Virus record (IMG/VR): IMGVR_UViG_3300013104_000001
Coordinates: 124,001 to 188,000 of that record
Direction: 5' to 3' (one strand)
DNA length: 64,000 nucleotides
Part shown: positions 1 to 64,000 of the stretch, piece by piece
Position numbering within the stretch: the first letter of the stretch is position 1
Layout: every line of letters begins with the position of its first letter
Notes under the pieces: generated by a model
The model's database searches: none
What the model was told of the DNA's origin: nothing
What the model saw: only the letters and a program-made list of their open reading frames with translations
Position numbers and translations under genes: made by a program

Positions 1-1
1 C

Positions 2-1228
2 ACGTGAAACACCTTCCGGTAGTTCAGAGAACTCAGTCATGGTTTCTGCTGCTTTGAGCATTACCTGGATCTGGTAAATGAAATCCTGGGTGTCTGGTGA
101 GATGCGGTCAAACTCAACGTCCTGTGAGCTGATTAATGCATAATCAGGATACAGTTCTTTAAGCTTGATCTGACCATTACGGTTGGTTGGTTTAGCAACA
201 GCATACAGCGCCAGTGACTTAGTCAGCGACGGGAACACTTGCAGTGATGCTTTGATGTGGTCAGCCGGATACCACTTCATGACTTTGGTCGGCATGTCCA
301 GCATCGTTTCAAAGTCGATTACCGGCGAGTTAATGCCAGTCTCGGTGGTTTTGTTAGGAATGCTATAGGACCGCCAGTCTGGTGCAATCACATATTCGAT
401 TGGGTTAAACAGGTCAGGAATCACCAGTGCCCATTCTTCTTCTGTGAACTTTGAGTTAGCCAGAATATCAGCTTTCAGCAGTTCATAGATCGCATCATCG
501 TTATTGCCGTTCTTACCATAACCAACAATGGGGAAGTAACCCAACTGCCAGCGCGACGTGTTTTCTTTATCGTAGATCTTAAACGAGATCTGTCGCACGA
601 AGGTTGGCGGGTTAACACCCATAAGCTTGTTGATGTTGTTTGCTACGTCACCTTTAGTGACACCATCAATAGCTGCTTTTGCTGTTGCGTAGTCTTCATG
701 CAACACGTCGATATTCGACAACGGGACAGGATAGTCCGCAAAGAGTTCATAGCGCGGATAACTAAGCTCAAATGACTCGTCACTCAGCCACACCTTGACA
801 ATATTGTCAGTGGCGTCGGTTCCGATGCTACCAGAAATCCATTCAGGCGCCCAATTTTTACCATCAGTGATCATGTCACCAATAGTCAGGTTAAACCAAC
901 TTGAACTGAAGTCGGCTTTGATCTGTTGCAGTGCAACGGTCTTGTCGTTGGTGAATCGACCATCTACAATACGTGGCAGCATCCAAGCTTGTAGCTTGAG
1001 AATTGCCAACTGGTAGGCGGTCATCTGAGAAGTGCTAATGGGTGCGTTGTTCTCATCTACCGCAGTGAAAGCTAAAAAAGCTGTGCCTGCCTGATCCGTG
1101 TTAGTGTACGTCCCAACTTCCCGTGAGAAAGAGATTGAGAGTTGCGATAATTCGCCAATGGGGTTTGTAACACCTTTCTGGTTGTTATTCAGTGACGGAT
1201 ACACCGAAAACCCTAGAATCGTTTTCAT
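2..1228 (-). CDS. virion structural protein, phiKZ gp157-like (partial, runs off left edge)
   Basis: Missing from the ORF track because its stop lies outside the window. ATG at 1228 (MKTILGFSVYPSLNNNQKGVTNPIGELSQLS...) and the frame reads open to the window edge. Position divergent from RNase H matches the phiKZ-like layout. Confidence 0.7.
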   Translation of the reverse strand, partial: MKTILGFSVYPSLNNNQKGVTNPIGELSQLSISFSREVGTYTNTDQAGTAFLAFTAVDENNAPISTSQMTAYQLAILKLQAWMLPRIVDGRFTNDKTVALQQIKADFSSSWFNLTIGDMITDGKNWAPEWISGSIGTDATDNIVKVWLSDESFELSYPRYELFADYPVPLSNIDVLHEDYATAKAAIDGVTKGDVANNINKLMGVNPPTFVRQISFKIYDKENTSRWQLGYFPIVGYGKNGNNDDAIYELLKADILANSKFTEEEWALVIPDLFNPIEYVIAPDWRSYSIPNKTTETGINSPVIDFETMLDMPTKVMKWYPADHIKASLQVFPSLTKSLALYAVAKPTNRNGQIKLKELYPDYALISSQDVEFDRISPDTQDFIYQIQVMLKAAETMTEFSELPEGVSR

Positions 1229-1306
1229 AGCTCGCCCTTTACATGGGATGGGATTAAATACATAACATTTAACACAGCGATATGAGTGCCTGTAGGGAGA
1301 CCAGAC

Positions 1307-1717
1307 GTGTTATGGTTAAAGCTATTCTTTTGGAGTCTGCCCTTCATTAAGAAACGTTCTAAAACGTTTATGGCCGATGGCGCGACTCGTTACAATGCAT
1401 CGAAAAAAGCACGCGGTTGGTTTTACGCTATTGCGATTGCATTCTTTCTATTCCTTGGGGTTATTACGTGGGGTTATCGTCAGTACGATTTTCTGACAAA
1501 GCAAAACCGCCAGATGACTGTGGAGATATCTCAGCTCAAAGGCCGTATCGATGTTTACCCAACCCTATCTGACACAATTGAGCAAAACCGTCTCCTATTA
1601 TCGCAAAACCGTGATCTTGCTGACGAATTGATTAAAACTCGTCAAAGTAATCGTGAATTGTATTCCGACAACGTAAAACTGCAAGATCAGATCGATAAGT
1701 TGAAACTTAAGAGATAA
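1307..1717 (+). CDS. membrane-anchored coiled-coil protein
   Basis: GTG at 1307 follows AGGGAG. One hydrophobic helix (WFYAIAIAFFLFLGVITWGY) followed by heptad-like coiled coil. Confidence 0.65.
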   Translation: MLWLKLFFWSLPFIKKRSKTFMADGATRYNASKKARGWFYAIAIAFFLFLGVITWGYRQYDFLTKQNRQMTVEISQLKGRIDVYPTLSDTIEQNRLLLSQNRDLADELIKTRQSNRELYSDNVKLQDQIDKLKLKR

Positions 1718-1728
1718 CGCCCGTTTTG

Positions 1729-1757
1729 GTAATTTATTACGTGGTTGATCAATTATA
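1729..1757 (+). promoter_or_regulatory. putative middle promoter (GTA-N6-TAC element)
   Basis: GTAATTTATTAC upstream of RNase H; the same motif recurs at 4542, 34653, 49864, 56609, 57624 and 61526. Confidence 0.45.
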
Positions 1758-1785
1758 AGAGAGATATTGTTTATTCGAGGGCGTT

Positions 1786-3306
1786 ATGGATAAGTTACCT
1801 ACTACTTCGCTGCCAAAGGTATCGATGGTTCTTTATACCGATGGTGGATGTCGTCAGAAGGTCGGCGGATGGGGTATTCACGGATACACCTGGTTGCTGG
1901 AAGATGATGACAAAAAGAAAAAGAAGAAGCCGGCACGTGACGTCCCGTCGACGACTGGCTATATCGTAAAGGATGACCCTAAGCTTGAGCAGCGTGAAGT
2001 GGTTCGCCCATATCAGGTTATCGAAGGCTTTGGTGGCATCTTGCCCGATACGACCAATAACGTTGCTGAACTCCGGGCAACGATTAATGGCATTGACTTA
2101 GCACTACAGCACAACACAGATAAGATCCTCGTTATTTCTGACTCTGAATATGTCGGTAAGAATATCCGGGGTTCGCTCCACCGTTGGCAAGCTAATGGCT
2201 GGAAGAAAGCAGATGGCGGGGAAGTAGCAAACCGTGGTCTATGGGAGACCATGATTGTCAAACTTAACGAACTGAAGTACCGGGGTATCAAGTTTGATAT
2301 CGAATGGCTGAAAGGTCATGCCGGTCATCGTGGTAATCAGTTCGCTGACTATATGGCAACACGCGGTGTGTTTAAAGGCCGTGCTGGGGATGACAAGGAT
2401 TACATCCAAACCCAGGATGCTGCTGAGTACGAAAAGTATAAAACAGAGCGCCCTCGTTTTGTTACCCATTCGCGTTGGTACTTCACGCTTCAAGATGAGA
2501 AGCTGATGAACAAGAATGATCAGGGTTTCTACGAGTATTGTTTCGGACATCCGAGCAAAGGCGATTCTGATCAGGTTTATCTCGGGAAGGCATTGGCCGA
2601 TACTGCGTTCAGCGTTGTTTGGCTGAAGGCTCCTGAGGAGTGTTTGGATTTAGTCTACACCCGCACCAAGGAAATTTCGACCAACGTTTACGGTAACGCA
2701 TTCATTGGTCGATTGGATAACATTTACAACCCATTCATTCATAAAGAGATCATGGACTATGGTGCGTCTTTGTTGCAGCGTGCAAACAGCTACAACAACG
2801 ATATCACTAACTGTACCGATGCTCTTGTGGTACGTGAATGTAATCCGCCTGGGATCTCTTACCGCGCACTGACTAACTTAGGGTATATGTCACGGACTCT
2901 GAGTGGTTATGTTACGGGCGATCTGCCACCTGATGTTCAGGTGATTGATGTCACGGACAGTATCTATCAGACTGTTGCCGGTAAGAAATCTGAAAAGTTG
3001 GCGTTGGTAGATAGCATTACTCAAATCGCCAAGGCCATCAAGGTCAGTGTACCGTGTAAAGATCTCCTCGATAAAGATGTATCCGTGGATGTGACGTGCA
3101 CACTTGGGTTGAGCATGCCTAACCGCAATACATTAAACGGTATTACGGAACTTAACCCGAAGGTATACCTGTACCTGATCAAGGAGTCCGACATTGCGTT
3201 CCGCTATGGATCGATCGTGGAGTGTGATGAAGGGTACTGCATCATGGCTAATGTCTACGCTGACTTACGTACGTTATCAAAGAAGGACCTTGAGCGTTGT
3301 AGTTAG
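1786..3306 (+). CDS. rnhA: ribonuclease HI with long C-terminal extension (phiKZ gp155-like)
   Basis: RNase HI motifs YTDGG, TNNVAEL, ISDSEY, WQANGWK, WLKGHAGHRGNQFAD. Confidence 0.92.
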   Translation: MDKLPTTSLPKVSMVLYTDGGCRQKVGGWGIHGYTWLLEDDDKKKKKKPARDVPSTTGYIVKDDPKLEQREVVRPYQVIEGFGGILPDTTNNVAELRATINGIDLALQHNTDKILVISDSEYVGKNIRGSLHRWQANGWKKADGGEVANRGLWETMIVKLNELKYRGIKFDIEWLKGHAGHRGNQFADYMATRGVFKGRAGDDKDYIQTQDAAEYEKYKTERPRFVTHSRWYFTLQDEKLMNKNDQGFYEYCFGHPSKGDSDQVYLGKALADTAFSVVWLKAPEECLDLVYTRTKEISTNVYGNAFIGRLDNIYNPFIHKEIMDYGASLLQRANSYNNDITNCTDALVVRECNPPGISYRALTNLGYMSRTLSGYVTGDLPPDVQVIDVTDSIYQTVAGKKSEKLALVDSITQIAKAIKVSVPCKDLLDKDVSVDVTCTLGLSMPNRNTLNGITELNPKVYLYLIKESDIAFRYGSIVECDEGYCIMANVYADLRTLSKKDLERCS

Positions 3307-3318
3307 CAGGAGTCTAAT

Positions 3319-3675
3319 GTGACAACATTATTTGCCGGTGCGCCTACAAAGCTCCCTATGATGGACCTATCCGCGCTCATCGACCCTGACCGGGATGTTG
3401 AGTCGCGGATGAAACGGAAACTGTTGTTGACTTTCGTTTGTCACCGCCGTAAACCTCGTGCCAGTGCCGATGAACTTAATCGGCTCTATCATCTTGATGA
3501 GGATTCAGGTGATGTTGAGCAATGTCTCGATTATATTGCTCGTATGGGTCCAGAGTTTGAAGGAGCTTATGAAGGCGTGGACTTTAACGACGTCATGGAT
3601 GTCATGAACCATACGCCACGATGGCTACGTTATGGTTCGACCATTGAGATGTGGTCAGATCTAAAGCAGTTGTAG
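3319..3675 (+). CDS. hypothetical protein
   Basis: GTG start with AGGAG RBS; ends at a hairpin. Confidence 0.7.
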   Translation: MTTLFAGAPTKLPMMDLSALIDPDRDVESRMKRKLLLTFVCHRRKPRASADELNRLYHLDEDSGDVEQCLDYIARMGPEFEGAYEGVDFNDVMDVMNHTPRWLRYGSTIEMWSDLKQL

Positions 3676-3714
3676 GGCATAAGAGGAGGGCGAAAGCCCT
3701 CCTCTATTTATGCT
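3676..3714. terminator. bidirectional hairpin with GCATA/TATGC flanks
   Basis: GGCATA-AGAGGAGGGC-GAAA-GCCCTCCTCT-ATT-TATGCT between convergent genes. Confidence 0.8.
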
Positions 3715-3723
3715 CGTTTTTTT

Positions 3724-4521
3724 TTATTTCAGATCTTTCGCCAACTTTTCAGCTGAGTTCGTAAGTGCAGTACCAGTCGCAATGAATAGTGTATTGCATA
3801 CGCTATACAGATCAATGGCACGTGCCGTATCCAGCATGACTTTCGCCAGCAGATCAACATCGGACTTGGTGACTGTAATATCGCCTGACTCAATTTGCGC
3901 ATAGATAACGTCCGTGAGGTCGGCGACACGTTTAACTGAAGCGTTCATGTCACGCACATTTCCGCGCTTGATTGAGCCTACCAGTTTATTGAAGTCATCG
4001 TACGCCGTGATGAATTCAGTCATGTTAGCGAAGCGAGAAGCAAACGAGGCATTGGTGACGTCTTTACCGCCTAAGCTTTTACCCAGTACCGACTCAACTT
4101 TACCCAGCACCATCTTATCAATGCCTGGTGCATAGGCAACGCTTGCTTTACCGGCAGCGACTTGACCTAACCAGCTTTGCAGCTTATTCAGATGATCAGT
4201 CTCTACGAACAGGCAGAAATTACGTACTGTCTGCAGGTTACCGATCCACTCCTTATAAGAGATGTTCAGACGGGCAGGCTGGAACACTTGCAGATCCATG
4301 AAGTCAGTGTAGTTGTGTGTCTTCACGGCTTTTGCAACCGGTGAGAAATCGGCATACACCATCGCGGAGGAGGTGTCATAGATTTTGTCACTGAAGAACT
4401 TCTTTAAACCATCAGAGAAGCTACGAAAGGTGGCAATAAGGTCTAGGCCTTCTAAGCCTGTACCAGTCGACTCACGCAGTCCACGGTAATCGGCTTCTAG
4501 GTTATCAATGTTGTACGACAT
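3724..4521 (-). CDS. virion head protein (phiKZ gp153-like) with N-terminal G-L-E propeptide motif
   Basis: Reverse-strand gene between RNase H and uvsX, as in phiKZ-like phages; TGLEG at residues 21-25. Confidence 0.65.
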   Translation of the reverse strand: MSYNIDNLEADYRGLRESTGTGLEGLDLIATFRSFSDGLKKFFSDKIYDTSSAMVYADFSPVAKAVKTHNYTDFMDLQVFQPARLNISYKEWIGNLQTVRNFCLFVETDHLNKLQSWLGQVAAGKASVAYAPGIDKMVLGKVESVLGKSLGGKDVTNASFASRFANMTEFITAYDDFNKLVGSIKRGNVRDMNASVKRVADLTDVIYAQIESGDITVTKSDVDLLAKVMLDTARAIDLYSVCNTLFIATGTALTNSAEKLAKDLK

Positions 4522-4541
4522 ATGTACTCCGTGAGGGAAAA

Positions 4542-4571
4542 GTAATCTGTTACATAAGATGACTTATTATG
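4542..4571 (+). promoter_or_regulatory. putative middle promoter for uvsX
   Basis: GTAATCTGTTAC-ATAAGATGAC followed by TATG at 4568. Confidence 0.5.
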
Positions 4572-4603
4572 AAGGTATTATTAATTAAAAAGGACCACAC
4601 ACA

Positions 4604-5995
4604 ATGTCAATCTTGTCATTCGGCGAGTATGTTGAGAAGTCACGCCCTATTCGTCCGTTTCTGAATATTGGCGCTGGCTTTGACATACCAACCGGAAGCT
4701 ACCGTTTAGGTAAGCACGGTGAATCTATTCTTAATGGTGGTCTTGCTCCCTTTATTGCTATCGTGGGTAAAGGCAACACCTTTAAGACAGCGATCGGTTG
4801 TTTTATGCTAACCCGCGTACTGGAGCGCTACAATAACTCTAACGCCCTGCACTACGACACCGAGTGTACTTTCAGTCCTGAGCGTTTAATCAGTCTGACC
4901 AACCGCCTGGGTCCTGACGCAGCGCTGGAGTGGTTAGAGAACGAACGTGTGTATCTGACCGATGACTCTGTCATTAAAGGTAACCAGTGGTTTAAAAACT
5001 CTGTTCAACTTTATGCAGAAGCGAAAGGTAAAGGTAAGACCGGTACCCTGCCGTTTGTTGATAAAGACGGCAATCTGATCAAGCACCCATACCCAACCGT
5101 CAACTTCGGCGACTCCATGTCTGAGATGAAATTCAACGACCTGGAAAAGAACTACGCCAAGATGGAGATCGGCCAGGGTGAAATGCAGACCGAAGCCATG
5201 CGTGTGTCAAACGCCAAACGCATGTTAATCGAGAAGACACAAGGTTACGCCAACGCCGGTGGCCTGTATGTGATCATGACTGCGCACTTGGGCAAAGAAC
5301 TCAACCTTGATGGTAAACCACAAGAGAAGAAAACCACCTTCATGAAACAAGGTGACAAGATCTCTAAGGTACCTTCACAGATTCTGTCTCTGCCAAACAA
5401 CGTCTGGGAAATCTCAACCGGTACACAGCTCATTGATAAGAACACCAAAGAGTGGATGTATCCAAAAGCAGGTCGTGATGATGTGGATACCAACGGTAAC
5501 CCAGATCTGATCACCCTGGTTGCGAAGAACCTGCGCGGTAAGAACGGTCCTTCTGGTGTGCCGTGGGAATTTGTGATGTCTCAGTCTGAAGGCCTGCTGC
5601 CACATCTGACCGAGTTCCATTACATCAAGAACGCCGGTCGTTATGGTCTGGGTGGTAATGACCGTAATTACTATGTTGAGTTATGCCCTGATGTGAAACT
5701 GCAGCGTACGCAGGTCCGTGGTAAGATCGATGAAACACCAGAGCTGCAACGCGCCCTGGAGATCACCATGGAAATGTGTCAGATGCGTTTCCTCTGGCAT
5801 ACCCGCGATCCGAAGTACAACATGACTCCAGAAGAACTGCGTGTTGGCCTGGAGAAGAAAGGGTACAAATGGGAGCAGTTACTTAACACCCGTGGGTTCT
5901 GGACTTATGAAGAAGATAATCATCCATTACCATTCTTAAGCACAATGGACTTACTCCGCATGTATCATGATGAGTACCGCCCATACTGGCTGTAA
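4604..5995 (+). CDS. uvsX: UvsX/RecA-like recombinase (phiKZ gp152-like)
   Basis: P-loop GKGNTFKT, YDTE, GDSMS, IMTAHL, KNLRGKNGPSG; size and synteny fit. Confidence 0.88.
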   Translation: MSILSFGEYVEKSRPIRPFLNIGAGFDIPTGSYRLGKHGESILNGGLAPFIAIVGKGNTFKTAIGCFMLTRVLERYNNSNALHYDTECTFSPERLISLTNRLGPDAALEWLENERVYLTDDSVIKGNQWFKNSVQLYAEAKGKGKTGTLPFVDKDGNLIKHPYPTVNFGDSMSEMKFNDLEKNYAKMEIGQGEMQTEAMRVSNAKRMLIEKTQGYANAGGLYVIMTAHLGKELNLDGKPQEKKTTFMKQGDKISKVPSQILSLPNNVWEISTGTQLIDKNTKEWMYPKAGRDDVDTNGNPDLITLVAKNLRGKNGPSGVPWEFVMSQSEGLLPHLTEFHYIKNAGRYGLGGNDRNYYVELCPDVKLQRTQVRGKIDETPELQRALEITMEMCQMRFLWHTRDPKYNMTPEELRVGLEKKGYKWEQLLNTRGFWTYEEDNHPLPFLSTMDLLRMYHDEYRPYWL

Positions 5996-6009
5996 GTGTA
6001 CCCAAATGC

Positions 6010-6038
6010 AGGAGGGGTTTCCCCTCCTCTTTATACCG
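6010..6038 (+). terminator. hairpin with TATACCG tail
   Basis: AGGAGGGG-TTT-CCCCTCCT-CTT-TATACCG just after uvsX. Confidence 0.7.
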
Positions 6039-6072
6039 TCAGTAGAGGGAACTAAGCGAATAGGAAAGCAGT

Positions 6073-6492
6073 ATGCTTAATAAAGAAATACGCATTGTCG
6101 TAGCGTCTGTACGAGGCTTCGCAGATGTTGAGCGTTTAAAACTGACTATTGACGGTCTCCTCAAGGATATTTACGAGATGAACGAAGGTCTCGATGATGA
6201 GGATGATGAACTGATTACTGACAAGAAGATCGTGTTTATGATCAATGGCGAGGGGAGAACCGCTGCGGATATTCTGCCAGCGCTTGCCATGGAGCGTAAC
6301 ATCGAAGTGGAAGTACTCAAAGTCGATTGGTCAAAAGGTAAGAAAGCCTTTTTTGATAACTGTGCCGTTTTAGGCTCAAAGTCAACACACGCTATTATTT
6401 TCACGGACAGCAAAGATGACGGGATGCAGACACTGATTAAATCATGTCTCGACGCCGGGTCTCGTGTTCGTAGTTATAGCGCCTCTATCTAA
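6073..6492 (+). CDS. degenerate SLOG (YspA/DUF2493-like) domain protein
   Basis: RIVVASVRGF..., NGEGRTAAD, VDWSKGKKAFFDN, THAIIFTDSKDDG are colinear with YspA-like motifs and with the C-terminal half of 7306..8181. Confidence 0.6.
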   Translation: MLNKEIRIVVASVRGFADVERLKLTIDGLLKDIYEMNEGLDDEDDELITDKKIVFMINGEGRTAADILPALAMERNIEVEVLKVDWSKGKKAFFDNCAVLGSKSTHAIIFTDSKDDGMQTLIKSCLDAGSRVRSYSASI

Positions 6493-6501
6493 GGTGTAAT
6501 C

Positions 6502-6945
6502 ATGATAGCCTCTGAAGCCAACGTCGGTATACTTGATATTAATGTCACCCACGTCATATGCACAGTTAATTGCGAAGGGCATATGGGTCGTGGCATCGCC
6601 TTGTATCTACGTAAATGTATTCCGGGGCTATACGATCGTTATAACGAACTTTGCAAACTTAAGCTGTTAACGGTGGATAAACTTTGGATCTACCGTTCGG
6701 CACCAAAACAGATCCTCTGCTTTCCAACGAAAGACAAGACCTGGGAAGACAGTCGTATCGAATGGATCGAGGCTAATCTGATTAAGCTTCGAAACACGTA
6801 TAAAGAGAAAGGCATTCGCTCTGTGGCAATGCCTCCTCTGGGGTGTGGAAACGGTAACTTAAAATGGGATGAGGTGCGAAGCCTCATTTATGCCATCTTG
6901 GGCGATTGTGACCTGGAAGTCCACATTTGTTTAGGTAGAAAGTAA
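6502..6945 (+). CDS. macrodomain ADP-ribosylhydrolase, DarG/Poa1p-like
   Basis: TVNCEGHMGRGIA, LCFPTK, SVAMPPLGCGNGNLKW closely match DarG-type macrodomain motifs. Confidence 0.9.
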   Translation: MIASEANVGILDINVTHVICTVNCEGHMGRGIALYLRKCIPGLYDRYNELCKLKLLTVDKLWIYRSAPKQILCFPTKDKTWEDSRIEWIEANLIKLRNTYKEKGIRSVAMPPLGCGNGNLKWDEVRSLIYAILGDCDLEVHICLGRK

Positions 6946-6959
6946 ATGAGGGAATTATC

Positions 6960-7313
6960 ATGAATACACTGGTTTTCTTGTATGTACTGGGCAGTATTTA
7001 TACAGTCGATGTCAAACCGATGCCTGATTACAAAACCTGTCGTGCCGCACAAGCTGTACTCGAAAAGGCTACGGCTGAGCAGAAATATAACGACGGACCT
7101 AATAAGACCGAGTGTTATATCGTCGATGAGAGTAAAGGCGGGTTTGTTGTCATTAGTGGTCGTGATCTTGAATTGCAGCGTCAGAGTGCCGAACTCGATC
7201 GATTGTCACGTGAGACTACAGTTAAGCTTACTCATCAGGTTGAAGTAAACGATCCTTCTAAGTCGGTCAAGTTACAACAGTTCTTGAAAGACCAGGAGAA
7301 CGCACATGAGTGA
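6960..7313 (+). CDS. hypothetical protein, hydrophobic N-terminus and a Cys pair
   Basis: GAGGG RBS; overlaps the next gene by 8 nt. Confidence 0.7.
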   Translation: MNTLVFLYVLGSIYTVDVKPMPDYKTCRAAQAVLEKATAEQKYNDGPNKTECYIVDESKGGFVVISGRDLELQRQSAELDRLSRETTVKLTHQVEVNDPSKSVKLQQFLKDQENAHE

Positions 7314-8181
7314 TGCTCGCGTAGTACCCGATCCGGCCAAGGACGGGGTTACCCACATCAACATTTATACCAAGGGGATGACTTGGCTTGGACAGCAGTT
7401 ATCCAACATGTCGTACTACAGCTTCGCCCATCCTAAACACGGGGTGTTCGGATCACTGGAGGCGTATTGGTATTGGTTAGCAACTGGTCAGCAGCACGAA
7501 GAACTCCGTAACCTGGCAGGTTTTAAAGCAAAGCTTGTTGGTAAACAGTTTGAACGTGTACCGGTGGATAACTTTGAAGAGCAGTTCAAGTTCGCCATGC
7601 AATTACGTTTAGAACAGAACCCGATCATTGCCAAAGCGCTGTCTGAATCACTGCTGCCGTTTGAGCACTATTTCTACTATAGTGGGAAAGTGGTCGATCA
7701 GTCAGATGCACATCGTTGGCAGCTCGACTTCTATGAACAATGGCGTAAAGATCATCCTGTTGAAGATCCATCGATTGCGCTTCTTATTTCCGGTTCTCGT
7801 AAAGAGAAGAACTACGAAAGCTTTAAGAAGATCGTAATGGATTACTTAGCGCCTTATCGTGAAAAGATTAAGGACAGCTACAAGATCGGGATTATCTCAG
7901 GGTTGGCGTGGGAAGGTCCAGATGACATGGCGATTCGTTTATGCCGTGAGGAAGGCTTCATGCTGATCGGTGTGCCAGCTAAATGGAATGAGCAAGGCAA
8001 GGCAGCGGGGATGATCCGTAATGGCGTGATGGGGCGCTTATGCACTCAGGCGTTGGTCTTCTGGGATGGTGAGTCACCAGGGACAAAAGGCCAGATTGAC
8101 TATTTGAAGAAAAATAATATAGACCATCTGGTTTATATTCACGGGCAACACGATCCCGAGTGGAAATCATCGGAACAATGA
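7306..8181 (+). CDS. NADAR-like domain fused to SLOG (YspA/DUF2493) domain
   Basis: N-half: LSNM..F..HGVFGSLEAYW, AKLVGK, AMQLRLEQNP (NADAR-like). C-half: ISGSR, IISGLA.EGPD, AKWNEQGKAAGMIRN, VFWDGESPGTK (YspA SLOG). Confidence 0.75.
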   Translation: MSDARVVPDPAKDGVTHINIYTKGMTWLGQQLSNMSYYSFAHPKHGVFGSLEAYWYWLATGQQHEELRNLAGFKAKLVGKQFERVPVDNFEEQFKFAMQLRLEQNPIIAKALSESLLPFEHYFYYSGKVVDQSDAHRWQLDFYEQWRKDHPVEDPSIALLISGSRKEKNYESFKKIVMDYLAPYREKIKDSYKIGIISGLAWEGPDDMAIRLCREEGFMLIGVPAKWNEQGKAAGMIRNGVMGRLCTQALVFWDGESPGTKGQIDYLKKNNIDHLVYIHGQHDPEWKSSEQ

Positions 8182-8193
8182 GAGGGAGTCATC

Positions 8194-8478
8194 ATGTCAA
8201 CATTGCAGCTCGCGGTTAATAGCGAATACTTTGATGCCATGAAAGATGGGTCAAAACCGGAAGAGTATCGTTTGGTTAATAACTACTGGACCAAGCGTTT
8301 ACTTAACCGGGATTACGATCGTCTGGTGATTACCAAAGGTTATCCAAATCGCGCCGATACATCACGGCGCATTGAGGTGCCTTATAATGGCTATCAAATA
8401 AAAACCATTACTCATCCTCACTTCGGTGATCAGCCCGTGAATGTTTTCGCCATTAAAGTAAATCTGGAGAAACCATGA
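8194..8478 (+). CDS. ASCH domain protein
   Basis: LQLAVNSEYFDAMKDGSKPEEYR is the ASCH G-x-K-x-x-E-x-R signature; TKGYP. Confidence 0.85.
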   Translation: MSTLQLAVNSEYFDAMKDGSKPEEYRLVNNYWTKRLLNRDYDRLVITKGYPNRADTSRRIEVPYNGYQIKTITHPHFGDQPVNVFAIKVNLEKP

Positions 8479-9149
8479 ACGCAGCACGCCAGCAAGTCCA
8501 GGAGTTCATCCTGACTTCTATTGATGAAATCATGCCCGGTTCTAAAAACCGGGATATTTACGTAGACTTCTTTGCCCGTCAATCCGACGAGGCATTTGAA
8601 GCACTGATGCAGCGCATGGAAGAGGATGAAGAGATCTTTCCGTTCTACCATCCTAATTTCACCGGGAAGGTGATCGATGTGGAGCGTGTGATTGGGTTGA
8701 TTGAGAAACACGGCGATACCATTATGGAACAGCTGTATGACATCGATCCAGAAACCGGTCTACAGTATCTGACACCACTTAAGTATCCGGTGCTGTTATT
8801 GCCACTGCGTATTCAGCAGCAGAAGCTGCAGAAGAAAATGTCAGTGCCAAAAGACAACAATCACATCGATGACCTGACCAACCAGCCAACGACCGAATCC
8901 AAGGGCGCATCACTCTCATACCCAGAAGTACAGATCCTGTATGCAATGGGCGGTGATAAGATCCTGGAAGAGACCATGAAGGTTCGTGGTGGCGATGAGA
9001 AAGCTTTCCGTGATTATAACAATGCCATTATTGCAGACGGCGGCGTGACCATCGGAGCGATCAGTTCAAGTAAAACCAAAGTTAAATCGACTCTGACGGT
9101 ACAGACTATTCTAGAGGCGATGCACTTGAGCAACAACCTGGCTAAATAA
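8475..9149 (+). CDS. virion RNA polymerase beta subunit, C-terminal fragment (phiKZ gp149-like)
   Basis: RIQQQKLQKKMS, IDDLTNQPT.ESKGASLSYPE, ETMKVRGGD correspond to the RpoB C-terminus. Confidence 0.85.
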   Translation: MNAARQQVQEFILTSIDEIMPGSKNRDIYVDFFARQSDEAFEALMQRMEEDEEIFPFYHPNFTGKVIDVERVIGLIEKHGDTIMEQLYDIDPETGLQYLTPLKYPVLLLPLRIQQQKLQKKMSVPKDNNHIDDLTNQPTTESKGASLSYPEVQILYAMGGDKILEETMKVRGGDEKAFRDYNNAIIADGGVTIGAISSSKTKVKSTLTVQTILEAMHLSNNLAK

Positions 9150-9169
9150 GTCAGGTAAAGGAATGCAAG

Positions 9170-9736
9170 ATGAGTAGTCTTATCAGTCAATTTAGTGGTA
9201 AAAATAAAGTCGATCTTAATCCGTTAGAACTTGACTTGCATGTGCAGAGAGTCGTTCATGATTATGTTGGTTCTTACCTACGGAACCGCATCTATCTTGC
9301 ACGCACTGCTAACATCGATATAAAGACTGATGTCAATTACACGACTGTCGTAGAGTTCATCGCTTATGTGAACAACGAATTGAACTTTATCCGCATGTGG
9401 AATAAAGCCTCAATGAAAGATGAGATCTGGCCAAATATCATCAATGATGAAAACATCCTGCAGTTTGTTTTCAAAGGCACGACTCACGTCAGTGTACAAT
9501 CGTTTATTAGCGATGAGCAATTTGGTAAACTGGTGTCGCATATCGCCGGTGCGCTGAGTTGTCTCTCGTTTCCTGATAACGATATTATCGATGATGATTC
9601 TTTTGTTAAGGTTCTGCCACGTAACGATGAACTGACTGATCTTTTTACAAAGAACCAGTGGGCGTTGTTTTTGTATTACTTAACCCGAATCGATATTATC
9701 AGCATGGTAACAGGTGGGGGCACATCTGATGAGTAA
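9170..9736 (+). CDS. hypothetical protein
   Basis: AAGGA RBS; part of the operon. Confidence 0.7.
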   Translation: MSSLISQFSGKNKVDLNPLELDLHVQRVVHDYVGSYLRNRIYLARTANIDIKTDVNYTTVVEFIAYVNNELNFIRMWNKASMKDEIWPNIINDENILQFVFKGTTHVSVQSFISDEQFGKLVSHIAGALSCLSFPDNDIIDDDSFVKVLPRNDELTDLFTKNQWALFLYYLTRIDIISMVTGGGTSDE

Positions 9737-10457
9737 TGGCGATCAAATTAACTGTTATATCCCGCTGGATGCTTTGCTTGATACACGTATCGGTACTATC
9801 GATAAGATCGCCGGTGAAGCAGGGTTAAACTTGGTGGCTGACTGGTATCATACTCGCACGTCGGATAAGTTCAACCGTAAAGGAACTGACCTTACCCAAG
9901 AGCGTTATGATGCGGCGTGGAAGCTTCGTGATGAGGATACCTTAAAACGTACTCGCATGACTTTCGTACCGCAATACCTGTTGCATCTGGTGAGTCGCTA
10001 TAACACCTCACACGGCATGCCAGTCATGGCAGCGAATTACAAGATCACCATCAACCTGTGGCCGTATAAGCTCCCGCCTGAGCGTGTGCAGCAGTTACAA
10101 GAGATCATGCAGACCTTTACGTCAGGGGTTGCAGAGATCGCGGTTGATTACATTGATCCTGCTGATTTGTCGGTTGCGTATTTGAAGGCGACATATTCCC
10201 TCTGCATTATGTACGAGTTCAATGCGTGGTTAAACATGCATAAGGATGAGTTTACGAAAGTGCAGATGCCGGGTACTGTGATTATCGCACCAGAGTTATA
10301 TCTGGCTGACGTACCGGATGAATTGATTGATGCTGCGAAGAAGACGGATGGCTTTGCGGGGGTGAGTTTAGCGCTGTGTGCATTATGCACGGTGGTGTTC
10401 TTAGATGTAAGGTTGTTCTCCTACGTCACCGATACACCACCGGTCATCGATGGTTAG
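9729..10457 (+). CDS. conserved phiKZ-like protein (gp147-like)
   Basis: YIPLDALLDTRIGTI N-terminal motif and synteny; ATG at 9729 overlaps the upstream stop. Confidence 0.65.
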   Translation: MSNGDQINCYIPLDALLDTRIGTIDKIAGEAGLNLVADWYHTRTSDKFNRKGTDLTQERYDAAWKLRDEDTLKRTRMTFVPQYLLHLVSRYNTSHGMPVMAANYKITINLWPYKLPPERVQQLQEIMQTFTSGVAEIAVDYIDPADLSVAYLKATYSLCIMYEFNAWLNMHKDEFTKVQMPGTVIIAPELYLADVPDELIDAAKKTDGFAGVSLALCALCTVVFLDVRLFSYVTDTPPVIDG

Positions 10458-10909
10458 CTTTTCTTCTGTCCAGGGGTCATGATGTCATCGTACTCGATGT
10501 GCTCAACCCCTTGGCGGGTTTCACCATCTTTGTAATCCGCCTGTGGCAGTTGATTCTGATCGATCTGTGGTGCCGCTTGCGGTTGTGAACCAGGCAGGTC
10601 TGTACGCAGTGCCAAACCACCGGCACTCAATACCTGTTTGATTACGTTGCCCACGATAGCAGCCTGTGCTTCATCAGACTCTTGCGCCTTAGTTTCCAGA
10701 TCAAGACGTTGGCGGTTGATGATTGATTTGTCGATATCGGACATTGAAGTTAAAGCGATCTTCAACATCTTTGGATCTTGTCGAGTAGCAGGAATGATGG
10801 CACCGCTTTCGCTATCCTTTTCATCAAGGATATCTTCAACGATACCTAAGCGACGCATTTGCAAACGACGCATCAAGGCCCCATCATCTAATTCAAAGTC
10901 CGTAGCCAT
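10454..10909 (-). CDS. conserved helical protein of unknown function
   Basis: GGAGG RBS; minus-strand TATG at 10941-10944 upstream. Confidence 0.75.
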   Translation of the reverse strand: MATDFELDDGALMRRLQMRRLGIVEDILDEKDSESGAIIPATRQDPKMLKIALTSMSDIDKSIINRQRLDLETKAQESDEAQAAIVGNVIKQVLSAGGLALRTDLPGSQPQAAPQIDQNQLPQADYKDGETRQGVEHIEYDDIMTPGQKKS

Positions 10910-10933
10910 GTGGCCTCCAAAATAAGTTACACC

Positions 10934-10948
10934 TACATTACATAGGTG
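10934..10948 (+). promoter_or_regulatory. putative early (vRNAP) promoter
   Basis: TACATTAC-ATAG-GTG, one mismatch to the phiKZ early consensus TATATTAC. Confidence 0.55.
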
Positions 10949-11506
10949 ATAGTACGTGTATTAAAAGGAATCGTTATGCGCTTTCTGAAAAAGTTAGCAC
11001 TAAAGCGCTGCATGGCGATGTTGAGTGAGGCTAAGGGGGAAACCTTTACCATTCAAGAAAGCCTGCGTGTGTTCGAGGTGTTGGATAAAGTGTTATCTAC
11101 AAACGACATCATAAAATATTTCGATACGCGGGTTACGCTCTCCATACAAATGGAGATGCAGATACCAAATGCGGCATTGATGCTTGACTCGCTTGCCGAA
11201 ATAAATGGATTCATTCAGAAGGATATCGATGCTACATTGCCTGAGTACGGTGTGTTGTTTTCAGCCTTACGAGGGAAACAATTAATTTCGCTTTACGATT
11301 GGTTGTCAGATGGCGATGATCACGTTATAGATGCATTGCAATTTTACCGACTCTTTAACGAAGAATTGAGTCAATTAATTACCGTTATAGTGAACTGTGA
11401 AGATCAGACTACCCAGCAGTATTATCTGCGTAGATTACAGCCGCTCTACAATGAATTACTGGAAACCGTGTACGCTGCATTACACTGTGGGTTGTTGAGT
11501 CTCTAA
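10946..11506 (+). CDS. hypothetical protein
   Basis: Long ORF; true start probably ATG at 10976 after AAGGA. Confidence 0.7.
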   Translation: MIVRVLKGIVMRFLKKLALKRCMAMLSEAKGETFTIQESLRVFEVLDKVLSTNDIIKYFDTRVTLSIQMEMQIPNAALMLDSLAEINGFIQKDIDATLPEYGVLFSALRGKQLISLYDWLSDGDDHVIDALQFYRLFNEELSQLITVIVNCEDQTTQQYYLRRLQPLYNELLETVYAALHCGLLSL

Positions 11507-11516
11507 GGAGATTTAG

Positions 11517-11975
11517 GTGGCAGATAAAAAGAAACCTAAAGACCAATTAACTGATATGTTGACGGATCCTTTAAAACGGTCACGTCAAGCTAACGATCCG
11601 TTAGTTAGGCTTTGGCGACAGTTTATGACTCGTGAGCTTGTTACTCCTTCGAAGTGGAGTGCCTTGATTGCGGACCATATAAACCGTCTGCGTTCTTTTA
11701 AAACGATGGATGTGCAATCGATAGGTACCGAGAGGGGGAACCTAAAGAAGGCGTTCATTGAAAAGTCAACGATGTCGTTTAGTGCACTGAGACGCGGGTT
11801 ACGGTTCCTGGGCTTTGTAAAAGTTACCATAATTGTGATCGCTGAAAGACCGTCAGGTGAGAAAGTCGAAGAGCAAGTGACAATCGAGCTTGTCCCGAAA
11901 CGTATGTTTGGGGATCGTACACCGCCTCAGTTACCGCCCAATGGCACACCAGGAGAGAAACCTCCTGAGCAATAA
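11517..11975 (+). CDS. conserved basic protein of phiKZ-like phages
   Basis: AAGGAG RBS; ERGNLKKA...MSFSALRRGLRFL motif. Confidence 0.7.
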   Translation: MADKKKPKDQLTDMLTDPLKRSRQANDPLVRLWRQFMTRELVTPSKWSALIADHINRLRSFKTMDVQSIGTERGNLKKAFIEKSTMSFSALRRGLRFLGFVKVTIIVIAERPSGEKVEEQVTIELVPKRMFGDRTPPQLPPNGTPGEKPPEQ

Positions 11976-11990
11976 CTGGATACTATAGAA

Positions 11991-12030
11991 GATGGGACTT
12001 CGGTCCCATCCCTATTACTGTTCTTTTTTT
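11991..12030 (+). terminator. hairpin terminator (UUCG loop)
   Basis: GATGGGAC-TTCG-GTCCCATC with a downstream T-run. Confidence 0.7.
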
Positions 12031-12046
12031 TTGTTGAGGATCACTC

Positions 12047-13117
12047 ATGGCCGGCGTAGATATTGGCAGCTCCATCCAGAACTCGATTAAGTCAGCGGGT
12101 GCAATCACGACCAATGCGGTGAACAAGGCGTCGTCTACGTTTGTCGGTGGAATCAAAGAGAACCTGGCGTTAATCGATGACAAAACAAAATCAGCGGTCC
12201 AAACGCTTAACTCGTATAAAGATACGGCGATTGGTTCAGTCGACGGGTTCATCAAGAAGGTCTCTAACGGCGCTCTAAGCATCTCAGAGCTCTCCAGCAT
12301 CATTGATGTACGTAATGGCATCAATATCGACTACATGCGCTTATATCGTCGCCTAGGCGATGCAGCGGGATTCCCAATGGATTCAATTGCTGGCATGACC
12401 AGTGATCTGAAGTTGGAAATTGCAAATGTCCTCGATGCGTATTCGAGTAAGAACTATACCTACCTGTTAAATGCAGCGGGTATCAAGATCAATGTGAACG
12501 ACGCTTCTTACAAAGCAATGCAGTTGATCTCAGGCGTCATCAGTAAGTATTCTGAAAGTGACTCTAAGTTTAACTACATTGTCGATGAAGCCGCACAGAT
12601 CGCTTTCCTAAACGTGATGGTACGTAACGCAGTACAGGTCGGTCTCTATAGCGGGATTGATACACTGCTTAACCAGTACACGATTAAATCAGAAGGCCTT
12701 AAGAACTTGGCCAACTGTGCATCGATCTCTATTCGTACCGGCGATGTCTGGACCACACAGTACATCGTTGATAAAGTCGGCATCGGAACCGTGGTTTCAT
12801 TGAACACCGATTTCCTGACTGATATGTTACGTTTCTTTAAATTCAAGTCAGATGCAACACCGGCGCAGTACCCTGATTATCTGAATACATTAATCTATTC
12901 GCTGAACCTGGCTGATGCAGATTGGGCGTTCAGAAACTTCGGTACCGTACGGGCATTGAACTTGAAGCCTTTTACAATGGCGTCTACTGATGCAATTACT
13001 CTGTTCTCTAACACTGAAACGTATCGACAACATGTAATGATTGCGAAGTCTTATCCGTCAAAAGACAAGATGGATCTGTTAACACAGATGTATCCGCAAT
13101 TGGCCATTGTGCAATAA
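12047..13117 (+). CDS. virion structural protein
   Basis: GAGGA RBS; 356 aa; position next to tail genes. Confidence 0.55.
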   Translation: MAGVDIGSSIQNSIKSAGAITTNAVNKASSTFVGGIKENLALIDDKTKSAVQTLNSYKDTAIGSVDGFIKKVSNGALSISELSSIIDVRNGINIDYMRLYRRLGDAAGFPMDSIAGMTSDLKLEIANVLDAYSSKNYTYLLNAAGIKINVNDASYKAMQLISGVISKYSESDSKFNYIVDEAAQIAFLNVMVRNAVQVGLYSGIDTLLNQYTIKSEGLKNLANCASISIRTGDVWTTQYIVDKVGIGTVVSLNTDFLTDMLRFFKFKSDATPAQYPDYLNTLIYSLNLADADWAFRNFGTVRALNLKPFTMASTDAITLFSNTETYRQHVMIAKSYPSKDKMDLLTQMYPQLAIVQ

Positions 13118-13120
13118 ATC

Positions 13121-13163
13121 GACATAGCTGAGGAAGGAGCGCAATGCTCCTTCCTCTATGCCA
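13121..13163. terminator. bidirectional hairpin with CATA/TATG flanks
   Basis: GACATA...GAGGAAGGAGC-GCAA-TGCTCCTTCCTC-TATGCC between convergent genes. Confidence 0.8.
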
Positions 13164-13169
13164 CTTAAA

Positions 13170-13856
13170 TTATTGTACCAATTCCAAACACGGTCGCCAA
13201 GCTTGGTTACCAGTGGTGGTATAATCGTTACCACCTACTTTAGTAAATGCCTGACCGGCACTTTTTACCGAATAGTACTGAGTTGAACCGATGGTACATA
13301 TCTGGCCCGACAGCGTACCGTATGAGTTATGCCCTAAATCAGCAACGCTGTAATGCGCCCACTTATCACCTTCTTGAGATGCAGGCAGGGTGCCATCATC
13401 CCAAATGTTGTACATAAGACGATTCCACTCCGACCCATGTGACATGACTGGATCGACCCCGCCGTCGTACGCTGCTGGCGATACCTTCTGAACGGTCAGG
13501 TTCCGTACCCGATAAACCTTACCAGCTATAGTAATAGTTTTCTGGCCGTCAACGACTTTTGCGCTATCTATGTTACTACGACTAACTCCTGTTCTAATTG
13601 GTTTCTTAGCAACATATAAAACCTTTCCGTCGATCAGAAACTTTAACCACGGAAAAGTATCGGCGCCAGAGATTGCCGTACCGTAGTTAGCCATCCCTAC
13701 AGCGCTACTCAAAGTAGAGGCTTTAATGAAATCCTGGCTCTGGACCTCTCCATAAAAACCAGTATATCTTGTTGGGTCATTAGGTGTTTCATAATAACCA
13801 ATCAATGCATCGCCCGGTGCAGTCGGTCTACGACCTACCATTAACAATTCTAACAT
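13170..13856 (-). CDS. tail/baseplate-associated protein, phiKZ gp131-family paralog
   Basis: GFYGEV...FI, WLKFLIDGKVLYVAKKPIR, GSEWNRLMY, WRPCLELV; ATG at 13856 has an AGGAGG RBS. Confidence 0.75.
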   Translation of the reverse strand: MLELLMVGRRPTAPGDALIGYYETPNDPTRYTGFYGEVQSQDFIKASTLSSAVGMANYGTAISGADTFPWLKFLIDGKVLYVAKKPIRTGVSRSNIDSAKVVDGQKTITIAGKVYRVRNLTVQKVSPAAYDGGVDPVMSHGSEWNRLMYNIWDDGTLPASQEGDKWAHYSVADLGHNSYGTLSGQICTIGSTQYYSVKSAGQAFTKVGGNDYTTTGNQAWRPCLELVQ

Positions 13857-13906
13857 CAGACCTCCTGACAAGAGTAATTATAGAATCGCGCTAAACTTTA
13901 TTTAAA

Positions 13907-13948
13907 CAGCATAAGGGGAAGGAGCATTGCGCTCCTTCCCCTATGCTG
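13907..13948. terminator. hairpin with CAGCATA/TATGCTG flanks
   Basis: CAGCATAAGGGGAAGGAGCATTGCGCTCCTTCCCCTATGCTG. Confidence 0.8.
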
Positions 13949-13961
13949 GCTTATTTTTTTT

Positions 13962-14669
13962 TTAAGCTTTACCTACCAGCTCTAATACCGGGCGCCAACC
14001 ACTACGGGTTTCTGATGTGCCGTTGTATAACTGATTAATAGCATTGTAATTACCGTAGCTACCACCACGAACAATGCGGTAACTTCCTGGGTTACCAGTG
14101 TAATAAGATATTTCCTGGCAAATCGTTTGCGAGGCGATATTACTGTCTATCCCAATATCCACGGATGAGAGGTTATCCCATTTAATCCCGTCTTCAACTT
14201 CACACAGACTGATTTCGGAGTTGGCTAGCACCGGATACATTAGTCGGTTCCATTCTGAACCGGCAATGGTCTTATTAGGGTCATTATTAATGACGGTGCC
14301 GCTAACCAAACGTAGGTTATAGAGGTAGCCATTAATAGTCACCTGTTTGCTGGTCATTGCTATCCCGCAGTTATTGGGTGATATACTGTTTCTAAAGCAG
14401 GCTTGTGCTACAAACAGAATTTTCCCATCACAAAGAAACTTCAACCACCCTTTATCGGCATTGCCAGCAATGGCCGACCCACCACTAATCCCACTCGTAT
14501 TATAAAGTGCCAGACCGGTAATGAGATCTGTTGCCGCTACCCGCCCAAAATATCCGGCTGTTTGATCAGCATTACGTGAATAGGAGAATAATAAATCTTG
14601 TCCACCAGGACCAAGTTCAGAGGGGATTTCTACTTTCTTTTTACCGCCCACAAATAACATCTCTAACAT
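13962..14669 (-). CDS. tail/baseplate-associated protein, phiKZ gp131-family paralog
   Basis: GYFGRV, WLKFLCDGKILFVA, GSEWNRLMY, GWRPVLELV; clearly paralogous to 13170..13856. Confidence 0.75.
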   Translation of the reverse strand: MLEMLFVGGKKKVEIPSELGPGGQDLLFSYSRNADQTAGYFGRVAATDLITGLALYNTSGISGGSAIAGNADKGWLKFLCDGKILFVAQACFRNSISPNNCGIAMTSKQVTINGYLYNLRLVSGTVINNDPNKTIAGSEWNRLMYPVLANSEISLCEVEDGIKWDNLSSVDIGIDSNIASQTICQEISYYTGNPGSYRIVRGGSYGNYNAINQLYNGTSETRSGWRPVLELVGKA

Positions 14670-14708
14670 TCACTTACCCCACGAGTTCAAGTAGCTATAA
14701 GATCGATC

Positions 14709-14746
14709 GACATAGAGAGAGGGCAAAAGCCCCCTCCCGTATGTTC
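14709..14746 (-). terminator. hairpin with TATGTCG tail on minus strand
   Basis: GACATA-GAGAGAGGGC-AAAA-GCCCCCTCCC-GTATGTTC. Confidence 0.6.
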
Positions 14747-14861
14747 TTTCTTTTTTTTTGTCACCGATGTCTTTCTAACTTAGTCCTGTATTCTTCAACT
14801 GACTTTAACACAATATCTTTAGTGACAACTGGCCAAATAACATCTAAAATATGAGTCCCTT

Positions 14862-16853
14862 CTAGTTACGGTAGGTACCTTCAACAAAGGCCGAGATGAT
14901 GTTGCCTGCCAGTGAAGATGAGAACGTTGCTGCCATCTGCGTTGGTGATACCCACTGTTTAACATCCAGCTGAGTCTTAGCGAGCATACGTGCTAATTTG
15001 TCTGAACGATAAATCTGCTCATTCAAACCTTGGCCAGAAAGGATGGCCAGGTAATCCGAGTAGTTGTTATCATCGGTCATCAATTTAGCTGCTGCACGCG
15101 CTGGGTTAGTTAAATCACCAGGATTCAATGCCGGGTCAATTGGCGCATGAAGCATGGGTGACATATCAGCAATTGAGAAGGTAACATCAATACCCAGTGG
15201 TTGTTTATCTTTAGTCCAACCAACGTTACCAACACCACGTTGAATAGACATCGAGTCAAGCATGCCTAAACGTGTCTGTGAACGACCTTTGGAGAATGCT
15301 TCCACTAAGAACGGGGAAGTATAGGCCTGAGCACCCACAGAACGTGGCAGGATCATGTTTAACAGACAAACCAAGGGAATGATAAGGTTTTGCACACGAC
15401 TCACTGGGTGACCGTATGGAGACCTTAAATTGATGGTGTACGTTTCCCGTGGGAGTGATGCGGTAGACCCTGTCCAGTGTTGAGGGATTTCGATATACCC
15501 TTGACCCAGTAACAAGTTAACAATACCGCCCAGTCCAGTACCGGATGAGTAACCTTGCACAACTTGCATGCCGGCATCAATCAATCCATCAATGGGTGCA
15601 AAGCCTGTCTTACCGCCACCTGCCATGAAACGTGCATCAGCAGCTGCAGTAGACGCACCGTTCAGGATTCCCGCTAACTGGTTCTCGCCAAATGAACTTT
15701 GGAAAGATTCGCCGACCGCGCCATTATGGTTAACCTTGAACCCGATGAAACTGCCACCGTCACGTAATTCCGATTCCATGTGATCCAGCACACTGTTAAA
15801 GAACCCAGATGCCTTTTCTACATCGGTCACAGATTTAGTGTCGCCGTTATCCGCAACCGTTACATTGGTCCCGGTGTCGCCATCGGAATCCATGCTGTAG
15901 TTACCGGCACCTTCCATGCTGCTACCCGATGCATCTTTAACTTGACCTAATCCCGCATTAAAGTACGAGTCCAGGTAGTTAGCAAGTGTTGAGTTAGGGC
16001 TATCGCCTGCAGGGTCAGTCCAGGTACGACCGTGGTTCTGAATCGTGGTGATTGCACTGTCACGGTTATTGACCGTTGCTGATTCAATACGCTGACCTAA
16101 TGCTTTCTGCCAACGAATGTGTTTACGGTTAGCACGGTTAGCAAGATAGAAAAGGTCAACAGAACCATCAGCACGCCAGAGACCAGGCAACATGTTTGCA
16201 AGCAACTTACGCTCATTTGGCGTATAGGCCGAGAAGTCAAAGGTCTGCTCCTTTACAGTAGTGTGTCGTGTGCGGAAAGCAGGCGGGATAATCCCCATGT
16301 TGATCATGATGGCATTCAACATGTTGGTGCATGACTTCCAGTATAATGGCATGGCATTTTTCGAATAATAGAACTTCGATTTAGGAATACCCATAAGCCA
16401 TGTCACGGTAGTGTACGTAACAGAGATTGCTTGGATCGGCCAGTGAATGATCGCCGATGCAGCTTCTGCAAAATGGAACAACCAACCCGGTGCTCGACCA
16501 GTACGTGCCAGGTAGGCAGCATTCGCATCGAACATATTGGCTAAGAAACTGAACAGGCCATTGAACTCTGGAACCCCCATGCGGAAATAAACCACATCGG
16601 CATTATCATCAATGTTTGCACTGTAGTCGGACCCCATGCCACCAAACTGATCATTCCACCAACGTGAGGCACGAATGTCACAAGTCGGTGACCATTGAGG
16701 AGGAGGGTTAATCCAGAAGTTACCACCCGGGGTTGTATCCGTGAATTTATTCCGGGCCTTTTGATATTGCCTGCGGTCTTTCAACCCGTCATCAATATTC
16801 ACACCAGACAACATAAATGCCTGTTGTAAATAATCATGGTCTTTGATATTCAT
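14862..16853 (-). CDS. virion structural tail protein (phiKZ gp182-like)
   Basis: FTDTTPGGNFWINPPPQW, LRSPYG, YTSPFLV; directly follows the gp181-like gene. Confidence 0.75.
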   Translation of the reverse strand: MNIKDHDYLQQAFMLSGVNIDDGLKDRRQYQKARNKFTDTTPGGNFWINPPPQWSPTCDIRASRWWNDQFGGMGSDYSANIDDNADVVYFRMGVPEFNGLFSFLANMFDANAAYLARTGRAPGWLFHFAEAASAIIHWPIQAISVTYTTVTWLMGIPKSKFYYSKNAMPLYWKSCTNMLNAIMINMGIIPPAFRTRHTTVKEQTFDFSAYTPNERKLLANMLPGLWRADGSVDLFYLANRANRKHIRWQKALGQRIESATVNNRDSAITTIQNHGRTWTDPAGDSPNSTLANYLDSYFNAGLGQVKDASGSSMEGAGNYSMDSDGDTGTNVTVADNGDTKSVTDVEKASGFFNSVLDHMESELRDGGSFIGFKVNHNGAVGESFQSSFGENQLAGILNGASTAAADARFMAGGGKTGFAPIDGLIDAGMQVVQGYSSGTGLGGIVNLLLGQGYIEIPQHWTGSTASLPRETYTINLRSPYGHPVSRVQNLIIPLVCLLNMILPRSVGAQAYTSPFLVEAFSKGRSQTRLGMLDSMSIQRGVGNVGWTKDKQPLGIDVTFSIADMSPMLHAPIDPALNPGDLTNPARAAAKLMTDDNNYSDYLAILSGQGLNEQIYRSDKLARMLAKTQLDVKQWVSPTQMAATFSSSLAGNIISAFVEGTYRN

Positions 16854-16875
16854 TCACAAACTCCGAATGATAGTA

Positions 16876-16902
16876 AAAAGGAGGAGAGGGTTTCCCCTCT
16901 CC
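16876..16902 (-). terminator. hairpin between gp181-like and gp182-like genes
   Basis: GGAGAGGG-TTTC-CCCTCTCC with an A-run on the + strand (U-run on minus). Confidence 0.6.
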
Positions 16903-16912
16903 CGATTACTGA

Positions 16913-19900
16913 TTAACCATTGTTGTACCCGCGTCTGAATCCAACCGGTGGTCCGCCGGCACCATTAGCGGGTTGCTGTGGTGCTGTTGGGGTTGCCGCT
17001 GGTTTATTCATGTTATCGACAGAGAGGCTCATGAACTTGGTCATGATATCGATCAGTGTCGTGAACTTCGTATCGATATTCGCGAGGTGATCCTTACTGT
17101 CGGCCAGATGACCTTGTGTCTCCTTCGGCATGACAGGAGGTGCTGGCGCAGGTTGTACTGCTGCAACTTGAGGAGCGTTGCTAACCTGGGCTTGCTGGGG
17201 TTGCATCTGAGGCGGTGTGTTAAGGGTCGGAGTTGGAGTTGGCGTTGGTGTCGCCGCAGCTGACGCCTGATTATCTTGAGCCGATGCAGTGGTGTTAGCC
17301 GCATTCGGTGTAGATGCTCCTGCATTGGTTACCGCTGCTGCACTCGGTCCGCTAGTCGAACGCAGAGCCGGGGCATCATCAGTAGCCGCTGGCGTACTTG
17401 GAGTAGCTGCTGCTGCCGCTGCATTAGCTGCAGACGCACCCGGTGCAGTGAGTTCAGCTGCAGTCTTCGCACCAGACAAGGCTGGCGTTGAAGGACCTGA
17501 CTGAGCTTGCTGACCGGCGAGGGCCGCTGCAGTACCATCCCCAGATGATTCACTCTGTGCTCCAGCAGATGTATCCTTGCCAGAAAGAATGTCATCAAAC
17601 TTCCCACTTCCCACCATGTCCGTATACTGCTTGAAGAGTTGGCCACGTTCAGCCAGACCATGTGTGCCACCATTGATCATCTTCGTAACAGTATTCAGAT
17701 CGCCTTTCTTCGCAGCATCTTCTAATCCCTTACGAGACTTCCAATACCACAATGCCGTTTTCGCTGCCACATCAGAATCGCTAGCAACTTTATCTGGATC
17801 ACTCACCAGATCGATACCCAGGCCTTTCGACGCCGCTGCATAGTTGGCCTTACCTGTCAGCTGCATGAAGCCACGCCCACGGTATTTCCAACCATCACCT
17901 GGTTTATCGTTCCCCATACGACCACCGTAGATCGAGTTCGCAATAGCGACAGGACCTGCAGCAGCCAGCTGTTGTGCAACAGCCATGTTCGGGAAACGGT
18001 TAGGCCAGAGTTTCATCAGAGTCTCTGCTTTGTATCGCAGGTTCTCCTCAAGCTTACTAAACCCACCGGATTCCAAGTGGGTCTGTGCAAGCAGCATGGC
18101 AATCTCTTGCTTGTCCGTAATACCTTGAGCCATGGCGTTACGAATCAGGATGCGTGCTCCCTCTTCGGCACCTGGGCCTAATTTCAACGGACCAACTTTA
18201 CCGGTGTTATCGATACCACCTGCAGCACCGCCTGCTGCACCCAATCCACCTGCGTTACCACCGTAGGCTGTTTCCAGTCGACCGGTCTCAGGGTTATAGG
18301 TTGTCTGCTGACGTTGTGAGGTGTAGACCTGACCATTGGACGTCTTCACTTGGTCATTGACCATATTGCCTGAAGAGTCTTTACGCCATGCCTTTTCTGT
18401 GGTGCCATCTTTACTCTGGGTCACACCACCTTTAACAGGCGCTGCTGAGAACTGGGCTTGCTTAACTGCTGCTTTCAAGTTGTTCAGATGGTTTTGAACA
18501 ATTGAGGCATCGTCATTAAGTTCACCTGTTGACCACGGAGAGGTTTTGATGGTCCAGATACTGATGGCATTAACATCGTCACCAGTGTACTTCTGATTCA
18601 CCATTGCATTAGCGATTGCTAACTGCAGTTCCGGTGGCATCTTCTTCACAGCAAGGGTCGGTCTGGTATCACCAATCTGTGTATACGTCGTACCAGCGAA
18701 CGCAAGGTAAGCAGGCAAGAAGCGACGGACAAACCAAGGTTCCCAGCGTTTGAACTGCCATTGGTTACCTGCACTCAAACCAAAGGTCGGTGCCACGATC
18801 TGGAAGATGTCTGATGCTTTACCATCAAACGTTGCTCCCTTATCAGTGAACTTCACTTTGTTCGCCATCACCAATTCCAACTCAAGGAGTGTTGACACTT
18901 TGTCAATATCCAGAGAAGGAAGGCCGTAGACTTTCATACGCAGTGCAGTAAGGTCATCCATTGCTTGACCAGGCTTAGGTAACAAGCCAGCCAGGAGATC
19001 ACCCACGTTAACTACAGTACGATCACCTGTAAGCCAGGATGTCTCTTTGTGCCCGACGGTGTTCAGGCCTGGGATGTTCTCGTTGTTCGGGTTAATGGCT
19101 TTGATGATATCGCTTGACACATCACGACCCATAGCCCGATCACGTGAACCCGTGGTAAAGACTGACGCAGACTTCGTACCTGTACTTGCTCTCTCAGATT
19201 TCTTACGCAGCTGATCAACCACATCCTGAACTAAGGCTACGGTGATTTTGTAATCAGTTGCATTCAGATCACCAAAGATACGACCAGTGAAACGATACGG
19301 ATGGTCGATGCTTGGATCAAACTGTTGAGCGCGTTTAGCGATCTCATACTTCGCAGTTTCATCCGACGATTTATCCAGATCAATAAATGACTGATTCGGC
19401 AGGACTTGTTTCGCCATCGCTTTATGCGTCAAGTAGACCGGTTTAAAACGTTGGGTTAACCAGCCAGCGAACTGTTCAACTTGATCACGATTATTTGGAT
19501 CATCGACAAACATCGCACCCAGTTTCGCCATCGGTGCTTTCGGATCAAGTGAAGCATAACCTTCATCACTGATCTTCACGTAGGGTTCTAAGGCAGCTTC
19601 GAGTTTAAGGATAGCTTCCACGTGGGAGGAGTCATTATCCGGGATACCATACTGACGCATACGCATCTGCTGGAGTAACCCTGGGTTCTTGAACCAACCA
19701 TACATGGTGCGACCTAATGCACCGCCTGCGGCACTACCAGCAATACCACCAATGACACCGCCAACCAGTGTACCAACCACTGGGATGACAGAACCGATTG
19801 CGGCACCTGCTGCAGCACCACCCAGGATACCACCGATGCCACTACCTGCTGCTTCAGCTACACCTGCACCGTCTCCAGCCTTATATGCATCGTACGCTTC

Positions 19901-22900
19901 TACCGCACTGACACCTGCCGTAATAATAGCAGCGCCTTTGCCGAAGGTCTTAAGCATACCACCAGGACTACGGATTGCACCAACAGTACGACCCAGGATA
20001 CCCGAACCGAGCTTAGTCACACCTTTGGCTGTATTGCGACCAAGGAAGCGAGCTGCCTTACCGAGTATACCACGACGTCCACCTCTCGCAGCGCCTCTAC
20101 CAGCACGACCACGTCCACGACGACGTTCACGTGTACCATCACCGTTCTCATCGCCCAGTGGTAGATCATCCAGGATATCGCTTCCTGCATCTAAGGCTTT
20201 CTTACCTAAGAGGATCTTACCCAACCCGCCAACTAACGTACCGACCCAACCGAGTTTCAAGAAGTTTGCCAGACCACCGAGAATACCGAACTCTTTGATC
20301 CCGCCTACCAGACTACCAACCGATGAGAAGAGACCCGAGACCAAACCAAACAGTGTAGTCGGTTTCTCTTTAGGTTCACCTTTCCCGTCATGTTGTTTCT
20401 TGGCTTCTTCTTGTTCCTTCTTGCGCTGCGCTCGTTTACGCAGGATATCACGCACCGAGTTCTCACGCACACCGTCGCCATCAGTATCTCCATCTGCGTT
20501 ACGTCGTTTATCACGTAACATGTTCCAGAGACCTTTAGTGGCTTTGAACCCGAGATAAGCCGGACCGAGCGTTGCCCACTTCGCAACAGTCAATACTGGC
20601 GAGTTGATGTTTGGCAGATGTTTAAACACAGACTTAGCAAAGGAGCTCAGACGACCCACTTTACTGTCAGACATGCGTTTACCCAAACTACGCAACCAAC
20701 CTTGACGTTCAGTCATCCCTTCACGCAGTACAGCAGGGTCACCTGTGACTTGTGCCAGGGTCGCATCTTTCGTTGCCGTTGTCGCATCACGCACAGACGC
20801 CATAACACCAATTACTTCACGTAAGAGATTGTTATTGTCGACTTGAGCTTGGACGATACTTGCCGCTTCAGAGGTGCGTTGTTCTTCAGCTGGGGTTGGG
20901 GTGTAGTTACGTTGCTCAACATTGGTGTCGGTTTGGCGGAAGACTGAACTGGTTGCCTGGGGTTGTGACTCAGCGACCTGCTCTGCTTCTTTAACCATCG
21001 TACTGACTGCTTGGTCAACCGCTTTCTTACCAAACCGAGATTGCAGTTCGGCAATCGTTGTACGGATCGCATCCTTACCTTGACCTGCTGCTGACATCAG
21101 AGATTGTTTGATCGCTGAAAGATCAGGAGTACCCATCCCGCCAACACGACTGGCTACAGCAGATCCCGCACTTGCAGCAGACTTGACAATGTTGTTAAAC
21201 ATTTCACTGCCGCCACCACTGTCAGAGAATCCACTTAACCGATCGCGGATGCCTTGTCCAGCAGAATTATCCATACGACGAACAATGCGATTAACAGCCA
21301 CTTCACCATAGCGTCCAGCAAGCTGACGGCGAACCACGTCATAAGCTTGCGGACTGTTGGCACGTGCATTCGAAAGTTGCTCACGAATCTCAGCCTCTTC
21401 TTCACGAGTCAGTTTACCACGCAAACCACCCAGACGGTCTGTCACACCACGACGAAGGTTGTCCAGTGCTTCACGCCCCATGCCACCGAGTTCAGCCGCT
21501 GGATCAACTTCACTGCCTTTCTCGTCACCTTCACGATCAGGACGGTAGTTCGGGTTCTCCAGGAACTTCTGCATCATCTCCCAGTACATGTCATGGTTAA
21601 ACACATCCTGGTTATTGACACGCTTGATGATACCCATGTCTTTAAGCTGAGCACGACTACCACTGTTGGCCATGGTATTCAGTGACTCTTCAACATTCGG
21701 CATATACTGGCTTTGCGCCTGCATGATGTTCGACATGTTGTTACGCAGCTGTGCAAGCTCTGGTGCATCGCCAATCTGATACTGACCGAAGGCTTTGGCT
21801 TTACCCGTTGCTTCCCGTGTATCAAAACGTTTATGCAAGAACTCGTTGATCTCACGTACCGCATCTTTATTCGCATCACCCCAGCCACTCGACTTCAAGT
21901 AACTGTTGACGTTGAATCCATCGCCAGCTTCTGCATCACGGGCAAAACGCATCGCTAAGGCTACACGTGCATTTGGTGAGAGTTCTTTATCAGGGTCAAG
22001 TGAATCAACCATGGTCGAGAACGAAGAAGCTGCTGAGGAGAATTCGTTGCGGTTAAAGATAGAAGAACGCAGATCGACGTTAGCACGTTTCTTAGAAGTA
22101 AACCCACCTTGGATATGGTTGAAGTTCACTTCCTGCACAGCCGTGACATCCGCACCCATCTTATTGGCAATGGCAGTGACTTGACTTAATTGGCGAGTCA
22201 GTAAACCAGGGATGACTTCAACGATAGAACGTCGGGTCATTTGGTCAAAGATCGCCGGGGTAGTCAGATCCTTCACACCAGGGTTATTCAGACGCGTACG
22301 GTTACCCATAGAAGCAGGCATCTGGAATAAGGTGTTATTAACAAATGGATTCACGACACGCTTTTGTAAACGAGTGTACCATTTATTGTTCGGATCATTT
22401 GGGTTGTAATCTTCACTGAAGTTATCGCGATTACGTAACCACCCGTTAGCCAGACCAGGTGCAGCATTTGCGTAGTAACTCAGATCGTGGCCCATGCGAT
22501 TGAGCTTAGCGTTCTTAGCAAGAGCAGGGCGAGCAAACGTTGACAGCATCCATGGCATTGCACTGGCCAGACCTGCGCCTGCCATTTGACCGTAGTCACG
22601 TGCACCTAATGAACGACCAGCCATACGCGCTTGCTGAGCACCCATCATTGCCATACGTGCAGCCGCTAATCCACCTGATGCCCGGTGATTGATATCCTGG
22701 CTACGTTGATCGACGACATTATAAATGTTATCAAACAAACGGTTACCGAACTGAGAGAAATTACCACCCAATGCACCTAAGGCACGCTTACGAACAAGTT
22801 CACGCGCTGAGGCACCGTGTGACATTTTCTCAAAGTCAGTTAAGCCGGTGTTCTTCACTAAAGAAGCCATGCCTTCCAGTTGACGTTTATAGAAGCGCTC

Positions 22901-23638
22901 TTGCATCTTACCGATGGACATTTGCAGCTTGTATGAACGGTACTGGAGTTCTAATGACTTACGCTGGTAGTTCGCTGTGAACTGCTCAGTGAAACCAACC
23001 TGGCGCGCTGCCATGCGATGGATTCCCTGAAGGAAGCCAACGGTGTCCACGTCAGTGCGTTGCTGTCTGGTTGCGATAGCGGCGTTCTGTGCCATCGCTT
23101 CCTTATGCAGGGCTGTTGCTAATTGAGATGACTGAACGGTCGCTTGTTCAAGCGCAGTTAACAGATCTTCAGTTGAAGCATCGACATCTAACTGTGGAGC
23201 GTCATCTTTATTAGTGGACGAATACGAATAATCAACCGACTTACTGTTAGCCCATGTTTCGATATTCTTTAAGAGTTTATCTGGAAGCTTGCCGCCATAC
23301 ATCGATAATGCATCAGCGGTCGTCTCTTTCAGGTCTTTTACCGAGTCACGGGTATTAGTTTTAACTTTATCGTATAGGTCATCTTTGAATCTGGCTGCGC
23401 GATCTTTGGCATCAAACGCAGGTGAAAAGGATGTAGGAAGTAATGAGCGGATAATTCGCTGCGGCGAGCCTTTAGCAGTGAACTCTTGTTTGGCACCGGT
23501 CCATAGACCTGCGGCGAATTCACGAATCGCACCGCCTTTGCCTTTTTTCTTCTCACCCGCATTGTCACCGAAGTCGAAATCGAAATCTAGGTCAAGGTCA
23601 CCCAGATCTTCGTATCCGAGATTGACATTATCGGCCAT
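16913..23638 (-). CDS. giant tail (tape-measure-like) protein with GH19 peptidoglycan hydrolase domain (phiKZ gp181-like)
   Basis: 2241 aa, divergent from the vRNAP beta' gene. GH19 motifs AQTHLESGGF..LEENL, GDGWKYRGRGFMQLTGKANY, TKMINGG. Gly-zipper hydrophobic segment. Confidence 0.85.
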   Translation of the reverse strand: MADNVNLGYEDLGDLDLDFDFDFGDNAGEKKKGKGGAIREFAAGLWTGAKQEFTAKGSPQRIIRSLLPTSFSPAFDAKDRAARFKDDLYDKVKTNTRDSVKDLKETTADALSMYGGKLPDKLLKNIETWANSKSVDYSYSSTNKDDAPQLDVDASTEDLLTALEQATVQSSQLATALHKEAMAQNAAIATRQQRTDVDTVGFLQGIHRMAARQVGFTEQFTANYQRKSLELQYRSYKLQMSIGKMQERFYKRQLEGMASLVKNTGLTDFEKMSHGASARELVRKRALGALGGNFSQFGNRLFDNIYNVVDQRSQDINHRASGGLAAARMAMMGAQQARMAGRSLGARDYGQMAGAGLASAMPWMLSTFARPALAKNAKLNRMGHDLSYYANAAPGLANGWLRNRDNFSEDYNPNDPNNKWYTRLQKRVVNPFVNNTLFQMPASMGNRTRLNNPGVKDLTTPAIFDQMTRRSIVEVIPGLLTRQLSQVTAIANKMGADVTAVQEVNFNHIQGGFTSKKRANVDLRSSIFNRNEFSSAASSFSTMVDSLDPDKELSPNARVALAMRFARDAEAGDGFNVNSYLKSSGWGDANKDAVREINEFLHKRFDTREATGKAKAFGQYQIGDAPELAQLRNNMSNIMQAQSQYMPNVEESLNTMANSGSRAQLKDMGIIKRVNNQDVFNHDMYWEMMQKFLENPNYRPDREGDEKGSEVDPAAELGGMGREALDNLRRGVTDRLGGLRGKLTREEEAEIREQLSNARANSPQAYDVVRRQLAGRYGEVAVNRIVRRMDNSAGQGIRDRLSGFSDSGGGSEMFNNIVKSAASAGSAVASRVGGMGTPDLSAIKQSLMSAAGQGKDAIRTTIAELQSRFGKKAVDQAVSTMVKEAEQVAESQPQATSSVFRQTDTNVEQRNYTPTPAEEQRTSEAASIVQAQVDNNNLLREVIGVMASVRDATTATKDATLAQVTGDPAVLREGMTERQGWLRSLGKRMSDSKVGRLSSFAKSVFKHLPNINSPVLTVAKWATLGPAYLGFKATKGLWNMLRDKRRNADGDTDGDGVRENSVRDILRKRAQRKKEQEEAKKQHDGKGEPKEKPTTLFGLVSGLFSSVGSLVGGIKEFGILGGLANFLKLGWVGTLVGGLGKILLGKKALDAGSDILDDLPLGDENGDGTRERRRGRGRAGRGAARGGRRGILGKAARFLGRNTAKGVTKLGSGILGRTVGAIRSPGGMLKTFGKGAAIITAGVSAVEAYDAYKAGDGAGVAEAAGSGIGGILGGAAAGAAIGSVIPVVGTLVGGVIGGIAGSAAGGALGRTMYGWFKNPGLLQQMRMRQYGIPDNDSSHVEAILKLEAALEPYVKISDEGYASLDPKAPMAKLGAMFVDDPNNRDQVEQFAGWLTQRFKPVYLTHKAMAKQVLPNQSFIDLDKSSDETAKYEIAKRAQQFDPSIDHPYRFTGRIFGDLNATDYKITVALVQDVVDQLRKKSERASTGTKSASVFTTGSRDRAMGRDVSSDIIKAINPNNENIPGLNTVGHKETSWLTGDRTVVNVGDLLAGLLPKPGQAMDDLTALRMKVYGLPSLDIDKVSTLLELELVMANKVKFTDKGATFDGKASDIFQIVAPTFGLSAGNQWQFKRWEPWFVRRFLPAYLAFAGTTYTQIGDTRPTLAVKKMPPELQLAIANAMVNQKYTGDDVNAISIWTIKTSPWSTGELNDDASIVQNHLNNLKAAVKQAQFSAAPVKGGVTQSKDGTTEKAWRKDSSGNMVNDQVKTSNGQVYTSQRQQTTYNPETGRLETAYGGNAGGLGAAGGAAGGIDNTGKVGPLKLGPGAEEGARILIRNAMAQGITDKQEIAMLLAQTHLESGGFSKLEENLRYKAETLMKLWPNRFPNMAVAQQLAAAGPVAIANSIYGGRMGNDKPGDGWKYRGRGFMQLTGKANYAAASKGLGIDLVSDPDKVASDSDVAAKTALWYWKSRKGLEDAAKKGDLNTVTKMINGGTHGLAERGQLFKQYTDMVGSGKFDDILSGKDTSAGAQSESSGDGTAAALAGQQAQSGPSTPALSGAKTAAELTAPGASAANAAAAAATPSTPAATDDAPALRSTSGPSAAAVTNAGASTPNAANTTASAQDNQASAAATPTPTPTPTLNTPPQMQPQQAQVSNAPQVAAVQPAPAPPVMPKETQGHLADSKDHLANIDTKFTTLIDIMTKFMSLSVDNMNKPAATPTAPQQPANGAGGPPVGFRRGYNNG

Positions 23639-23679
23639 GTTTTTACCCTATTTAAGTTGCTGCTAAAAGGACACACATC

Positions 23680-25296
23680 ATGCGGTCAGCATTACTACCT
23701 TTTAACATTACCATTACTGACTCCAAGACCGTCCCTTGGAGAATGATGCGGCCTGTGACGTCTCTCGACATTTACGATGGCCTGACCACTGAACTGAATG
23801 ACAATGGTCTTTACTCCATTCCCATTTTTGGACGCGTTGGGTCTGAAGAGCGTGACCAACGTTTTAGCTACATCCACATCAAATGTTCAATCTTTCATCC
23901 TGATGTCTTCCGTGCACTGACTGCGTTAAAGCAGATGTACACAGGCATTCTTTCCGGTAGCATTTATGCCGTTTGGGATGATGAATTAAAGGACTTCATA
24001 AAATCTACGCCACTTGAGGGACAGACTGGTTTTTCTTTCTTTGTCCAGCATTGGAAAAGCATAGAATTTAAGCGCAATGAATCTTCGTCTCGAAATGACA
24101 AGATCGCCCTGGTCGAGAAATATAAAGATGTAGCGATGTATCGCAATATCTTAGTCTCCCCTGCTGGTCTGCGTGAGATCCAGATTGATGACCGTGGCCG
24201 TACTATTGAGAATGAAGTCAACTCGCTTTATCGCAAGTTACTCTCAGCTGCCAACACCATTACTGATGATCCTGCGGCTGCTGATACGTCGTTATACGAC
24301 TCTGTGCGCTGGTCATTGCAGAACCGCTTTAATGAGATCTATAAAAGCTACGCTGACATGCTGGAAGGCAAGCGTGGTATTCTGCAACAGAAGTGGGGAC
24401 GTCGTCGTATCTTCAACGGTACACGAAATGTAATTACCGCAGCACCGGTCGGTACCATGACATTAGGTGCGTTAAACTCACCACACATGAACGATACCCA
24501 AATCGGTCTGTACGAGTTAGCCCGTGGTGCACTACCTTTAACGGTGCATGGTCTGTTGAATGGCTGGTTGAAAAACGTCTTTAATGACGGAACCCGTATT
24601 CAAGTGATCAACCCCAAATCGCTTAAACAAGAAACCATTGAAGTTGATGTCTCGACGGTTGCCAAATGGACAACGCAGGAAGGATTGGAAAAACTCATTG
24701 GTGGCTTTGCCGACACAACCATCCGTAATAAGCCGATCACGATTCAAGGTCGCTATATTGGTTTGGTCTACGCGGATAACAATCACTTCCGTGTCTTTGG
24801 CGATATCGGTGAACTCCCGGCGAACTTTAGCCGTGAGCTCGTTCATCCAATGACTTATACGGAACTTCTGTACCTGTGTCTGTATCAGCGCTGGAATACC
24901 CTTTATATGCTGGTTACCCGTTACCCGATTACCGGTATGGGTTCTGTTTACCAGACTAAAGCTTTCGTGCGCACGACCATTAAGTCCAGTGTGAAGATTG
25001 AACTGGATGGTAACTGGCAGCCGATCCCTGATGCGTATGCTACAGCGTTCCCGGTGCATGATCGTTTCGCTGAGTTCATGGACTCCCTCTCAGTACACCC
25101 TTCTCGCTTAGGCTTGTTAGGTGGTGACTATGACGGTGATACCATGTCGGCAACGATTCTTTTGGGTGATGACGTATTGCGTGAATGTGCGATGTTACTG
25201 GCACAGCGCGAATCGTACATTACTGGGCGTGGTGAGTTCCTCGTCGATGTAACCAACGAAACCCTGGACTTTGTGCTTAAGGCGCTGACTTCTTAA
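23680..25296 (+). CDS. virion RNA polymerase beta' subunit carrying the catalytic centre (phiKZ gp180-like)
   Basis: GLYSIPIFG, LEGKRG, RIFNGTRNVIT, TRYP, GGDYDGD (DxDGD metal-binding motif). Confidence 0.93.
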   Translation: MRSALLPFNITITDSKTVPWRMMRPVTSLDIYDGLTTELNDNGLYSIPIFGRVGSEERDQRFSYIHIKCSIFHPDVFRALTALKQMYTGILSGSIYAVWDDELKDFIKSTPLEGQTGFSFFVQHWKSIEFKRNESSSRNDKIALVEKYKDVAMYRNILVSPAGLREIQIDDRGRTIENEVNSLYRKLLSAANTITDDPAAADTSLYDSVRWSLQNRFNEIYKSYADMLEGKRGILQQKWGRRRIFNGTRNVITAAPVGTMTLGALNSPHMNDTQIGLYELARGALPLTVHGLLNGWLKNVFNDGTRIQVINPKSLKQETIEVDVSTVAKWTTQEGLEKLIGGFADTTIRNKPITIQGRYIGLVYADNNHFRVFGDIGELPANFSRELVHPMTYTELLYLCLYQRWNTLYMLVTRYPITGMGSVYQTKAFVRTTIKSSVKIELDGNWQPIPDAYATAFPVHDRFAEFMDSLSVHPSRLGLLGGDYDGDTMSATILLGDDVLRECAMLLAQRESYITGRGEFLVDVTNETLDFVLKALTS

Positions 25297-25307
25297 TAAG
25301 GTGTCCC

Positions 25308-28300
25308 ATGATTCTTTATAATGCATTCTTTCGTCGTACGGTGGTGCGTAAGAAAGAGCAGATCTTTGGACCACGCTTTCTCCAGCTATCACAGCTGGAG
25401 TTACCCCGTGGGGCATTGCTGCACTACATCCCAAGCGACCTGACGGAATACGGGATTGAAAACAACGACATCTTAATCAACCGTTACTCTGAAGACATCT
25501 ATGTCGATCACGTACCGAAGATTGAGACACCGCTTGGTAACCCACAGCGCAAACCGATTTCGTTGCTGCCAAACATCAAACGTTATCATAACTCCCATCG
25601 CCGCTTTAAGCTGGTCCGTAACATTAATTCAGTGATCCGTAATCCGCTGTACATGATCATTGAAAACTATGCGATGGCACAGCATCAGTTAGTGTATCGT
25701 CCTGCAATGTATTCCAACTATTATCGTTGGTACAACATGCAGTACACCGTGATGCACAACATGACCCGGCTGCAAGAGTCCAGTGATCGTAATCAGTTTG
25801 TTTACTTACCGATCCCGGCATCCTTACCTCAGCTGCAACAGCTTAAGATTTACGAAGAGCGGTTATCAGCAGGTCTGGATAAAGTCGCCAATGGCACTGG
25901 TCTGGAAGACTTTACTGATATCTCACCAGAGACACGTATCGGTTATGCCATGGAAGCGATGCTTGAGTATCAAGACTGCGCTGACCTCTCTGTACCAATG
26001 GCGCCTGATCAAGCGAACGCATTCCAGACCATGGTAATGTGGGCAACGGATCAACAGGTCGATCTGGCAGCCCGTATCCCTAACTACTATCGTGGTAACG
26101 CTGATTCAGTTCTGCGTGTGGGGATGGAAGCATTAGGGGCTTACGCCTCGAAGGTAATGAACTTTACACCACAGTTGTCAATGGCGGTTATGAACCGTCT
26201 GCGTACACCTGCTGATTACTGGTTCATTCACTTCTGGATGTGGATGGGCAACAAACGCGAAGCCTCTCTCTTCTCCATGCTCGACCACAATAAACTCGAT
26301 AAGGTCCATTTGATCATCGGGAACGTGGGTGCGTATTCAATCGTCCGTTTGGATGTGCTGGATAAGTGGCGCACTGAGATCATGGACAAGACGTCCAATC
26401 CAGACACAGCGGTTGAGAACTTCCGTAAGCATTTGCTGAAATTCCTGACCCGTTTATTTGATGTGAAGAACGGTAACGAAACAGTTATTGAACATCTGGA
26501 TGACGAGAGTGCACCCCATGAGGTTGTCGAAGTTGCGGAAGGCGAGACAGAGACGCAAAGTGATGTGGTTTCAACACCATCAAGCACCGATACCTTTGGT
26601 GTGGAAATTCCAACCCTGGAAGACGTCACCGTTGTTTCTTCGCCTAAGCCTGTTAAAGGAGCAAAAGGAAAAGACGTCGGTTCTGCCTTAAATGATGAAC
26701 CGCCTGTTGATGCAACCGATATCTACGAAGCCCGTACGCTGGCTGATGATATCGACGATGATGAGTTCAACCATGATGTTGAATCCCGTCGTGCAGATCA
26801 AGTAGTCTACCAACCTAATGCAACCACCGCGGTTGAAGATGGCGTACTGCTTTATCTGGAGCGGTTAACCGATGCCGGTGTATTGACGGCTGCTGAATAT
26901 AAGCGATTCAAACTGCTGGCCGAAGCGTACAAGACAATCCCTAACCCGGTTGGTCCTGGTACGCTTGCTGATCTGATGGTTATCGATCCATCGAAGGTCA
27001 GTGACCTCGGCGGACTTACCGCACCGGACTCGGTTAGTATTATCGACAAAGGTCTGCTTAAGTCATCCACCAAAGATTTTGATAAGAACTATATCAAACA
27101 TCTTTTGGAAGCAGATGTGTTAAACGCAGTACTTTCAATTCAGAACTCTGGCGTAGCCGTTATCGACTACCAGCGTGAAGAAAAGAAAGATGCGAAGAAC
27201 CACTATGTCGTCTATACCGTGCAGGTTCAACCTGTTGGCGGTAAAGTCACTACGCTGCGTTTTCGTTTACCGAAGATGGCCGACGATGGTTCAACTGTTG
27301 TCAATGGCGTGAAGACCCGTTTACGTAAACAGCGTGTCGACATTCCAATCCGTAAGGTCTCTGCCAGTCGTGTGTCACTGACGAGCTATTACGGTAAGCT
27401 CTTCATGATGCGTTCTGAACTCAGTGCTTACAACTACAGTGAGTGGCTGGGTCGTCGTATCATCGCGCTCTCTATCCAGAAGAACCCTGATGTAACCAAA
27501 CTGGTACTCGGTCGTGCGTTTGATCCTAAGGTGCGTGTTCCTCATTTATACGCCATCCTGTCTCAACGCTTTAAAGGCTTCCAGTACATGGACTACGAAT
27601 TCAACTTTAATCGTCGTGAGATGATCGCCTTCTTTGGTGACGAGTTGGTTTCGAAGTATGCACAGAACCGTCTGGTTGTTTGTGGTATTTGTGAAGAGCA
27701 GTCATTGCTGATGGATGATAACGGCACGCTCTACCTGGCTAAAGATGATACCTTATCTAACCTGGGTGATTTCGAAACCCTGATTGGTCTGGAGACTTCT
27801 AAGGCACCGGTTGAGATCGTGACCCTCGGGATCTTTAAGCGCGCAGTACCAATCGGTCTGATCCTGGCGTACTACTATGGCCTGGGTAATCTGATTGAGC
27901 AGCTTAACCTGCAAGTACGTACCGTTAACCGCGGTGAGCGTTATCAGCTGACCAAAGACGAACGTGTGGTACTCTTTAATGATGAAGCCTTAATCTTTAA
28001 CCGTACTGATCGTTTAGGTGCGATGTTACTGAATGGTTTCAACATGTACGACAAAGAGGTCAGTCGCTTCTCACGTTATGACTTTGATCGTAAGTCAGTT
28101 TATCTCAACGTGTTGTCGTCAGCCGGTATGGGTGTTCGTTGGTTACGTGAATTTGATCTGATGCGTGAAATGTACATCGATCCGATTACCCGTGATGAAC
28201 TCCTGAAGATGAATGCGCCGATCAAGTTTGATCTGTTACTCATCCACGGCGTGAAGATGTTGTTAAACGACCAACACAGTCGTGAGACATCATTCCGTGA

Positions 28301-29891
28301 ACAACGTGTGCGTGGTGCTGAACGTCTGTCGGGTGCGATCTATTTGGAACTGGTACGCGCGATGCGTATTCAGAAAGCCCGTGCGACTTCAGCGAAGGTA
28401 GGATTGGAACTTCATCCAGATGCAGTTTGGTTTGAATTGATGAAGGACACCTCAAGTATTCCAGTTGAGGAATGTAACCCAATCCATAACGTCAAAGACT
28501 CTGAGGTGATTACATACGGTGGTAGTGGTGGACGTACATCACGTTCCATGACCAAACCATCGCGTGAATACATTCCAGATAACATCGGGATGATTTCAGA
28601 GGCATCTGTGGATAACGCCGACGTAGGCTATACCGCTTACCTGTCGATGGACCCATTGATGACTGACTTGCGTGGTAACACACAAGCGGCAACGGACGAT
28701 ACCAACCCAACGCATATCGTGTCGACCTCCGCACTGTTAGCGCCGGCTGCAGATCGCGACTCACCAAACCGTACCAACTTCATCTCAATCCAGCACTCGC
28801 AAGGTATGTATGCGGATGGTTATCAAACCACACCGTACCGTACTGGCGCTGAGCGTGTCATTGCGCATCGTGTAAGTAAGCTCTTTGCTTACGCGGCAGA
28901 AGAAGATGGTGTGATTGCCGAGATCTCTGCTAAACATTTGATTGCCGAATATAAAGGTCGTCGAGTGGGTGTTGAGCTGGGTATCCGTTATGGTAGTGCA
29001 TCGGGTACAGTGTATGTGCATCCGATCATTACAGACATGGCGGTAGGGCAGACGTTTAAGAAAGGGGATGTTCTGGCGTGGAACCGAAATTACTTCGAAC
29101 GTGATTTCATGGAACCGACGCAAGTCTCCTGGAAGGCAGGGGCAATGGTGCGTGTTGCATTGATGGAGGAAGAGTTCACTTTCGAGGACTCCTCAGTTAT
29201 CTCTCAACGCACAGCTTTACGGTTAGGTACCCGCACGGCTAAACCTATTGCGATTACCGTGGACTTCAATCAGGAAGTGCGTAACTTACTCCCGACCGGC
29301 ACAAAAGTTGACTCGGAAACTATTTTATGTACCCTGGAAGATCCAGTGACGGCGAACCTTGGGCAGTTTGACGATGAGTCATTTGACTCACTGCGCATTC
29401 TGGCTAACAAGAACCCGAAAGCAAAAGCAGTTGGTGAGATCGCCCGTATCGAAGTGACCTATCGTGGTAACATTGACGACATGTCAGAATCGTTAGGGGT
29501 CATTGCTAACCGTTCAGATCGGGAACGCGCTAAACTCAATCGTCAATTAGGTAATGATGCCGCGAATACAGGTGAGTGTTTGACACCGGTTCGTGTACAA
29601 GGCACACCGCTGGAACTTAACCAAGCTATCATCGAAGTTTATGTGATCACACCAATGCCAACTCGTTCTGGCGATAAAGGTGTGTTTGCTAACCAGATGA
29701 AGTCTACGTTCGGTTCTATCATGCCTGATGGCATCATGACGAAATCCGGCAAACGCCTGGATGCGAAGTTTAGTAACAAGAGTATCGCTAACCGTATGGT
29801 AACCTCTCCTTACGTCATGGGCGTAACAAACGTCCTCCTCGATACCATCACACGTCGTTCCATTGAGATGTGGAAACGTCTTAAAAGGTAA
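25308..29891 (+). CDS. virion RNA polymerase beta subunit, N-terminal/major part (phiKZ gp178-like)
   Basis: KQRVDIPIRK, LTSYYGK, GSGGR, FEDS, GDKGVFANQMKS; 1527 aa; synteny. Confidence 0.92.
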   Translation: MILYNAFFRRTVVRKKEQIFGPRFLQLSQLELPRGALLHYIPSDLTEYGIENNDILINRYSEDIYVDHVPKIETPLGNPQRKPISLLPNIKRYHNSHRRFKLVRNINSVIRNPLYMIIENYAMAQHQLVYRPAMYSNYYRWYNMQYTVMHNMTRLQESSDRNQFVYLPIPASLPQLQQLKIYEERLSAGLDKVANGTGLEDFTDISPETRIGYAMEAMLEYQDCADLSVPMAPDQANAFQTMVMWATDQQVDLAARIPNYYRGNADSVLRVGMEALGAYASKVMNFTPQLSMAVMNRLRTPADYWFIHFWMWMGNKREASLFSMLDHNKLDKVHLIIGNVGAYSIVRLDVLDKWRTEIMDKTSNPDTAVENFRKHLLKFLTRLFDVKNGNETVIEHLDDESAPHEVVEVAEGETETQSDVVSTPSSTDTFGVEIPTLEDVTVVSSPKPVKGAKGKDVGSALNDEPPVDATDIYEARTLADDIDDDEFNHDVESRRADQVVYQPNATTAVEDGVLLYLERLTDAGVLTAAEYKRFKLLAEAYKTIPNPVGPGTLADLMVIDPSKVSDLGGLTAPDSVSIIDKGLLKSSTKDFDKNYIKHLLEADVLNAVLSIQNSGVAVIDYQREEKKDAKNHYVVYTVQVQPVGGKVTTLRFRLPKMADDGSTVVNGVKTRLRKQRVDIPIRKVSASRVSLTSYYGKLFMMRSELSAYNYSEWLGRRIIALSIQKNPDVTKLVLGRAFDPKVRVPHLYAILSQRFKGFQYMDYEFNFNRREMIAFFGDELVSKYAQNRLVVCGICEEQSLLMDDNGTLYLAKDDTLSNLGDFETLIGLETSKAPVEIVTLGIFKRAVPIGLILAYYYGLGNLIEQLNLQVRTVNRGERYQLTKDERVVLFNDEALIFNRTDRLGAMLLNGFNMYDKEVSRFSRYDFDRKSVYLNVLSSAGMGVRWLREFDLMREMYIDPITRDELLKMNAPIKFDLLLIHGVKMLLNDQHSRETSFREQRVRGAERLSGAIYLELVRAMRIQKARATSAKVGLELHPDAVWFELMKDTSSIPVEECNPIHNVKDSEVITYGGSGGRTSRSMTKPSREYIPDNIGMISEASVDNADVGYTAYLSMDPLMTDLRGNTQAATDDTNPTHIVSTSALLAPAADRDSPNRTNFISIQHSQGMYADGYQTTPYRTGAERVIAHRVSKLFAYAAEEDGVIAEISAKHLIAEYKGRRVGVELGIRYGSASGTVYVHPIITDMAVGQTFKKGDVLAWNRNYFERDFMEPTQVSWKAGAMVRVALMEEEFTFEDSSVISQRTALRLGTRTAKPIAITVDFNQEVRNLLPTGTKVDSETILCTLEDPVTANLGQFDDESFDSLRILANKNPKAKAVGEIARIEVTYRGNIDDMSESLGVIANRSDRERAKLNRQLGNDAANTGECLTPVRVQGTPLELNQAIIEVYVITPMPTRSGDKGVFANQMKSTFGSIMPDGIMTKSGKRLDAKFSNKSIANRMVTSPYVMGVTNVLLDTITRRSIEMWKRLKR

Positions 29892-29893
29892 TA

Positions 29894-30610
29894 ATGATGA
29901 ACAAAGACATTTTAGAAGTCCAGAAGATGCTAATCGGTGGAGGCTTCAATGTCGGGAAGGCTGGAGCAGATGGTCTGTATGGACCGTCTACCCGCGAAGC
30001 CCTTCGTCAATGTATTGCCAAAGCAACAACCGGTGGGGCAGCAAGCCCCACCACTCCTATCATCACTTCAGGTGACGGGTATGACTTAGCCTGGAGTGCG
30101 AAAGTCACTCCAGAGTTCTGTCGTAAGGTTGAGCATATGGCGCAAGCATTGCTGATGCCCGATGACGGTGCGAATAACTTCATGGCCTGCATGGCTTTTG
30201 AATCTGCTGAGACCTTCAGCCCTAGCATCCAAAACCAGGGTGGTGCGCCTTATTATGGCTTGATCCAATTTGGCGATGCGGCTGCTATCGATTTGAAAAC
30301 CACAACTGATGCTCTGCGTAAAATGACAGCGTTTGATCAGCTGGACTACGTGTATGAATTCTTCCGTCCCTATGCCGGTAAGTTGAAGTCACTAAGCGAC
30401 ATCTATATGCGCATTCTGTGGCCGAGAGCAGTTGGCCAGCCAGAGTCGTATGAACTGTGGAACAAAGCAACACGCCCAACAACCTATTTACAAAACCGCG
30501 GTTTGGACATCAATAAAGATGGTTCGATAACCAAAGCCGAGGCTGCGCAAATGGTACAGGCAAAATTGACCCGTGGCATGCAACCACAATTCCGTCGTAA
30601 GTTAACATAA
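29894..30610 (+). CDS. modular endolysin: PG-binding domain plus lysozyme-like/SLT catalytic domain
   Basis: VQKML...GADGLYGPSTREAL (PG_binding_1); MACMAFES, GLIQF; EF-hand-like DINKDGSITKAE. Confidence 0.85.
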   Translation: MMNKDILEVQKMLIGGGFNVGKAGADGLYGPSTREALRQCIAKATTGGAASPTTPIITSGDGYDLAWSAKVTPEFCRKVEHMAQALLMPDDGANNFMACMAFESAETFSPSIQNQGGAPYYGLIQFGDAAAIDLKTTTDALRKMTAFDQLDYVYEFFRPYAGKLKSLSDIYMRILWPRAVGQPESYELWNKATRPTTYLQNRGLDINKDGSITKAEAAQMVQAKLTRGMQPQFRRKLT

Positions 30611-30634
30611 GTTTTTATAAGTAAGGAGAGGTGT

Positions 30635-30835
30635 ATGTCACAGACAGCACTGTATGATAACGCGAACGTTATTGCGAACATCATCAGCGTAGCCGCGGCC
30701 GTTCACAAGAACGTTGCGGGAAATGAATTTGCAGCTTTATCCACGCCGAAAGACCCGGATGCGGTAAACTATCTGCTTGCGGCTAAACTGCAGGCGCGTA
30801 TGGCTGCCATGATTGCGAATGGAGTCAATAAATGA
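30635..30835 (+). CDS. small conserved protein
   Basis: GGAGAGG RBS; ATGA overlap with the next gene. Confidence 0.7.
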   Translation: MSQTALYDNANVIANIISVAAAVHKNVAGNEFAALSTPKDPDAVNYLLAAKLQARMAAMIANGVNK

Positions 30836-32370
30836 TCAGACCATCTGAAGCAGCTGCCGGTACTGATTTAGCGCGACTGCTGACCAGTGCCGGGGTTAAC
30901 CTGGTTTCTGTCAATGGCGGCCCGCTTGATGCACTGCGCATGGCAACCGATATCGTCACCCCGGTTGTCGATGACAATATCGAAAGCACACTGGTTAACC
31001 GCACTAAGTCTGTATCGCTGGGCGGTAATAATGAAGACGGTTCTCCACGTGAGATTCCATCTGAACACGGTTGGGCGAAACAACGTTTAGTCGAAGCACT
31101 GACTGCCGGCGTACAGCAGATCTCTGCTGCGGCGAAGAACGTCGTAATCCCGACGATCAAACTGCTGCATGACCGTGTCGACCAGTATGTCGATGCTAAG
31201 TCAGACCCTGCCAGTTCAATGCCGGACATCAACGTTTACGTTTATGATAAGGTCTGGGATTCACAGGTGGTTGATGGAGTTGTTACTCATTACGCACAGG
31301 TTGGTCTGGTTGGCATGCCGACCGTTGAACTGCCAGCGCTTACTGATGAACAGCTCGCTGAACTGACGCAAACCGGTTCTTCTGAGTTCGCTGATTTCGT
31401 TGGTAAGCAGCTGGGTAAGAATCCTAATCTGGCACGTGCTATTTACCAGATTTGGTTCCAGGGCGCACTGACTTCAAGTCAGGATGAGTTTGTTTATCTG
31501 AGCCGTGTGCTGCAGACGAACAACACTGATCGCAACATCCAGGTGTTTGGTAATGACGCGCTGGATACTCGTCGCGTATACGAGCCGCTGGTGATGGCTT
31601 ACCTGATGGCCGATAACCTGTATAACAACCCAATCACTAACAGTGGTTTGTCAGGCGACCGTTATGCCATGGTTATGTCTGCTTTCCGCGCACACTTCGC
31701 TAAAGTCATTGAGCGCATCTATCGTACACGCATGGGTAACCTTGATCGTAAGATCTTGATCATCAGCATGCCTGTAGCAGATGGCTGGCGTTTAAATGGC
31801 TTGTCAAGCGAAACCCTGCTGCTGAACGGCGATGTTTATCAGTGGTATCTGCAAGGCGGCGGTTCGGTCGAAGGTATCCTGGGTAACGTGCATGGCGAAC
31901 GTTCTGTCAATGCGCGTACTATCCTCGATGCGAAAGATCGTAACGAAGCGGAATACGAGCGTGTTAGTTCGTTAGCCAAATCTCTCGCGATCACCAACAA
32001 GCACACGCTGACCATTCAGGGTATCATGAACGCGGTGGACAACCACATCGTTAATGAGATCTCTGATGCACGCTGGAAGGAGATCTACGAGAAGTACAGC
32101 TACGAGCAGAACAAGAACGATGCCATCACGGATATTCGTTACTATATCTCCACGCTGCAATCCGTACCAACCTACCAGGCAGTTGACGACGTGCTGACCT
32201 ATATCGTGACTAACATGATCTACGGTCCGCTGAACGTCTCTTCCTTCTTGAATGCCATGGCCAACTACCCGGACCAGACTCTGAGCCCGCGTGAAATCGC
32301 ATCGCATGTTGAGATGGATATCGTGATCGACAACTTGCTGCAGATGACCTACTACACCGGCGTTCGCTAA
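30832..32370 (+). CDS. virion head-associated protein (phiKZ gp177/SPN3US gp243-like)
   Basis: Size and position between vRNAP beta and the protease; YLQGGGSVEGILG motif. Confidence 0.6.
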   Translation: MIRPSEAAAGTDLARLLTSAGVNLVSVNGGPLDALRMATDIVTPVVDDNIESTLVNRTKSVSLGGNNEDGSPREIPSEHGWAKQRLVEALTAGVQQISAAAKNVVIPTIKLLHDRVDQYVDAKSDPASSMPDINVYVYDKVWDSQVVDGVVTHYAQVGLVGMPTVELPALTDEQLAELTQTGSSEFADFVGKQLGKNPNLARAIYQIWFQGALTSSQDEFVYLSRVLQTNNTDRNIQVFGNDALDTRRVYEPLVMAYLMADNLYNNPITNSGLSGDRYAMVMSAFRAHFAKVIERIYRTRMGNLDRKILIISMPVADGWRLNGLSSETLLLNGDVYQWYLQGGGSVEGILGNVHGERSVNARTILDAKDRNEAEYERVSSLAKSLAITNKHTLTIQGIMNAVDNHIVNEISDARWKEIYEKYSYEQNKNDAITDIRYYISTLQSVPTYQAVDDVLTYIVTNMIYGPLNVSSFLNAMANYPDQTLSPREIASHVEMDIVIDNLLQMTYYTGVR

Positions 32371-32387
32371 CCTAACAGGATGGAAAC

Positions 32388-33113
32388 ATGGACCTGTCTA
32401 CATTAACACGCAACAAAGACAAGGTCCGTGCCAACCTTGTGGAGTTAGACGATAACTCGGTGGTAGCAAGAGAGGGGTGTAAGATTTACATCCCTGGTCG
32501 TTACGTCAACAAAGGGTTGGCAGGGATCGGTGACTCGATCTGGACCGTGGGTATCTACACCATGGTGACGGACTCTGGTTACTATTGCGCTGCGCTTGGC
32601 CCTGCATTAATCGCGCTGGAACCAACTGATATCCGCCAGGTAAAACTGGATGGTAACCCGTACTATGAATTCTCATTTGCGCCGGGTGCGACAGTTATTA
32701 AGTCAACAGTTGTCGGTAAGAACGATCGTATTATCGGACCGCTCTTTAATGAGTTCATTATTAATGGTAATGTGAACTACGGGTTTAACTTGCTCGATCT
32801 GATTAAGCTGTTCAAGCTTTCACAGAAGTACTGTGGTTTCACCATGGGTACGAACAACCAGATCTTCGAAGCGATTATCAACATCATCGCTCGTGACAGC
32901 AAAGATCTCAACAAGCTGTATCGCTACACAGTGACATCGCTTGAAGATATCTACACTAACCCGCCTACCATTATCGGTCTGCGTAATGCGGCTAAGACGT
33001 CGACGAACACCGTGGCGAAACTGGTGGGTAGTTATTTTGCGGATGGCTTAGTCTCTGCATTGATCAATCCATCAGATCGTGTAGAAGGCGTTGAAGAGAT
33101 TTTAAGGAAATAA
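32388..33113 (+). CDS. phiKZ gp176/SPN3US gp244-like protein, candidate fifth vRNAP subunit
   Basis: CKIYIPGRY, IARD...YR, KLVGSYFADGLVSALINPS; synteny. Confidence 0.65.
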   Translation: MDLSTLTRNKDKVRANLVELDDNSVVAREGCKIYIPGRYVNKGLAGIGDSIWTVGIYTMVTDSGYYCAALGPALIALEPTDIRQVKLDGNPYYEFSFAPGATVIKSTVVGKNDRIIGPLFNEFIINGNVNYGFNLLDLIKLFKLSQKYCGFTMGTNNQIFEAIINIIARDSKDLNKLYRYTVTSLEDIYTNPPTIIGLRNAAKTSTNTVAKLVGSYFADGLVSALINPSDRVEGVEEILRK

Positions 33114-33115
33114 TT

Positions 33116-33814
33116 GTGGATAACACTACGGCGCAAGCTATCGGTAATTTTCTTGATCTTTTTCCCAATAGCATTCGTAATAACGTGGATATCGTGGAAG
33201 CGCCGGAAGGTGGCACCATTGCTTTCCACATCAGTACTAACCCGAAGATCAAAGTATTCGAGCCTCGGGTCTCTCGCCGGACCATGAATAAAGAAGACCG
33301 TAGTGTTCCAAGAGTTTCTGCTGCTGCTACCTTAAACGGTTGTCTCTCTGGATACGCTGCGGCAATCTTTGATTGGGAGACACCTGGTCCGTGGGCTGGC
33401 GGCTGGAAGATCTATGCACTACGTTATGATCTGGCGTTAAAACCGAATAAGAAGATTCTGGCTGATGTCGAGAGCACTGAAGAGATCTGGCTCGTTGGTT
33501 ACGATAAAGAACACCGGGTTTATCCGGCTGTCCCAATGGGTGAGTTCTTTTTTACCTCGATTGCCCGTCAGTCTACTGGCGAAAAGAATCGACCGCGGAA
33601 ACTTGCGGTTACGGCATACATTCGTGTTGGCGAAGGCTACACGCTTCCTTTGAATAAGACTACGTTATTACGCTCAGGATTTTACCAACTCACGTATAAC
33701 GACTACTATCAGGCAATGGATCTTCGGAACCCGCAGGATGTTATCGTTAAACCTATTTCAGAGTCTGTGTATCAAAGCTTTAAAAAGTTAGATGCCGGAT
33801 TGCTGAGTTATTAA
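33116..33814 (+). CDS. putative ADP-ribosyltransferase-fold protein
   Basis: FHIS (H38), FEPR, ED..VPRVSAA.TL.GCL, DVESTEEIW (E123) give an ART-like strand1-His / strand2 / strand5-Glu pattern. Recognised by eye only. Confidence 0.45.
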   Translation: MDNTTAQAIGNFLDLFPNSIRNNVDIVEAPEGGTIAFHISTNPKIKVFEPRVSRRTMNKEDRSVPRVSAAATLNGCLSGYAAAIFDWETPGPWAGGWKIYALRYDLALKPNKKILADVESTEEIWLVGYDKEHRVYPAVPMGEFFFTSIARQSTGEKNRPRKLAVTAYIRVGEGYTLPLNKTTLLRSGFYQLTYNDYYQAMDLRNPQDVIVKPISESVYQSFKKLDAGLLSY

Positions 33815-33830
33815 CTTATTCGGTGAAATC

Positions 33831-34616
33831 ATGCCAGCTAATATTTCCTTTACCTGTCAGGTGCTTCGCGGTACCAACAAAGCAGGTTTGTTAAAGCCGG
33901 ATGCTAACGGGTATTATACCGTTGTACTCGGTGGATTTAATATCCGCAATGAAATGGGTAACTTCTACCCGTTCAACAAATACCTGGAAGAGATCTTTAA
34001 GAACAGCTCAACCTTCATGCGTAAGATCGAGAAGGGGCAGCTGCGCGGAGAGTGTGATCATCCGCAACCGTGGAAAGGCATGACCGAACGTGAATGGTTT
34101 AGCCGTCTGCGTAAGATCGAAACCAGTCGTGTATCACATCACATCCGTAACGTGACGCTGGACTTCAACAACTATCGTAGTCAGCATGGCGAAACCATGG
34201 TGGCGGTATTAGGTGAAGTCAAACCTGCCGGTGGTGAACTCGGTGATAAACTGCGTGCCTCATTAGAGAACCCGGATGAAGACACTGCCTTCTCTGTTCG
34301 TTCTCTGACACTGGACCAACCAATGGTTACCGGTGCATGGCGTAAAGATATCTACGAGTGCGTGACCTGGGACTGGGTAGAAGAACCTGGTGTGCGTAAT
34401 GCCACTAAGTATCATTCGCCTGGGCTAGAGTCATTCGACTCGTATGAGTTCTCTGCACAAACTGTTGGCGATATCCTGCTGTCTGGTAACGCTAACGTGG
34501 GTTATGGTTTAGAAGCTGACGCAACTGACCCACAACCACTGCGTGACCTGATGAAAGATTATCAGGCTGAAGCAGGTAGTAAGATCCTCACTCGCAAGTC
34601 CTTTATGCGTTGGTAA
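33831..34616 (+). CDS. prohead (head maturation) serine protease (phiKZ gp175-like)
   Basis: LRGECDHP, AFSVRS, VTWDWVEEPG; C-terminal GLE motifs (PGLES, YGLEA). Confidence 0.9.
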   Translation: MPANISFTCQVLRGTNKAGLLKPDANGYYTVVLGGFNIRNEMGNFYPFNKYLEEIFKNSSTFMRKIEKGQLRGECDHPQPWKGMTEREWFSRLRKIETSRVSHHIRNVTLDFNNYRSQHGETMVAVLGEVKPAGGELGDKLRASLENPDEDTAFSVRSLTLDQPMVTGAWRKDIYECVTWDWVEEPGVRNATKYHSPGLESFDSYEFSAQTVGDILLSGNANVGYGLEADATDPQPLRDLMKDYQAEAGSKILTRKSFMRW

Positions 34617-34620
34617 TCTA

Positions 34621-34649
34621 AGGGCAGGGGAAACCCTGCCTTTATGCCG
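34621..34649 (+). terminator. hairpin with TATGCCG tail
   Basis: AGGGCAGGG-GAAA-CCCTGCCTT-TATGCCG. Confidence 0.8.
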
Positions 34650-34652
34650 TCT

Positions 34653-34683
34653 GTAAAATCGTACCGACCTTCCTCTTAGTATG
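34653..34683 (+). promoter_or_regulatory. putative middle promoter
   Basis: GTAAAATCGTAC with TATG at 34680. Confidence 0.45.
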
Positions 34684-35262
34684 TACAAAAATCTTAACCG
34701 GGAATTCATCATGATTGACGCCCCTCATGATTTGGTCAAAGCAATCTTTGCCATGAATGACTTAGCGCTCTTTGTTGAACGCTATCAAAACGCCCACAGT
34801 CGCATTGTAACAGCTTTTAGTAATGCAGCTATGTCGTTGGATACTTCTGACAAGAAAGTTCGTGACAATGTGTTAGCGGAGCTTTTAAAGGATATCTCGG
34901 CCATCATTATCGGACAACCTGTCACCAAGCCCTGGCCTTTGGTTGATATGAACCCGTATCACATTGGTCTGGCCTATCGTCAGGAGTTCCTATCCCTTGT
35001 CATCAATGATGATATCGGCATGGAGCACATTAACCTGTTTATCAACAAAGTGTACTTTCCGGCATTGCGTCTTGATGACTTGCAAGACGTGTTAATGAAA
35101 GAAGGGAAGAATGCAGTGTGGACTGAGCGCGTAGTAAATGCGATGGCAGGTCTTTGTCACCAAGCGGCTTGTCTGCGTACGGCTGATGCGCTAGATATTC
35201 CTAAGTCGGAAGATGTAGCCCGTGAGTATGCTAACAACTGGGTGGAGCAGAAAGATGGATAA
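34681..35262 (+). CDS. hypothetical protein (gp174 position)
   Basis: Long ORF following the protease; start could be 34711. Confidence 0.7.
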   Translation: MYKNLNREFIMIDAPHDLVKAIFAMNDLALFVERYQNAHSRIVTAFSNAAMSLDTSDKKVRDNVLAELLKDISAIIIGQPVTKPWPLVDMNPYHIGLAYRQEFLSLVINDDIGMEHINLFINKVYFPALRLDDLQDVLMKEGKNAVWTERVVNAMAGLCHQAACLRTADALDIPKSEDVAREYANNWVEQKDG

Positions 35263-35455
35263 GTCATTAGCAACGCTTGTGAAAATGTTGGCAAACGATT
35301 ATGCGTGTCGTATTGAAAAAGATCGTTTCAATGGCGTGTTACCAAAGACGTTGCACATGCGTTCATTGCGCCAAGCAAGTGATGCCGTCATCGATCTGAC
35401 TAAGGTCACTTTGTCGGCTGCGTCTCTGAAAGACCTCGATTCAAAAAATTCATAA
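35255..35455 (+). CDS. hypothetical protein
   Basis: ATG at 35255 overlaps the upstream stop; GGAG RBS. Confidence 0.6.
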   Translation: MDKSLATLVKMLANDYACRIEKDRFNGVLPKTLHMRSLRQASDAVIDLTKVTLSAASLKDLDSKNS

Positions 35456-35458
35456 ACC

Positions 35459-35473
35459 TATATTACCAATGTG
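35459..35473 (+). promoter_or_regulatory. early (vRNAP) promoter
   Basis: TATATTAC-CAAT-GTG with AT-rich upstream; exact phiKZ early consensus. Confidence 0.75.
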
Positions 35474-35534
35474 CTAAGTATACTCTGTGTAATACCAGTA
35501 CATTTAACTCCAGTAACGAAAAGGAAAGAATCAC

Positions 35535-35978
35535 ATGAGCAAGACTACCGATGTAAACGCAACTACCCGCGCTTTGGCTGACTCTCTGAAATCAGCGATG
35601 ACCAAAGGCACTAACGGCGGTTACACTGCAGCAGAAGGCTGGTACGGCGAGAACCTGCCAGAAGGTCTGACTGTGGAACAGCGTCAACGTTTCGACGAGC
35701 ATGACAGCTCCGTTACCGCAGCAACGGTACTGGCACTCGGCGAACTGGCAATCCCGGATATGAAAGAAAACGCGGATATCACTGAAGCGACTGTTTCTAT
35801 CAATCTGGGTGCAAACCGCATTAACGCCTCTGTACTTCGCGACTACACCAACGGCAAAGAAGCCTATCATGGCCATGCAATTGCAAGCTATGAAGTGAAC
35901 AGCGCTGGCGTGAACCGTGGCGAACTCGGTCTGGCAATGACTGCAGTCCGTAACCTGGCAGATGAACTGCTGGGCTAA
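35535..35978 (+). CDS. hypothetical early protein
   Basis: AAGGA RBS; directly behind the early promoter. Confidence 0.8.
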   Translation: MSKTTDVNATTRALADSLKSAMTKGTNGGYTAAEGWYGENLPEGLTVEQRQRFDEHDSSVTAATVLALGELAIPDMKENADITEATVSINLGANRINASVLRDYTNGKEAYHGHAIASYEVNSAGVNRGELGLAMTAVRNLADELLG

Positions 35979-35991
35979 GTAAAGATGTAAC

Positions 35992-36160
35992 CACGGAAAG
36001 CTTAGACAACTTTCCGTGTCAAACATATCCGGCCATAAGGCCATCCACTAATAAAGTGTGAAAGTCAACTTCACGCATTAGAAGTGCGCCCGAAAGACAT
36101 TCAAAAAATAGACAAAGTAATCAAAGGTGCGGACCGGAAAAACCGTACCTTTCTTTACTG
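35992..36160 (+). ncRNA. candidate structured RNA / leader (four hairpins)
   Basis: CACGGAAAG/CTTTCCGTG, GGCC/GGCC, CTAAT..GTGTGAA/TTCACGC..ATTAG and AAAGGTGCGG/CCGTACCTTT in a 250-nt intergenic gap. Confidence 0.35.
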
Positions 36161-36228
36161 TGTTTAATTCCAAACACGGTACTCACCCTCAGCATTCAGA
36201 AAGAATGCCAAATGAAAGGATAAAGTAC

Positions 36229-37647
36229 ATGAAACTCAATATCGATGCGAACGTAATCAAATCTCCTCTGCAAAGTGAATTTGTGATTGCTGATCGTATT
36301 CAGCTCGAAACGGATAGCCTGTCTATTATGCTTAACGCGATAGACATCAACGTCCCGATCAACAATATCAACACCGGTACGTTCAACGAGTTCCGCTATG
36401 AAGGTCGCCAGAAAGAAGGTAACTGGATGGCGTACTGGGTCGCTGTGAAAGCGAAAGACCTGATCGAACTCTATCCGCATATCCATGCGCATCTACCTGG
36501 GGCGGTACGTAACCAAACGCCTTATGATTTCCAGATGAGCATTGGTTATGGCATCGAGCCCCTCAAGGCATTTGAACGAGACCCTAATCAACCAGCATCC
36601 CGTTACATCGAAGTGAATGCCGTCGAAGCCGGTAGCGAAGAGCTTGCTGTACGTCAGGTGTTATCTGCAGTTGCCGGTCAGTTACTGACAAGCCACCGCG
36701 ATAACGCACACTTCGTAAACATGATTAGTGTGCATATTGCCGAACAGTTAATCCATTTGGGGATGACTCACTTTAAACAAGGTGATCTCAAGTTCAACGG
36801 ATTCCTGCGGACACACAACGGCCTGGTTCAAACAGAACGTATGTGGCGTCTAGGCAATCCTGGTACCGGCAAACTGTCTCTGCGCCAGACGTTGCTCACG
36901 CAACAAACTGGGCCTAATACCCGCACTACTCATTTGGTCAATGCAGATGACCATCAGGTATACGGGATTGATGGTAAGTACGAACAGCCGAACGGTTCCA
37001 TGAACGCAGGTTTTATGCCAGGTTTCAATTCATTCACGGGTGGTAACCAAGGTCATTACAACACGCCTGGCTACGCTCAGCAGTACGGCATGCCAGCAGG
37101 ACCGCTGTCATCAGATGGTCCAAACTATCAGCCGATGAACATGCCAATGCAATTCGGTATGGAACCAGGTATGAATCCGATGCAACAGCTGGCAAACAGT
37201 GCGCCAAATCAGTCCGTGACTATGCCTGGTGTTAAACCACTGATGGAACACACACCTGAAGAGTTACGCAAGTTGATGCCTTCGATGTACGGCAATGTAT
37301 CAGACAAAGTTGAAACTGCGCCAGTGCCAGCTATCAACAATCGCACTCTGACTGAAAGTGATCTGGGGCCACGTAACGAAGACACGCCAATCGTCGGTAA
37401 GGTGGTAAGCATCGAAGTAGCTCCGGTGCTGATTACCGAAGACACTGCATCAGTGGTTACCGATGGTAGTCACAATGCATACGGCGTATATCGTCGCGAG
37501 AAACAAGATGATACGACCCTTGCAGTACATATCGGTGATTTCCTTAGCGCCGATCTGGCTGTGAAGTATGCTATCAAAATGGGTAAGTTCTTTAACGTGT
37601 ATGTTGACGACTACGTTAGCGCTCCTCCTGTAGAAGCTAACGAGTAA
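36229..37647 (+). CDS. hypothetical protein with central G/M/P/Q/N low-complexity region
   Basis: ATG at 36229 after AAGGA; ends before tandem terminators. Confidence 0.75.
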   Translation: MKLNIDANVIKSPLQSEFVIADRIQLETDSLSIMLNAIDINVPINNINTGTFNEFRYEGRQKEGNWMAYWVAVKAKDLIELYPHIHAHLPGAVRNQTPYDFQMSIGYGIEPLKAFERDPNQPASRYIEVNAVEAGSEELAVRQVLSAVAGQLLTSHRDNAHFVNMISVHIAEQLIHLGMTHFKQGDLKFNGFLRTHNGLVQTERMWRLGNPGTGKLSLRQTLLTQQTGPNTRTTHLVNADDHQVYGIDGKYEQPNGSMNAGFMPGFNSFTGGNQGHYNTPGYAQQYGMPAGPLSSDGPNYQPMNMPMQFGMEPGMNPMQQLANSAPNQSVTMPGVKPLMEHTPEELRKLMPSMYGNVSDKVETAPVPAINNRTLTESDLGPRNEDTPIVGKVVSIEVAPVLITEDTASVVTDGSHNAYGVYRREKQDDTTLAVHIGDFLSADLAVKYAIKMGKFFNVYVDDYVSAPPVEANE

Positions 37648-37668
37648 TTAGTTTCCTGACAATAATAA

Positions 37669-37736
37669 GGGGGTCGGCATGACTGACCCCCAGTTTTAAC
37701 ATTCGCCATGAAGGGGCCTGGAGCCCCTTTTTTTTT
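37669..37736 (+). terminator. tandem hairpins, second with canonical U-tract
   Basis: GGGGGTCGG-CATGA-CTGACCCCC and AAGGGGC-CTGGA-GCCCCTT-T7. Confidence 0.75.
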
Positions 37737-37841
37737 ACCCCAATATAAAAGAGATGACAGGCGATGACCTGTTGTCCTTTACCCAACTCTTTTTTTTTAT
37801 TCAAAGATTATACACAGCTCATTTATAGTGAGGTTTCTATC

Positions 37842-38237
37842 ATGAACATTTGGACCATGCAAATCGCTAGATGGAAACTCGCTAAAGATCGCGGTATCGT
37901 ATTTATCGACACCACCATTAAGTCCGCTAAAGAGTATGCTTTCCTGGCCCCTACTTGGGATATGGTCATGGGACATAAACAAGGTAGCATCAGTGATAAC
38001 GGATACACTGAACTTTACTATGAGTTGTTAAGATCCCGTTACAAAGCGGATAAACAACCCTTTCTAAAGCTTTTGTCAGATTTTAAAGATTGTGATATTG
38101 CCATCGCTTGCTATTGCACAGCGGGACAATTCTGCCACCGTCATTTGCTTGTAAACATTTTGCAGGCAATCGCAGTTAAAGAAAAGATACCTTTCGATTA
38201 TAAAGGTGAGCTTATTTTAGGAGAGCACGTAACATGA
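37842..38237 (+). CDS. DUF488-like protein
   Basis: DTTIKS, LAPTWDMV, YTELYYELL, IACYCTAGQFCHRHLL; ATG at 37842 after GAGG. Confidence 0.7.
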   Translation: MNIWTMQIARWKLAKDRGIVFIDTTIKSAKEYAFLAPTWDMVMGHKQGSISDNGYTELYYELLRSRYKADKQPFLKLLSDFKDCDIAIACYCTAGQFCHRHLLVNILQAIAVKEKIPFDYKGELILGEHVT

Positions 38238-38632
38238 ATTCTGTACCATTGAGTTACGCCCCGGTACAAGGAGCGACTGAGGTCCCTTCCATGGAGATCC
38301 TTAACCCACCAAAAGGTGCACGAGGTGTCCGTGGTCAAATGGTACTGCGTATCTTTCATCGTGTGAATAACATGATCATTCACACTGAAGAGATGATGGT
38401 GCCGGTTTACAACATGCGCCCTTGTGATATTAACATGTTTCTTTTCATGGACCCAACTATGCAGTATGGTTCCTCGCCGTTGGCGTCAGGTGCTTATACT
38501 GTCGATGGAAAGATTTATATGGACATTGAAGTTAATTTGGAGAAGATGCCCATTTCGTCGCAAGATGTTAGTCGTTATTGTTTGGCTCTGTTTCAAAATC
38601 GTTTTCGTATTTCGCAGATGGAATCAAATTAA
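38234..38632 (+). CDS. hypothetical protein
   Basis: AGGAG RBS; ATGA overlap with the upstream gene. Confidence 0.7.
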   Translation: MNSVPLSYAPVQGATEVPSMEILNPPKGARGVRGQMVLRIFHRVNNMIIHTEEMMVPVYNMRPCDINMFLFMDPTMQYGSSPLASGAYTVDGKIYMDIEVNLEKMPISSQDVSRYCLALFQNRFRISQMESN

Positions 38633-38641
38633 TTTCAAGAC

Positions 38642-38656
38642 TATATCACTTGCGTG
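38642..38656 (+). promoter_or_regulatory. putative early promoter
   Basis: TATATCAC-TTGC-GTG. Confidence 0.6.
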
Positions 38657-38679
38657 AGCAATAATAAGATAAAAAGGTT

Positions 38680-39114
38680 TTGACTATGCGTATCCTAGCT
38701 TGGCTGAATAACCAGATTGATTGGTTCCTCGCCAACAATACAGCCCAAATCCTGTCTGCAATATTTGCGCTATTGATTATCTGCATGCTGGGTTGGGAAG
38801 CACGTACTGTTCGTCAAACCACCAAGTTCGAAAATAGCTTACGTCTACTTATTGGTAAGTATAACTTGTACGAACCGAAAGATGTCATGGCATTGAATGA
38901 ACGTGCTAACGACATGTTTGAACTCTATGTGGAAAGTTTACATGAATGCGGGATTCCTGTGTATGACAGGCAAGCAGAAATGGAACACTTTATAACGGGG
39001 TTCTTTCACGGATATGTTATTGGACGACGGGTGATAGAAAGAGTGCATCCAGATCCTAATGTAGTGAAAGTATTTGAACGGCGTTTTTACAACTATCTTG
39101 ACAACATCAGATAA
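38680..39114 (+). CDS. membrane protein, single N-terminal TM helix
   Basis: ILSAIFALLIICMLGW hydrophobic stretch. Confidence 0.7.
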   Translation: MTMRILAWLNNQIDWFLANNTAQILSAIFALLIICMLGWEARTVRQTTKFENSLRLLIGKYNLYEPKDVMALNERANDMFELYVESLHECGIPVYDRQAEMEHFITGFFHGYVIGRRVIERVHPDPNVVKVFERRFYNYLDNIR

Positions 39115-39116
39115 AC

Positions 39117-39165
39117 CGGCATAAAGGAGAGACCCCCGCGAGGGAGTCTCTCCTGTCTTATGCTG
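39117..39165. terminator. bidirectional hairpin with CGGCATA/TATGCTG flanks
   Basis: AGGAGAGAC-CCC-CGCGA-GGG-AGTCTCTCCT between convergent genes. Confidence 0.8.
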
Positions 39166-39178
39166 ATTTTTTTTTTGA

Positions 39179-40048
39179 TCAGTTAGTGACCTGGTTATTA
39201 CGAGCGTCTTCAACATCCTGCGCGTAACCATGCTTGATCGCCTGCACATCAGCGGTGATTTGCTTCATGCGGTCTGGCAGATCTTGCGTGTACGGGTTAG
39301 CGTTCAGCGGAGCAGTATCTTTAAGGATACGAGCAGCCAGCTGATCAACGGCCAGGTTCATGATGAACGTACCGGTGAACTCGATGCTGTGCACCCAGTC
39401 AGCTGCACCCTGAGACTTGTCGAAACGAGACTCGCGAGTACCAGAAGACTTAGGACGCATGTTAACACCCAGATAGGCGTTAATGACTTCCAGACCAGTC
39501 GGGTCAGATTCAACGTACAGGCAGACCATTGAGATCATGTCTGGCAGTAAATCTGTCGGCGGGTTAGGGTAGGTCATGATCAACGGACGTTTAACATCCG
39601 GGTCCATGATGAACAGACGGATCCACCACTCGAACAGAGTACCGTGTGGGAAGCCGTACTTTTCACCGATCTCATGAACCGGTACAGGTTGCTGTTGGGT
39701 AACGTTACCTGGGTCGTGCTGTTCAGCACCGGCACCGCCGGCAGGCTGAGTGAAGTCATCAACCGTCAACGCGCGCTGGAAACCCGTAATAGTACGGGTG
39801 TGTTTTTCCATCACGGTTTTGATGTGACCATGCCACAGTTCAGGATGATCCAGATAACGGATAGCACCAGGTGTTTCGAGAACGAAACAGCGCAGTTGCT
39901 GCTGGCGGAAGCCGGCGTTGTCAACGTAACGTGCGAGGTTGGCGTTGAAGCCAAAGTAACCGCCCGTGAGGGCGTTTACCATGGTTGCGTTCGTGAACGC
40001 TGCCGGACCTACCCCAGGCTGGGCGGTACTGTCAGTAAAACGTGGCAT
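39179..40048 (-). CDS. tail tube protein (phiKZ gp30-like)
   Basis: 289 aa directly downstream of the sheath gene; EKYG.P, WIRLFIMDPDVKRP, NMRPKSSG. Confidence 0.85.
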   Translation of the reverse strand: MPRFTDSTAQPGVGPAAFTNATMVNALTGGYFGFNANLARYVDNAGFRQQQLRCFVLETPGAIRYLDHPELWHGHIKTVMEKHTRTITGFQRALTVDDFTQPAGGAGAEQHDPGNVTQQQPVPVHEIGEKYGFPHGTLFEWWIRLFIMDPDVKRPLIMTYPNPPTDLLPDMISMVCLYVESDPTGLEVINAYLGVNMRPKSSGTRESRFDKSQGAADWVHSIEFTGTFIMNLAVDQLAARILKDTAPLNANPYTQDLPDRMKQITADVQAIKHGYAQDVEDARNNQVTN

Positions 40049-40049
40049 A

Positions 40050-42137
40050 TTACACTAAGTCCTCTTGGTTACGTGAGACGACCGTGAAGCTGCCGACGTA
40101 CATGCCTTTATTAAAGGCTGCACTCACCTCACAGGAGTAGCGGACGCGTGAATTCTGGTCTGCGATAGTACGGAACGAGTTCACGCTGATAACAACGCGG
40201 TTGTCGTAACGGTCCTTACACAGGTTTTCCAGAATACGGTTCAGCTCGCTCAGAGTCTGCGCGGTGGTACGGCGAGTGTCCACACCTAACATGCGATACG
40301 CCTGCTGGCACATTTTCTCAATGTCCACACAGATCGCCAGCGAGATTTCGTCACGCAGCACGGATGCTTCGGTATCGTACACGGTCTGCACATGCAGAAC
40401 ATACGCTTGCTTACGGTTATAAGTTTGCGCATAGTTCAGGCCCAGGCCCCACTCGGTATTACGAACTTCGTTTGGTTCCCAAAGTGAATCCAGGTTTTTC
40501 AACAACTGCACTTTGTTGTTTTCAGCTGCGTCGTACGCAAACGAGTTCTTCAACACGCCATCAGCAGCACCCGCATAACGAGAACGCTTATAAGCATGAT
40601 CCAGCAGATGCGGGTAGAAGTCATCGCCATCATCTGACGCTAACTGACCAGACTGCATGAAGAACACTGCACGACAGGTTGAGGTGCCGTACAGGGATGA
40701 CTCTGGGTAGAGCATCGCGTAAGCACGCAGAGACGCCGCCATAGAACGTTGTTCCAGACTTGACAGGCGAGCACCACCGGCAATGAAGGTACCAACGTAG
40801 CAGACGATGTCTTTACGTTTACCCAGCAGAGAGATCATCGACTTCTTGGTTTCGATACTGTAGCCAGCATCCCAGTAAGCCGATACCGGATAACGTGCAT
40901 CATCCAGCATCTCGATGTCTTCCAGCGCACCGTAGTTGTCGAACTGCTCTTTACACAGCGCGTCGTATACGGAAGTCGGGGTAATCGCTTTGCCGTTGGC
41001 ATCAGTACCAGACAGCGTACCATCAGAACCACCTTCAGCATAATAGATCGCTGTGTCGTTCAGGTTGATGCCGCCTTCAGCAGCGCCTTGCAGACGGAAG
41101 GTGTAGTAAGGACTGCCGTAGAAGTCCACACCGCCGATGAAGTTGATCTGATGCTCGGCATTTTCACCTTGCAGCAGGCCAGTGTTCACAGGTTGCTCTG
41201 CCGCGTAGATCTGCTTCAGAATTGCATCCAGGTTAGACTGATACACATACAGCCCGTCCATTGGACCCGGCATTGGGGATGTGCCGTCATCACCGCTGTT
41301 CGCGTAATCACGCAGACGGATCGCCAAACCATACTTCGTGTCAGTCGCTTTATCAACGACGTCCTTACGGAAGGCAAAGTTGATATTAGACGCACGGTCC
41401 AGTGTCAACTTAGTCACCGCAGTGGTTTGTGCATTTGGACGTTCGAAGAAACGCAGACGATAGAGCTGGCTCAGCTGATCAACGGCAACATTGCTGTTCA
41501 GTGGGTCAGTGCTCTTAGTCGTTGGTGCCCACAGAGACAGGCCAACGTTATTACCGTATGCACCTGGAGTAGAAACTTCCAGATCCAGAATCGGGTAATA
41601 ATCAGACTGAACGCCAGTACTTGACATCAGCTGACCTTTGCGCTTCTCAGAAGTGCCGAACGGTTTTGCAGAGTCACGGTTAACCACCAGACGACCGACC
41701 AGACCAGTTGTAGTCGTGTCTTCGAAAGTTGGATTACCATCTGCATCTTTGACCACAGCGCCATCTTCATCGCGCGCATAGTCTTTAAACGTGTCAGCGA
41801 CGAGTTCAATCCCCAGAGTGAACATCGCTGGCTTAATCGCATCAGCCGGCAATACGCGCTGAACGATAAGGGTATTTGCCGCCTGGCTAAAAATGTTCGC
41901 AAAGGCAGAGCCCATTGTGAAGAACTTAGACAGGTGGTTAAAGGTTGATGAACCATACAGCGTGGCCAGCAGCGTCGGGTCGATCAATTGGGGCTTGAGA
42001 TCACCGCGCTCTGCCAGTAAGTAGATATGCGGAAGGTGCTGGGGGAACACCTCCGGCACAGCTACCGGTGCTTTTACGGAATCATCCCTGATACCATTCA
42101 GGATAAACCGTGGTGCACCGTTGGAGATATTTGACAT
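40050..42137 (-). CDS. tail sheath protein (phiKZ gp29-like)
   Basis: NGAPRFILNGIRDDS, PQHLPH, WDAGY, YPESSLYGT; ATG at 42137 after AAGGAG. Confidence 0.9.
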   Translation of the reverse strand: MSNISNGAPRFILNGIRDDSVKAPVAVPEVFPQHLPHIYLLAERGDLKPQLIDPTLLATLYGSSTFNHLSKFFTMGSAFANIFSQAANTLIVQRVLPADAIKPAMFTLGIELVADTFKDYARDEDGAVVKDADGNPTFEDTTTTGLVGRLVVNRDSAKPFGTSEKRKGQLMSSTGVQSDYYPILDLEVSTPGAYGNNVGLSLWAPTTKSTDPLNSNVAVDQLSQLYRLRFFERPNAQTTAVTKLTLDRASNINFAFRKDVVDKATDTKYGLAIRLRDYANSGDDGTSPMPGPMDGLYVYQSNLDAILKQIYAAEQPVNTGLLQGENAEHQINFIGGVDFYGSPYYTFRLQGAAEGGINLNDTAIYYAEGGSDGTLSGTDANGKAITPTSVYDALCKEQFDNYGALEDIEMLDDARYPVSAYWDAGYSIETKKSMISLLGKRKDIVCYVGTFIAGGARLSSLEQRSMAASLRAYAMLYPESSLYGTSTCRAVFFMQSGQLASDDGDDFYPHLLDHAYKRSRYAGAADGVLKNSFAYDAAENNKVQLLKNLDSLWEPNEVRNTEWGLGLNYAQTYNRKQAYVLHVQTVYDTEASVLRDEISLAICVDIEKMCQQAYRMLGVDTRRTTAQTLSELNRILENLCKDRYDNRVVISVNSFRTIADQNSRVRYSCEVSAAFNKGMYVGSFTVVSRNQEDLV

Positions 42138-42338
42138 TACTGTCTCCTTCACTATCGATAGTTTGTTTGTTTGTCACTTGCGGGAAACTTAGTTTGCCTT
42201 AATTAAGGTCTACCACGTACATCCTGTTTACCCGGGAGTAGAAAGTAAATGGTATGGTTCACTATTAGCTTTAACCCTATCAGTGCCATAGAATAAAGTG
42301 TTATTCTTAACATAAACGCCTATAGAGGGTTTTTATCG

Positions 42339-43301
42339 ATGTTTAAGTCCCCTTACAATACCACGACCGCACGTTGGATGCCGGGGTTGGATGGTATTAG
42401 AAAAGAATTGCGGTTGGCGAAAATTGAACGGCGTTTGACTCCTGCATCCACAGCGATTCCGGTTAGTGACCCTCTTGGCGCTGCTCCATCAAGTAGTGAT
42501 CGACTGTGGTATGTCGTCAGTGGTTTGCCAGGCGTAGAACGCATTCCTCCTTTTATGCACCCTGTGATGTTTACCGATACCTTAGGGCGGGAAAACATGG
42601 CAGTGGATCTAAGAGCAGCTGTTGGTCTCAATCCGACCGGTCAAGGCTTGGTTATCCGTAACCGAAATGGTCAGCTCGATGCCGAGCAATTAATCGTACG
42701 TATGAAAGCGACCTGGCATTGGGAATCCGAACCACGTGGCCCAAGCGACATGCTTAACATGAGTCCAATTCCAATGCGTATCTTTGCACGTTGGTTAACG
42801 GAATCTGTTGCGCGTCGTATTGGTCTGGATTACGACGCAGTGCCACGTTACCTGGTGTACGCTTCCTGGTTCTACTTCTGTCAGTTCTTTGAAGCATCTC
42901 AGATGAGCGATGACCTGCGTATGCTCGCCATTCAAAAGATTTCCACTCAAGGCAAACTTGCCCGTAATATCGTGGCGGATGTTTTGATAGATGTCGACTA
43001 TATTGGCAGCATCACAGAATTCTGCGATAAAGCACAATCCGTGGTTGGCGCTGATCAATTAAGTCTGGTTGATGTGAAGACCATTATTACCTTAGCGGGT
43101 TCTGCATGGTTTGGTCAGAATGCCAAAGAAGCCGGCGGCGTTGCATTGGAGTATCCGCCAATGTTCCTGTCGATGCTCTATGGTTCGCTCGGTAACCGTG
43201 CTTATCGTAATACTGCCATTGGTACTATTGCCGATCGCAAAGATTACAAACAGGATTCAGCTATTTTCCTGCGAGCCTTCTTAGGAACGATTAACGATTA
43301 A
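42339..43301 (+). CDS. virion structural protein (phiKZ gp28-like)
   Basis: MFKSPYNTT, IPPFMHP, WFG, ALEYPP motifs; synteny. Confidence 0.75.
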   Translation: MFKSPYNTTTARWMPGLDGIRKELRLAKIERRLTPASTAIPVSDPLGAAPSSSDRLWYVVSGLPGVERIPPFMHPVMFTDTLGRENMAVDLRAAVGLNPTGQGLVIRNRNGQLDAEQLIVRMKATWHWESEPRGPSDMLNMSPIPMRIFARWLTESVARRIGLDYDAVPRYLVYASWFYFCQFFEASQMSDDLRMLAIQKISTQGKLARNIVADVLIDVDYIGSITEFCDKAQSVVGADQLSLVDVKTIITLAGSAWFGQNAKEAGGVALEYPPMFLSMLYGSLGNRAYRNTAIGTIADRKDYKQDSAIFLRAFLGTIND

Positions 43302-43306
43302 GCGGG

Positions 43307-45868
43307 GTGTGTATGACAAGTCCGTTAGTGGAACATGCGATTGAATACGCATGGGCCAACCCACAAGCGGATAGACAACACGTTCTACGTCTGGCAAGGG
43401 TGTCACGTGATGTCGGTGCTATGAACTACACCAGAGTCATGCGCATCGATATCCCCTTGCCAACACGAGAAGAAGTCTATCACGTTTTTCAGATCGGACA
43501 GAACCACCCTTGGGAGTGGAACTTTGGGACACGTTATGTCACCCCGATCCCGTATGAGACTTGGATACCATTAACTGAACTCAATGAGAAACAGTTGCTG
43601 GTCACCAACGCTTATATGGACAATGGTGTGCAGTTTCCTAATGCCGGCGTATTTGTACGCATGCGTTATGATCATAACATCATTGTGGCTGTAAAACAAT
43701 TTGCCAATATGACCGTGCCGCGTAACGTACAATGTTATCTGCGCGTGTACTCGAATGCACAATTCGAAGACGGTGATCTGTGGGGGCTTGCCATTGAGAA
43801 CTTCGGTGGCATGTGTGTTAACCCAACCCAAGTCCTTGAATGGCAGAACCGTTATCTCACATTAAAGAACAGCGGGAAAGGTTTAGCACAAGCATTCTTA
43901 AACGGTGTGCTGGTTGATGACTTTCCACCAGGTAGTTACCGGGCCCGCGATTGGATTGATGTTCGCTACGATGCATCAGTGCGTAAAGTCGTTGACTTCA
44001 AAGTGGAAGATTTACTTTCCTTTATGTCGACCAAAGACAAGAAGCGCAAATACATCGTTCACCCTCCGCGTGGCAGCGATGATTTTGATGTCATCTATCA
44101 TGATGACCTCGACTTCTGGTTAATTGGCCCCGATGGTAAAGGTGTGTACTTTCACCGTAACCAGCCAGATGCAGTACGTCAGTTAACTCATCGTGATTAC
44201 AGCGTGGCAGTCGCTTACGTTGCTAACGCCGTGATTAACTTCCCAGCCTGGTTGAACGTTGATCAACTGACCTTGCGGGTAGTGATGCGTCGTGGTGGCC
44301 GTGAGAACACATTGGTTCATGAGGCACATCGTCTGAAAGAGATGTATAAGCTTCCTGACAATCTGATTCTGCAAGCCTTCCAGGGAATCGATTCTACGCT
44401 GCCTGAATGGTCTGCTGACGGATTAGAACAATCCTGGTACAATACGCTGCTTGGCACGCCGTATCCTTTCCTGGATACCCCTGTGGTGCGTGATGCGTAC
44501 GGTTATAATGCATTAACGAAAGTGATGGCAGATACACCGGTTCTTACAACCACGTCAGGTCTGGGACAGATTGCACCACTGGCACCTTCTCTTCGTGAGA
44601 ATGCAACGGTCTACGAATATGATGCGGATGGCAAATATCTGGGTTACCAATACTGGATTGCCGGTAGTCGTTATATTGCCCGTAGTCCTAATTGCGCGCT
44701 GATCGAACCTCGCAGTGGTCAGGTATCGAAAACCCTTGACTATGTCTTTGGTAATGCGATGGTCCCCTTGAAAAAGGAATATGGCTATCGCTTGTATCAG
44801 GCTAAGTGGGTTGAAGGTGTGGTTGATGAAACCACCTGGATCGATGTGACCAACGACAGCAGTGTTGCAAAGGTTGATAACGGCGTAGTCTCCTGGTTAC
44901 ACAACCCAGTACGACGTGTGGGCTTGGTGTTGTTTAACAGCAAGTTCTTAGGGTATGACTTCACGCTGAACTACGCGGACAAGTCTCTGACGTTTGCAAT
45001 TACCCATACCTGGAGCTCAGGTGGATTGCTCTCGCCGTTCCCGTTAGGCCAGATTGAAGTTATCATGAATGATTACTCGCTCATCCCAGGGCTTGATTAC
45101 TTCATGGACTTCCCTCGGATTGTTGTGGTGAATAAAGACTACATCAACCAAGGCGGTGCACAACGTTTCACTGTGCGCTGTACTGGCTTTGCGCAATCTG
45201 ACATGTCACTGCAACCTGTCAACGATGCTGGCTGGCTGATCTTTAATCAGATCTCTGCCAACGATGTGTACAACTTACGTGATGATCGTACAGTGCGGTG
45301 TATCCTGCGCGGTAAGGTTGTTCGTAAAGAAGATCTGGTCTTCACTGAAGATCTGATGGCGCGTACACTGACAGCGTCTAGCAACGGCGACCCGTATCAC
45401 ATCACAAACGTCATGGCTTCAGTGCGTGAAGTCAATGATTACGACAGCTATCCGCTGCGTGATGCTTCCATTGATTTGGACAAGCGTCTATCAGCATATC
45501 TGACTGCACATCGCCCGCAACCTGATTTAGGTAGCCCTGCGGTGATTGATGACAAGTACACCTTGTACTCACCTTTCCTGTGTAAGATCATCAACGACAT
45601 TCGTTTGAAAGTCTTGGTCGTCGGAACAGGTTGGCAGTCTGATCAGAATCTGGATAAAATAGTCACCCCGTATAAATGGTGGTTGAATTACGATCCCTCT
45701 ATCAAAGACGATATGGATTGGACTTATGTGCAAGTACATCCGCACAATGAGGAAACCGCTATCCAGGTGACTGCTGTCGAATACGCATTCCTGAACCGTA
45801 TCATTGCTCTTTACCTGAGTAACCGCGTTCAATTGTCTGGGCATCTCACGATCAAGCAGGATACCTAA
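43307..45868 (+). CDS. virion structural/baseplate protein (phiKZ gp27-like)
   Basis: WANPQADRQH, RQLTHRDYS, AYGYNA, LYSPF; synteny. Confidence 0.75.
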   Translation: MCMTSPLVEHAIEYAWANPQADRQHVLRLARVSRDVGAMNYTRVMRIDIPLPTREEVYHVFQIGQNHPWEWNFGTRYVTPIPYETWIPLTELNEKQLLVTNAYMDNGVQFPNAGVFVRMRYDHNIIVAVKQFANMTVPRNVQCYLRVYSNAQFEDGDLWGLAIENFGGMCVNPTQVLEWQNRYLTLKNSGKGLAQAFLNGVLVDDFPPGSYRARDWIDVRYDASVRKVVDFKVEDLLSFMSTKDKKRKYIVHPPRGSDDFDVIYHDDLDFWLIGPDGKGVYFHRNQPDAVRQLTHRDYSVAVAYVANAVINFPAWLNVDQLTLRVVMRRGGRENTLVHEAHRLKEMYKLPDNLILQAFQGIDSTLPEWSADGLEQSWYNTLLGTPYPFLDTPVVRDAYGYNALTKVMADTPVLTTTSGLGQIAPLAPSLRENATVYEYDADGKYLGYQYWIAGSRYIARSPNCALIEPRSGQVSKTLDYVFGNAMVPLKKEYGYRLYQAKWVEGVVDETTWIDVTNDSSVAKVDNGVVSWLHNPVRRVGLVLFNSKFLGYDFTLNYADKSLTFAITHTWSSGGLLSPFPLGQIEVIMNDYSLIPGLDYFMDFPRIVVVNKDYINQGGAQRFTVRCTGFAQSDMSLQPVNDAGWLIFNQISANDVYNLRDDRTVRCILRGKVVRKEDLVFTEDLMARTLTASSNGDPYHITNVMASVREVNDYDSYPLRDASIDLDKRLSAYLTAHRPQPDLGSPAVIDDKYTLYSPFLCKIINDIRLKVLVVGTGWQSDQNLDKIVTPYKWWLNYDPSIKDDMDWTYVQVHPHNEETAIQVTAVEYAFLNRIIALYLSNRVQLSGHLTIKQDT

Positions 45869-45870
45869 TA

Positions 45871-47595
45871 ATGAGTGATCCTTTATCAAACCTTTTCGCC
45901 AGTAAGCAGACGGTTGCCGTGGTGGCCAAACCAACCATTCGTGACGAGAAAGATGAATGGCGCATTTGGAACCGCGAGGTCATTTACGTCCCTGGCGTTC
46001 CGGTAACGGAAAAGACCAACTACATCGTCCCCAAGTTCAATGATCTTGTTTGGGATAAGTCACAAGGTTGGTTCTATGTATCACATGTCGACCTGGAAGG
46101 GGACCTGACCTCTACGCTGGAAGCATGGCAGCCGGCTATGACTGAAGGCGGTGATCAGGATGATCTGGTTGTGCTGGGTAACATCTCCCGTCTGACCAGC
46201 GAGTTCATTATCTGTGCAATCGACTATTCACAGATGCCACCGACTATGATCGTTGACGATCGTATCCAGATCAATGGTTCCATGGCGAAATATGCCAAGG
46301 TGTTCCTGGGTGTGGATATCGGTACAGCCGGTCAGGTCGTAAGCTGTGTGTTTGATAGTTCAGGTAACGTAGTCAGTGAGAACATTCCGCTCGAACTGAT
46401 TGCACTGCCAGGTCTGTTAAACAAAACCATTCGTCGTCCTATGGTCTGTAATGTGAGCGGTCACTTGGATGATGGCGAGATCGTGTCACTGGTTGTTTAC
46501 GATGACAAGGGTGGTTGGATTCCGCCGGTGTACCGCATGACCGTACAGAACTCTGCCTTTGTTCGTCAAGCTGAGTCTGGTCAGAAGTACATCAAAGGCA
46601 TTCAGTTGCTTTCGCCATTTACTTCAAGCAGCGATCCATTGCTGTTAGAAATCCCGGTGAACGTCAACAGCCTGGCATCGATCGAATTGCGTGGTCGGGT
46701 ATGGTACAGTGATAACTCTTATAAAGACGTTACCATTGATGGCACGAAGATGGTACTGAACGGTGCGAAGGAATATATCCCAACCATCGTCGGTCAACGT
46801 GCTAATGTCACCCTGACCTATTTCTTGTCTTCTGATGAGAAAGCAATCGATGCGAATGGCGGTGAACTTACCCATAAAGACGAAACCTACGACATCACCA
46901 CGGTCGAAGCGATCGGTGCTTATTCACCGAAGCTGTATGGTTATCCGCTCTGGGATGTGAGCCTTGGTGCGTTTACCAAAATGTCATGGTGGCTTTATAA
47001 CCTCGATCGTCAGATCGCGTATGAAGTTACTGATAAAGTTGACATGGCGGTGAACTCCCCTGCATTCGACCCAGCGTTGTTTGGTACTGTCCAGCATCTG
47101 AAAGCCGCAGTGACTTTATCGCAGGTTGATAGTCGCTTTAAAGCTTATCGTCATGTGCAGGCCATCGATGTCACGCTGTATCAACCGGCAACGTTAAATG
47201 GCACAGCATGGACAGTTGGTTTTGACCCAGGTCAGAATCCTGTTTACGGTCCAGGGCTGAAATGTACCATCAAGTCCATGGCTGCAAATGCGCGTACCCT
47301 GCGTGTTGATTCTGGTCTGGCGACATACGCTGATTGGTTAGAGCAACTGTATTACAACATTCGTCCGCTGCGTGCGGTTAACTCAGAAACGAAAGCGCCT
47401 GAGCCAACCCACTTCATTCTCTACATTGACAGTACGCACGAATACCGTTTCCCGATTGCCAATTGGAACCAAGACCTCACAGTTGATATTAACGTGAGCA
47501 ATGGCCAGTCGGTCTGGGTGAAATGGATTAAAGCAGATGCAGGTAATACTGAACTGCAGCTGGGTGTATCTTCACTGGTAGCGAAAACAGCTTAA
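45871..47595 (+). CDS. virion structural/baseplate protein (phiKZ gp26-like)
   Basis: 574 aa directly upstream of the terminase; beta-rich composition. Confidence 0.75.
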   Translation: MSDPLSNLFASKQTVAVVAKPTIRDEKDEWRIWNREVIYVPGVPVTEKTNYIVPKFNDLVWDKSQGWFYVSHVDLEGDLTSTLEAWQPAMTEGGDQDDLVVLGNISRLTSEFIICAIDYSQMPPTMIVDDRIQINGSMAKYAKVFLGVDIGTAGQVVSCVFDSSGNVVSENIPLELIALPGLLNKTIRRPMVCNVSGHLDDGEIVSLVVYDDKGGWIPPVYRMTVQNSAFVRQAESGQKYIKGIQLLSPFTSSSDPLLLEIPVNVNSLASIELRGRVWYSDNSYKDVTIDGTKMVLNGAKEYIPTIVGQRANVTLTYFLSSDEKAIDANGGELTHKDETYDITTVEAIGAYSPKLYGYPLWDVSLGAFTKMSWWLYNLDRQIAYEVTDKVDMAVNSPAFDPALFGTVQHLKAAVTLSQVDSRFKAYRHVQAIDVTLYQPATLNGTAWTVGFDPGQNPVYGPGLKCTIKSMAANARTLRVDSGLATYADWLEQLYYNIRPLRAVNSETKAPEPTHFILYIDSTHEYRFPIANWNQDLTVDINVSNGQSVWVKWIKADAGNTELQLGVSSLVAKTA

Positions 47596-47605
47596 TCGTA
47601 ATAAC

Positions 47606-47649
47606 CTGGGTTGGTGGGGTGACCTGCTAACCCAGTTACTTTTATGCGG
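47606..47649 (+). terminator. hairpin with TATGCGG tail
   Basis: CTGGGTTGGTGGG-GTGA-CCTGCTAACCCAG...TTTTATGCGG. Confidence 0.65.
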
Positions 47650-47659
47650 AACAAAAAAT

Positions 47660-49855
47660 ATGATCCTTTATTCAAACGACTGGATTAAATACCAAACGCA
47701 ACCACACGTGCATTACGAGACACCGAATAAGTCTTTTACTGAAATGGCCGCGAAGTATTACGGTATGAATGTGAAGAACTGTTTATTCCATCTCTCGTTA
47801 TTCAACCGTTCGTTGATTGGTGTCGATCCCCATTCTCCCAATTTGACTACTGAGCAGAAGACAGCAATTGCGGCAGAGTGTGCGATTAACTTTTGGTATT
47901 TTATTCGTGAGGTCATCCGCATTCCTGTAAAAGGTGTGGAAGGTGGTATCTCGTATATCGCTAACCGCGGAAACCTGGCGCTATCATGGCTCTACCTTTG
48001 CCACATCGATACCTTTCTGATACAACCACGTCAGACCGGTAAGTCGGTATCTACTGACTGTTTGATGTTGTGGCTCATTTACTTTGGTTCATCGAATAAC
48101 TCCTATTCACTGATTACCAAGGGTGACCTTCGTGCGGAGAACATTAAGCGTATCAAAGGGATGCGTGATATGTTACCGGGCTATCTTGTTCACCGTGATA
48201 AGAAAGACCCAGACAACTCCGAGTGGATCGGTTATCTGAACCTGAAGAACGTTTATAAAGCAGCGATCGCTCAGGGTAACGAAACCGCAGCAAACAACTT
48301 AGGTCGTGGTATTACCACGGCAACCATCCACATCGATGAAGGCCCGTTCCTTTCATTCATTGACGTCACGGTTCCGGCAGCACTGAACGCCACAACCAAC
48401 GCCCGTCGATATGCTGAGATGAACGGCACACCTCACGGCAACATCTTTACAACAACGGCTGGACGACGAGATTCACGTGAAGGTAAATACTTCTACGGCA
48501 TCTTGCAGAAAGCGGCTGTGTGGTCAGAGATCTATTTGGATTGCGTTGACTTCAAAGAACTCTCTGAACTTATCATGAACAACAGCGGTTCGGCGGCACC
48601 GGCTGTCAACATTACCATGTCACATCGTCAGCTAGGGTATACTGATGAATGGCTGCGTAAAGTTATCGCACAGAACCAGAACACCAAAGATTCAGCGGAA
48701 CGTGACTATTTAAACCGTTGGACCTCTGGTAACTTGACATCACCTCTTTCCATCGCACTGAACGAAAAGGTCACATCGTCAATGCGTGAAGTCGTCTGGG
48801 AAGAAGTCACCAAACAGAAATATATCATTCGCTGGTATATCTCAAAACGTGACATTGAAGAGAACCGAGGCAAGACCCATTATGTGATTGGGATGGATAC
48901 CTCGGATGCAACCACCACCGGGGATGGTATCACAGTTGTTATTCGTGATATCCGAGACATGGGTGTGGTCGGTGTCATGAACTTCCGTAACACTAACTTA
49001 GTACCTGTCTCCCAGATGGTTGCTGAGCTTTTGATTACTCACACTAACTCAACTCTGGTTATCGAACGTAACCGTGCTCAGAACTTAATCGATCACTTAT
49101 TGATTGAACTTCCTAAGCGTGGTATCGATCCATTCAAACGCATCTACAATACTCTGACAAACGATCAGACCGTTCGTCGTACAGAGTACCAGGAGATGGC
49201 GTCAACACCACTGGGCCAACGTACGCAGGAGTTCTATGACTCCAAACGTACTTGCTTTGGTTTCTGGACAGGTGCTCAAACTCGTTCGTTACTGTACGGT
49301 ACTGTGTTACAAGAATCGGCTAAGCAAACAGGCTGGCTTGTTCGTGATGCGGAACTGATTAGTCAGATTACTGGACTGGTTGCTAAGAACTCGCGTGTAG
49401 ACCACAAATCAAACTCACACGATGACTTGGTTGTTGCCTGGCTGCTCACGTATTGGTTTATCACCGATGCACGTCACCACGATTGCTACGGTATTAACGT
49501 TGGACAGGTAATGTCCGTCAAAGAGCGTACTCAAGTCTTCTCCGTGCAAGAAGAGGCATGGATCGAACAGCAAGAGCGCTATCGTGCCGAGTTGAGCGAC
49601 ATTATGGATCAACTCAAATCAACCACGAACCCAATGCTCCTCACCCGCCTTGAGAAGAAACTGGTGTTTGTGAAATCGAAGATTGTAGCAACGGATGAAG
49701 CTGCAGTCACTGTAGACCAACTATTACAAGAGGCGAAAGAGGCGAGATCATTGCGTGCACGAACTGATCGTGTTAACAGTTCTCCACTCCGTCGCCAAAT
49801 GGGCTACAAGCCACCTAGCGCACGACGTACGTTTGCTGGGGCCGGTTTCTTCTAA
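47660..49855 (+). CDS. terL: terminase large subunit (phiKZ gp25-like)
   Basis: Walker A QPRQTGKS, Walker B IHIDE, TTTAG coupling motif, nuclease IGMDTS and HDDLVVAW. Confidence 0.93.
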   Translation: MILYSNDWIKYQTQPHVHYETPNKSFTEMAAKYYGMNVKNCLFHLSLFNRSLIGVDPHSPNLTTEQKTAIAAECAINFWYFIREVIRIPVKGVEGGISYIANRGNLALSWLYLCHIDTFLIQPRQTGKSVSTDCLMLWLIYFGSSNNSYSLITKGDLRAENIKRIKGMRDMLPGYLVHRDKKDPDNSEWIGYLNLKNVYKAAIAQGNETAANNLGRGITTATIHIDEGPFLSFIDVTVPAALNATTNARRYAEMNGTPHGNIFTTTAGRRDSREGKYFYGILQKAAVWSEIYLDCVDFKELSELIMNNSGSAAPAVNITMSHRQLGYTDEWLRKVIAQNQNTKDSAERDYLNRWTSGNLTSPLSIALNEKVTSSMREVVWEEVTKQKYIIRWYISKRDIEENRGKTHYVIGMDTSDATTTGDGITVVIRDIRDMGVVGVMNFRNTNLVPVSQMVAELLITHTNSTLVIERNRAQNLIDHLLIELPKRGIDPFKRIYNTLTNDQTVRRTEYQEMASTPLGQRTQEFYDSKRTCFGFWTGAQTRSLLYGTVLQESAKQTGWLVRDAELISQITGLVAKNSRVDHKSNSHDDLVVAWLLTYWFITDARHHDCYGINVGQVMSVKERTQVFSVQEEAWIEQQERYRAELSDIMDQLKSTTNPMLLTRLEKKLVFVKSKIVATDEAAVTVDQLLQEAKEARSLRARTDRVNSSPLRRQMGYKPPSARRTFAGAGFF

Positions 49856-49900
49856 GCCCGCTTGTACATTGTGACATAAGTCACCAGATATATAAGGGCT

Positions 49901-50224
49901 ATGTCACAATTCAATTGCGAGGTACCTATGGTGGACCCGAAAGACTTAAATGTACTGGTAGGGTTGATCAGGCAACTGGAACTCTCGCCGTTGCCTTACA
50001 ATCCCACCCATGTTCTGCAAGAAGGGATGGCTGAACTGAGCGATCGCATCATCGCCAAGATCCGTCGTCATGTCACTGATCAATACGGCTACACCAATCT
50101 ACAGTTTGTGCAAGCGATGCAAACCAGCGGATTCAGTGTATTGCCATTACGACAAGATCTGGTTTCTTGTCATCTGTACGGTTTACCTACCACTAAAGGG
50201 ATGGTCCAAATCCGTCCTCATTAA
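49901..50224 (+). CDS. hypothetical protein
   Basis: ORF behind the GTA-N6-GAC element at 49864 and before a hairpin. Confidence 0.7.
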   Translation: MSQFNCEVPMVDPKDLNVLVGLIRQLELSPLPYNPTHVLQEGMAELSDRIIAKIRRHVTDQYGYTNLQFVQAMQTSGFSVLPLRQDLVSCHLYGLPTTKGMVQIRPH

Positions 50225-50242
50225 GGGTAGTTAAAATTTGAA

Positions 50243-50284
50243 CAGCATAAGGAGAGGAGCGTAATGCTCCTCTCCTCTATGCCG
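50243..50284. terminator. bidirectional hairpin with CAGCATA/TATGCCG flanks
   Basis: AGGAGAGGAGC-GTAA-TGCTCCTCTCCT between convergent genes. Confidence 0.8.
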
Positions 50285-50299
50285 ATCTAATCGGATTTA

Positions 50300-50716
50300 T
50301 TACGCGTCAGGGTTCTGCGGTTGCAGCTCGACGTCTGGCGTTGTTACCGGTTTGTCGATCACAACAGAACCGTCAGTTGGCGGCGCTTCTGGATCGGCTT
50401 TACCAAAGTTTGGATCAACCGGCTCCGGTTCTTCCGGGCCCTTCTCCATGATCAGGGTCAGACCTTCGATGCCGTTAGACAGTCTGGTGATCAAACCGTC
50501 AATGCCTTCGATGCCTGAACCGATTTTGAAGTAATCAGGGTATTTGGCGGCCAGACCTGACTCAATCAGATTACCAGCTGGGTAGTCCATTGATTCTAAG
50601 CCTGAGTTAACATAGCCAGCTTTGTAAGCTTGCAGTCTGTTAAGGTCGGCCGTAAGCTCTTCAATACCTGCGGCGATATCGATGGGCTGACCAGACTTGG
50701 TAGTAAGGATAGTCAT
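50300..50716 (-). CDS. putative internal head protein, mostly G-x-E propeptide plus acidic Pro-rich tail
   Basis: AGIE, SGLE, SGIE, NGIE; N-terminus aligns with 50784..51746. Confidence 0.6.
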   Translation of the reverse strand: MTILTTKSGQPIDIAAGIEELTADLNRLQAYKAGYVNSGLESMDYPAGNLIESGLAAKYPDYFKIGSGIEGIDGLITRLSNGIEGLTLIMEKGPEEPEPVDPNFGKADPEAPPTDGSVVIDKPVTTPDVELQPQNPDA

Positions 50717-50783
50717 GTTTTCTAAACCTCTTCAGTTATAAAAAGGACAGGCCAAAGCCCACCACATATATATTTAGCAGTTT

Positions 50784-51746
50784 TTACTTAATAGATGCTA
50801 AGATAGCCTGCTCTACACCTTTGGCAACATCGAGCAGTATCTTCGCTGCGGCTTCTGCAATTTCTGTAACCTGCCAGGTCAAGAACTCCCAGAACGCGCG
50901 GTGATACAGTGCGTCAGCTAACCCTTTGGTCGCAATGTCTTCAAAATCAAAATCACCGAGACCATAATTAATACGTGCAGTTTCAGCAATCTCTTCAAGC
51001 TCACTTGCTGAGTCAAAAAGACTTAGAATCAGCGCGCCTGCTTTAGGAAGGTTTTCTTTACTGATTGCAAAGATACGATCGTTATCGTCTTGCAGTTTAT
51101 ATTCGGGCAACTTACCGTTAATCGCCTTACTTGGTAATTCAGGGGCTGCTTTGATCAGTTCGCCGGTTACGCTATCGGCATCTTCTTCTGATGCGTTCTT
51201 AGCTTTCTTACCAAACGGTTCGACTTTCTTCCAGTAGTCCTTCGTTTGCTTCTCGCTGTCGACCACGGCCGAGTGATAGAACTTAACCAGATCGCCGACT
51301 TTCTTAACGATCTCATCAAAGTCTTTAACACCGCCAATCAACTTAACAACCGCAGCAACTGAAACACTGCCTTTTGCACTGGTCTGTGCTTCAGCCCATG
51401 CTGAGTTTGCATAGGTCTTCTTCACCTCTGCAAGAATCGGCGCCGTCTGTTTGGTGATGATTGGTTTAGCTTTCCCACGCGCAAGCTTCTTGATTCCGGC
51501 AATACCTTTTTTCAAAGTATCGATCAGAGAGCCTATGCCTTCAAGACCAGAGTCGATCTTAAAGTGATTGCTGTATTTGGATGCCAGGCCAAATGCAACC
51601 AACGATCCTGTCGGGTCATCCAGTGATTCGACACCAACACTTAAGCGTCCCTGATAGAATTTCTCTAACATGGCCAGATCACGCTCAATACTCTCAAGGC
51701 CCGCATGCAGACCATACGTGCTAATAAACGCCTCAGTAATAATCAT
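50784..51746 (-). CDS. putative internal head (ejection) protein
   Basis: AGLE, VGVE, SGLE in the first 70 aa, followed by a helical domain. Confidence 0.65.
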   Translation of the reverse strand: MIITEAFISTYGLHAGLESIERDLAMLEKFYQGRLSVGVESLDDPTGSLVAFGLASKYSNHFKIDSGLEGIGSLIDTLKKGIAGIKKLARGKAKPIITKQTAPILAEVKKTYANSAWAEAQTSAKGSVSVAAVVKLIGGVKDFDEIVKKVGDLVKFYHSAVVDSEKQTKDYWKKVEPFGKKAKNASEEDADSVTGELIKAAPELPSKAINGKLPEYKLQDDNDRIFAISKENLPKAGALILSLFDSASELEEIAETARINYGLGDFDFEDIATKGLADALYHRAFWEFLTWQVTEIAEAAAKILLDVAKGVEQAILASIK

Positions 51747-51755
51747 GGTTATCTC

Positions 51756-53108
51756 TTACGAAGTATAATGTTGCATGGACAGCGCACGGATAATAACGTA
51801 AAGGAATACACCCACACGGACCGTTGCTACCGTAGCAGGGGCTTTGATACCCGTTGCCATTTTGACGATCTCATCACCGGCTTCACGCATCTTCAATACA
51901 GAGGCGTTAGAGGTACGGCTTGAGCGATATGCCCCACGCATCTTAGACACCACATCCGGGAAGTCATTCAGACGCAGGTTCTTCTGACTGATGTATTCAA
52001 AGAGATGCTGAATGGTTTCTTCAAGCAGATCATCGATCACACCGGACTTATCGTAACGGTAGTTCTGCGAGATGAACTTGAGTGCATCGATCAATGGCTT
52101 TTCAGGAATGGTGTTGTTGGAACGAACGACCATGTCAACGAGCTCTGGTCTGAACCAATCCGATTCAACCCCGACGATATTCTTGACATAGCGCACATAT
52201 TTAGTGACAGTCTTTTCGACATCACGGATATGTTTAACACCATCCAACTCAACCGTGTTCTTCCCTTCAACAACCATCGCTTCTTTTAACTTCACAGTAT
52301 GGAAGACGTTGTTGATTGAGTTGATCACATCACGCAAACGGTCCTGTACATCCCCGACCATATAAACGATGGCTTTGTCATCAACCATTCGCACATAGGT
52401 CTCGTAGTGAATACCGGTGCCTTTGGTAATGATCGATTTAGCACGCGCATCGATCAGTGCACCCCACGAACCGTATACCTTCAAGTCAAACTTCTTAGAG
52501 AGTTGCTTGTAGGTTTCCATTGCCACTGACTTGTTGGCAGGATAAGGGTAATCGTGGTTGAGAATCGACGACAGGTTTTTGTAGTGGAAGATACGCACCA
52601 CATTCATCTTCGACTCTTCGATCTCAGCCGGCGTTAACCCCACTGACTCGTTATGAAAAAGATGAAGGAGGTAAGGCATACATTGGTTAAAGGTATTACC
52701 GGTTACATGGAACTTCGGATTAATAAACTGGGTGCCATGCAGATCATAAGTCAGATCAACCTCATCGCAGTCCATAATGGTATCGAACCATTCATTACTG
52801 TCGGTGACGGTAAACTTGATCGGATAGACACCAATCAGGTTGGAACCAAAGAAGTCAATGTGATCCTGGTTCTTAGTGCGGAACCGACTGGCGTATTTTG
52901 CAATCGCTAATGCGGTAGCTTTATCAGCAACCAGGTTCGGACAGTTCTTCTTAAAGGCATCTTTGATCGACATGCCATTGCCCGGTCCAAAGCCCATGGC
53001 TTCCAGACCAGCAGAGACTTTAAGGTAACCCAGACTGTAATCAATCGGGTCACGGGTAGGATCAGGACTCTTGAGCGGGAAGAATCCAGTAAGGGCGCTG
53101 GCTAACAT
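51756..53108 (-). CDS. conserved phiKZ-like virion protein (gp32-like)
   Basis: HIDFFGSNLIGV, YPYPAN...TYKQLSKKFDLKVYGSW; AGLE near the N-terminus. Confidence 0.6.
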   Translation of the reverse strand: MLASALTGFFPLKSPDPTRDPIDYSLGYLKVSAGLEAMGFGPGNGMSIKDAFKKNCPNLVADKATALAIAKYASRFRTKNQDHIDFFGSNLIGVYPIKFTVTDSNEWFDTIMDCDEVDLTYDLHGTQFINPKFHVTGNTFNQCMPYLLHLFHNESVGLTPAEIEESKMNVVRIFHYKNLSSILNHDYPYPANKSVAMETYKQLSKKFDLKVYGSWGALIDARAKSIITKGTGIHYETYVRMVDDKAIVYMVGDVQDRLRDVINSINNVFHTVKLKEAMVVEGKNTVELDGVKHIRDVEKTVTKYVRYVKNIVGVESDWFRPELVDMVVRSNNTIPEKPLIDALKFISQNYRYDKSGVIDDLLEETIQHLFEYISQKNLRLNDFPDVVSKMRGAYRSSRTSNASVLKMREAGDEIVKMATGIKAPATVATVRVGVFLYVIIRALSMQHYTS

Positions 53109-53139
53109 AGTGGTTCCTTAATGGAGATATTATCAAACC

Positions 53140-53154
53140 TATATTATCCATGTG
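53140..53154 (+). promoter_or_regulatory. putative early promoter opening the accessory region
   Basis: AACC-TATATTAT-CCAT-GTG. Confidence 0.65.
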
Positions 53155-53178
53155 TATTAGAACAATAAGCTAATAGGA

Positions 53179-53406
53179 GTGTCTATGCGTAATAAGCCTG
53201 TTATCATAAAAGGACTCTATTACGAATCCATTGCACAGGCTGCACGGCAGTTACCGCGTGGAACATATCGCTGGCGACCTTATGAAGTCAGCTTGCGGGT
53301 ACACTCGTCTAATTATCCTGATTGGCGTCTTGCCACGGATGAAGAAATAAATCACGCTGCTGAGAAGAAACAAGCTTGGCGGGCATCAAGAAATAAACCA
53401 ATCTAA
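53179..53406 (+). CDS. small NUMOD1-like DNA-binding protein
   Basis: KPVIIKGLYYESIAQAARQL resembles the homing-endonuclease-associated HTH; no nuclease motif. Confidence 0.55.
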   Translation: MSMRNKPVIIKGLYYESIAQAARQLPRGTYRWRPYEVSLRVHSSNYPDWRLATDEEINHAAEKKQAWRASRNKPI

Positions 53407-53427
53407 CTTAACCTTCTGTAAGGACTC

Positions 53428-54303
53428 ATGATGAAAGTTATCAATGTATTTGAGTTTTCTGAAATGTTGCAGAACACTCCAGGGATCAGTAAATCCACTT
53501 TCTATATTCACCCGGCAAATATCCTGACCGGTGATAACGCGCTAACGTTGTTCTTTCACATGGATGATGCAGGCGATGTCTATGTGGTTGAAGATCAACT
53601 GGGTAAATCACCGAAGCTGGTTAAGATCGATAGCCCAGAGCTTAACACCATTCTGTTCTTCAAACAGGGTTCGTCTACATGGGGGGAAGGTTACTTCCAT
53701 GCTGCCGTTATGCGCTATAGCGCAGTAGAAACGCTTCAGGCGGTTCAAGAGCGTTATAACTCGCTACCGATCACCGAATTCGTAAAAGACTCTCTGCATG
53801 CTTTACAGCGCGCTGACTGGGTGGTTGTACCACAGTTAGCGGTAAGTGGTGAAGCGGTATCACGTGATATGCTGGAAGTGGTACTTTCCAGACCTGGTAA
53901 TATCAACCTCAGTGTGATCAAGTTCTGTCACGAGGATGAGACCTATAATGTCGTCGGCAAAGGCTTTCGCGAAGAGGTGATGCTGGAGTTAATCCGCTAT
54001 GATGAGAAACTGCACAATGCATACTTCTCAGGGATCGTTGCGGGTAAACCAATCTACCAGCGCGTGAAGCTTGAAGAAGTTTCCTTTCGCGGCGACTATG
54101 ATTTCATGCAGTGGGTGAAGACACACAACTTCGACAATGGCGATGCTGGCCATGGCCTGTGGTGGGTTCGCCACATGGGTGTATCACTGCATGTTGAGAG
54201 CAACAGTCTTACCATCAAAAACCCGCACTTGTCTGTGCGCGGTATCGTTAAGAACATTCCCGATAGTTACGACACTATTAACAACCGCACTGTTATTCTT
54301 TAA
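53428..54303 (+). CDS. hypothetical protein
   Basis: AAGGA RBS, 291 aa. Confidence 0.75.
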   Translation: MMKVINVFEFSEMLQNTPGISKSTFYIHPANILTGDNALTLFFHMDDAGDVYVVEDQLGKSPKLVKIDSPELNTILFFKQGSSTWGEGYFHAAVMRYSAVETLQAVQERYNSLPITEFVKDSLHALQRADWVVVPQLAVSGEAVSRDMLEVVLSRPGNINLSVIKFCHEDETYNVVGKGFREEVMLELIRYDEKLHNAYFSGIVAGKPIYQRVKLEEVSFRGDYDFMQWVKTHNFDNGDAGHGLWWVRHMGVSLHVESNSLTIKNPHLSVRGIVKNIPDSYDTINNRTVIL

Positions 54304-54309
54304 GGATCA

Positions 54310-55026
54310 TTGATCATGGCTAAGATTATTCATAAACGTCCGTTTGCATCCGGCCCGGCTAACATGGGCTACATCATCTCTGAACTGATCGGTGGCGGTC
54401 ACCTGCCACTGCGTTACTTCAACAAAGAAACCAAGAAGTGGCTTGAACCGGTTGGCTCTTGTGAAACGGGTAAACCGCTTGGCATGCTGTCGCTGGTATT
54501 GGACATGTCAGATATCCCACAGGACTACTGGACCAATGCATTTGTTCTTGATGTGCAAATGCGTATTAAAGAACTCTGGCCTGATCTGGTGCTGGAGATT
54601 CGTGATGACCCGGCCATTGGTGGCTCGTACGCTTTCCTGCGTAACCGTAAATCGATGGCTACTGTCGGTACTAACGTGGTGCAGGAATACGAAGAAGGCT
54701 GTGGGCCTACGTACTACGATGGCCCTGATCACCAACCACGTCGTAGCACCTACGATACGGATGTCTCCAAACTGGTCGTGCGGACTTACCGCGGTAACGG
54801 TCACACCCTGTTCCTGGTTGACAAAGAGGGACGTCGTATTACGGGTGAAGCACTCAAAGCCAATACACTTAAAGGTGAAGTCCCTGTAGAAGAGTTCGCC
54901 TGGATTGTGGAAAGCCTGGACCATCATCCTTCGCAGCATGGCGTGTTGTTCAGCGACTATCTGGAAGCGGCAGCATTAACCGGACATAAACCAGGCTATA
55001 ACGAAGCTGGCGAAGTCACCATTTAA
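54310..55026 (+). CDS. hypothetical protein
   Basis: AAGGA RBS, 238 aa. Confidence 0.75.
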   Translation: MIMAKIIHKRPFASGPANMGYIISELIGGGHLPLRYFNKETKKWLEPVGSCETGKPLGMLSLVLDMSDIPQDYWTNAFVLDVQMRIKELWPDLVLEIRDDPAIGGSYAFLRNRKSMATVGTNVVQEYEEGCGPTYYDGPDHQPRRSTYDTDVSKLVVRTYRGNGHTLFLVDKEGRRITGEALKANTLKGEVPVEEFAWIVESLDHHPSQHGVLFSDYLEAAALTGHKPGYNEAGEVTI

Positions 55027-55060
55027 CCAATCCAATTTAACCTAACTGTAGAGGCAGCAA

Positions 55061-55537
55061 ATGAAATTCGAAACTAACGCCAAAGATGAGCTGATCCCTT
55101 TCCTGGAATCTATCAACGTAACCGAAACCCATACACCTGGAAAAGGCACTGCGTTGTTTGATTCCACACCTGGCGCGATCATCTATCTTTACCTGCGTCA
55201 AGGTCTGGATGTCAATGAGATCAGCACAGGTGTTGCTATTGCCTGCGAACAGGCTAAGCGCGCTGTGATCTCCTGGTTGCGTAACTCCAACCTGAACATC
55301 TGGATGTTTCCAGACATCCAGCAAGATGGCGGAAGTAATGTAATCAAAGTTGTCGCTGACTTTGACTGGCCTGGTAGCGGTATGAACTGGCTGGGTGATG
55401 AAACCATTCACATTAGCAAATGCCTGAACGCCATCGTTGAACGCGGTAATCACATCAATATGGCAAACAGAGCATCACGTTCCACTATCGGTACCGCTAT
55501 GCCGCAGCGCGTATTCAACTCACGTTCACCATTGTAA
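55061..55537 (+). CDS. hypothetical protein
   Basis: GAGG RBS, 158 aa. Confidence 0.7.
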   Translation: MKFETNAKDELIPFLESINVTETHTPGKGTALFDSTPGAIIYLYLRQGLDVNEISTGVAIACEQAKRAVISWLRNSNLNIWMFPDIQQDGGSNVIKVVADFDWPGSGMNWLGDETIHISKCLNAIVERGNHINMANRASRSTIGTAMPQRVFNSRSPL

Positions 55538-55547
55538 GGAGACAATC

Positions 55548-56516
55548 ATGGATAAGAAATTACCAGGTCAAGATAAGCCAGAAGGCGTTACTACCAAACT
55601 GACAGACGCTTTTGGTAGTAAAGGTGTAGCGGTGCAGGTAACCCCTGAAAACGAACTGCCGCAGGATGCAGAAGGGAACATTGCTGATTTGCTGCGTGTC
55701 GGTAATGATAGTCTGAACCCTCACAGCCCAGGTATGGGTGGCGGTGCTCGAGGTATGATGTTTGGTGAGGTACCGCCACGATCCAACGCTAACCCGCTCG
55801 GTATCGAATCAATGGAAGAGCTCGATTCGCTGAAAGGTACGCTTAATCAGGTATTGTCAGATGATCAGAAAAATGCACTCGGCATGCTGGGTGAACTGAT
55901 TGATGGAAAATTCGACAACGAATATCCTGATGTCGTATACCTGACTATCGCGGTACCGGTAGATGCGGGTAAGACAATGGGGCGTAAAGCTATGCTGGAG
56001 AAACTTCTGGCAGAAACTCCACCGGGTGGCATTAGCGGTCATTGGAATCACCCTGTTCAAGCTGCGCGACTGACAGACCATCATGTGTGTATTGCTATCG
56101 ATGATGAAGGAGATGGGTCATTGACGAAACTGCTGTTCCGTGAATACCCTACTTCTATCGGAACCGATGACGCTGCAAAAGAACAACAGTTGCGGTATTT
56201 GCTGGATACTCACCCCGTGCGCCCTAGCGACAGTGTGCTTAACGCAAATGTGTACTACAGCAAGAACTTCTCGCCGTTGTCACTTGCTACCATCCGTGCG
56301 CCATTACCTATATCGGGTAATAAGTTCGTACGGTATGGTACGTACTGCGAACGTCTGGCGACACTAGAGACCGAGCTCGTTGAAATTGACGGTGTTAAAA
56401 TGGAACGGTTACTGGCGATGACATTGTTTAGTCTCGCTGGTGATAAGTCCAACATTACCCTGTACAGTCTTGATGACGGTCCTGAACTGTTTATTTTAGT
56501 CAAGGTAAACAACTAA
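55548..56516 (+). CDS. hypothetical acidic protein
   Basis: ATG at 55548 after AAGGAG; the upstream TTG start would overlap the previous gene. Confidence 0.75.
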   Translation: MDKKLPGQDKPEGVTTKLTDAFGSKGVAVQVTPENELPQDAEGNIADLLRVGNDSLNPHSPGMGGGARGMMFGEVPPRSNANPLGIESMEELDSLKGTLNQVLSDDQKNALGMLGELIDGKFDNEYPDVVYLTIAVPVDAGKTMGRKAMLEKLLAETPPGGISGHWNHPVQAARLTDHHVCIAIDDEGDGSLTKLLFREYPTSIGTDDAAKEQQLRYLLDTHPVRPSDSVLNANVYYSKNFSPLSLATIRAPLPISGNKFVRYGTYCERLATLETELVEIDGVKMERLLAMTLFSLAGDKSNITLYSLDDGPELFILVKVNN

Positions 56517-56522
56517 CTAATT

Positions 56523-56548
56523 GGCGGGGGTAAAACCCCGCCTTTTAT
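56523..56548 (+). terminator. intrinsic terminator
   Basis: GGCGGGG-GTAAAA-CCCCGCC-TTTTATT. Confidence 0.8.
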
Positions 56549-56549
56549 T

Positions 56550-56830
56550 CTGATTTATTTTTTGGTTTTAAATCAAATATACTATTACGTCAAATATGTA
56601 AAAACTATGTAATTGTCGACATAAGTGACTTAATAGTACTGAATGAACTTATTATCTAAAAAAAAAATATATTAATATATTAGTAATAAGCGTAAGAGTA
56701 AATTTTCGTAGGAAATTTATGAATTACGTTGGATAAAAGGAGAAATCAGACTGGGGTCTGATTTCTCCTAAATTGAATGTAAATGAATGAGTTGTTCATG
56801 TATTTTAGACGGCGCGCGGAAGCTGCGCGG
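56550..56830. other. very AT-rich non-coding region with palindromes
   Basis: A-run leading into the perfect palindrome AATATATTAATATATT (56666-56681); 14-bp hairpin at 56738-56769. Confidence 0.6.
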
Positions 56831-56932
56831 ACTCCGTCCTTGCCCTCTATGTGAATGTTATGGATGAATCCATCCAACCTTCCCGGACTCCTTTATAGTC
56901 TCAGAAGGATACCATCTCTCATTATAGAGGTC

Positions 56933-57583
56933 ATGACCATGTACGAACGCATCAATCTGATTACACTGAACGAACTCTCTGTCTATTCTGAAGTTCAGCG
57001 TGCGACAGACAACCGAACAATTAAATCAACTTCAGTCTCTGTGTACTGGGGTGATAAGCTCTTAGCGAAGACGCCTAAGATGACCAGTGCTATGGATTAC
57101 GCCTACATCGGTGTGTTGTTGTGGAATCCGAAGTTCATGGCATGGATGACAGCTGAGATCCGTAAGAACATTATCGACACGTTTCGTAGTGCGGACTTCA
57201 TCCTAGGGATCAAGCTTAACCCAGGTCGTGTCTTGACCGATGGAATCACCTACCCGTACTTGGGTAAAGAAACCCACTCTTGCGTATCAATCCAGTTGAA
57301 ATGTCAGTTACTGGGATACGAACACAACAAAGTGGATATGACTGGTCAACTACGTATGACCACAGAGATCTTGTCTGGTGATCATGTGGTGTCCGATACA
57401 CGTGTCTATGGTCCGATGGAGACACCAGTGTTACCCGAACTGGATGCGTTGTTAGCGGTTGCCTATAAAGAGATCCCTGAGGATGAGGTCAGACTAACCA
57501 TCCGTGATCCTGACACAGGGCTTCCGCGTCATGACGTGCCAATCAACCCTGAGACAAAGTTACCTCTCTACGGTAACCGTTAA
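56933..57583 (+). CDS. hypothetical protein
   Basis: ATG at 56933/56939 after GAGG. Confidence 0.7.
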   Translation: MTMYERINLITLNELSVYSEVQRATDNRTIKSTSVSVYWGDKLLAKTPKMTSAMDYAYIGVLLWNPKFMAWMTAEIRKNIIDTFRSADFILGIKLNPGRVLTDGITYPYLGKETHSCVSIQLKCQLLGYEHNKVDMTGQLRMTTEILSGDHVVSDTRVYGPMETPVLPELDALLAVAYKEIPEDEVRLTIRDPDTGLPRHDVPINPETKLPLYGNR

Positions 57584-57592
57584 CTAGCCACT

Positions 57593-57619
57593 GGGAGGCT
57601 TCGGCCTCCCTTTATGCCG
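57593..57619 (+). terminator. hairpin (UUCG) with TATGCCG tail
   Basis: GGGAGGC-TTCG-GCCTCCC-TT-TATGCCG. Confidence 0.8.
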
Positions 57620-57741
57620 GTCTGTATTTTAAAACTAAGTTGACTAAGCTTATGAAAGAAATAAAATCTTTCACCCGAGCTAAGGGTAACGTAGAGGTTT
57701 TAGATATATGCCGATTAAATTAATAAGAGAGAAAACAATCA

Positions 57742-58485
57742 ATGGATAAAATCGCTTATATTCAAGAAGATGTCCGAGGGTACGTTTATTGGGAATCTAA
57801 TCTGCTACGTCAGTATCTTGAGCATCGTCATCCTGATGTCATTATTATCTCGTTATCTCGTGACGAACTCTTTCGAACACAGGACCAGGGTATCACCCCA
57901 TTTGCGGTATCGGGTAATTTCGATTTCGTTGATCGTCTCTTAGCTATGTCCAATAATCCACATCCTACCTTACTGCCTGACTACCCTGAAGAGCTCCAAG
58001 GGTACCTGCATCGCAAGGTAGAGTCCGGTACGTTAAGGGATCTGACGTTAGAACGCTGTCCGGTGTTTGTTAAACCTAAATACCAGAAACTCTTTACTGG
58101 GTTTGTTTGTGATGATCCTTTTGATTATCGGTTTAAATCTCATCGGGTCAATAACAACGAACCGTTATGGTTTAGTGAAGTGGTGAACTGGGTGTCTGAA
58201 TGGCGTGTGTATGTAGTCAATGGTAAAATTGGTTACATGTCTCATTACAACGGATTACGGGCTGCTAAACCTCGACTGAAACGTGTGGAGGAGATGATCT
58301 CTAAACTATCTGCACAGAACTACGTAATGGATATTGGTGTCTTAAGCAATGGCCGAGCTGCATTGATCGAAGTCAATGATGGCGTTGCGGTGGGCGCGTA
58401 TGAGGGTTGCCATGCAAACGTGTATGGCGAACTGTTGGTTAACCGGTGGCAGGAAATAATGAAGGAGCGAGACAGCTATGTCTAA
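57742..58485 (+). CDS. ATP-grasp protein, R2K clade (DUF4343-like)
   Basis: DYPEELQGYLHR, PVFVKP..QKLFTGFV, SEVV...SEWRVYVVNG, YVMDIG, LIEVND. Confidence 0.85.
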   Translation: MDKIAYIQEDVRGYVYWESNLLRQYLEHRHPDVIIISLSRDELFRTQDQGITPFAVSGNFDFVDRLLAMSNNPHPTLLPDYPEELQGYLHRKVESGTLRDLTLERCPVFVKPKYQKLFTGFVCDDPFDYRFKSHRVNNNEPLWFSEVVNWVSEWRVYVVNGKIGYMSHYNGLRAAKPRLKRVEEMISKLSAQNYVMDIGVLSNGRAALIEVNDGVAVGAYEGCHANVYGELLVNRWQEIMKERDSYV

Positions 58486-58885
58486 ATACGAAAAGAATCA
58501 TTTATTCAATTTGTTCCAAGAAGAGCGTGTTAAAAATACGTTCCATATGTTCGACGCTGTCTACAAGCATATCGACAACGTCATCGCCTCGAAGGGCACG
58601 GGATTGATTGTCAGTAAAATGCCTAACTCCTGGCGCAGTAACTGGGTGCTTAATGAACATTGCCATGGCACGGTCACGTTGTATGAAACTGGACTATTAC
58701 TTAACTATACCTGTATTGGTCAGGAAGGTAAACCTCTTGAGTATTTCAACGAGGAGAGTGTTGTGCGTTATCACGACCTGGATAAACTTGTCCCAATTGG
58801 CGGGATGGTTATCAAGAGCAATATGTTCATGGATCTGATGGGCAGATATGAACTGCAAGTTATACTGGGGTTTGATGATGAGTGA
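58478..58885 (+). CDS. hypothetical protein, tandem paralog 1
   Basis: Overlaps the ATP-grasp stop; aligns with the next gene. Confidence 0.75.
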   Translation: MSKYEKNHLFNLFQEERVKNTFHMFDAVYKHIDNVIASKGTGLIVSKMPNSWRSNWVLNEHCHGTVTLYETGLLLNYTCIGQEGKPLEYFNEESVVRYHDLDKLVPIGGMVIKSNMFMDLMGRYELQVILGFDDE

Positions 58886-59279
58886 GCTTAGCAAAGACGA
58901 TCTGAATAAACATTTTAAAGCAGCGGGATTAAAAGACGCGATTCCTTTTTATCATGCCGTCTGTGAACTGATCAGGCGGGCACTGGCCAATGACCCTACA
59001 TTGCATGCTGTCAGAAAGACGGAGCAGCTGTGGACATTTGATTACAAGTACAGTGCGCTTTATAAAGCTGAGATCAGTCTGTTCTTAAACGGCGCTAAGA
59101 TCCGCTACAGCACCACTCGACGCATTGAAGGCAGTCACTTCAACGAGCAGGCTATTCGTCAGCAACACAAACTCAACAAACTCTTCCCGATCAATGGCAT
59201 GAACATCAAAAGCATCACCTACGGCGACGGTGCGGGCGGGTTTGAATTCTCTGTATTCCTTGAGGTACCTAATGAATGA
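58878..59279 (+). CDS. hypothetical protein, tandem paralog 2
   Basis: FNEQAIRQQHKLNKLFPINGMNIKS versus FNEESVVRYHDLDKLVPIGGMVIKS in paralog 1. Confidence 0.75.
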   Translation: MSELSKDDLNKHFKAAGLKDAIPFYHAVCELIRRALANDPTLHAVRKTEQLWTFDYKYSALYKAEISLFLNGAKIRYSTTRRIEGSHFNEQAIRQQHKLNKLFPINGMNIKSITYGDGAGGFEFSVFLEVPNE

Positions 59280-59664
59280 ACTGCTTAAACCCGAAGATGT
59301 CCGGGCGATCTTTCCTAATCGTGACCCAATCGATACCACGGCCTTGATTGCTAAGGCCAGGGAGATGTTTGACTTGGTCCGCACTCAACAAGACAGTCAT
59401 CGCTTGGTATGGTATCCCGATCACGTCACAACGATGGCGCTGTGTGGTCAGTATACGTTACAGCTCGATGTCTACTATAGTGGCGATGTTGAACTTAGCA
59501 TTAATACTGAAGTGGACAAACCGCAGCTTGGGGAAGAGGCAGGTAAGCAACTACTCTTCACTGATCGTATTCTTCCTCTTACTGGCTATACCGGGCAATT
59601 AGAATACTGGGGACCTACCCCTGGCATTGGTGAAATTATCTTGATGACTTACCGCTACGCTTAG
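59272..59664 (+). CDS. hypothetical protein, possible distant paralog 3
   Basis: ATG at 59272 after GAGG, overlapping the upstream stop. Confidence 0.7.
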   Translation: MNELLKPEDVRAIFPNRDPIDTTALIAKAREMFDLVRTQQDSHRLVWYPDHVTTMALCGQYTLQLDVYYSGDVELSINTEVDKPQLGEEAGKQLLFTDRILPLTGYTGQLEYWGPTPGIGEIILMTYRYA

Positions 59665-59753
59665 TGCCACGCGGGTTGTGAGGGTATATATCTATGGGAT
59701 GACTCCGTTCTGAGTCATGCCCCATACCTGCACACGGCTGAGAAAAACACATC

Positions 59754-60089
59754 ATGATAATGCTACCCAATGTTAGGCTTAACAGTGAGGATGAGCAGTA
59801 CCGGATCTATCTGGAAAACAACTTCGACTATCAAAGCCCTAAGTTGCATTTAGATCATGAAAAAGGACGCAATGAATACCTGATCGGGGATTTGATGCTG
59901 TCTTGTTTTGGCGATCATTTTTATCTGGCGATTAAGAGCAGTCGGCGCAAGACCGTGATTGCATCAGCAAAAGTTTTAGATAACGGTTCTGTCGGCATTT
60001 ATCTAAACCAATGCTTTGCAAACATGCGTAACAAAGCCGTGTTGATTGAAGACTTGCGTAACAGAGTCCGATACCACCTCTACTGTTAA
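59754..60089 (+). CDS. hypothetical protein
   Basis: 111 aa; C-half resembles 61201..61476. Confidence 0.65.
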   Translation: MIMLPNVRLNSEDEQYRIYLENNFDYQSPKLHLDHEKGRNEYLIGDLMLSCFGDHFYLAIKSSRRKTVIASAKVLDNGSVGIYLNQCFANMRNKAVLIEDLRNRVRYHLYC

Positions 60090-60120
60090 TATCTTAACCT
60101 ATCTTATGATTAGATAGATT

Positions 60121-60172
60121 CCTTCGCCTACTAACCTCCTCACGGGGTAAGTAGGTTGAAGGGTCTATGCCG
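60121..60172 (+). terminator. long imperfect hairpin with TATGCCG tail
   Basis: CCTTC-GCCTACT...AGTAGGT-TGAAGG-GTC-TATGCCG. Confidence 0.65.
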
Positions 60173-60202
60173 ACTTGTTTGTAATCAAATAAATTTTATG
60201 TC

Positions 60203-60217
60203 TATATTACGAATGTG
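60203..60217 (+). promoter_or_regulatory. early (vRNAP) promoter
   Basis: TATATTAC-GAAT-GTG with AT-rich upstream. Confidence 0.75.
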
Positions 60218-60274
60218 TAATTGTTGGCCAACAATATATGGCATCATTTTTATGAACCTTAATTAATCGGAGTA

Positions 60275-60799
60275 TTGTGTATGATGCTAGAAGAAACTAT
60301 CCAAGTTAGACCTGTGGCAAAATCACGTGAAGAAACCATGGATCTGCTGGAAGACCTCAACGATCTGAATGAGTGGTTAAGTGAGCACGGCAATCCTGGC
60401 TGTAAACGTCCAGCGCGTTATCCTGCGTTTGCCGTCATGAACGGTAACCGTGCTGCGACTTACGGGTTAATTCAATTCAACAACGACCTGGTACCCGACA
60501 TTCAGATCTGGCGGTTAGTGGCCAACTATCTGCATCGTCGCGCTGTAGACCCTGCTAAGAACCTGCGCATCATCATGAAGGCTGTTGTCATGAATGAACA
60601 CGCTAATCCCAAAGCAGGCAACAAAGTGATGGAGCCTAATCTGGACGTCACTGATTACCTGGTTGATTTGGCATCAGATAAACCAGTGTATGCTTTTAAT
60701 CCATCAGTTCTGGTCAACGCGGTACCGGGCGTCGGCAAGTATGCTAACTTGAAAGTCTGGAACTGGCGTATTGGTTTGGAGATCGCCCCCGTACGGTGA
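60275..60799 (+). CDS. hypothetical protein
   Basis: GGAG RBS; start probably ATG at 60281/60284. Confidence 0.7.
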   Translation: MCMMLEETIQVRPVAKSREETMDLLEDLNDLNEWLSEHGNPGCKRPARYPAFAVMNGNRAATYGLIQFNNDLVPDIQIWRLVANYLHRRAVDPAKNLRIIMKAVVMNEHANPKAGNKVMEPNLDVTDYLVDLASDKPVYAFNPSVLVNAVPGVGKYANLKVWNWRIGLEIAPVR

Positions 60800-60811
60800 T
60801 AAGGTATTACA

Positions 60812-61186
60812 ATGGATCAACTCACTATTACTGATCTCACCGCAGATCAGTTTGCTTCACTTGCAGAAAGTACTTCGCACCGTATTGCGTTAAACTACCC
60901 AACGAAGTGGTTATGTGACAAAGAAGAGGATACGTCATATAGCCACTTGGTTATTTCAACGCGCTACATCGATAAAGAGAACCCATCGGCACGACTTCCC
61001 TTTGCAACCCGGATTCCCATTGAGGAAGGTATTATCCAACGTGTTAATCTACTCTGGTCGCAGGATACGAAGTCCTGTCTTTTAGAAACCCACATCGCGG
61101 GTTGTATCAAATATCAGCATCTTGAGTTACCTGCCCGCAGTAAATACAAGATGGTCTCATTAACTGTACGATTAGATAAGCTTTAA
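60812..61186 (+). CDS. hypothetical protein
   Basis: AAGG RBS. Confidence 0.7.
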   Translation: MDQLTITDLTADQFASLAESTSHRIALNYPTKWLCDKEEDTSYSHLVISTRYIDKENPSARLPFATRIPIEEGIIQRVNLLWSQDTKSCLLETHIAGCIKYQHLELPARSKYKMVSLTVRLDKL

Positions 61187-61200
61187 TAAGGAGCACTTGC

Positions 61201-61476
61201 ATGAAACTTACTTTATGCCAAGCTAATGGATATTCGCTCATCCACGCTGGATACCACAGTCACACCCCGGTCAACAACGTCACCTTGCTGGAAGGCGAAG
61301 TACGCTGGGAATCTAACCGTATGTTCATCGGCGATAAAGAGATCGCTCAAGTGAAATCTAACGGCCATGTGCATCTGAACGCAACCGTGATCCGATCTAA
61401 CCTCGGGTACATCACAACCATCCGCAATCAGATCCGCTTTATGTTCCGCACCAGAAAGCCGGCTACACTGCATTAA
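61201..61476 (+). CDS. hypothetical protein
   Basis: AAGGAG RBS. Confidence 0.7.
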   Translation: MKLTLCQANGYSLIHAGYHSHTPVNNVTLLEGEVRWESNRMFIGDKEIAQVKSNGHVHLNATVIRSNLGYITTIRNQIRFMFRTRKPATLH

Positions 61477-61477
61477 C

Positions 61478-61511
61478 GAGGAGGAGGGATTACCCTCCTC
61501 CTCCTATGCTG
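61478..61511 (+). terminator. hairpin with TATGCTG tail
   Basis: GAGGAGGAGGG-ATTA-CCCTCCTCCTC-C-TATGCTG. Confidence 0.8.
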
Positions 61512-61551
61512 TTCTTTTATTTTTTGTATTTAAATACAGAAGTCCACATGG

Positions 61552-61804
61552 TATGTGAGTCGACCCAGACCACAATAGTAACAATAATCCAAATAAGCTT
61601 ACGAGACTTTGGCGGGGGATGCGGATATAACGGTGCGCACCCCCGTTCTTTTTTGGATAGTTACCCGAATCGGCTGGGCAGATCTAACAGATCCATTCGT
61701 TGCCACGGATGTCCTGCGGTGGTCTGCCAACCTGGCACCCCCCTTCCACCTGGGATCGGTCTTGATCTGTCCGGCCACCTAACTTTTATCAAGAGGGTGT
61801 TACG
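61552..61804 (+). ncRNA. candidate structured 5' leader / ncRNA
   Basis: Long-range pairing CAGACCAC (61566-73) / GTGGTCTG (61719-26) encloses several hairpins; anti-SD-like CACCC before the GAGGGTG RBS. Confidence 0.4.
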
Positions 61805-62137
61805 ATGAGCGACAACAACGAAGATATCAAGGTTACCAAACAACTGAGCGTCTCTGCTGCCGAACATGGCATCAAAGTACAGATCGATACACTGGCGCTG
61901 CGTGATGACGAGCAGTATAGCGATCCTACTAAGTATCAGGTGATCTCAACCGCTGTTGCCGAAACAGATGGCGAGCCCTTTACTGAAGGTCAGTTCAACG
62001 ATTTCCGTCGTTTCAATGACGAAGGCCATCTGCTGTTTGCTTTCTTCCCTGCCAGTGGCATCCTTGAGATCGCTCACGGTTATGAAGAGACCATCGATCT
62101 GACTGTGGTACTTACCCTGCGCGAGCGTCAGCAGTAA
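61805..62137 (+). CDS. hypothetical acidic protein
   Basis: GAGGG RBS; paralogous to the N-half of 62262..62825. Confidence 0.7.
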   Translation: MSDNNEDIKVTKQLSVSAAEHGIKVQIDTLALRDDEQYSDPTKYQVISTAVAETDGEPFTEGQFNDFRRFNDEGHLLFAFFPASGILEIAHGYEETIDLTVVLTLRERQQ

Positions 62138-62259
62138 TGCCGTGCGCTGGTTTAGATGATCGCAACGTCCGCTTTGAAAGGGCCGTTGCTAAACGTGAGA
62201 AGCGTGAAAGGAAGAAAGCTGAATCCTGGGCGCGCCTCGTCGCTCAAAGCAGGAAGTAA
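62137..62259 (+). CDS. 40-aa basic peptide
   Basis: TAATG coupling to the upstream gene; MPCAGLDDRNVRFERAVAKREKRERKKAESWARLVAQSRK fills the gap to the next gene; below the ORF-track cutoff. Confidence 0.55.
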   Translation: MPCAGLDDRNVRFERAVAKREKRERKKAESWARLVAQSRK

Positions 62260-62261
62260 TC

Positions 62262-62825
62262 ATGATTGTTGAGACTACAGTCAAAACAGATTCGTCTAAA
62301 CAACTGCGGTACCCTTTGATCACATTAGCGCTTACTGCGATTACCGAAGAGCAGCGTCAGCAGTATCCTGCTGTGACTTCTAAAGTAGTGCCTGTAATTG
62401 ACGGCGTGCAAAAGAAATTCCAGCCATCTCGGTTTGGCAACAAAAATGTTTTATCACTTTACGAAGATGATAAAATGCTCTTTGCGTATAATACCGAAAC
62501 TGGCATTATTCGTTTCAGTCCTGATTGTCAGAAAAAGGTGATCTTTGAGGTTACCTTGTATCTGTCTAAGCGGGCTAATGTACCAATGACTGAAGAAGAA
62601 CTCGTCAAGGGCGGTGCATACACGCACTATAAAGGCGGATGCTATAAGGTTGTTGGGTTTACGAACCTACATGCAAAAGACAACCCGCAGTTCATCCCGC
62701 AGGTCGTGTATCATTCGATCAGCCCTAATGATCCCGATAACTGGTACTCACGCCCTATGGCGGAGTTCCTGGAAAAGTTCAGGCCGATGACGCCTGAAGA
62801 TGTACTGACCTCAACAGGTCAATAA
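62262..62825 (+). CDS. protein with C-terminal DUF1653 domain
   Basis: GGAYTHYKGGCYKVV...VVYHSI...WYSRPMAEFLEKF. Confidence 0.75.
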   Translation: MIVETTVKTDSSKQLRYPLITLALTAITEEQRQQYPAVTSKVVPVIDGVQKKFQPSRFGNKNVLSLYEDDKMLFAYNTETGIIRFSPDCQKKVIFEVTLYLSKRANVPMTEEELVKGGAYTHYKGGCYKVVGFTNLHAKDNPQFIPQVVYHSISPNDPDNWYSRPMAEFLEKFRPMTPEDVLTSTGQ

Positions 62826-62892
62826 CGGGTATACGTACCCACGGTGTTACGACACCACCCAAACTACTACTATCTACTACTAAGGAAATATC

Positions 62893-63996
62893 ATGACTGT
62901 AATTGTTAAGCTTACCTCCGGCGAAAACAAAGCCGATCAAAATGTCAGCAAAGGGTTTGAACTGATCCCTATCGCTGCAGGTATGCGTGTTGTATTTAGC
63001 CGTGATGAAGAAGGCGATGGCTGGTTGAATGTCCATGGTGATAACGGGCATGGCGAACAGCATGTGATGATGGCTATTCCTGTACTGGGTAATGCCTACG
63101 TCATGGACTCTGGTAAGACCATCGCCAGTTTCTCATCGGCAAACATCCCCGATCCTAAACCAATCGACCCGCTTGATTACTATCGTGGTCAAAGTGACAT
63201 CCAGGAACCAAAGGATGAAGACGGTTTTGTCATTCGTGGTGACGGCGCGGTGCACTTACATGGTGATGTTAAAGTCACGGGCAGTTCCGCTAACCAATCA
63301 CAGGTTGACGAATCATACCCGGATGATATCACCGACCCGCAGGACGAGCGTCTGAAGAAAGCCGATAGTTCGCGCGTAAATGAGACGTATAAGACTATCT
63401 GCATGATTCTCGCTGGCGAACCTTCAATACCGGACAATCGCGAAGAACACATGTTTGTGATGGGTTTAGCTGCTGCCATTGAAAGCTTCCGTGCTATGAA
63501 GACAAAACATCGTCCAACCATTGGATTGTCTTATATCGGTAGCGTAGTGTGTCCTCGTGATAAGCTCGACAAGCTACGTAATCATTTCCGTCTGGTCGAC
63601 TCACCGGTGTCGTTAGACATCAGATCAAATGATGATAATTACATCACCGAATATTCTATCCAGACTTACTACAACCGCAACGATGTAGATGAAGCGGAGA
63701 TGTTGCTGTTGCGTAATCTGCGCAGTAAGCAGACTGGTCTGGTGAAGAACGTGATCGACAAGATCATCAAGTATTTCAAAGCCGGCGTGTCAGTCGTGCC
63801 ATTGGAACCTGCAACGTTGATCACCAATACTCAACGTGAGCAGATCAAACGCGAGCTTTACAAAGTGCTGGGTCGTCATTTCAGCTTTATTCTGGCTGAT
63901 GAAAAGGACACTGGTGAAAACCCAAACTCTGACGAGGTGTTTGGTCCTGAATCGGCGCTGTACACGCATGTGGTAATCAGATTTGACCGCGGTTAG
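62893..63996 (+). CDS. hypothetical multidomain protein
   Basis: AAGGA RBS; N-terminal domain ending GNAYVMDSGKTIASF, then an acidic linker. Confidence 0.75.
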   Translation: MTVIVKLTSGENKADQNVSKGFELIPIAAGMRVVFSRDEEGDGWLNVHGDNGHGEQHVMMAIPVLGNAYVMDSGKTIASFSSANIPDPKPIDPLDYYRGQSDIQEPKDEDGFVIRGDGAVHLHGDVKVTGSSANQSQVDESYPDDITDPQDERLKKADSSRVNETYKTICMILAGEPSIPDNREEHMFVMGLAAAIESFRAMKTKHRPTIGLSYIGSVVCPRDKLDKLRNHFRLVDSPVSLDIRSNDDNYITEYSIQTYYNRNDVDEAEMLLLRNLRSKQTGLVKNVIDKIIKYFKAGVSVVPLEPATLITNTQREQIKRELYKVLGRHFSFILADEKDTGENPNSDEVFGPESALYTHVVIRFDRG

Positions 63997-64000
63997 TATT

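What the first reader, a model, noticed from the sequence alone, without database searches (positions are those of the whole stretch)
50300..51746. Two adjacent genes share a ~70-aa multi-G-x-E N-terminal module on different cargoes
Seen: AGIEELTADLNRLQAYKAGYVNSGLESMDYPAGNLIESGLAAKYPDYFKIGSGIEGIDGLI aligns without gaps to AGLESIERDLAMLEKFYQGRLSVGVESLDDPTGSLVAFGLASKYSNHFKIDSGLEGIGSLI. One protein continues into a ~250-aa helical domain, the other only into a short acidic Pro-rich tail. Established: phiKZ-like prohead proteases cut after (S/A/G)-x-E. Inference: a portable capsid-targeting propeptide, with the short gene being almost pure propeptide (scaffold or competitor). It could be useful for loading cargo into jumbo heads.
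Basis: partly seen in the sequence, partly recalled or inferred. Interest (0 to 1): 0.6.

Follow-up and report, generated by a model that had tools for sequence, protein, structure and literature searches.

The report
Shared cleavable propeptide on two head-protein paralogues
Two neighbouring genes of an Erwinia-type jumbo phage are paralogues of a compact branch of phiKZ-like internal head proteins; both keep the same N-terminal propeptide studded with predicted prohead-protease sites, and one has lost everything else, which extends known jumbo-phage head biology rather than adding a new kind of system.

Summary
The 138-aa (50300-50716, -) and 320-aa (50784-51746, -) proteins share an ungapped N-terminal region (42% identity over 84 aa, E 3e-19).

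The window lies in a 287-kb Agricanvirus-like nucleus-forming jumbo phage. Its prohead protease is at 33831-34616. Cleavage sites mapped by experiment in Salmonella phage SPN3US (A-x-E) align with G-x-E in this phage's portal, protease, phiKZ_IP and gp50-like proteins, and approximately in its capsid protein. The strict motif G[LIVMTQ]E[SGA] occurs only 38 times in the proteome. Only these two proteins carry three within 90 aa.

The 320-aa protein models as a helical fold whose best match is the phiKZ internal head protein family, although Pfam PF12699 itself does not match. Its third G-x-E aligns, through a PF12699 paralogue, with the mapped maturation site of SPN3US gp53.

The short gene is a truncated paralogue, not a separate cargo. 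It is under purifying selection and is made abundantly in RAY.

The module travels almost always with its own C-domain. Rare exceptions give the "portable" idea partial support. Cleavage, head location and targeting are inferred, not shown.

The parts
50784..51746 (-). 320-aa gene: compact phiKZ_IP-like (predicted) internal head protein, phrog_6709
   Evidence: ORF. phrog_6709 E 2e-97. AF2 pLDDT 87.8. Atlas fold match to a PF12699 cluster, TM 0.59 over 271 aa. hhalign to the genome's own PF12699 paralogues, probability 71%, E 3.8e-5.
51477..51746 (-). N-terminal module (predicted propeptide) of the long protein, residues 1-90
   Evidence: Aligned to the short protein. Module identity among the long paralogues averages 38% against 23% for the C-domain.
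51693..51701 (-). G16-L-E18, predicted cleavage site 1 (conserved in about 9 of 14 relatives)
51627..51635 (-). G38-V-E40, predicted cleavage site 2 (G and E nearly invariant family-wide)
51540..51548 (-). G67-L-E69, predicted maturation site (site 3); the mature protein would start at G70
   Evidence: Nearly invariant in 58 module instances. Aligns to AGLE-189 of the own 537-aa PF12699 protein, which aligns to SPN3US gp53 AQE-125 (site mapped in PMC10052503).
50787..51476 (-). Helical C-terminal domain of the long protein, residues 91-320
50300..50716 (-). 138-aa gene: truncated paralogue (module plus acidic Pro-rich tail), phrog_10834
   Evidence: ORF. phrog_10834 E 1e-43. dN/dS about 0.08-0.13 against AH06 and RAY. 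RAY gp185 and Deimos-Minion gp191 detected by MS at 66-68% coverage.
50447..50716 (-). N-terminal module of the short protein, residues 1-90
50660..50668 (-). G17-I-E19, site 1
50594..50602 (-). G39-L-E41, site 2
50507..50515 (-). G68-I-E70, site 3
50465..50473 (-). G82-I-E84, fourth site, found only in the short proteins, at the junction of module and tail
50303..50464 (-). 54-aa acidic, proline-rich tail, residues 85-138
   Evidence: Conserved with AH06; a different Pro-rich acidic tail in RAY.
50746..50763 (-). Weak hairpin followed by a T-run between the long and short genes, then a GAAGAGG ribosome-binding site
50248..50280 (.). Strong GC-rich hairpin between the convergent short gene and the 107-aa gene (likely bidirectional terminator)
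   Evidence: Sequence read
51756..53108 (-). 450-aa core head protein (phrog_2921; SPN3US gp262 homologue), 9 nt upstream of the long gene; SAGLE-36 at 53001-53009
   Evidence: gp262 is suspected to be cleaved in SPN3US.
33831..34616 (+). Prohead (head maturation) protease, with C-terminal PGLE-200 and YGLE-228
   Evidence: phrog_3014 E 5e-98. 36% identity to SPN3US gp245, whose AQE-203 autocleavage site aligns with PGLE.
47660..49855 (+). Terminase large subunit (context of the locus)

Best explanation
The two genes are tandem paralogues of a lineage-specific, compact branch of the phiKZ-type internal head proteins. It occurs in phages related to Agricanvirus, SA002, pEa_SNUABM_37 and Proteus phage 10. 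The shared N-terminal 85-90 residues are the family's propeptide.

Shown here:
- the homology of the two proteins;
- two nearly invariant G-x-E-(S/G) sites, plus one or two more;
- a cognate prohead protease in the same window;
- the correspondence between G-x-E in this phage and experimentally mapped A-x-E sites of SPN3US.

Inferred:
- Both proteins enter the prohead interior through contacts made by the shared module.
- The protease then cuts after E18/19, E40/41 and E69/70, and after E84 in the short protein.
- This releases a ~251-aa helical internal (possibly ejected) head protein from the long gene.
- It reduces the short protein to 11-29-residue peptides plus an acidic tail of 43-54 residues.
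- The short gene is a truncated copy kept by selection as a propeptide-only, sacrificial core or filler component, comparable in principle to T4 gp67/gp68. It may also tune how much of the long protein is loaded.
For: - Homology: (E 3e-19); the 14-sequence alignment.
- Copy number at this locus is 0 in SPN3US and phiKZ, 1 in Proteus phage 10, 1 long plus 1 short in Agricanvirus, 3 in pEa_SNUABM_37 and 4 in SA002. This points to a paralogue array with one truncated member.
- Protease.
- Specificity: SPN3US gp53 AQE-125 aligns with own AGLE-189, portal ATE-161 with own SGME-216, the gp50 VATE site with own IGLE, protease AQE-203 with own PGLE, and capsid ATE-130 lies close to own YGTE (sites from PMC10052503).
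- Motif statistics: 38 strict motifs in the proteome. Two or more occur in 12 proteins: the capsid protein, portal, protease, three PF12699 paralogues, homologues of the cleaved SPN3US proteins gp45 and gp47, the gp262 homologue, one unidentified 718-aa protein and these two proteins.
- Superfamily link: hhalign probability 71%, E 3.8e-5, aligning site 3 with AGLEGIG of a PF12699 paralogue. BFVD matches are jumbo-phage virion and internal head proteins. The best Atlas fold match is a PF12699 cluster, TM 0.59.
- Function of the short gene: dN/dS 0.08-0.13. RAY gp185 was retrieved as number 18 at 66% coverage, and Deimos-Minion gp191 at 68%.
- The module is more conserved than the C-domain in 53 of 55 pairs of long paralogues. 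That is expected if the module contacts a common partner.
- Long propeptides cut at several sites, shared by paralogues and thought to act like the T4 capsid targeting sequence, are documented for SPN3US (PMC5694885, PMC10052503).
Against: - No proteome of purified virions or proheads exists for any phage that carries this family. The RAY data are from crude lysate.
- The 66-68% coverage of the short homologue can only be reached with peptides that span the G-x-E sites if the search was fully tryptic. An abundant uncleaved pool therefore exists.
- Glycine at P3 is essentially invariant in all 58 module instances, with no A or S alternatives. This could reflect structure rather than protease recognition.
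- Pfam PF12699 does not match, even at E up to 1, and the profile-profile link is moderate.
- The family is absent from the experimentally studied phages phiKZ and SPN3US.
- Targeting by the module is inferred only by analogy.
Confidence: 0.6

Rival explanations
1. The module is a permanent structural or oligomerisation domain: a three- to four-helix unit that packs on the C-domain or drives co-assembly. On this reading the conserved G-x-E elements are helix caps or turns, not cleavage sites. Both proteins act uncleaved, in the head or elsewhere.
For: Gly and Glu are invariant with no A or S substitution at P3 in 58 instances. The sites sit at helix boundaries in the model. The high peptide coverage of RAY gp185 requires peptides across the sites if the search was fully tryptic. 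The module has moderate to good pLDDT inside a single globular model (pTM 0.74).
Against: The same extended motif, (S/A)-G-(L/M/I/V)-E-(S/A/G), occurs at positions homologous to mapped cleavage sites in the portal, the protease and phiKZ_IP proteins of this phage. Only these two proteins reach three or more sites in 90 aa, at p far below 0.01. The short proteins carry an extra site exactly at the junction of module and tail. Crude lysate necessarily contains unassembled precursor.
Confidence: 0.2
2. Both are non-virion late proteins, for example assembly chaperones for the adjacent core head protein or cytoplasmic factors. The resemblance to internal head proteins would then be a generic helical-bundle likeness.
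For: No evidence places them in the virion. PDB searches return only generic helical bundles. Pfam finds nothing.
Against: The Atlas and BFVD matches are specifically to phiKZ_IP and jumbo-phage virion proteins, not to generic bundles. The genes lie in an operon-like arrangement 9 nt downstream of a core head gene. The motif clusters like those of proven protease substrates.
Confidence: 0.12
3. The short gene is a decaying remnant of a duplicated long gene and has no function of its own.
For: It is clearly a truncated paralogue, and its tail is of low complexity.
Against: dN/dS is about 0.08-0.13, with synonymous sites saturated. It is conserved at 72-95% identity in at least 8 metagenomic clusters and in all Agricanvirus genomes. 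It has its own ribosome-binding site. It is detected abundantly by mass spectrometry in two phages.
Confidence: 0.03

Closest known systems
SPN3US gp53/gp54 (paralogue family A) and phiKZ gp93/94/95/162/163, the phiKZ_IP internal head or ejection proteins (Pfam PF12699)
   Same: Tandem paralogues, helical proteins and a fold match. Long N-terminal propeptides carry several x-x-E protease sites and are shared between paralogues. Site 3 of the module corresponds to the mapped gp53 maturation site. Copy number varies between phages.
   Different: There is no PF12699 HMM match. The proteins are shorter (320 aa against 425-540 aa) with a shorter propeptide (about 70 aa against 111-137 aa). They sit at a different locus, between the gp262 homologue and the terminase; the genome's true PF12699 array lies elsewhere. 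P3 is Gly, not Ala. The family is absent from SPN3US and phiKZ themselves. No experimental data exist.
T4 capsid targeting sequence (CTS) of IPI-III and Alt
   Same: An N-terminal peptide shared by several internal head proteins and removed by the homologous prohead protease after Glu. It is thought to direct proteins to the prohead core. This is the precedent for loading foreign proteins.
   Different: The T4 CTS is 10-20 residues with a single L/I-x-E site. This module is a folded unit of about 70-90 residues with 3-4 G-x-E sites. Sufficiency for targeting has not been tested.
T4 gp67 and gp68, small prohead core proteins cut into short fragments by gp21 (as summarised in PMC5694885)
   Same: A small, abundant protein predicted to be almost wholly consumed by the prohead protease. 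This is a conceptual match for the 138-aa gene.
   Different: No sequence relationship was tested or is expected. The short protein is a truncated internal-head-protein paralogue, is specific to one lineage, and cannot be the universal scaffold still missing in these phages.

Membership tests
phiKZ_IP internal head proteins (Pfam PF12699) | Match to the Pfam PF12699 HMM above its gathering score | tested here: not met
   No Pfam hit for either protein at E up to 0.01, nor for the long one at E up to 1. Two PF12699 paralogues of the same genome score 131-220 bits.
phiKZ_IP internal head proteins (Pfam PF12699) | Remote sequence homology to true members (profile against profile) | tested here: inconclusive
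   hhalign of the family against the four own paralogues of the PF12699 array: probability 71%, E 3.8e-5, 111 columns starting at site 3.
phiKZ_IP internal head proteins (Pfam PF12699) | Same fold | tested here: met
   The best Atlas match is a PF12699 cluster, TM 0.59 by query, 271 residues aligned. BFVD hits include internal head and virion structural proteins of jumbo phages. Both sides are predicted models.
phiKZ_IP internal head proteins (Pfam PF12699) | Located inside the head and present in purified virions | not testable with these tools
   Only crude-lysate mass spectrometry exists for the RAY and Deimos-Minion homologues.
Substrates of the T4 gp21 / phiKZ gp175 / SPN3US gp245-type prohead protease | A cognate protease is encoded by the phage | tested here: met
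   Window 33831-34616, phrog_3014 E 5e-98, 36% identity to gp245.
Substrates of the T4 gp21 / phiKZ gp175 / SPN3US gp245-type prohead protease | Sites that fit the phage's own cleavage motif (small residue-x-Glu), clustered N-terminally | tested here: met
   G-x-E is inferred as this phage's motif from positions homologous to mapped SPN3US sites. There are 3 and 4 sites in the first 85 aa, unique in the proteome.
Substrates of the T4 gp21 / phiKZ gp175 / SPN3US gp245-type prohead protease | Cleavage actually occurs | not testable with these tools
   This needs semi-specific mass spectrometry of heads or an in-vitro protease assay. The lysate coverage is ambiguous.
T4-type capsid targeting sequence | Short (10-20 aa) N-terminal peptide with a single cleavage site | tested here: not met
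   The module is about 70-90 aa with 3-4 sites.
T4-type capsid targeting sequence | The same tag sits on unrelated passenger proteins | tested here: inconclusive
   68 hits among 1.84 billion representative proteins, nearly all module plus own C-domain. Exceptions: the short family; P0060, with two modules and an unrelated C-terminus, a singleton; and P-loop fusions in which the module is internal.
T4-type capsid targeting sequence | Necessary and sufficient for packaging | not testable with these tools
   This requires fusion and deletion experiments.

The most novel reading that the evidence does not exclude
The ~85-aa module is a true, transferable head-loading and release tag of this phage clade. 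Anything fused to it would be drawn into the prohead and set free by the G-x-E protease. Nature would already have used it on an unrelated enzyme-like domain (P0060) and, placed internally, behind P-loop enzymes. The propeptide-only gene would be a dedicated decoy or core subunit that sets how much cargo is loaded. That would be a regulatory layer of head filling not described for any phage.
Probability: 0.2. Interest if true: 0.65.

Novelty: new variant of a known kind. Interest (0 to 1): 0.42.

Why it matters
How phiKZ-like jumbo phages build the interior of their very large heads is poorly understood. No scaffold protein has been identified, and the role of the long propeptides is unknown. 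This locus offers three things:
- a compact internal-head-protein branch with a short, well-defined propeptide;
- a natural propeptide-only gene, abundantly made, that could be deleted or titrated to ask what propeptides do;
- evidence that the protease motif has moved from A-x-E (SPN3US) to G-x-E in this clade, which gives a simple rule for predicting its substrates.

RAY, a cultured relative with GFP-fusion and cryo-ET methods already published, has orthologues of both genes, so the ideas can be tested directly. If the module proves sufficient for packaging, it would serve nucleus-forming phages as the T4 capsid targeting sequence serves T4.

Tried and rejected
- HMM search of the whole 287-kb genome with the module and with the C-domain found only these two genes, with no third copy. 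RAY's third paralogue gp111 has no counterpart here.
- Pfam gave nothing for either protein.
- Foldseek against the PDB gave no significant hit. VIA-align against PDB representatives gave only generic helical bundles, Z up to 8.3, below the level that is meaningful for helical proteins.
- Complex prediction of the prohead protease with residues 1-95 of the short protein gave no verdict. It counts neither for nor against binding.
- An AlphaFold2 model of P0060 from a single sequence was unusable (pLDDT 41). The GNAT-acetyltransferase likeness of its C-terminus therefore rests only on an Atlas feature score of 0.92-0.94 and stays a lead. The word search found no relatives of P0060.
I did not resend those rows. 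I used an alignment of window sequences and search-returned proteins instead.
- The supplement of the RAY proteomics paper holds no peptide-level data for gp185 or gp186. The RAY cell-biology paper does not mention gp185-187.
- The idea that the short gene is a pseudogene remnant was rejected on dN/dS and the mass-spectrometry evidence.

Full report
**What is there.** The window is bases 124001-188000 of a 287,406-bp virus record with direct terminal repeats. DNA and protein searches place it beside the Agricanvirus jumbo phages of Erwinia: RAY, Ea35-70, Deimos-Minion and AH06, at about 75-80% nucleotide identity. RAY is a nucleus-forming, phiKZ-related phage.

Three genes lie head to tail on the minus strand:
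- a 450-aa gene at 51756-53108;
- a 320-aa gene at 50784-51746, only 9 nt downstream;
- a 138-aa gene at 50300-50716, after a 67-nt spacer that holds a weak hairpin and its own ribosome-binding site.

They converge on a small plus-strand gene and the terminase large subunit (47660-49855) across a strong hairpin. PHROGs assigns the three to phrog_2921, phrog_6709 and phrog_10834, all of unknown function. Pfam finds nothing.

**The observation.** The shared region extends to about residue 85-90.

**Paralogues, not two cargoes.** The 450-aa protein is a core head protein of phiKZ-like phages, with 290 phage records matching it. These include phiKZ-type phages and SPN3US, where it is gp262. The number of family genes between it and the terminase varies:

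| Phage | Copies at this locus |
|---|---|
| SPN3US, phiKZ-type | 0 |
| Proteus phage 10 | 1 |
| Agricanvirus (this phage, RAY, AH06) | 1 long + 1 short |
| pEa_SNUABM_37 | 3 |
| SA002 | 4 |

RAY has a further full-length copy elsewhere (gp111) that this genome lacks.

All full-length members carry the same two parts. The short gene is therefore a truncated copy whose C-domain was replaced by an acidic, proline-rich tail. Among the long paralogues the module is more conserved (mean 38% identity) than the C-domain (23%), in 53 of 55 pairs.

**Is G-x-E this phage's protease motif?** The prohead protease lies in the same window at 33831-34616 (phrog_3014, E 5e-98; 36% identity to SPN3US gp245). 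SPN3US cleavage sites are mapped by experiment as A-x-E (PMC10052503). In alignments:

| SPN3US mapped site | This phage |
|---|---|
| gp53 AQE-125 | AGLE-189 of the 537-aa PF12699 protein |
| portal ATE-161 | SGME-216 |
| gp50 VATE | IGLE |
| protease autocleavage AQE-203 | PGLE-200 |
| capsid ATE-130 | within a few residues of YGTE |

So Gly replaces Ala at P3 in this clade. This is an inference from homology, not a measurement.

The strict form G[LIVMTQ]E[SGA] occurs only 38 times in about 89,000 residues. Twelve proteins have two or more:
- the capsid protein, the portal and the protease;
- three PF12699 internal head protein paralogues;
- homologues of the cleaved SPN3US proteins gp45 and gp47;
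- the gp262 homologue;
- one unidentified 718-aa protein;
- the two proteins under study.

(The gp50 homologue carries a single strict motif.) Only these two have three within 90 residues, against a mean of 0.003 such proteins in shuffles. In 58 module instances drawn from 1.84 billion representative proteins, the Gly and Glu of sites 2 and 3 are almost invariant. A fourth site occurs only in the short proteins, exactly where the tail begins.

**What the long protein is.**
- AlphaFold2 gives a confident all-helical model (pLDDT 87.8, pTM 0.74).
- The PDB holds no relative.
- BFVD returns, after the family itself, virion and internal head proteins of jumbo phages.
- The best ESM Atlas fold match is a phiKZ_IP (PF12699) cluster, TM 0.59 over 271 residues.
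- hhalign against the genome's own PF12699 array gives probability 71%, E 3.8e-5. It places SGLEGIGSLI (site 3) on AGLEGIGEFL of the 537-aa paralogue. That in turn aligns exactly with the mapped maturation site of SPN3US gp53.

I therefore read the family as a compact, diverged branch of the phiKZ-type internal head proteins. The module is its propeptide and E69 is the maturation site. Strict PF12699 membership fails the HMM test.

**The short gene.** It is not a remnant.
- dN/dS is about 0.08-0.13 against AH06 and RAY, although synonymous sites are saturated.
- Eight further 137-138-aa clusters at 72-95% identity exist in metagenomes, plus one 89-aa fragment.
- In crude lysates RAY gp185 was retrieved as number 18 with 66% coverage and Deimos-Minion gp191 with 68%. 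The long RAY gp186 ranked 41 with 17% coverage (PMC6690015).

In-silico digestion shows that tryptic peptides avoiding the G-x-E sites can cover only 12% of gp185. If the search was fully tryptic, the lysate therefore held much uncleaved protein. A lysate contains unassembled precursor, so this neither proves nor refutes cleavage inside proheads.

If all sites are cut, the protein becomes peptides of 11-29 residues. The tail would be 43 or 54 residues, depending on whether GPE-95 is also cut, with net charge about -8 to -9.

**Is the module portable?** Mostly it is not. Of the 68 hits, nearly all are proteins of about 320 aa with the module and its own C-domain. There are three kinds of exception:
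- the short family itself;
- P0060, a singleton at the first array position of an SA002-like contig. It has two tandem modules, six G-x-E sites and a C-terminus that does not match the family's C-domain. That C-terminus may resemble a GNAT acetyltransferase, but this is a lead only;
- five clusters in which a P-loop domain (phrog_4182) and a linker precede the module and C-domain, so the module is internal.

**Mechanism and confidence.** Most likely (0.6), both proteins are substrates of the prohead protease and are loaded into the prohead through the shared propeptide. The long one matures to an internal head protein. The short one is a sacrificial, propeptide-only component.
- Shown: the homology, the motif clustering, the presence of the protease, the correspondence of sites, purifying selection and expression.
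- Inferred: head location, cleavage, targeting, and any scaffold or competitor role.

Rivals are a permanent structural domain that is not cleaved (0.2), a role outside the virion (0.12) and a decaying remnant (0.03).

**Comparison with what is known.** Long propeptides cut at several sites, shared by paralogous internal head proteins and proposed to act like the T4 capsid targeting sequence, are already described for SPN3US and phiKZ (PMC5694885, PMC10052503). New here are:
- the compact sub-family at a different locus;
- the inferred shift of the motif from Ala to Gly at P3;
- a conserved, abundant propeptide-only gene;
- rare natural re-use of the module.

That makes it a new variant of a known kind, of moderate interest.

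**Limits.** The complex prediction gave no verdict. No reads tools were used, and no sequence was taken for human.

Noticed in passing
window 33831-34616 and genome-wide (genome 6838-9144, 15265-18249, 257208-274415): This clade's prohead protease appears to use G-x-E, with extended consensus (S/A)-G-(L/M/I/V)-E-(S/A/G)-(F/I/L/M), where SPN3US uses A-x-E. The strict motif is rare (38 per proteome) and by itself picks out the capsid protein, portal, protease, phiKZ_IP paralogues and the gp45-, gp47- and gp50-like head proteins.
   Followed up: partly
window 51756-53108 (SAGLE-36 at 53001-53009): The core head protein homologous to SPN3US gp262 has a conserved SAGLE site near residue 36, also present in contig L026. 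The SPN3US authors suspected gp262 of being an unconfirmed protease substrate.
   Followed up: partly
L014 1450-2415 (RAY gp111); L003 8249-9217 (SA002 MGA_182); L017 7147-8115 (pEa_SNUABM_37_00195): One paralogue sub-family has a hydrophobic, transmembrane-like stretch (for example GLGTMVLLGVAIGGGVAAYKKLM) directly after the third G-x-E site. RAY carries such a copy far from the main locus. This genome has none.
   Followed up: partly
L019 3001-3960 (AH06_196) against window 50784-51746: The flanking 450-aa gene is 89% identical between AH06 and this phage and the short gene 75%. The long gene's C-domain is only 30% identical, no closer than that of Proteus phage 10. The C-domain evolves much faster than its surroundings or has been exchanged.
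   Followed up: partly
L026 6358-7374 (P0060): A metagenomic SA002-like phage has, at the first array position, a protein with two tandem modules, six G-x-E sites and an unrelated alpha/beta C-terminus. It is possibly GNAT-like by language-model features only, and it is a singleton in the databases.
   Followed up: partly
L027 8001-9518 (P0053); also P0058, P0067, P0070, P0081: In other large phages a P-loop NTPase-like domain (phrog_4182, GxGKS motif) is fused upstream of the module and C-domain. Cleavage at the module's G-x-E sites would separate the enzyme from the helical domain.
   Followed up: no
window 50248-50280: A strong GC-rich hairpin (stem AGAGGAGAGGAGC, loop ATTAC) lies between the convergent short gene and the 107-aa gene. 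It is a likely bidirectional terminator.
   Followed up: no
window 33116-33814: A 232-aa protein (phrog_5043) lies directly upstream of the protease. SPN3US is reported to carry a truncated, cryptic paralogue of its protease. Whether this ORF is the counterpart was not checked.
   Followed up: no

What the first reader, a model, noticed from the sequence alone, without database searches (positions are those of the whole stretch)
61525..61804. ~250-nt GC-rich structured leader with internal terminator-like hairpin and anti-SD
Seen: after the 14-bp palindrome TGTATTTAAATACA and TATG (61552), CAGACCAC pairs with GTGGTCTG about 150 nt away. This encloses a hairpin GGCGGGGG.TGCG/CGCACCCCCGTT followed by CTTTTTT (61611-61654) and a GGAT..GTTA/TAAC..ATCC arm. 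Further on, CACCC..CTT and TCTTGAT can each pair across the RBS region ATCAAGAGGGTG of gene 61805. Inference: a riboswitch- or attenuator-like cis-regulator, or a phage sRNA.
Basis: partly seen in the sequence, partly recalled or inferred. Interest (0 to 1): 0.6.

Follow-up and report, generated by a model that had tools for sequence, protein, structure and literature searches.

The report
Two-part structured RNA leader, jumbo phage
The 328-base gap in front of a small jumbo-phage gene does not code for protein; it holds two conserved RNA elements, a roughly 100-nt small-RNA-like unit that ends at a strong terminator and a Y-shaped folded domain that ends in a hairpin covering the gene's ribosome-binding site, and neither matches any catalogued RNA family.

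Summary
The window comes from a 287-kb jumbo phage related to Erwinia Agricanvirus (RAY, Ea35-70, AH06). The gap 61477-61804 is non-coding, because ORF 61506-61808 is broken in relatives. It has two modules.

1. A unit of about 100 nt (61555-61654). A conserved TATG lies at 61552-61555, which is the phiKZ late-promoter motif. It is followed by a 5' hairpin, a conserved A-rich single strand (AAUAGUAACAAUAAU) and a GC-rich terminator with U6. The terminator stem is 100% paired in 9 distinct sequences and has 4 compensatory pairs. This unit persists where module 2 is absent, and weak hits lie at the same position in a sister clade (SA002, pEa_SNUABM_48).

2. A Y-shaped domain (61672-61776; helices P1, P1b, P2, P3, P3a), followed directly by a hairpin that pairs with the Shine-Dalgarno sequence. 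In 8 distinct sequences 94% of cells are paired, against 34-45% in slid controls, and 22 of 37 pairs show compensatory changes.

Rfam gives no match.

Most likely reading: a terminated small RNA plus a read-through leader that controls translation of gene 61805. Transcripts, ligand and targets are untested. This is a new member of known kinds (a phage 5'UTR-derived sRNA and a cis-regulatory leader).

The parts
61478..61525 (+). Terminator-like element of the upstream operon. It is a hairpin, GAGGAGGAGGG (61478-61488) paired with CCCTCCTCCTC (61493-61503), followed by C-TATGCTG and a T-rich run.
   Evidence: Sequence. It belongs to a genome-wide class of GC hairpins followed by YTTATGCCGTCT. 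TATGCC occurs 26 times in intergenic DNA against 4.9 expected.
61526..61555 (+). Promoter-like conserved block: GTATTTAAATAC, then 14 nt, then TATG (61552-61555). The inferred transcription start is G61555.
   Evidence: 97% identical to L040 and 77% to RAY. TATGT is conserved in all homologues. The phiKZ late-promoter rule is TATG with the start at G (PMC4666361). TATGTA is enriched in this genome's intergenic DNA, 22 against 3.5. The composite motif TAC-N12-17-TATGT is not enriched genome-wide, 30 against 34. The start site is inferred, not shown.
61555..61573 (+). 5' hairpin of the small-RNA-like unit (GUG.GUC / GAC.CAC, loop GACCCA).
   Evidence: The stem is kept and the loop varies: GACCCA, AGUCGU, UAUCAC. 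One U-A pair is a U.G wobble in 4 of 9 sequences. It is predicted in the MFE and the centroid fold.
61574..61610 (+). Conserved single-stranded A-rich segment. AAU AGU AAC AAU AAU (61574-61588) is five ARN triplets. It is followed by CCAAAUAAGCUU and a variable linker.
   Evidence: Invariant AUAGU.AC.A.AA and AA.UAAG in 9 distinct sequences. Unpaired in the window's MFE and centroid folds. Similar ARY tracts occur in the SA002 and pEa_SNUABM_48 units.
61611..61654 (+). Intrinsic terminator. The stem is 61612-61623 with 61636-61646, with A61619 bulged. The loop carries a conserved UAACGG. U6 lies at 61649-61654.
   Evidence: 100% of cells paired, 4 pairs with changes on both sides and one paired deletion in AH06. 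The simple terminator scan did not flag it; that scan allows loops of only 3-8 nt.
61655..61671 (+). Poorly conserved spacer between the terminator and the Y-shaped domain.
   Evidence: 47% identity to RAY and 24% to AH06. AH06 carries about 44 extra nt here.
61672..61776 (+). Y-shaped structured domain:
- P1 61672-61684 / 61764-61776
- P1b 61689-61693 / 61758-61762
- P2 61694-61700 / 61705-61711
- P3 61712-61716 + 61718-61722 / 61746-61755
- P3a 61726-61728 / 61734-61736
- unpaired CACCCCCC at 61736-61743 (C61736 also closes P3a); nearly invariant (CACUCCC in L146)
   Evidence: RNAalifold and pair counts: 94.2% paired against 34-45% in slid controls, 22 of 37 pairs compensatory, P1 and P3 100% paired in 8 distinct sequences. 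Independent single-sequence MFE folds give P1b, P2 and P3a in all 8 distinct sequences, P1 in all but AH06 and P3 in all but L147. P1b and P3a were checked by eye on those folds.
61777..61804 (+). Hairpin that occludes the ribosome-binding site, directly 3' of P1. ACCU (61777-61780) pairs with GGGU (61795-61798) inside the Shine-Dalgarno AAGAGGGUG. AUG is at 61805.
   Evidence: Helix 5 is 84-93% paired with compensatory changes. RAY has the 7-bp UUCCUUA/UAAGGAA, of which its MFE fold draws six pairs. L144, which lacks the Y domain, keeps AUCC/GGAU.
61805..62137 (+). Downstream gene (110 aa, phrog_11510, unknown function), the presumed regulated target.
   Evidence: The predicted fold is a small beta-sandwich (pLDDT 84) with no confident structural match: best Foldseek E 0.17, best VIA Z 5.8.

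Best explanation
The gap 61477-61804 is a non-coding, two-module RNA leader of a jumbo phage.

After the upstream operon's terminator, transcription most likely starts at the G of a conserved TATG (61555), by analogy with phiKZ-type non-virion RNA polymerase promoters.

Module 1 (61555-61654) consists of a 5' hairpin, a conserved unpaired A-rich tract and a strong GC-rich terminator with a U tail. Most transcripts would stop here. This would yield a small RNA of about 100 nt and at the same time limit expression of the downstream gene.

Transcripts that read through carry module 2. It is a Y-shaped domain of about 105 nt (P1, P1b, P2, P3, P3a) whose closing helix P1 abuts a short hairpin that pairs with the Shine-Dalgarno sequence of gene 61805. 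Translation would then be set or regulated by the stability of this fold, or by a factor that binds it.

Shown here: the region is non-coding, both modules are conserved, and the helices covary.

Inferred: the start site, termination in vivo, read-through, and the effect on translation.
For: Synteny and gap
- The gap is kept in Agricanvirus phages, in AH06 and in six metagenomic relatives.

Non-coding
- ORF 61506-61808 is interrupted in RAY and AH06.
- It is frame-shifted by a 2-nt indel in L040.

Module 1
- The covariance model R1 gives one copy per genome at E 1e-13 to 1e-24.
- The terminator is 100% paired with 4 compensatory pairs.
- TATGT is conserved, and TATGTA is 6-fold enriched in intergenic DNA.
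- The phiKZ rule is taken from PMC4666361.
- The unit is kept in L144, where module 2 is absent.
- Weak hits lie at the same position in SA002 (E 0.017) and pEa_SNUABM_48 (E 0.036), directly after the 258-nt CDS that occupies the position of the upstream ORF. Its homology to that ORF was not tested.

Module 2
- 94.2% of cells are paired against 34-45% in slid controls.
- 22 of 37 pairs are compensatory, and 0 of 500 shuffles reach the observed covariation score or percentage paired.
- The window and L040 differ at 10 of the 105 positions of this domain; all three differences in P1 keep their pairs, two by changes on both sides.
- Single-sequence MFE folds agree across lineages.

Other
- Between the window and L040 the leader is 90-100% identical, while the downstream CDS is only 73% identical.
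- Small RNAs made by premature termination in 5'UTRs are reported for the related jumbo phage 201phi2-1 (PMC11512511).
Against: - There are no transcript data.
- The composite promoter motif is not enriched genome-wide.
- The simple terminator scan did not call the hairpin.
- No promoter for gene 61805 was found downstream of the terminator in the window or in RAY, so its expression depends on an unproven read-through.
- The sister clade appears to have a second TATGT after the terminator, which suggests the two modules need not be co-transcribed.
- No mutually exclusive alternative fold that would make a switch was found conserved.
- The covariation rests on about 6-8 lineages of one phage clade.
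Confidence: 0.55

Rival explanations
1. Module 1 is an Hfq-binding small RNA of the class II type, or an Hfq decoy. Its (ARN)5 tract would bind the distal face of host Hfq and its terminator U tail the proximal face. This would either use Hfq or titrate it during infection. On this reading the link to the downstream gene is secondary.
For: The window tract AAU AGU AAC AAU AAU is five perfect ARN triplets, and it is unpaired in the predicted fold. By the definition in PMC10920880 (five triplets, at most 2 mismatches; U-rich terminator ends bind the proximal face) all relatives qualify. A-rich ARY tracts followed by a terminator are the only features shared with the SA002 and pEa_SNUABM_48 units. 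The named isolates' hosts, Erwinia and Salmonella, are Enterobacterales, which encode Hfq; this and the class II concept come from my own knowledge.
Against: The first (A) position of the triplets is not strictly kept: GAC in RAY, GAU in L145-L147, GAU and CAU in L144. (ARN)5 tracts are common in this genome, 45 observed against 21 in shuffles. No binding data exist. The register of the alignment with the sister clade is assumed.
Confidence: 0.25
2. The Y-shaped domain is a sensor, either a riboswitch aptamer for a small ligand or an operator for a phage or host RNA-binding protein. It would switch translation of gene 61805 through the adjacent Shine-Dalgarno hairpin.
For: The fold is a three-way junction with strong covariation. 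Conserved unpaired nucleotides sit in the junction and in an internal loop: CACCCCC (CACUCCC in L146), a bulged C in P3, and the U.G of J3/1. P1 is directly adjacent to the Shine-Dalgarno hairpin in all lineages.
Against: There is no Rfam match. No conserved alternative pairing forms an expression platform. The domain is dispensable in L144, where the gene keeps only a short Shine-Dalgarno hairpin. The domain sits after the terminator, not before it. The regulated protein gives no functional clue.
Confidence: 0.15
3. The long irregular helix (P1 + P1b stacked on P2 or P3) is a processing or stability element, for example an RNase III site as in the T7 intergenic sites or the lambda N leader. 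It would separate the upstream small RNA from the mRNA and tune the mRNA's stability or translation.
For: There are 18 bp of P1 + P1b with a small internal loop, coaxial with further helices, placed between an RNA gene and a CDS. The analogy to T7 and lambda comes from my own knowledge.
Against: No cleavage data exist. RNase III substrates need little sequence conservation, yet several unpaired nucleotides here are invariant. Nothing tested here speaks to this reading specifically.
Confidence: 0.12
4. The short RNA has no function of its own. The terminator is an attenuator that a phage antiterminator, or a switch between the two phage RNA polymerases, overrides at a given time of infection.
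For: No other promoter for gene 61805 is evident in the window or in RAY. Antitermination has been proposed for 201phi2-1 (PMC11512511).
Against: The unpaired tract and the terminator loop (UAACGG) are more conserved than a mere attenuator would need. The unit persists in the sister clade, where the next gene seems to have its own TATGT.
Confidence: 0.2
5. The region encodes the 100-aa protein of ORF 61506-61808.
For: An open frame exists in the window.
Against: The frame is broken in RAY and AH06. It is shifted by a 2-nt indel in the close relative L040. Indels that are not multiples of three are common in the alignment. The substitutions are compensatory for RNA pairing.
Confidence: 0.02

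Closest known systems
5'UTR-derived small RNAs made by premature termination in jumbo phages (201phi2-1 sRNA005 / phiKZ sRNA upstream of gp182; PMC11512511)
   Same: In both, a transcription start is followed within less than 250 nt by a terminator, upstream of a phage gene, and the element is conserved among related giant phages with a conserved predicted fold.
   Different: The phage clade and the downstream gene differ (a 110-aa ORFan, not the tail protein family). No sequence relation was found. Here there are no transcript data, but there is a second, covarying Y-shaped domain after the terminator.
Class II Hfq-binding sRNAs of Enterobacteria (ChiX, MgrR, CyaR type)
   Same: The length is about 100 nt, with an unpaired (ARN)n tract and a Rho-independent terminator with a U tail.
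   Different: Phage-encoded and of unknown target. The ARN pattern is imperfect in several relatives. Hfq binding is untested.
Structured leaders that occlude the Shine-Dalgarno sequence (rpoS leader, lambda N leader, phage translational operators)
   Same: A long structured 5'UTR whose last hairpin pairs with the ribosome-binding site. In the read-through transcript, an upstream A-rich (ARN) motif is present, as in rpoS.
   Different: No activating sRNA or protein is known. An internal terminator splits the leader. The fold (a three-way junction closed by a 13-bp helix) is not that of any of these.
Riboswitches with a three-way junction and a translational expression platform
   Same: A covarying multi-helix domain with conserved unpaired nucleotides lies directly next to a Shine-Dalgarno hairpin.
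   Different: No Rfam family matches. No ligand and no conserved alternative fold are known. The domain lies downstream of the terminator and is dispensable in one natural variant.

Membership tests
Any Rfam 15 family | A covariance-model match at or near the family's gathering score. | tested here: not met
   The best hits in the region are E 3.9-7 at 15.7-21.1 bits against gathering scores of 45-56. Nothing turned up in the homologous loci of RAY, AH06 and L040. ARAGORN finds no tRNA or tmRNA.
Intrinsic (Rho-independent) terminator | A GC-rich hairpin directly followed by a U tract. | tested here: met
   An 11-bp stem (8 G-C pairs) followed by UUCUUUUUU. 100% of cells are paired, with 4 compensatory pairs in 9 sequences. 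The consensus scan missed it; that scan allows loops of only 3-8 nt. Termination itself is not testable here.
phiKZ-type late promoter | A TATG motif with transcription starting at its G (PMC4666361). | tested here: inconclusive
   TATG is present and conserved in all homologues. TATGTA is enriched in intergenic DNA, 22 against 3.5. The paper states that TATG is necessary but not sufficient. The start site cannot be tested with these tools.
5'UTR-derived sRNA by premature termination | A mapped transcription start followed by a mapped transcript end less than 250 nt downstream, with enriched reads. | not testable with these tools
   The sequence architecture fits (61555 to 61654).
Class II Hfq-binding sRNA | An unpaired (ARN)n tract for the distal face of Hfq. 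| tested here: inconclusive
   5 of 5 triplets in the window and L040, 4 of 5 in RAY, AH06 and L145-L147, 3 of 5 in L144. Such tracts are not rare in the genome.
Class II Hfq-binding sRNA | A terminator hairpin with a 3' U tail for the proximal face, and demonstrated Hfq binding. | not testable with these tools
   A U6-U11 tail is present in all. Binding needs an experiment.
Riboswitch | A conserved aptamer with covarying helices and conserved unpaired nucleotides. | tested here: met
Riboswitch | An expression platform with mutually exclusive folds coupled to the aptamer. For transcriptional types, the aptamer lies upstream of the terminator. | tested here: not met
   The domain lies 3' of the terminator. 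No partner for either terminator arm occurs in 61555-61610. No alternative pairing is conserved between the window and RAY; this was inspected by eye on the alignments.
Riboswitch | Specific ligand binding. | not testable with these tools
   Needs in-line probing, SHAPE or ITC.

The most novel reading that the evidence does not exclude
The Y-shaped domain is a new class of phage-specific RNA switch, sensing a ligand or a protein, that gates translation of a fast-evolving ORFan in nucleus-forming jumbo phages. It is paired with a phage small RNA whose ARN tract and U tail occupy both faces of host Hfq.
Probability: 0.1. Interest if true: 0.75.

Novelty: new member of a known kind. Interest (0 to 1): 0.5.

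Why it matters
Very few conserved non-coding RNAs are known in jumbo phages, and for the clade of Erwinia phage RAY I found no published transcriptome or RNA element. This work gives two concrete, covariation-backed RNA motifs with coordinates, covariance models and a natural deletion variant. That makes the following directly testable: whether such phages make regulatory small RNAs, how intrinsic terminators act on their own polymerases, and how translation of a rapidly diverging accessory gene is controlled. If the A-rich unit binds Hfq, it would be a lytic-phage RNA that engages the host's central RNA chaperone.

Tried and rejected
- **Rfam and tRNA scans.** cmscan on the window region and on three homologous loci found nothing. 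The ARAGORN scan was negative.
- **Pattern scans.** The first DNA pattern was mistyped and found nothing. The corrected pattern gave 118 metagenome stretches, of which only L021 (the window's own contig), L040 and L074 were real.
- **Protein-guided search of IMG/VR.** It returned only RAY itself.
- **Simple terminator and promoter scan.** It found no terminator and one sigma-70-like site, which is below the number expected by chance.
- **Trans-target search.**
  - A scan for 10-mer complementarity in the window phage, RAY and AH06 genomes gave only the antisense strand of the locus itself and scattered matches. I judge these to be at chance level, and no site was shared between genomes.
  - Host targets could not be searched.
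- **Second copies.** The models R1 and R2 find no second copy in the genome and no copy in Proteus phage 10. R2 finds nothing in SA002 or pEa_SNUABM_48.
- **Downstream protein.** Pfam gave nothing, PHROGs only an unknown-function family, and the fold searches gave no confident match.
- **Considered and rejected.**
  - Coding ORF 61506-61808.
  - The downstream CACCCCC acting as an anti-terminator (it lies after the terminator).
  - CsrA sponge (GGA motifs are not conserved).
  - Hammerhead or other ribozymes (no core motifs, no Rfam hit).

Full report
**Context**

The window is bases 124001-188000 of a 287,406-bp virus record with direct terminal repeats. Its closest named relatives are the Erwinia jumbo phages of the genus Agricanvirus (RAY, Ea35-70, Special G and others) and Erwinia phage AH06. 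The finding region is about 77% identical to them at the DNA level, and the terminase is about 90% identical in protein.

The finding lies in a 328-nt gap between two small genes on the + strand. These are 61201-61476 (91 aa) and 61805-62137 (110 aa), both of unknown function. The two genes and a gap of 326-376 nt are kept in RAY, Bosolaphorus, MadMel, Ea35-70 and AH06. They are also kept in metagenomic relatives found by a DNA pattern (L040, L074) and through homologues of the downstream protein (L145-L148).

**Check of the observation**

The region folds better than shuffled sequence, with z = -2.83.

Comparative analysis keeps some of the proposed pairings and rejects others. The terminator-like hairpin at 61611-61654 is real. 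The long-range CAGACCAC/GTGGTCTG helix and the GGAT..GTTA/TAAC..ATCC arm are not conserved, and they clash with helices that covary. The 14-bp palindrome is not kept as a palindrome in relatives.

**The region is non-coding**

ORF 61506-61808 (100 aa) spans the gap in the window. In RAY and AH06 the same stretch holds only short frames that do not correspond. In the close relative L040 a 2-nt insertion moves the reading frame. The alignment has many indels that are not multiples of three.

**Module 1: a small-RNA-like unit (61555-61654)**

All homologues share the following layout:
- TATGT, followed by a short 5' hairpin (GGUC/GACC type) with a variable loop;
- an unpaired A-rich stretch with invariant AUAGU.AC.A.AA and AA.UAAG;
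- a variable linker;
- a GC-rich hairpin with a conserved loop sequence UAACGG;
- a U tract of 6-11 residues.

In phiKZ the non-virion RNA polymerase starts at the G of a TATG motif (PMC4666361). TATGTA is six-fold enriched in this genome's intergenic DNA (22 against 3.5), and many instances lie upstream of genes. I therefore infer a start at G61555. This is not shown, and a wider composite motif is not enriched.

A covariance model of the unit (R1) finds exactly one copy in the window's genome, in AH06 and in each fetched relative locus, at E 1e-13 to 1e-24. In 9 distinct sequences the terminator stem is 100% paired with 4 pairs changed on both sides. AH06 has lost one base pair by a paired deletion.

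Two observations suggest the unit is more than a leader:
- In L144 the gene starts 37 nt after the terminator and the downstream domain is missing, yet the unit is intact.
- In the next clade out (terminase about 73% identical) R1 gives weak hits in Salmonella phage SA002 (E 0.017) and Erwinia phage pEa_SNUABM_48 (E 0.036). Both hits lie directly after the 258-nt CDS that occupies the position of the upstream ORF; its homology to that ORF was not tested. Both have a TATGT, an A-rich tract of ARY triplets and a GC hairpin with a long U run.

In Proteus phage 10 the same position holds six tRNA genes behind an AAAAATTAC-N15-TATGTAAGG block. This locus therefore holds RNA genes in the wider group.

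**Module 2: a Y-shaped domain and a Shine-Dalgarno hairpin (61672-61804)**

RNAalifold on seven homologues predicted four elements:
- a 13-bp closing helix P1 (61672-61684 with 61764-61776);
- a hairpin P2;
- a longer arm P3 with an apical P3a;
- directly after P1, a hairpin whose 3' strand lies in the Shine-Dalgarno sequence.

Pair counts on the MAFFT alignment gave 94.2% paired cells against 33-41% when partners were slid. 18 of 37 pairs were compensatory, and no shuffle out of 500 reached the observed covariation score or percentage paired.

I then built a model (R2) and added more lineages. With 8 distinct sequences, 94.2% of cells are paired and 22 of 37 pairs are compensatory. P1 and P3 are 100% paired. 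That alignment was fitted to the model, which favours the structure.

The window and L040 are 90% identical over this domain. All three of their differences in P1 keep the pair, two of them by changes on both sides.

Single-sequence MFE folds were made independently for the 8 distinct sequences. P1b, P2 and P3a appear in all of them. P1 appears in all but AH06, and P3 in all but L147, which folds that stretch differently. The folds add a 4-5-bp helix P1b, which is AGAUC/GGUCU in the window, GGUC/GACC in RAY and GAUC/GAUC in AH06.

Conserved unpaired nucleotides include the bulged C of P3 and CACCCCC in the 3' internal loop of P3 (window 61736-61743; CACUCCC in L146). The CA of J1/2 is kept in all but L145.

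The Shine-Dalgarno hairpin differs in detail between lineages but is always present. It is ACCU/GGGU in the window, a 7-bp UUCCUUA/UAAGGAA in RAY, and AUCC/GGAU in L144.

Primary sequence identity of this module is low (55% to RAY, 43% to AH06) while the structure is kept, as expected of a structural RNA.

R2 finds one copy per genome and none in SA002, pEa_SNUABM_48 or Proteus phage 10. The domain therefore goes with the clade that has the 61805 gene family.

**Mechanism**

The arrangement is: promoter motif, a terminated unit of about 100 nt, a 17-nt spacer, the Y domain, the Shine-Dalgarno hairpin, and the gene.

No TATG lies between the terminator and the gene in the window or in RAY. The simplest reading is therefore that gene 61805 is expressed from transcripts that read through the terminator. 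The short product would be a small RNA, as reported for eight of eleven small RNAs in the jumbo phage 201phi2-1 (PMC11512511).

The Y domain is not placed to control the terminator, because it is transcribed afterwards. No anti-terminator sequence exists upstream. It is well placed to control translation, since P1 stacks directly on the hairpin that holds the ribosome-binding site.

Whether it acts constitutively, senses a factor or is a processing site cannot be told from sequence.

**What the short RNA may do**

Its best-conserved part is unpaired and reads AAU AGU AAC AAU AAU, which is five ARN triplets. Together with a U-tailed terminator this is the combination that binds the distal and proximal faces of Hfq (PMC10920880; the class II concept is from my own knowledge).

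The pattern is imperfect in relatives, and such tracts are common in this genome (45 against 21 expected). I keep this as a hypothesis at about 0.25.

A scan for complementary sites in the window phage, RAY and AH06 genomes found nothing beyond scattered matches that I judge to be at chance level, and no site shared between genomes. Host genomes could not be searched for targets.

**Comparison with known systems and novelty**

No Rfam family matches, either in the window or in the homologous loci.

The closest known kinds are:
- 5'UTR-derived phage small RNAs;
- enterobacterial Hfq-type small RNAs;
- leaders that occlude the Shine-Dalgarno sequence.

The riboswitch label fails on the placement of the domain and on the lack of an expression platform, although the domain itself has aptamer-like features.

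I rate this a new member of known kinds. Both RNA motifs appear to be undescribed; I found no literature on RNA elements or transcriptomes of Agricanvirus phages.

**Limits**

- There is no expression evidence.
- The covariation comes from about 6-8 lineages of one clade.
- P1b and P3a were judged from single-sequence folds and by eye, because the model-based alignment is offset by one column there.
- The downstream protein is a predicted small beta-sandwich (pLDDT 84) without a confident structural relative. It gives no clue to what is being regulated.

Noticed in passing
window 61478-61525 and dozens of other intergenic sites in the genome (G000): A recurrent motif occurs genome-wide: a GC-rich hairpin directly followed by YTTATGCCGTCT and often a T-rich run, for example at G000 9145, 44420, 50715, 93386 and 158617. 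TATGCC occurs 26 times in intergenic DNA against 4.9 expected. It looks like the phage's own terminator signature, and it contains the late-promoter TATG.
   Followed up: partly
L144:1287-1500 (Logan SRR29694015 contig, 190 kb): A natural variant. The small-RNA unit is intact (1365-1463), the whole Y-shaped domain is absent, and the gene starts 37 nt after the terminator with only a short AUCC/GGAU Shine-Dalgarno hairpin.
   Followed up: partly
L138:39178-39432 (Salmonella phage SA002) and L137:37640-37920 (Erwinia phage pEa_SNUABM_48): The sister clade has a related A-rich terminated unit. It is followed by a conserved hairpin (AUUCUGUU../..AACAGAAU), a conserved CGATTAAATTGATATGT block that looks like a second promoter, and a long-range helix (GUGUGCUGA/UCAGCACAC in SA002; GGUGUG.ACGAU/AUCGU..CACACC in pEa48) just before a 40-aa gene. 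This is an analogous but non-homologous structured leader.
   Followed up: partly
L006:1860-3600 (Proteus phage 10): After the homologue of the upstream ORF, this phage has AAAAATTAC-N15-TATGTAAGG and then six tRNA genes (Tyr, Asn, Met, Asp, Glu, His) instead of the leader and the 61805 gene family.
   Followed up: partly
window 61805-62137 compared with L040:1984-2313(-): Between the window and L040 the non-coding leader is 90-100% identical, but the downstream gene is only 73% identical in DNA. The cause could be a mosaic boundary or fast evolution of this ORFan.
   Followed up: no
window 63997-64000 and beyond (G000 187997-188040): A block similar to the promoter-like one, TATTTTTATAC-N15-TATGTAAC, lies just after gene 62893-63996. 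It resembles TATTTAAATAC-N14-TATGTGAG at 61527. Two such sites match the number expected by chance (2 against 2.25).
   Followed up: no
window 58478-59664: Tandem small paralogous genes. The proteins of 58478-58885 and 58848-59279 are 29% identical (E 1e-15), and 59230-59664 looks similar by eye. The protein of 61805 is weakly similar to the N-terminal part of the 62262-62825 protein (26% over 68 aa, E 0.001), whose C-terminus is DUF1653.
   Followed up: partly
window 57742-58485: A gene for an ATP-grasp protein of the R2K clade (PF18299, E 2e-33) lies a few genes upstream.
   Followed up: no
G000 192918 (window coordinate 68918, outside the window): A perfect 10-nt complement of the small RNA's CAAUAGUAAC lies at codons 4-7 of a gene (AGGAGTTTTGTCATGAGAAACGTTACTATTG). 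It is not matched in RAY or AH06, and I judge it compatible with chance.
   Followed up: partly
window 56516-56599 (- strand): A weak hit of model R1 (E 0.08). It is another GC hairpin, GGCGGGG UUUUAC CCCCGCC, in a 338-nt intergenic gap (56517-56854). It is probably a terminator, not a homologue.
   Followed up: no
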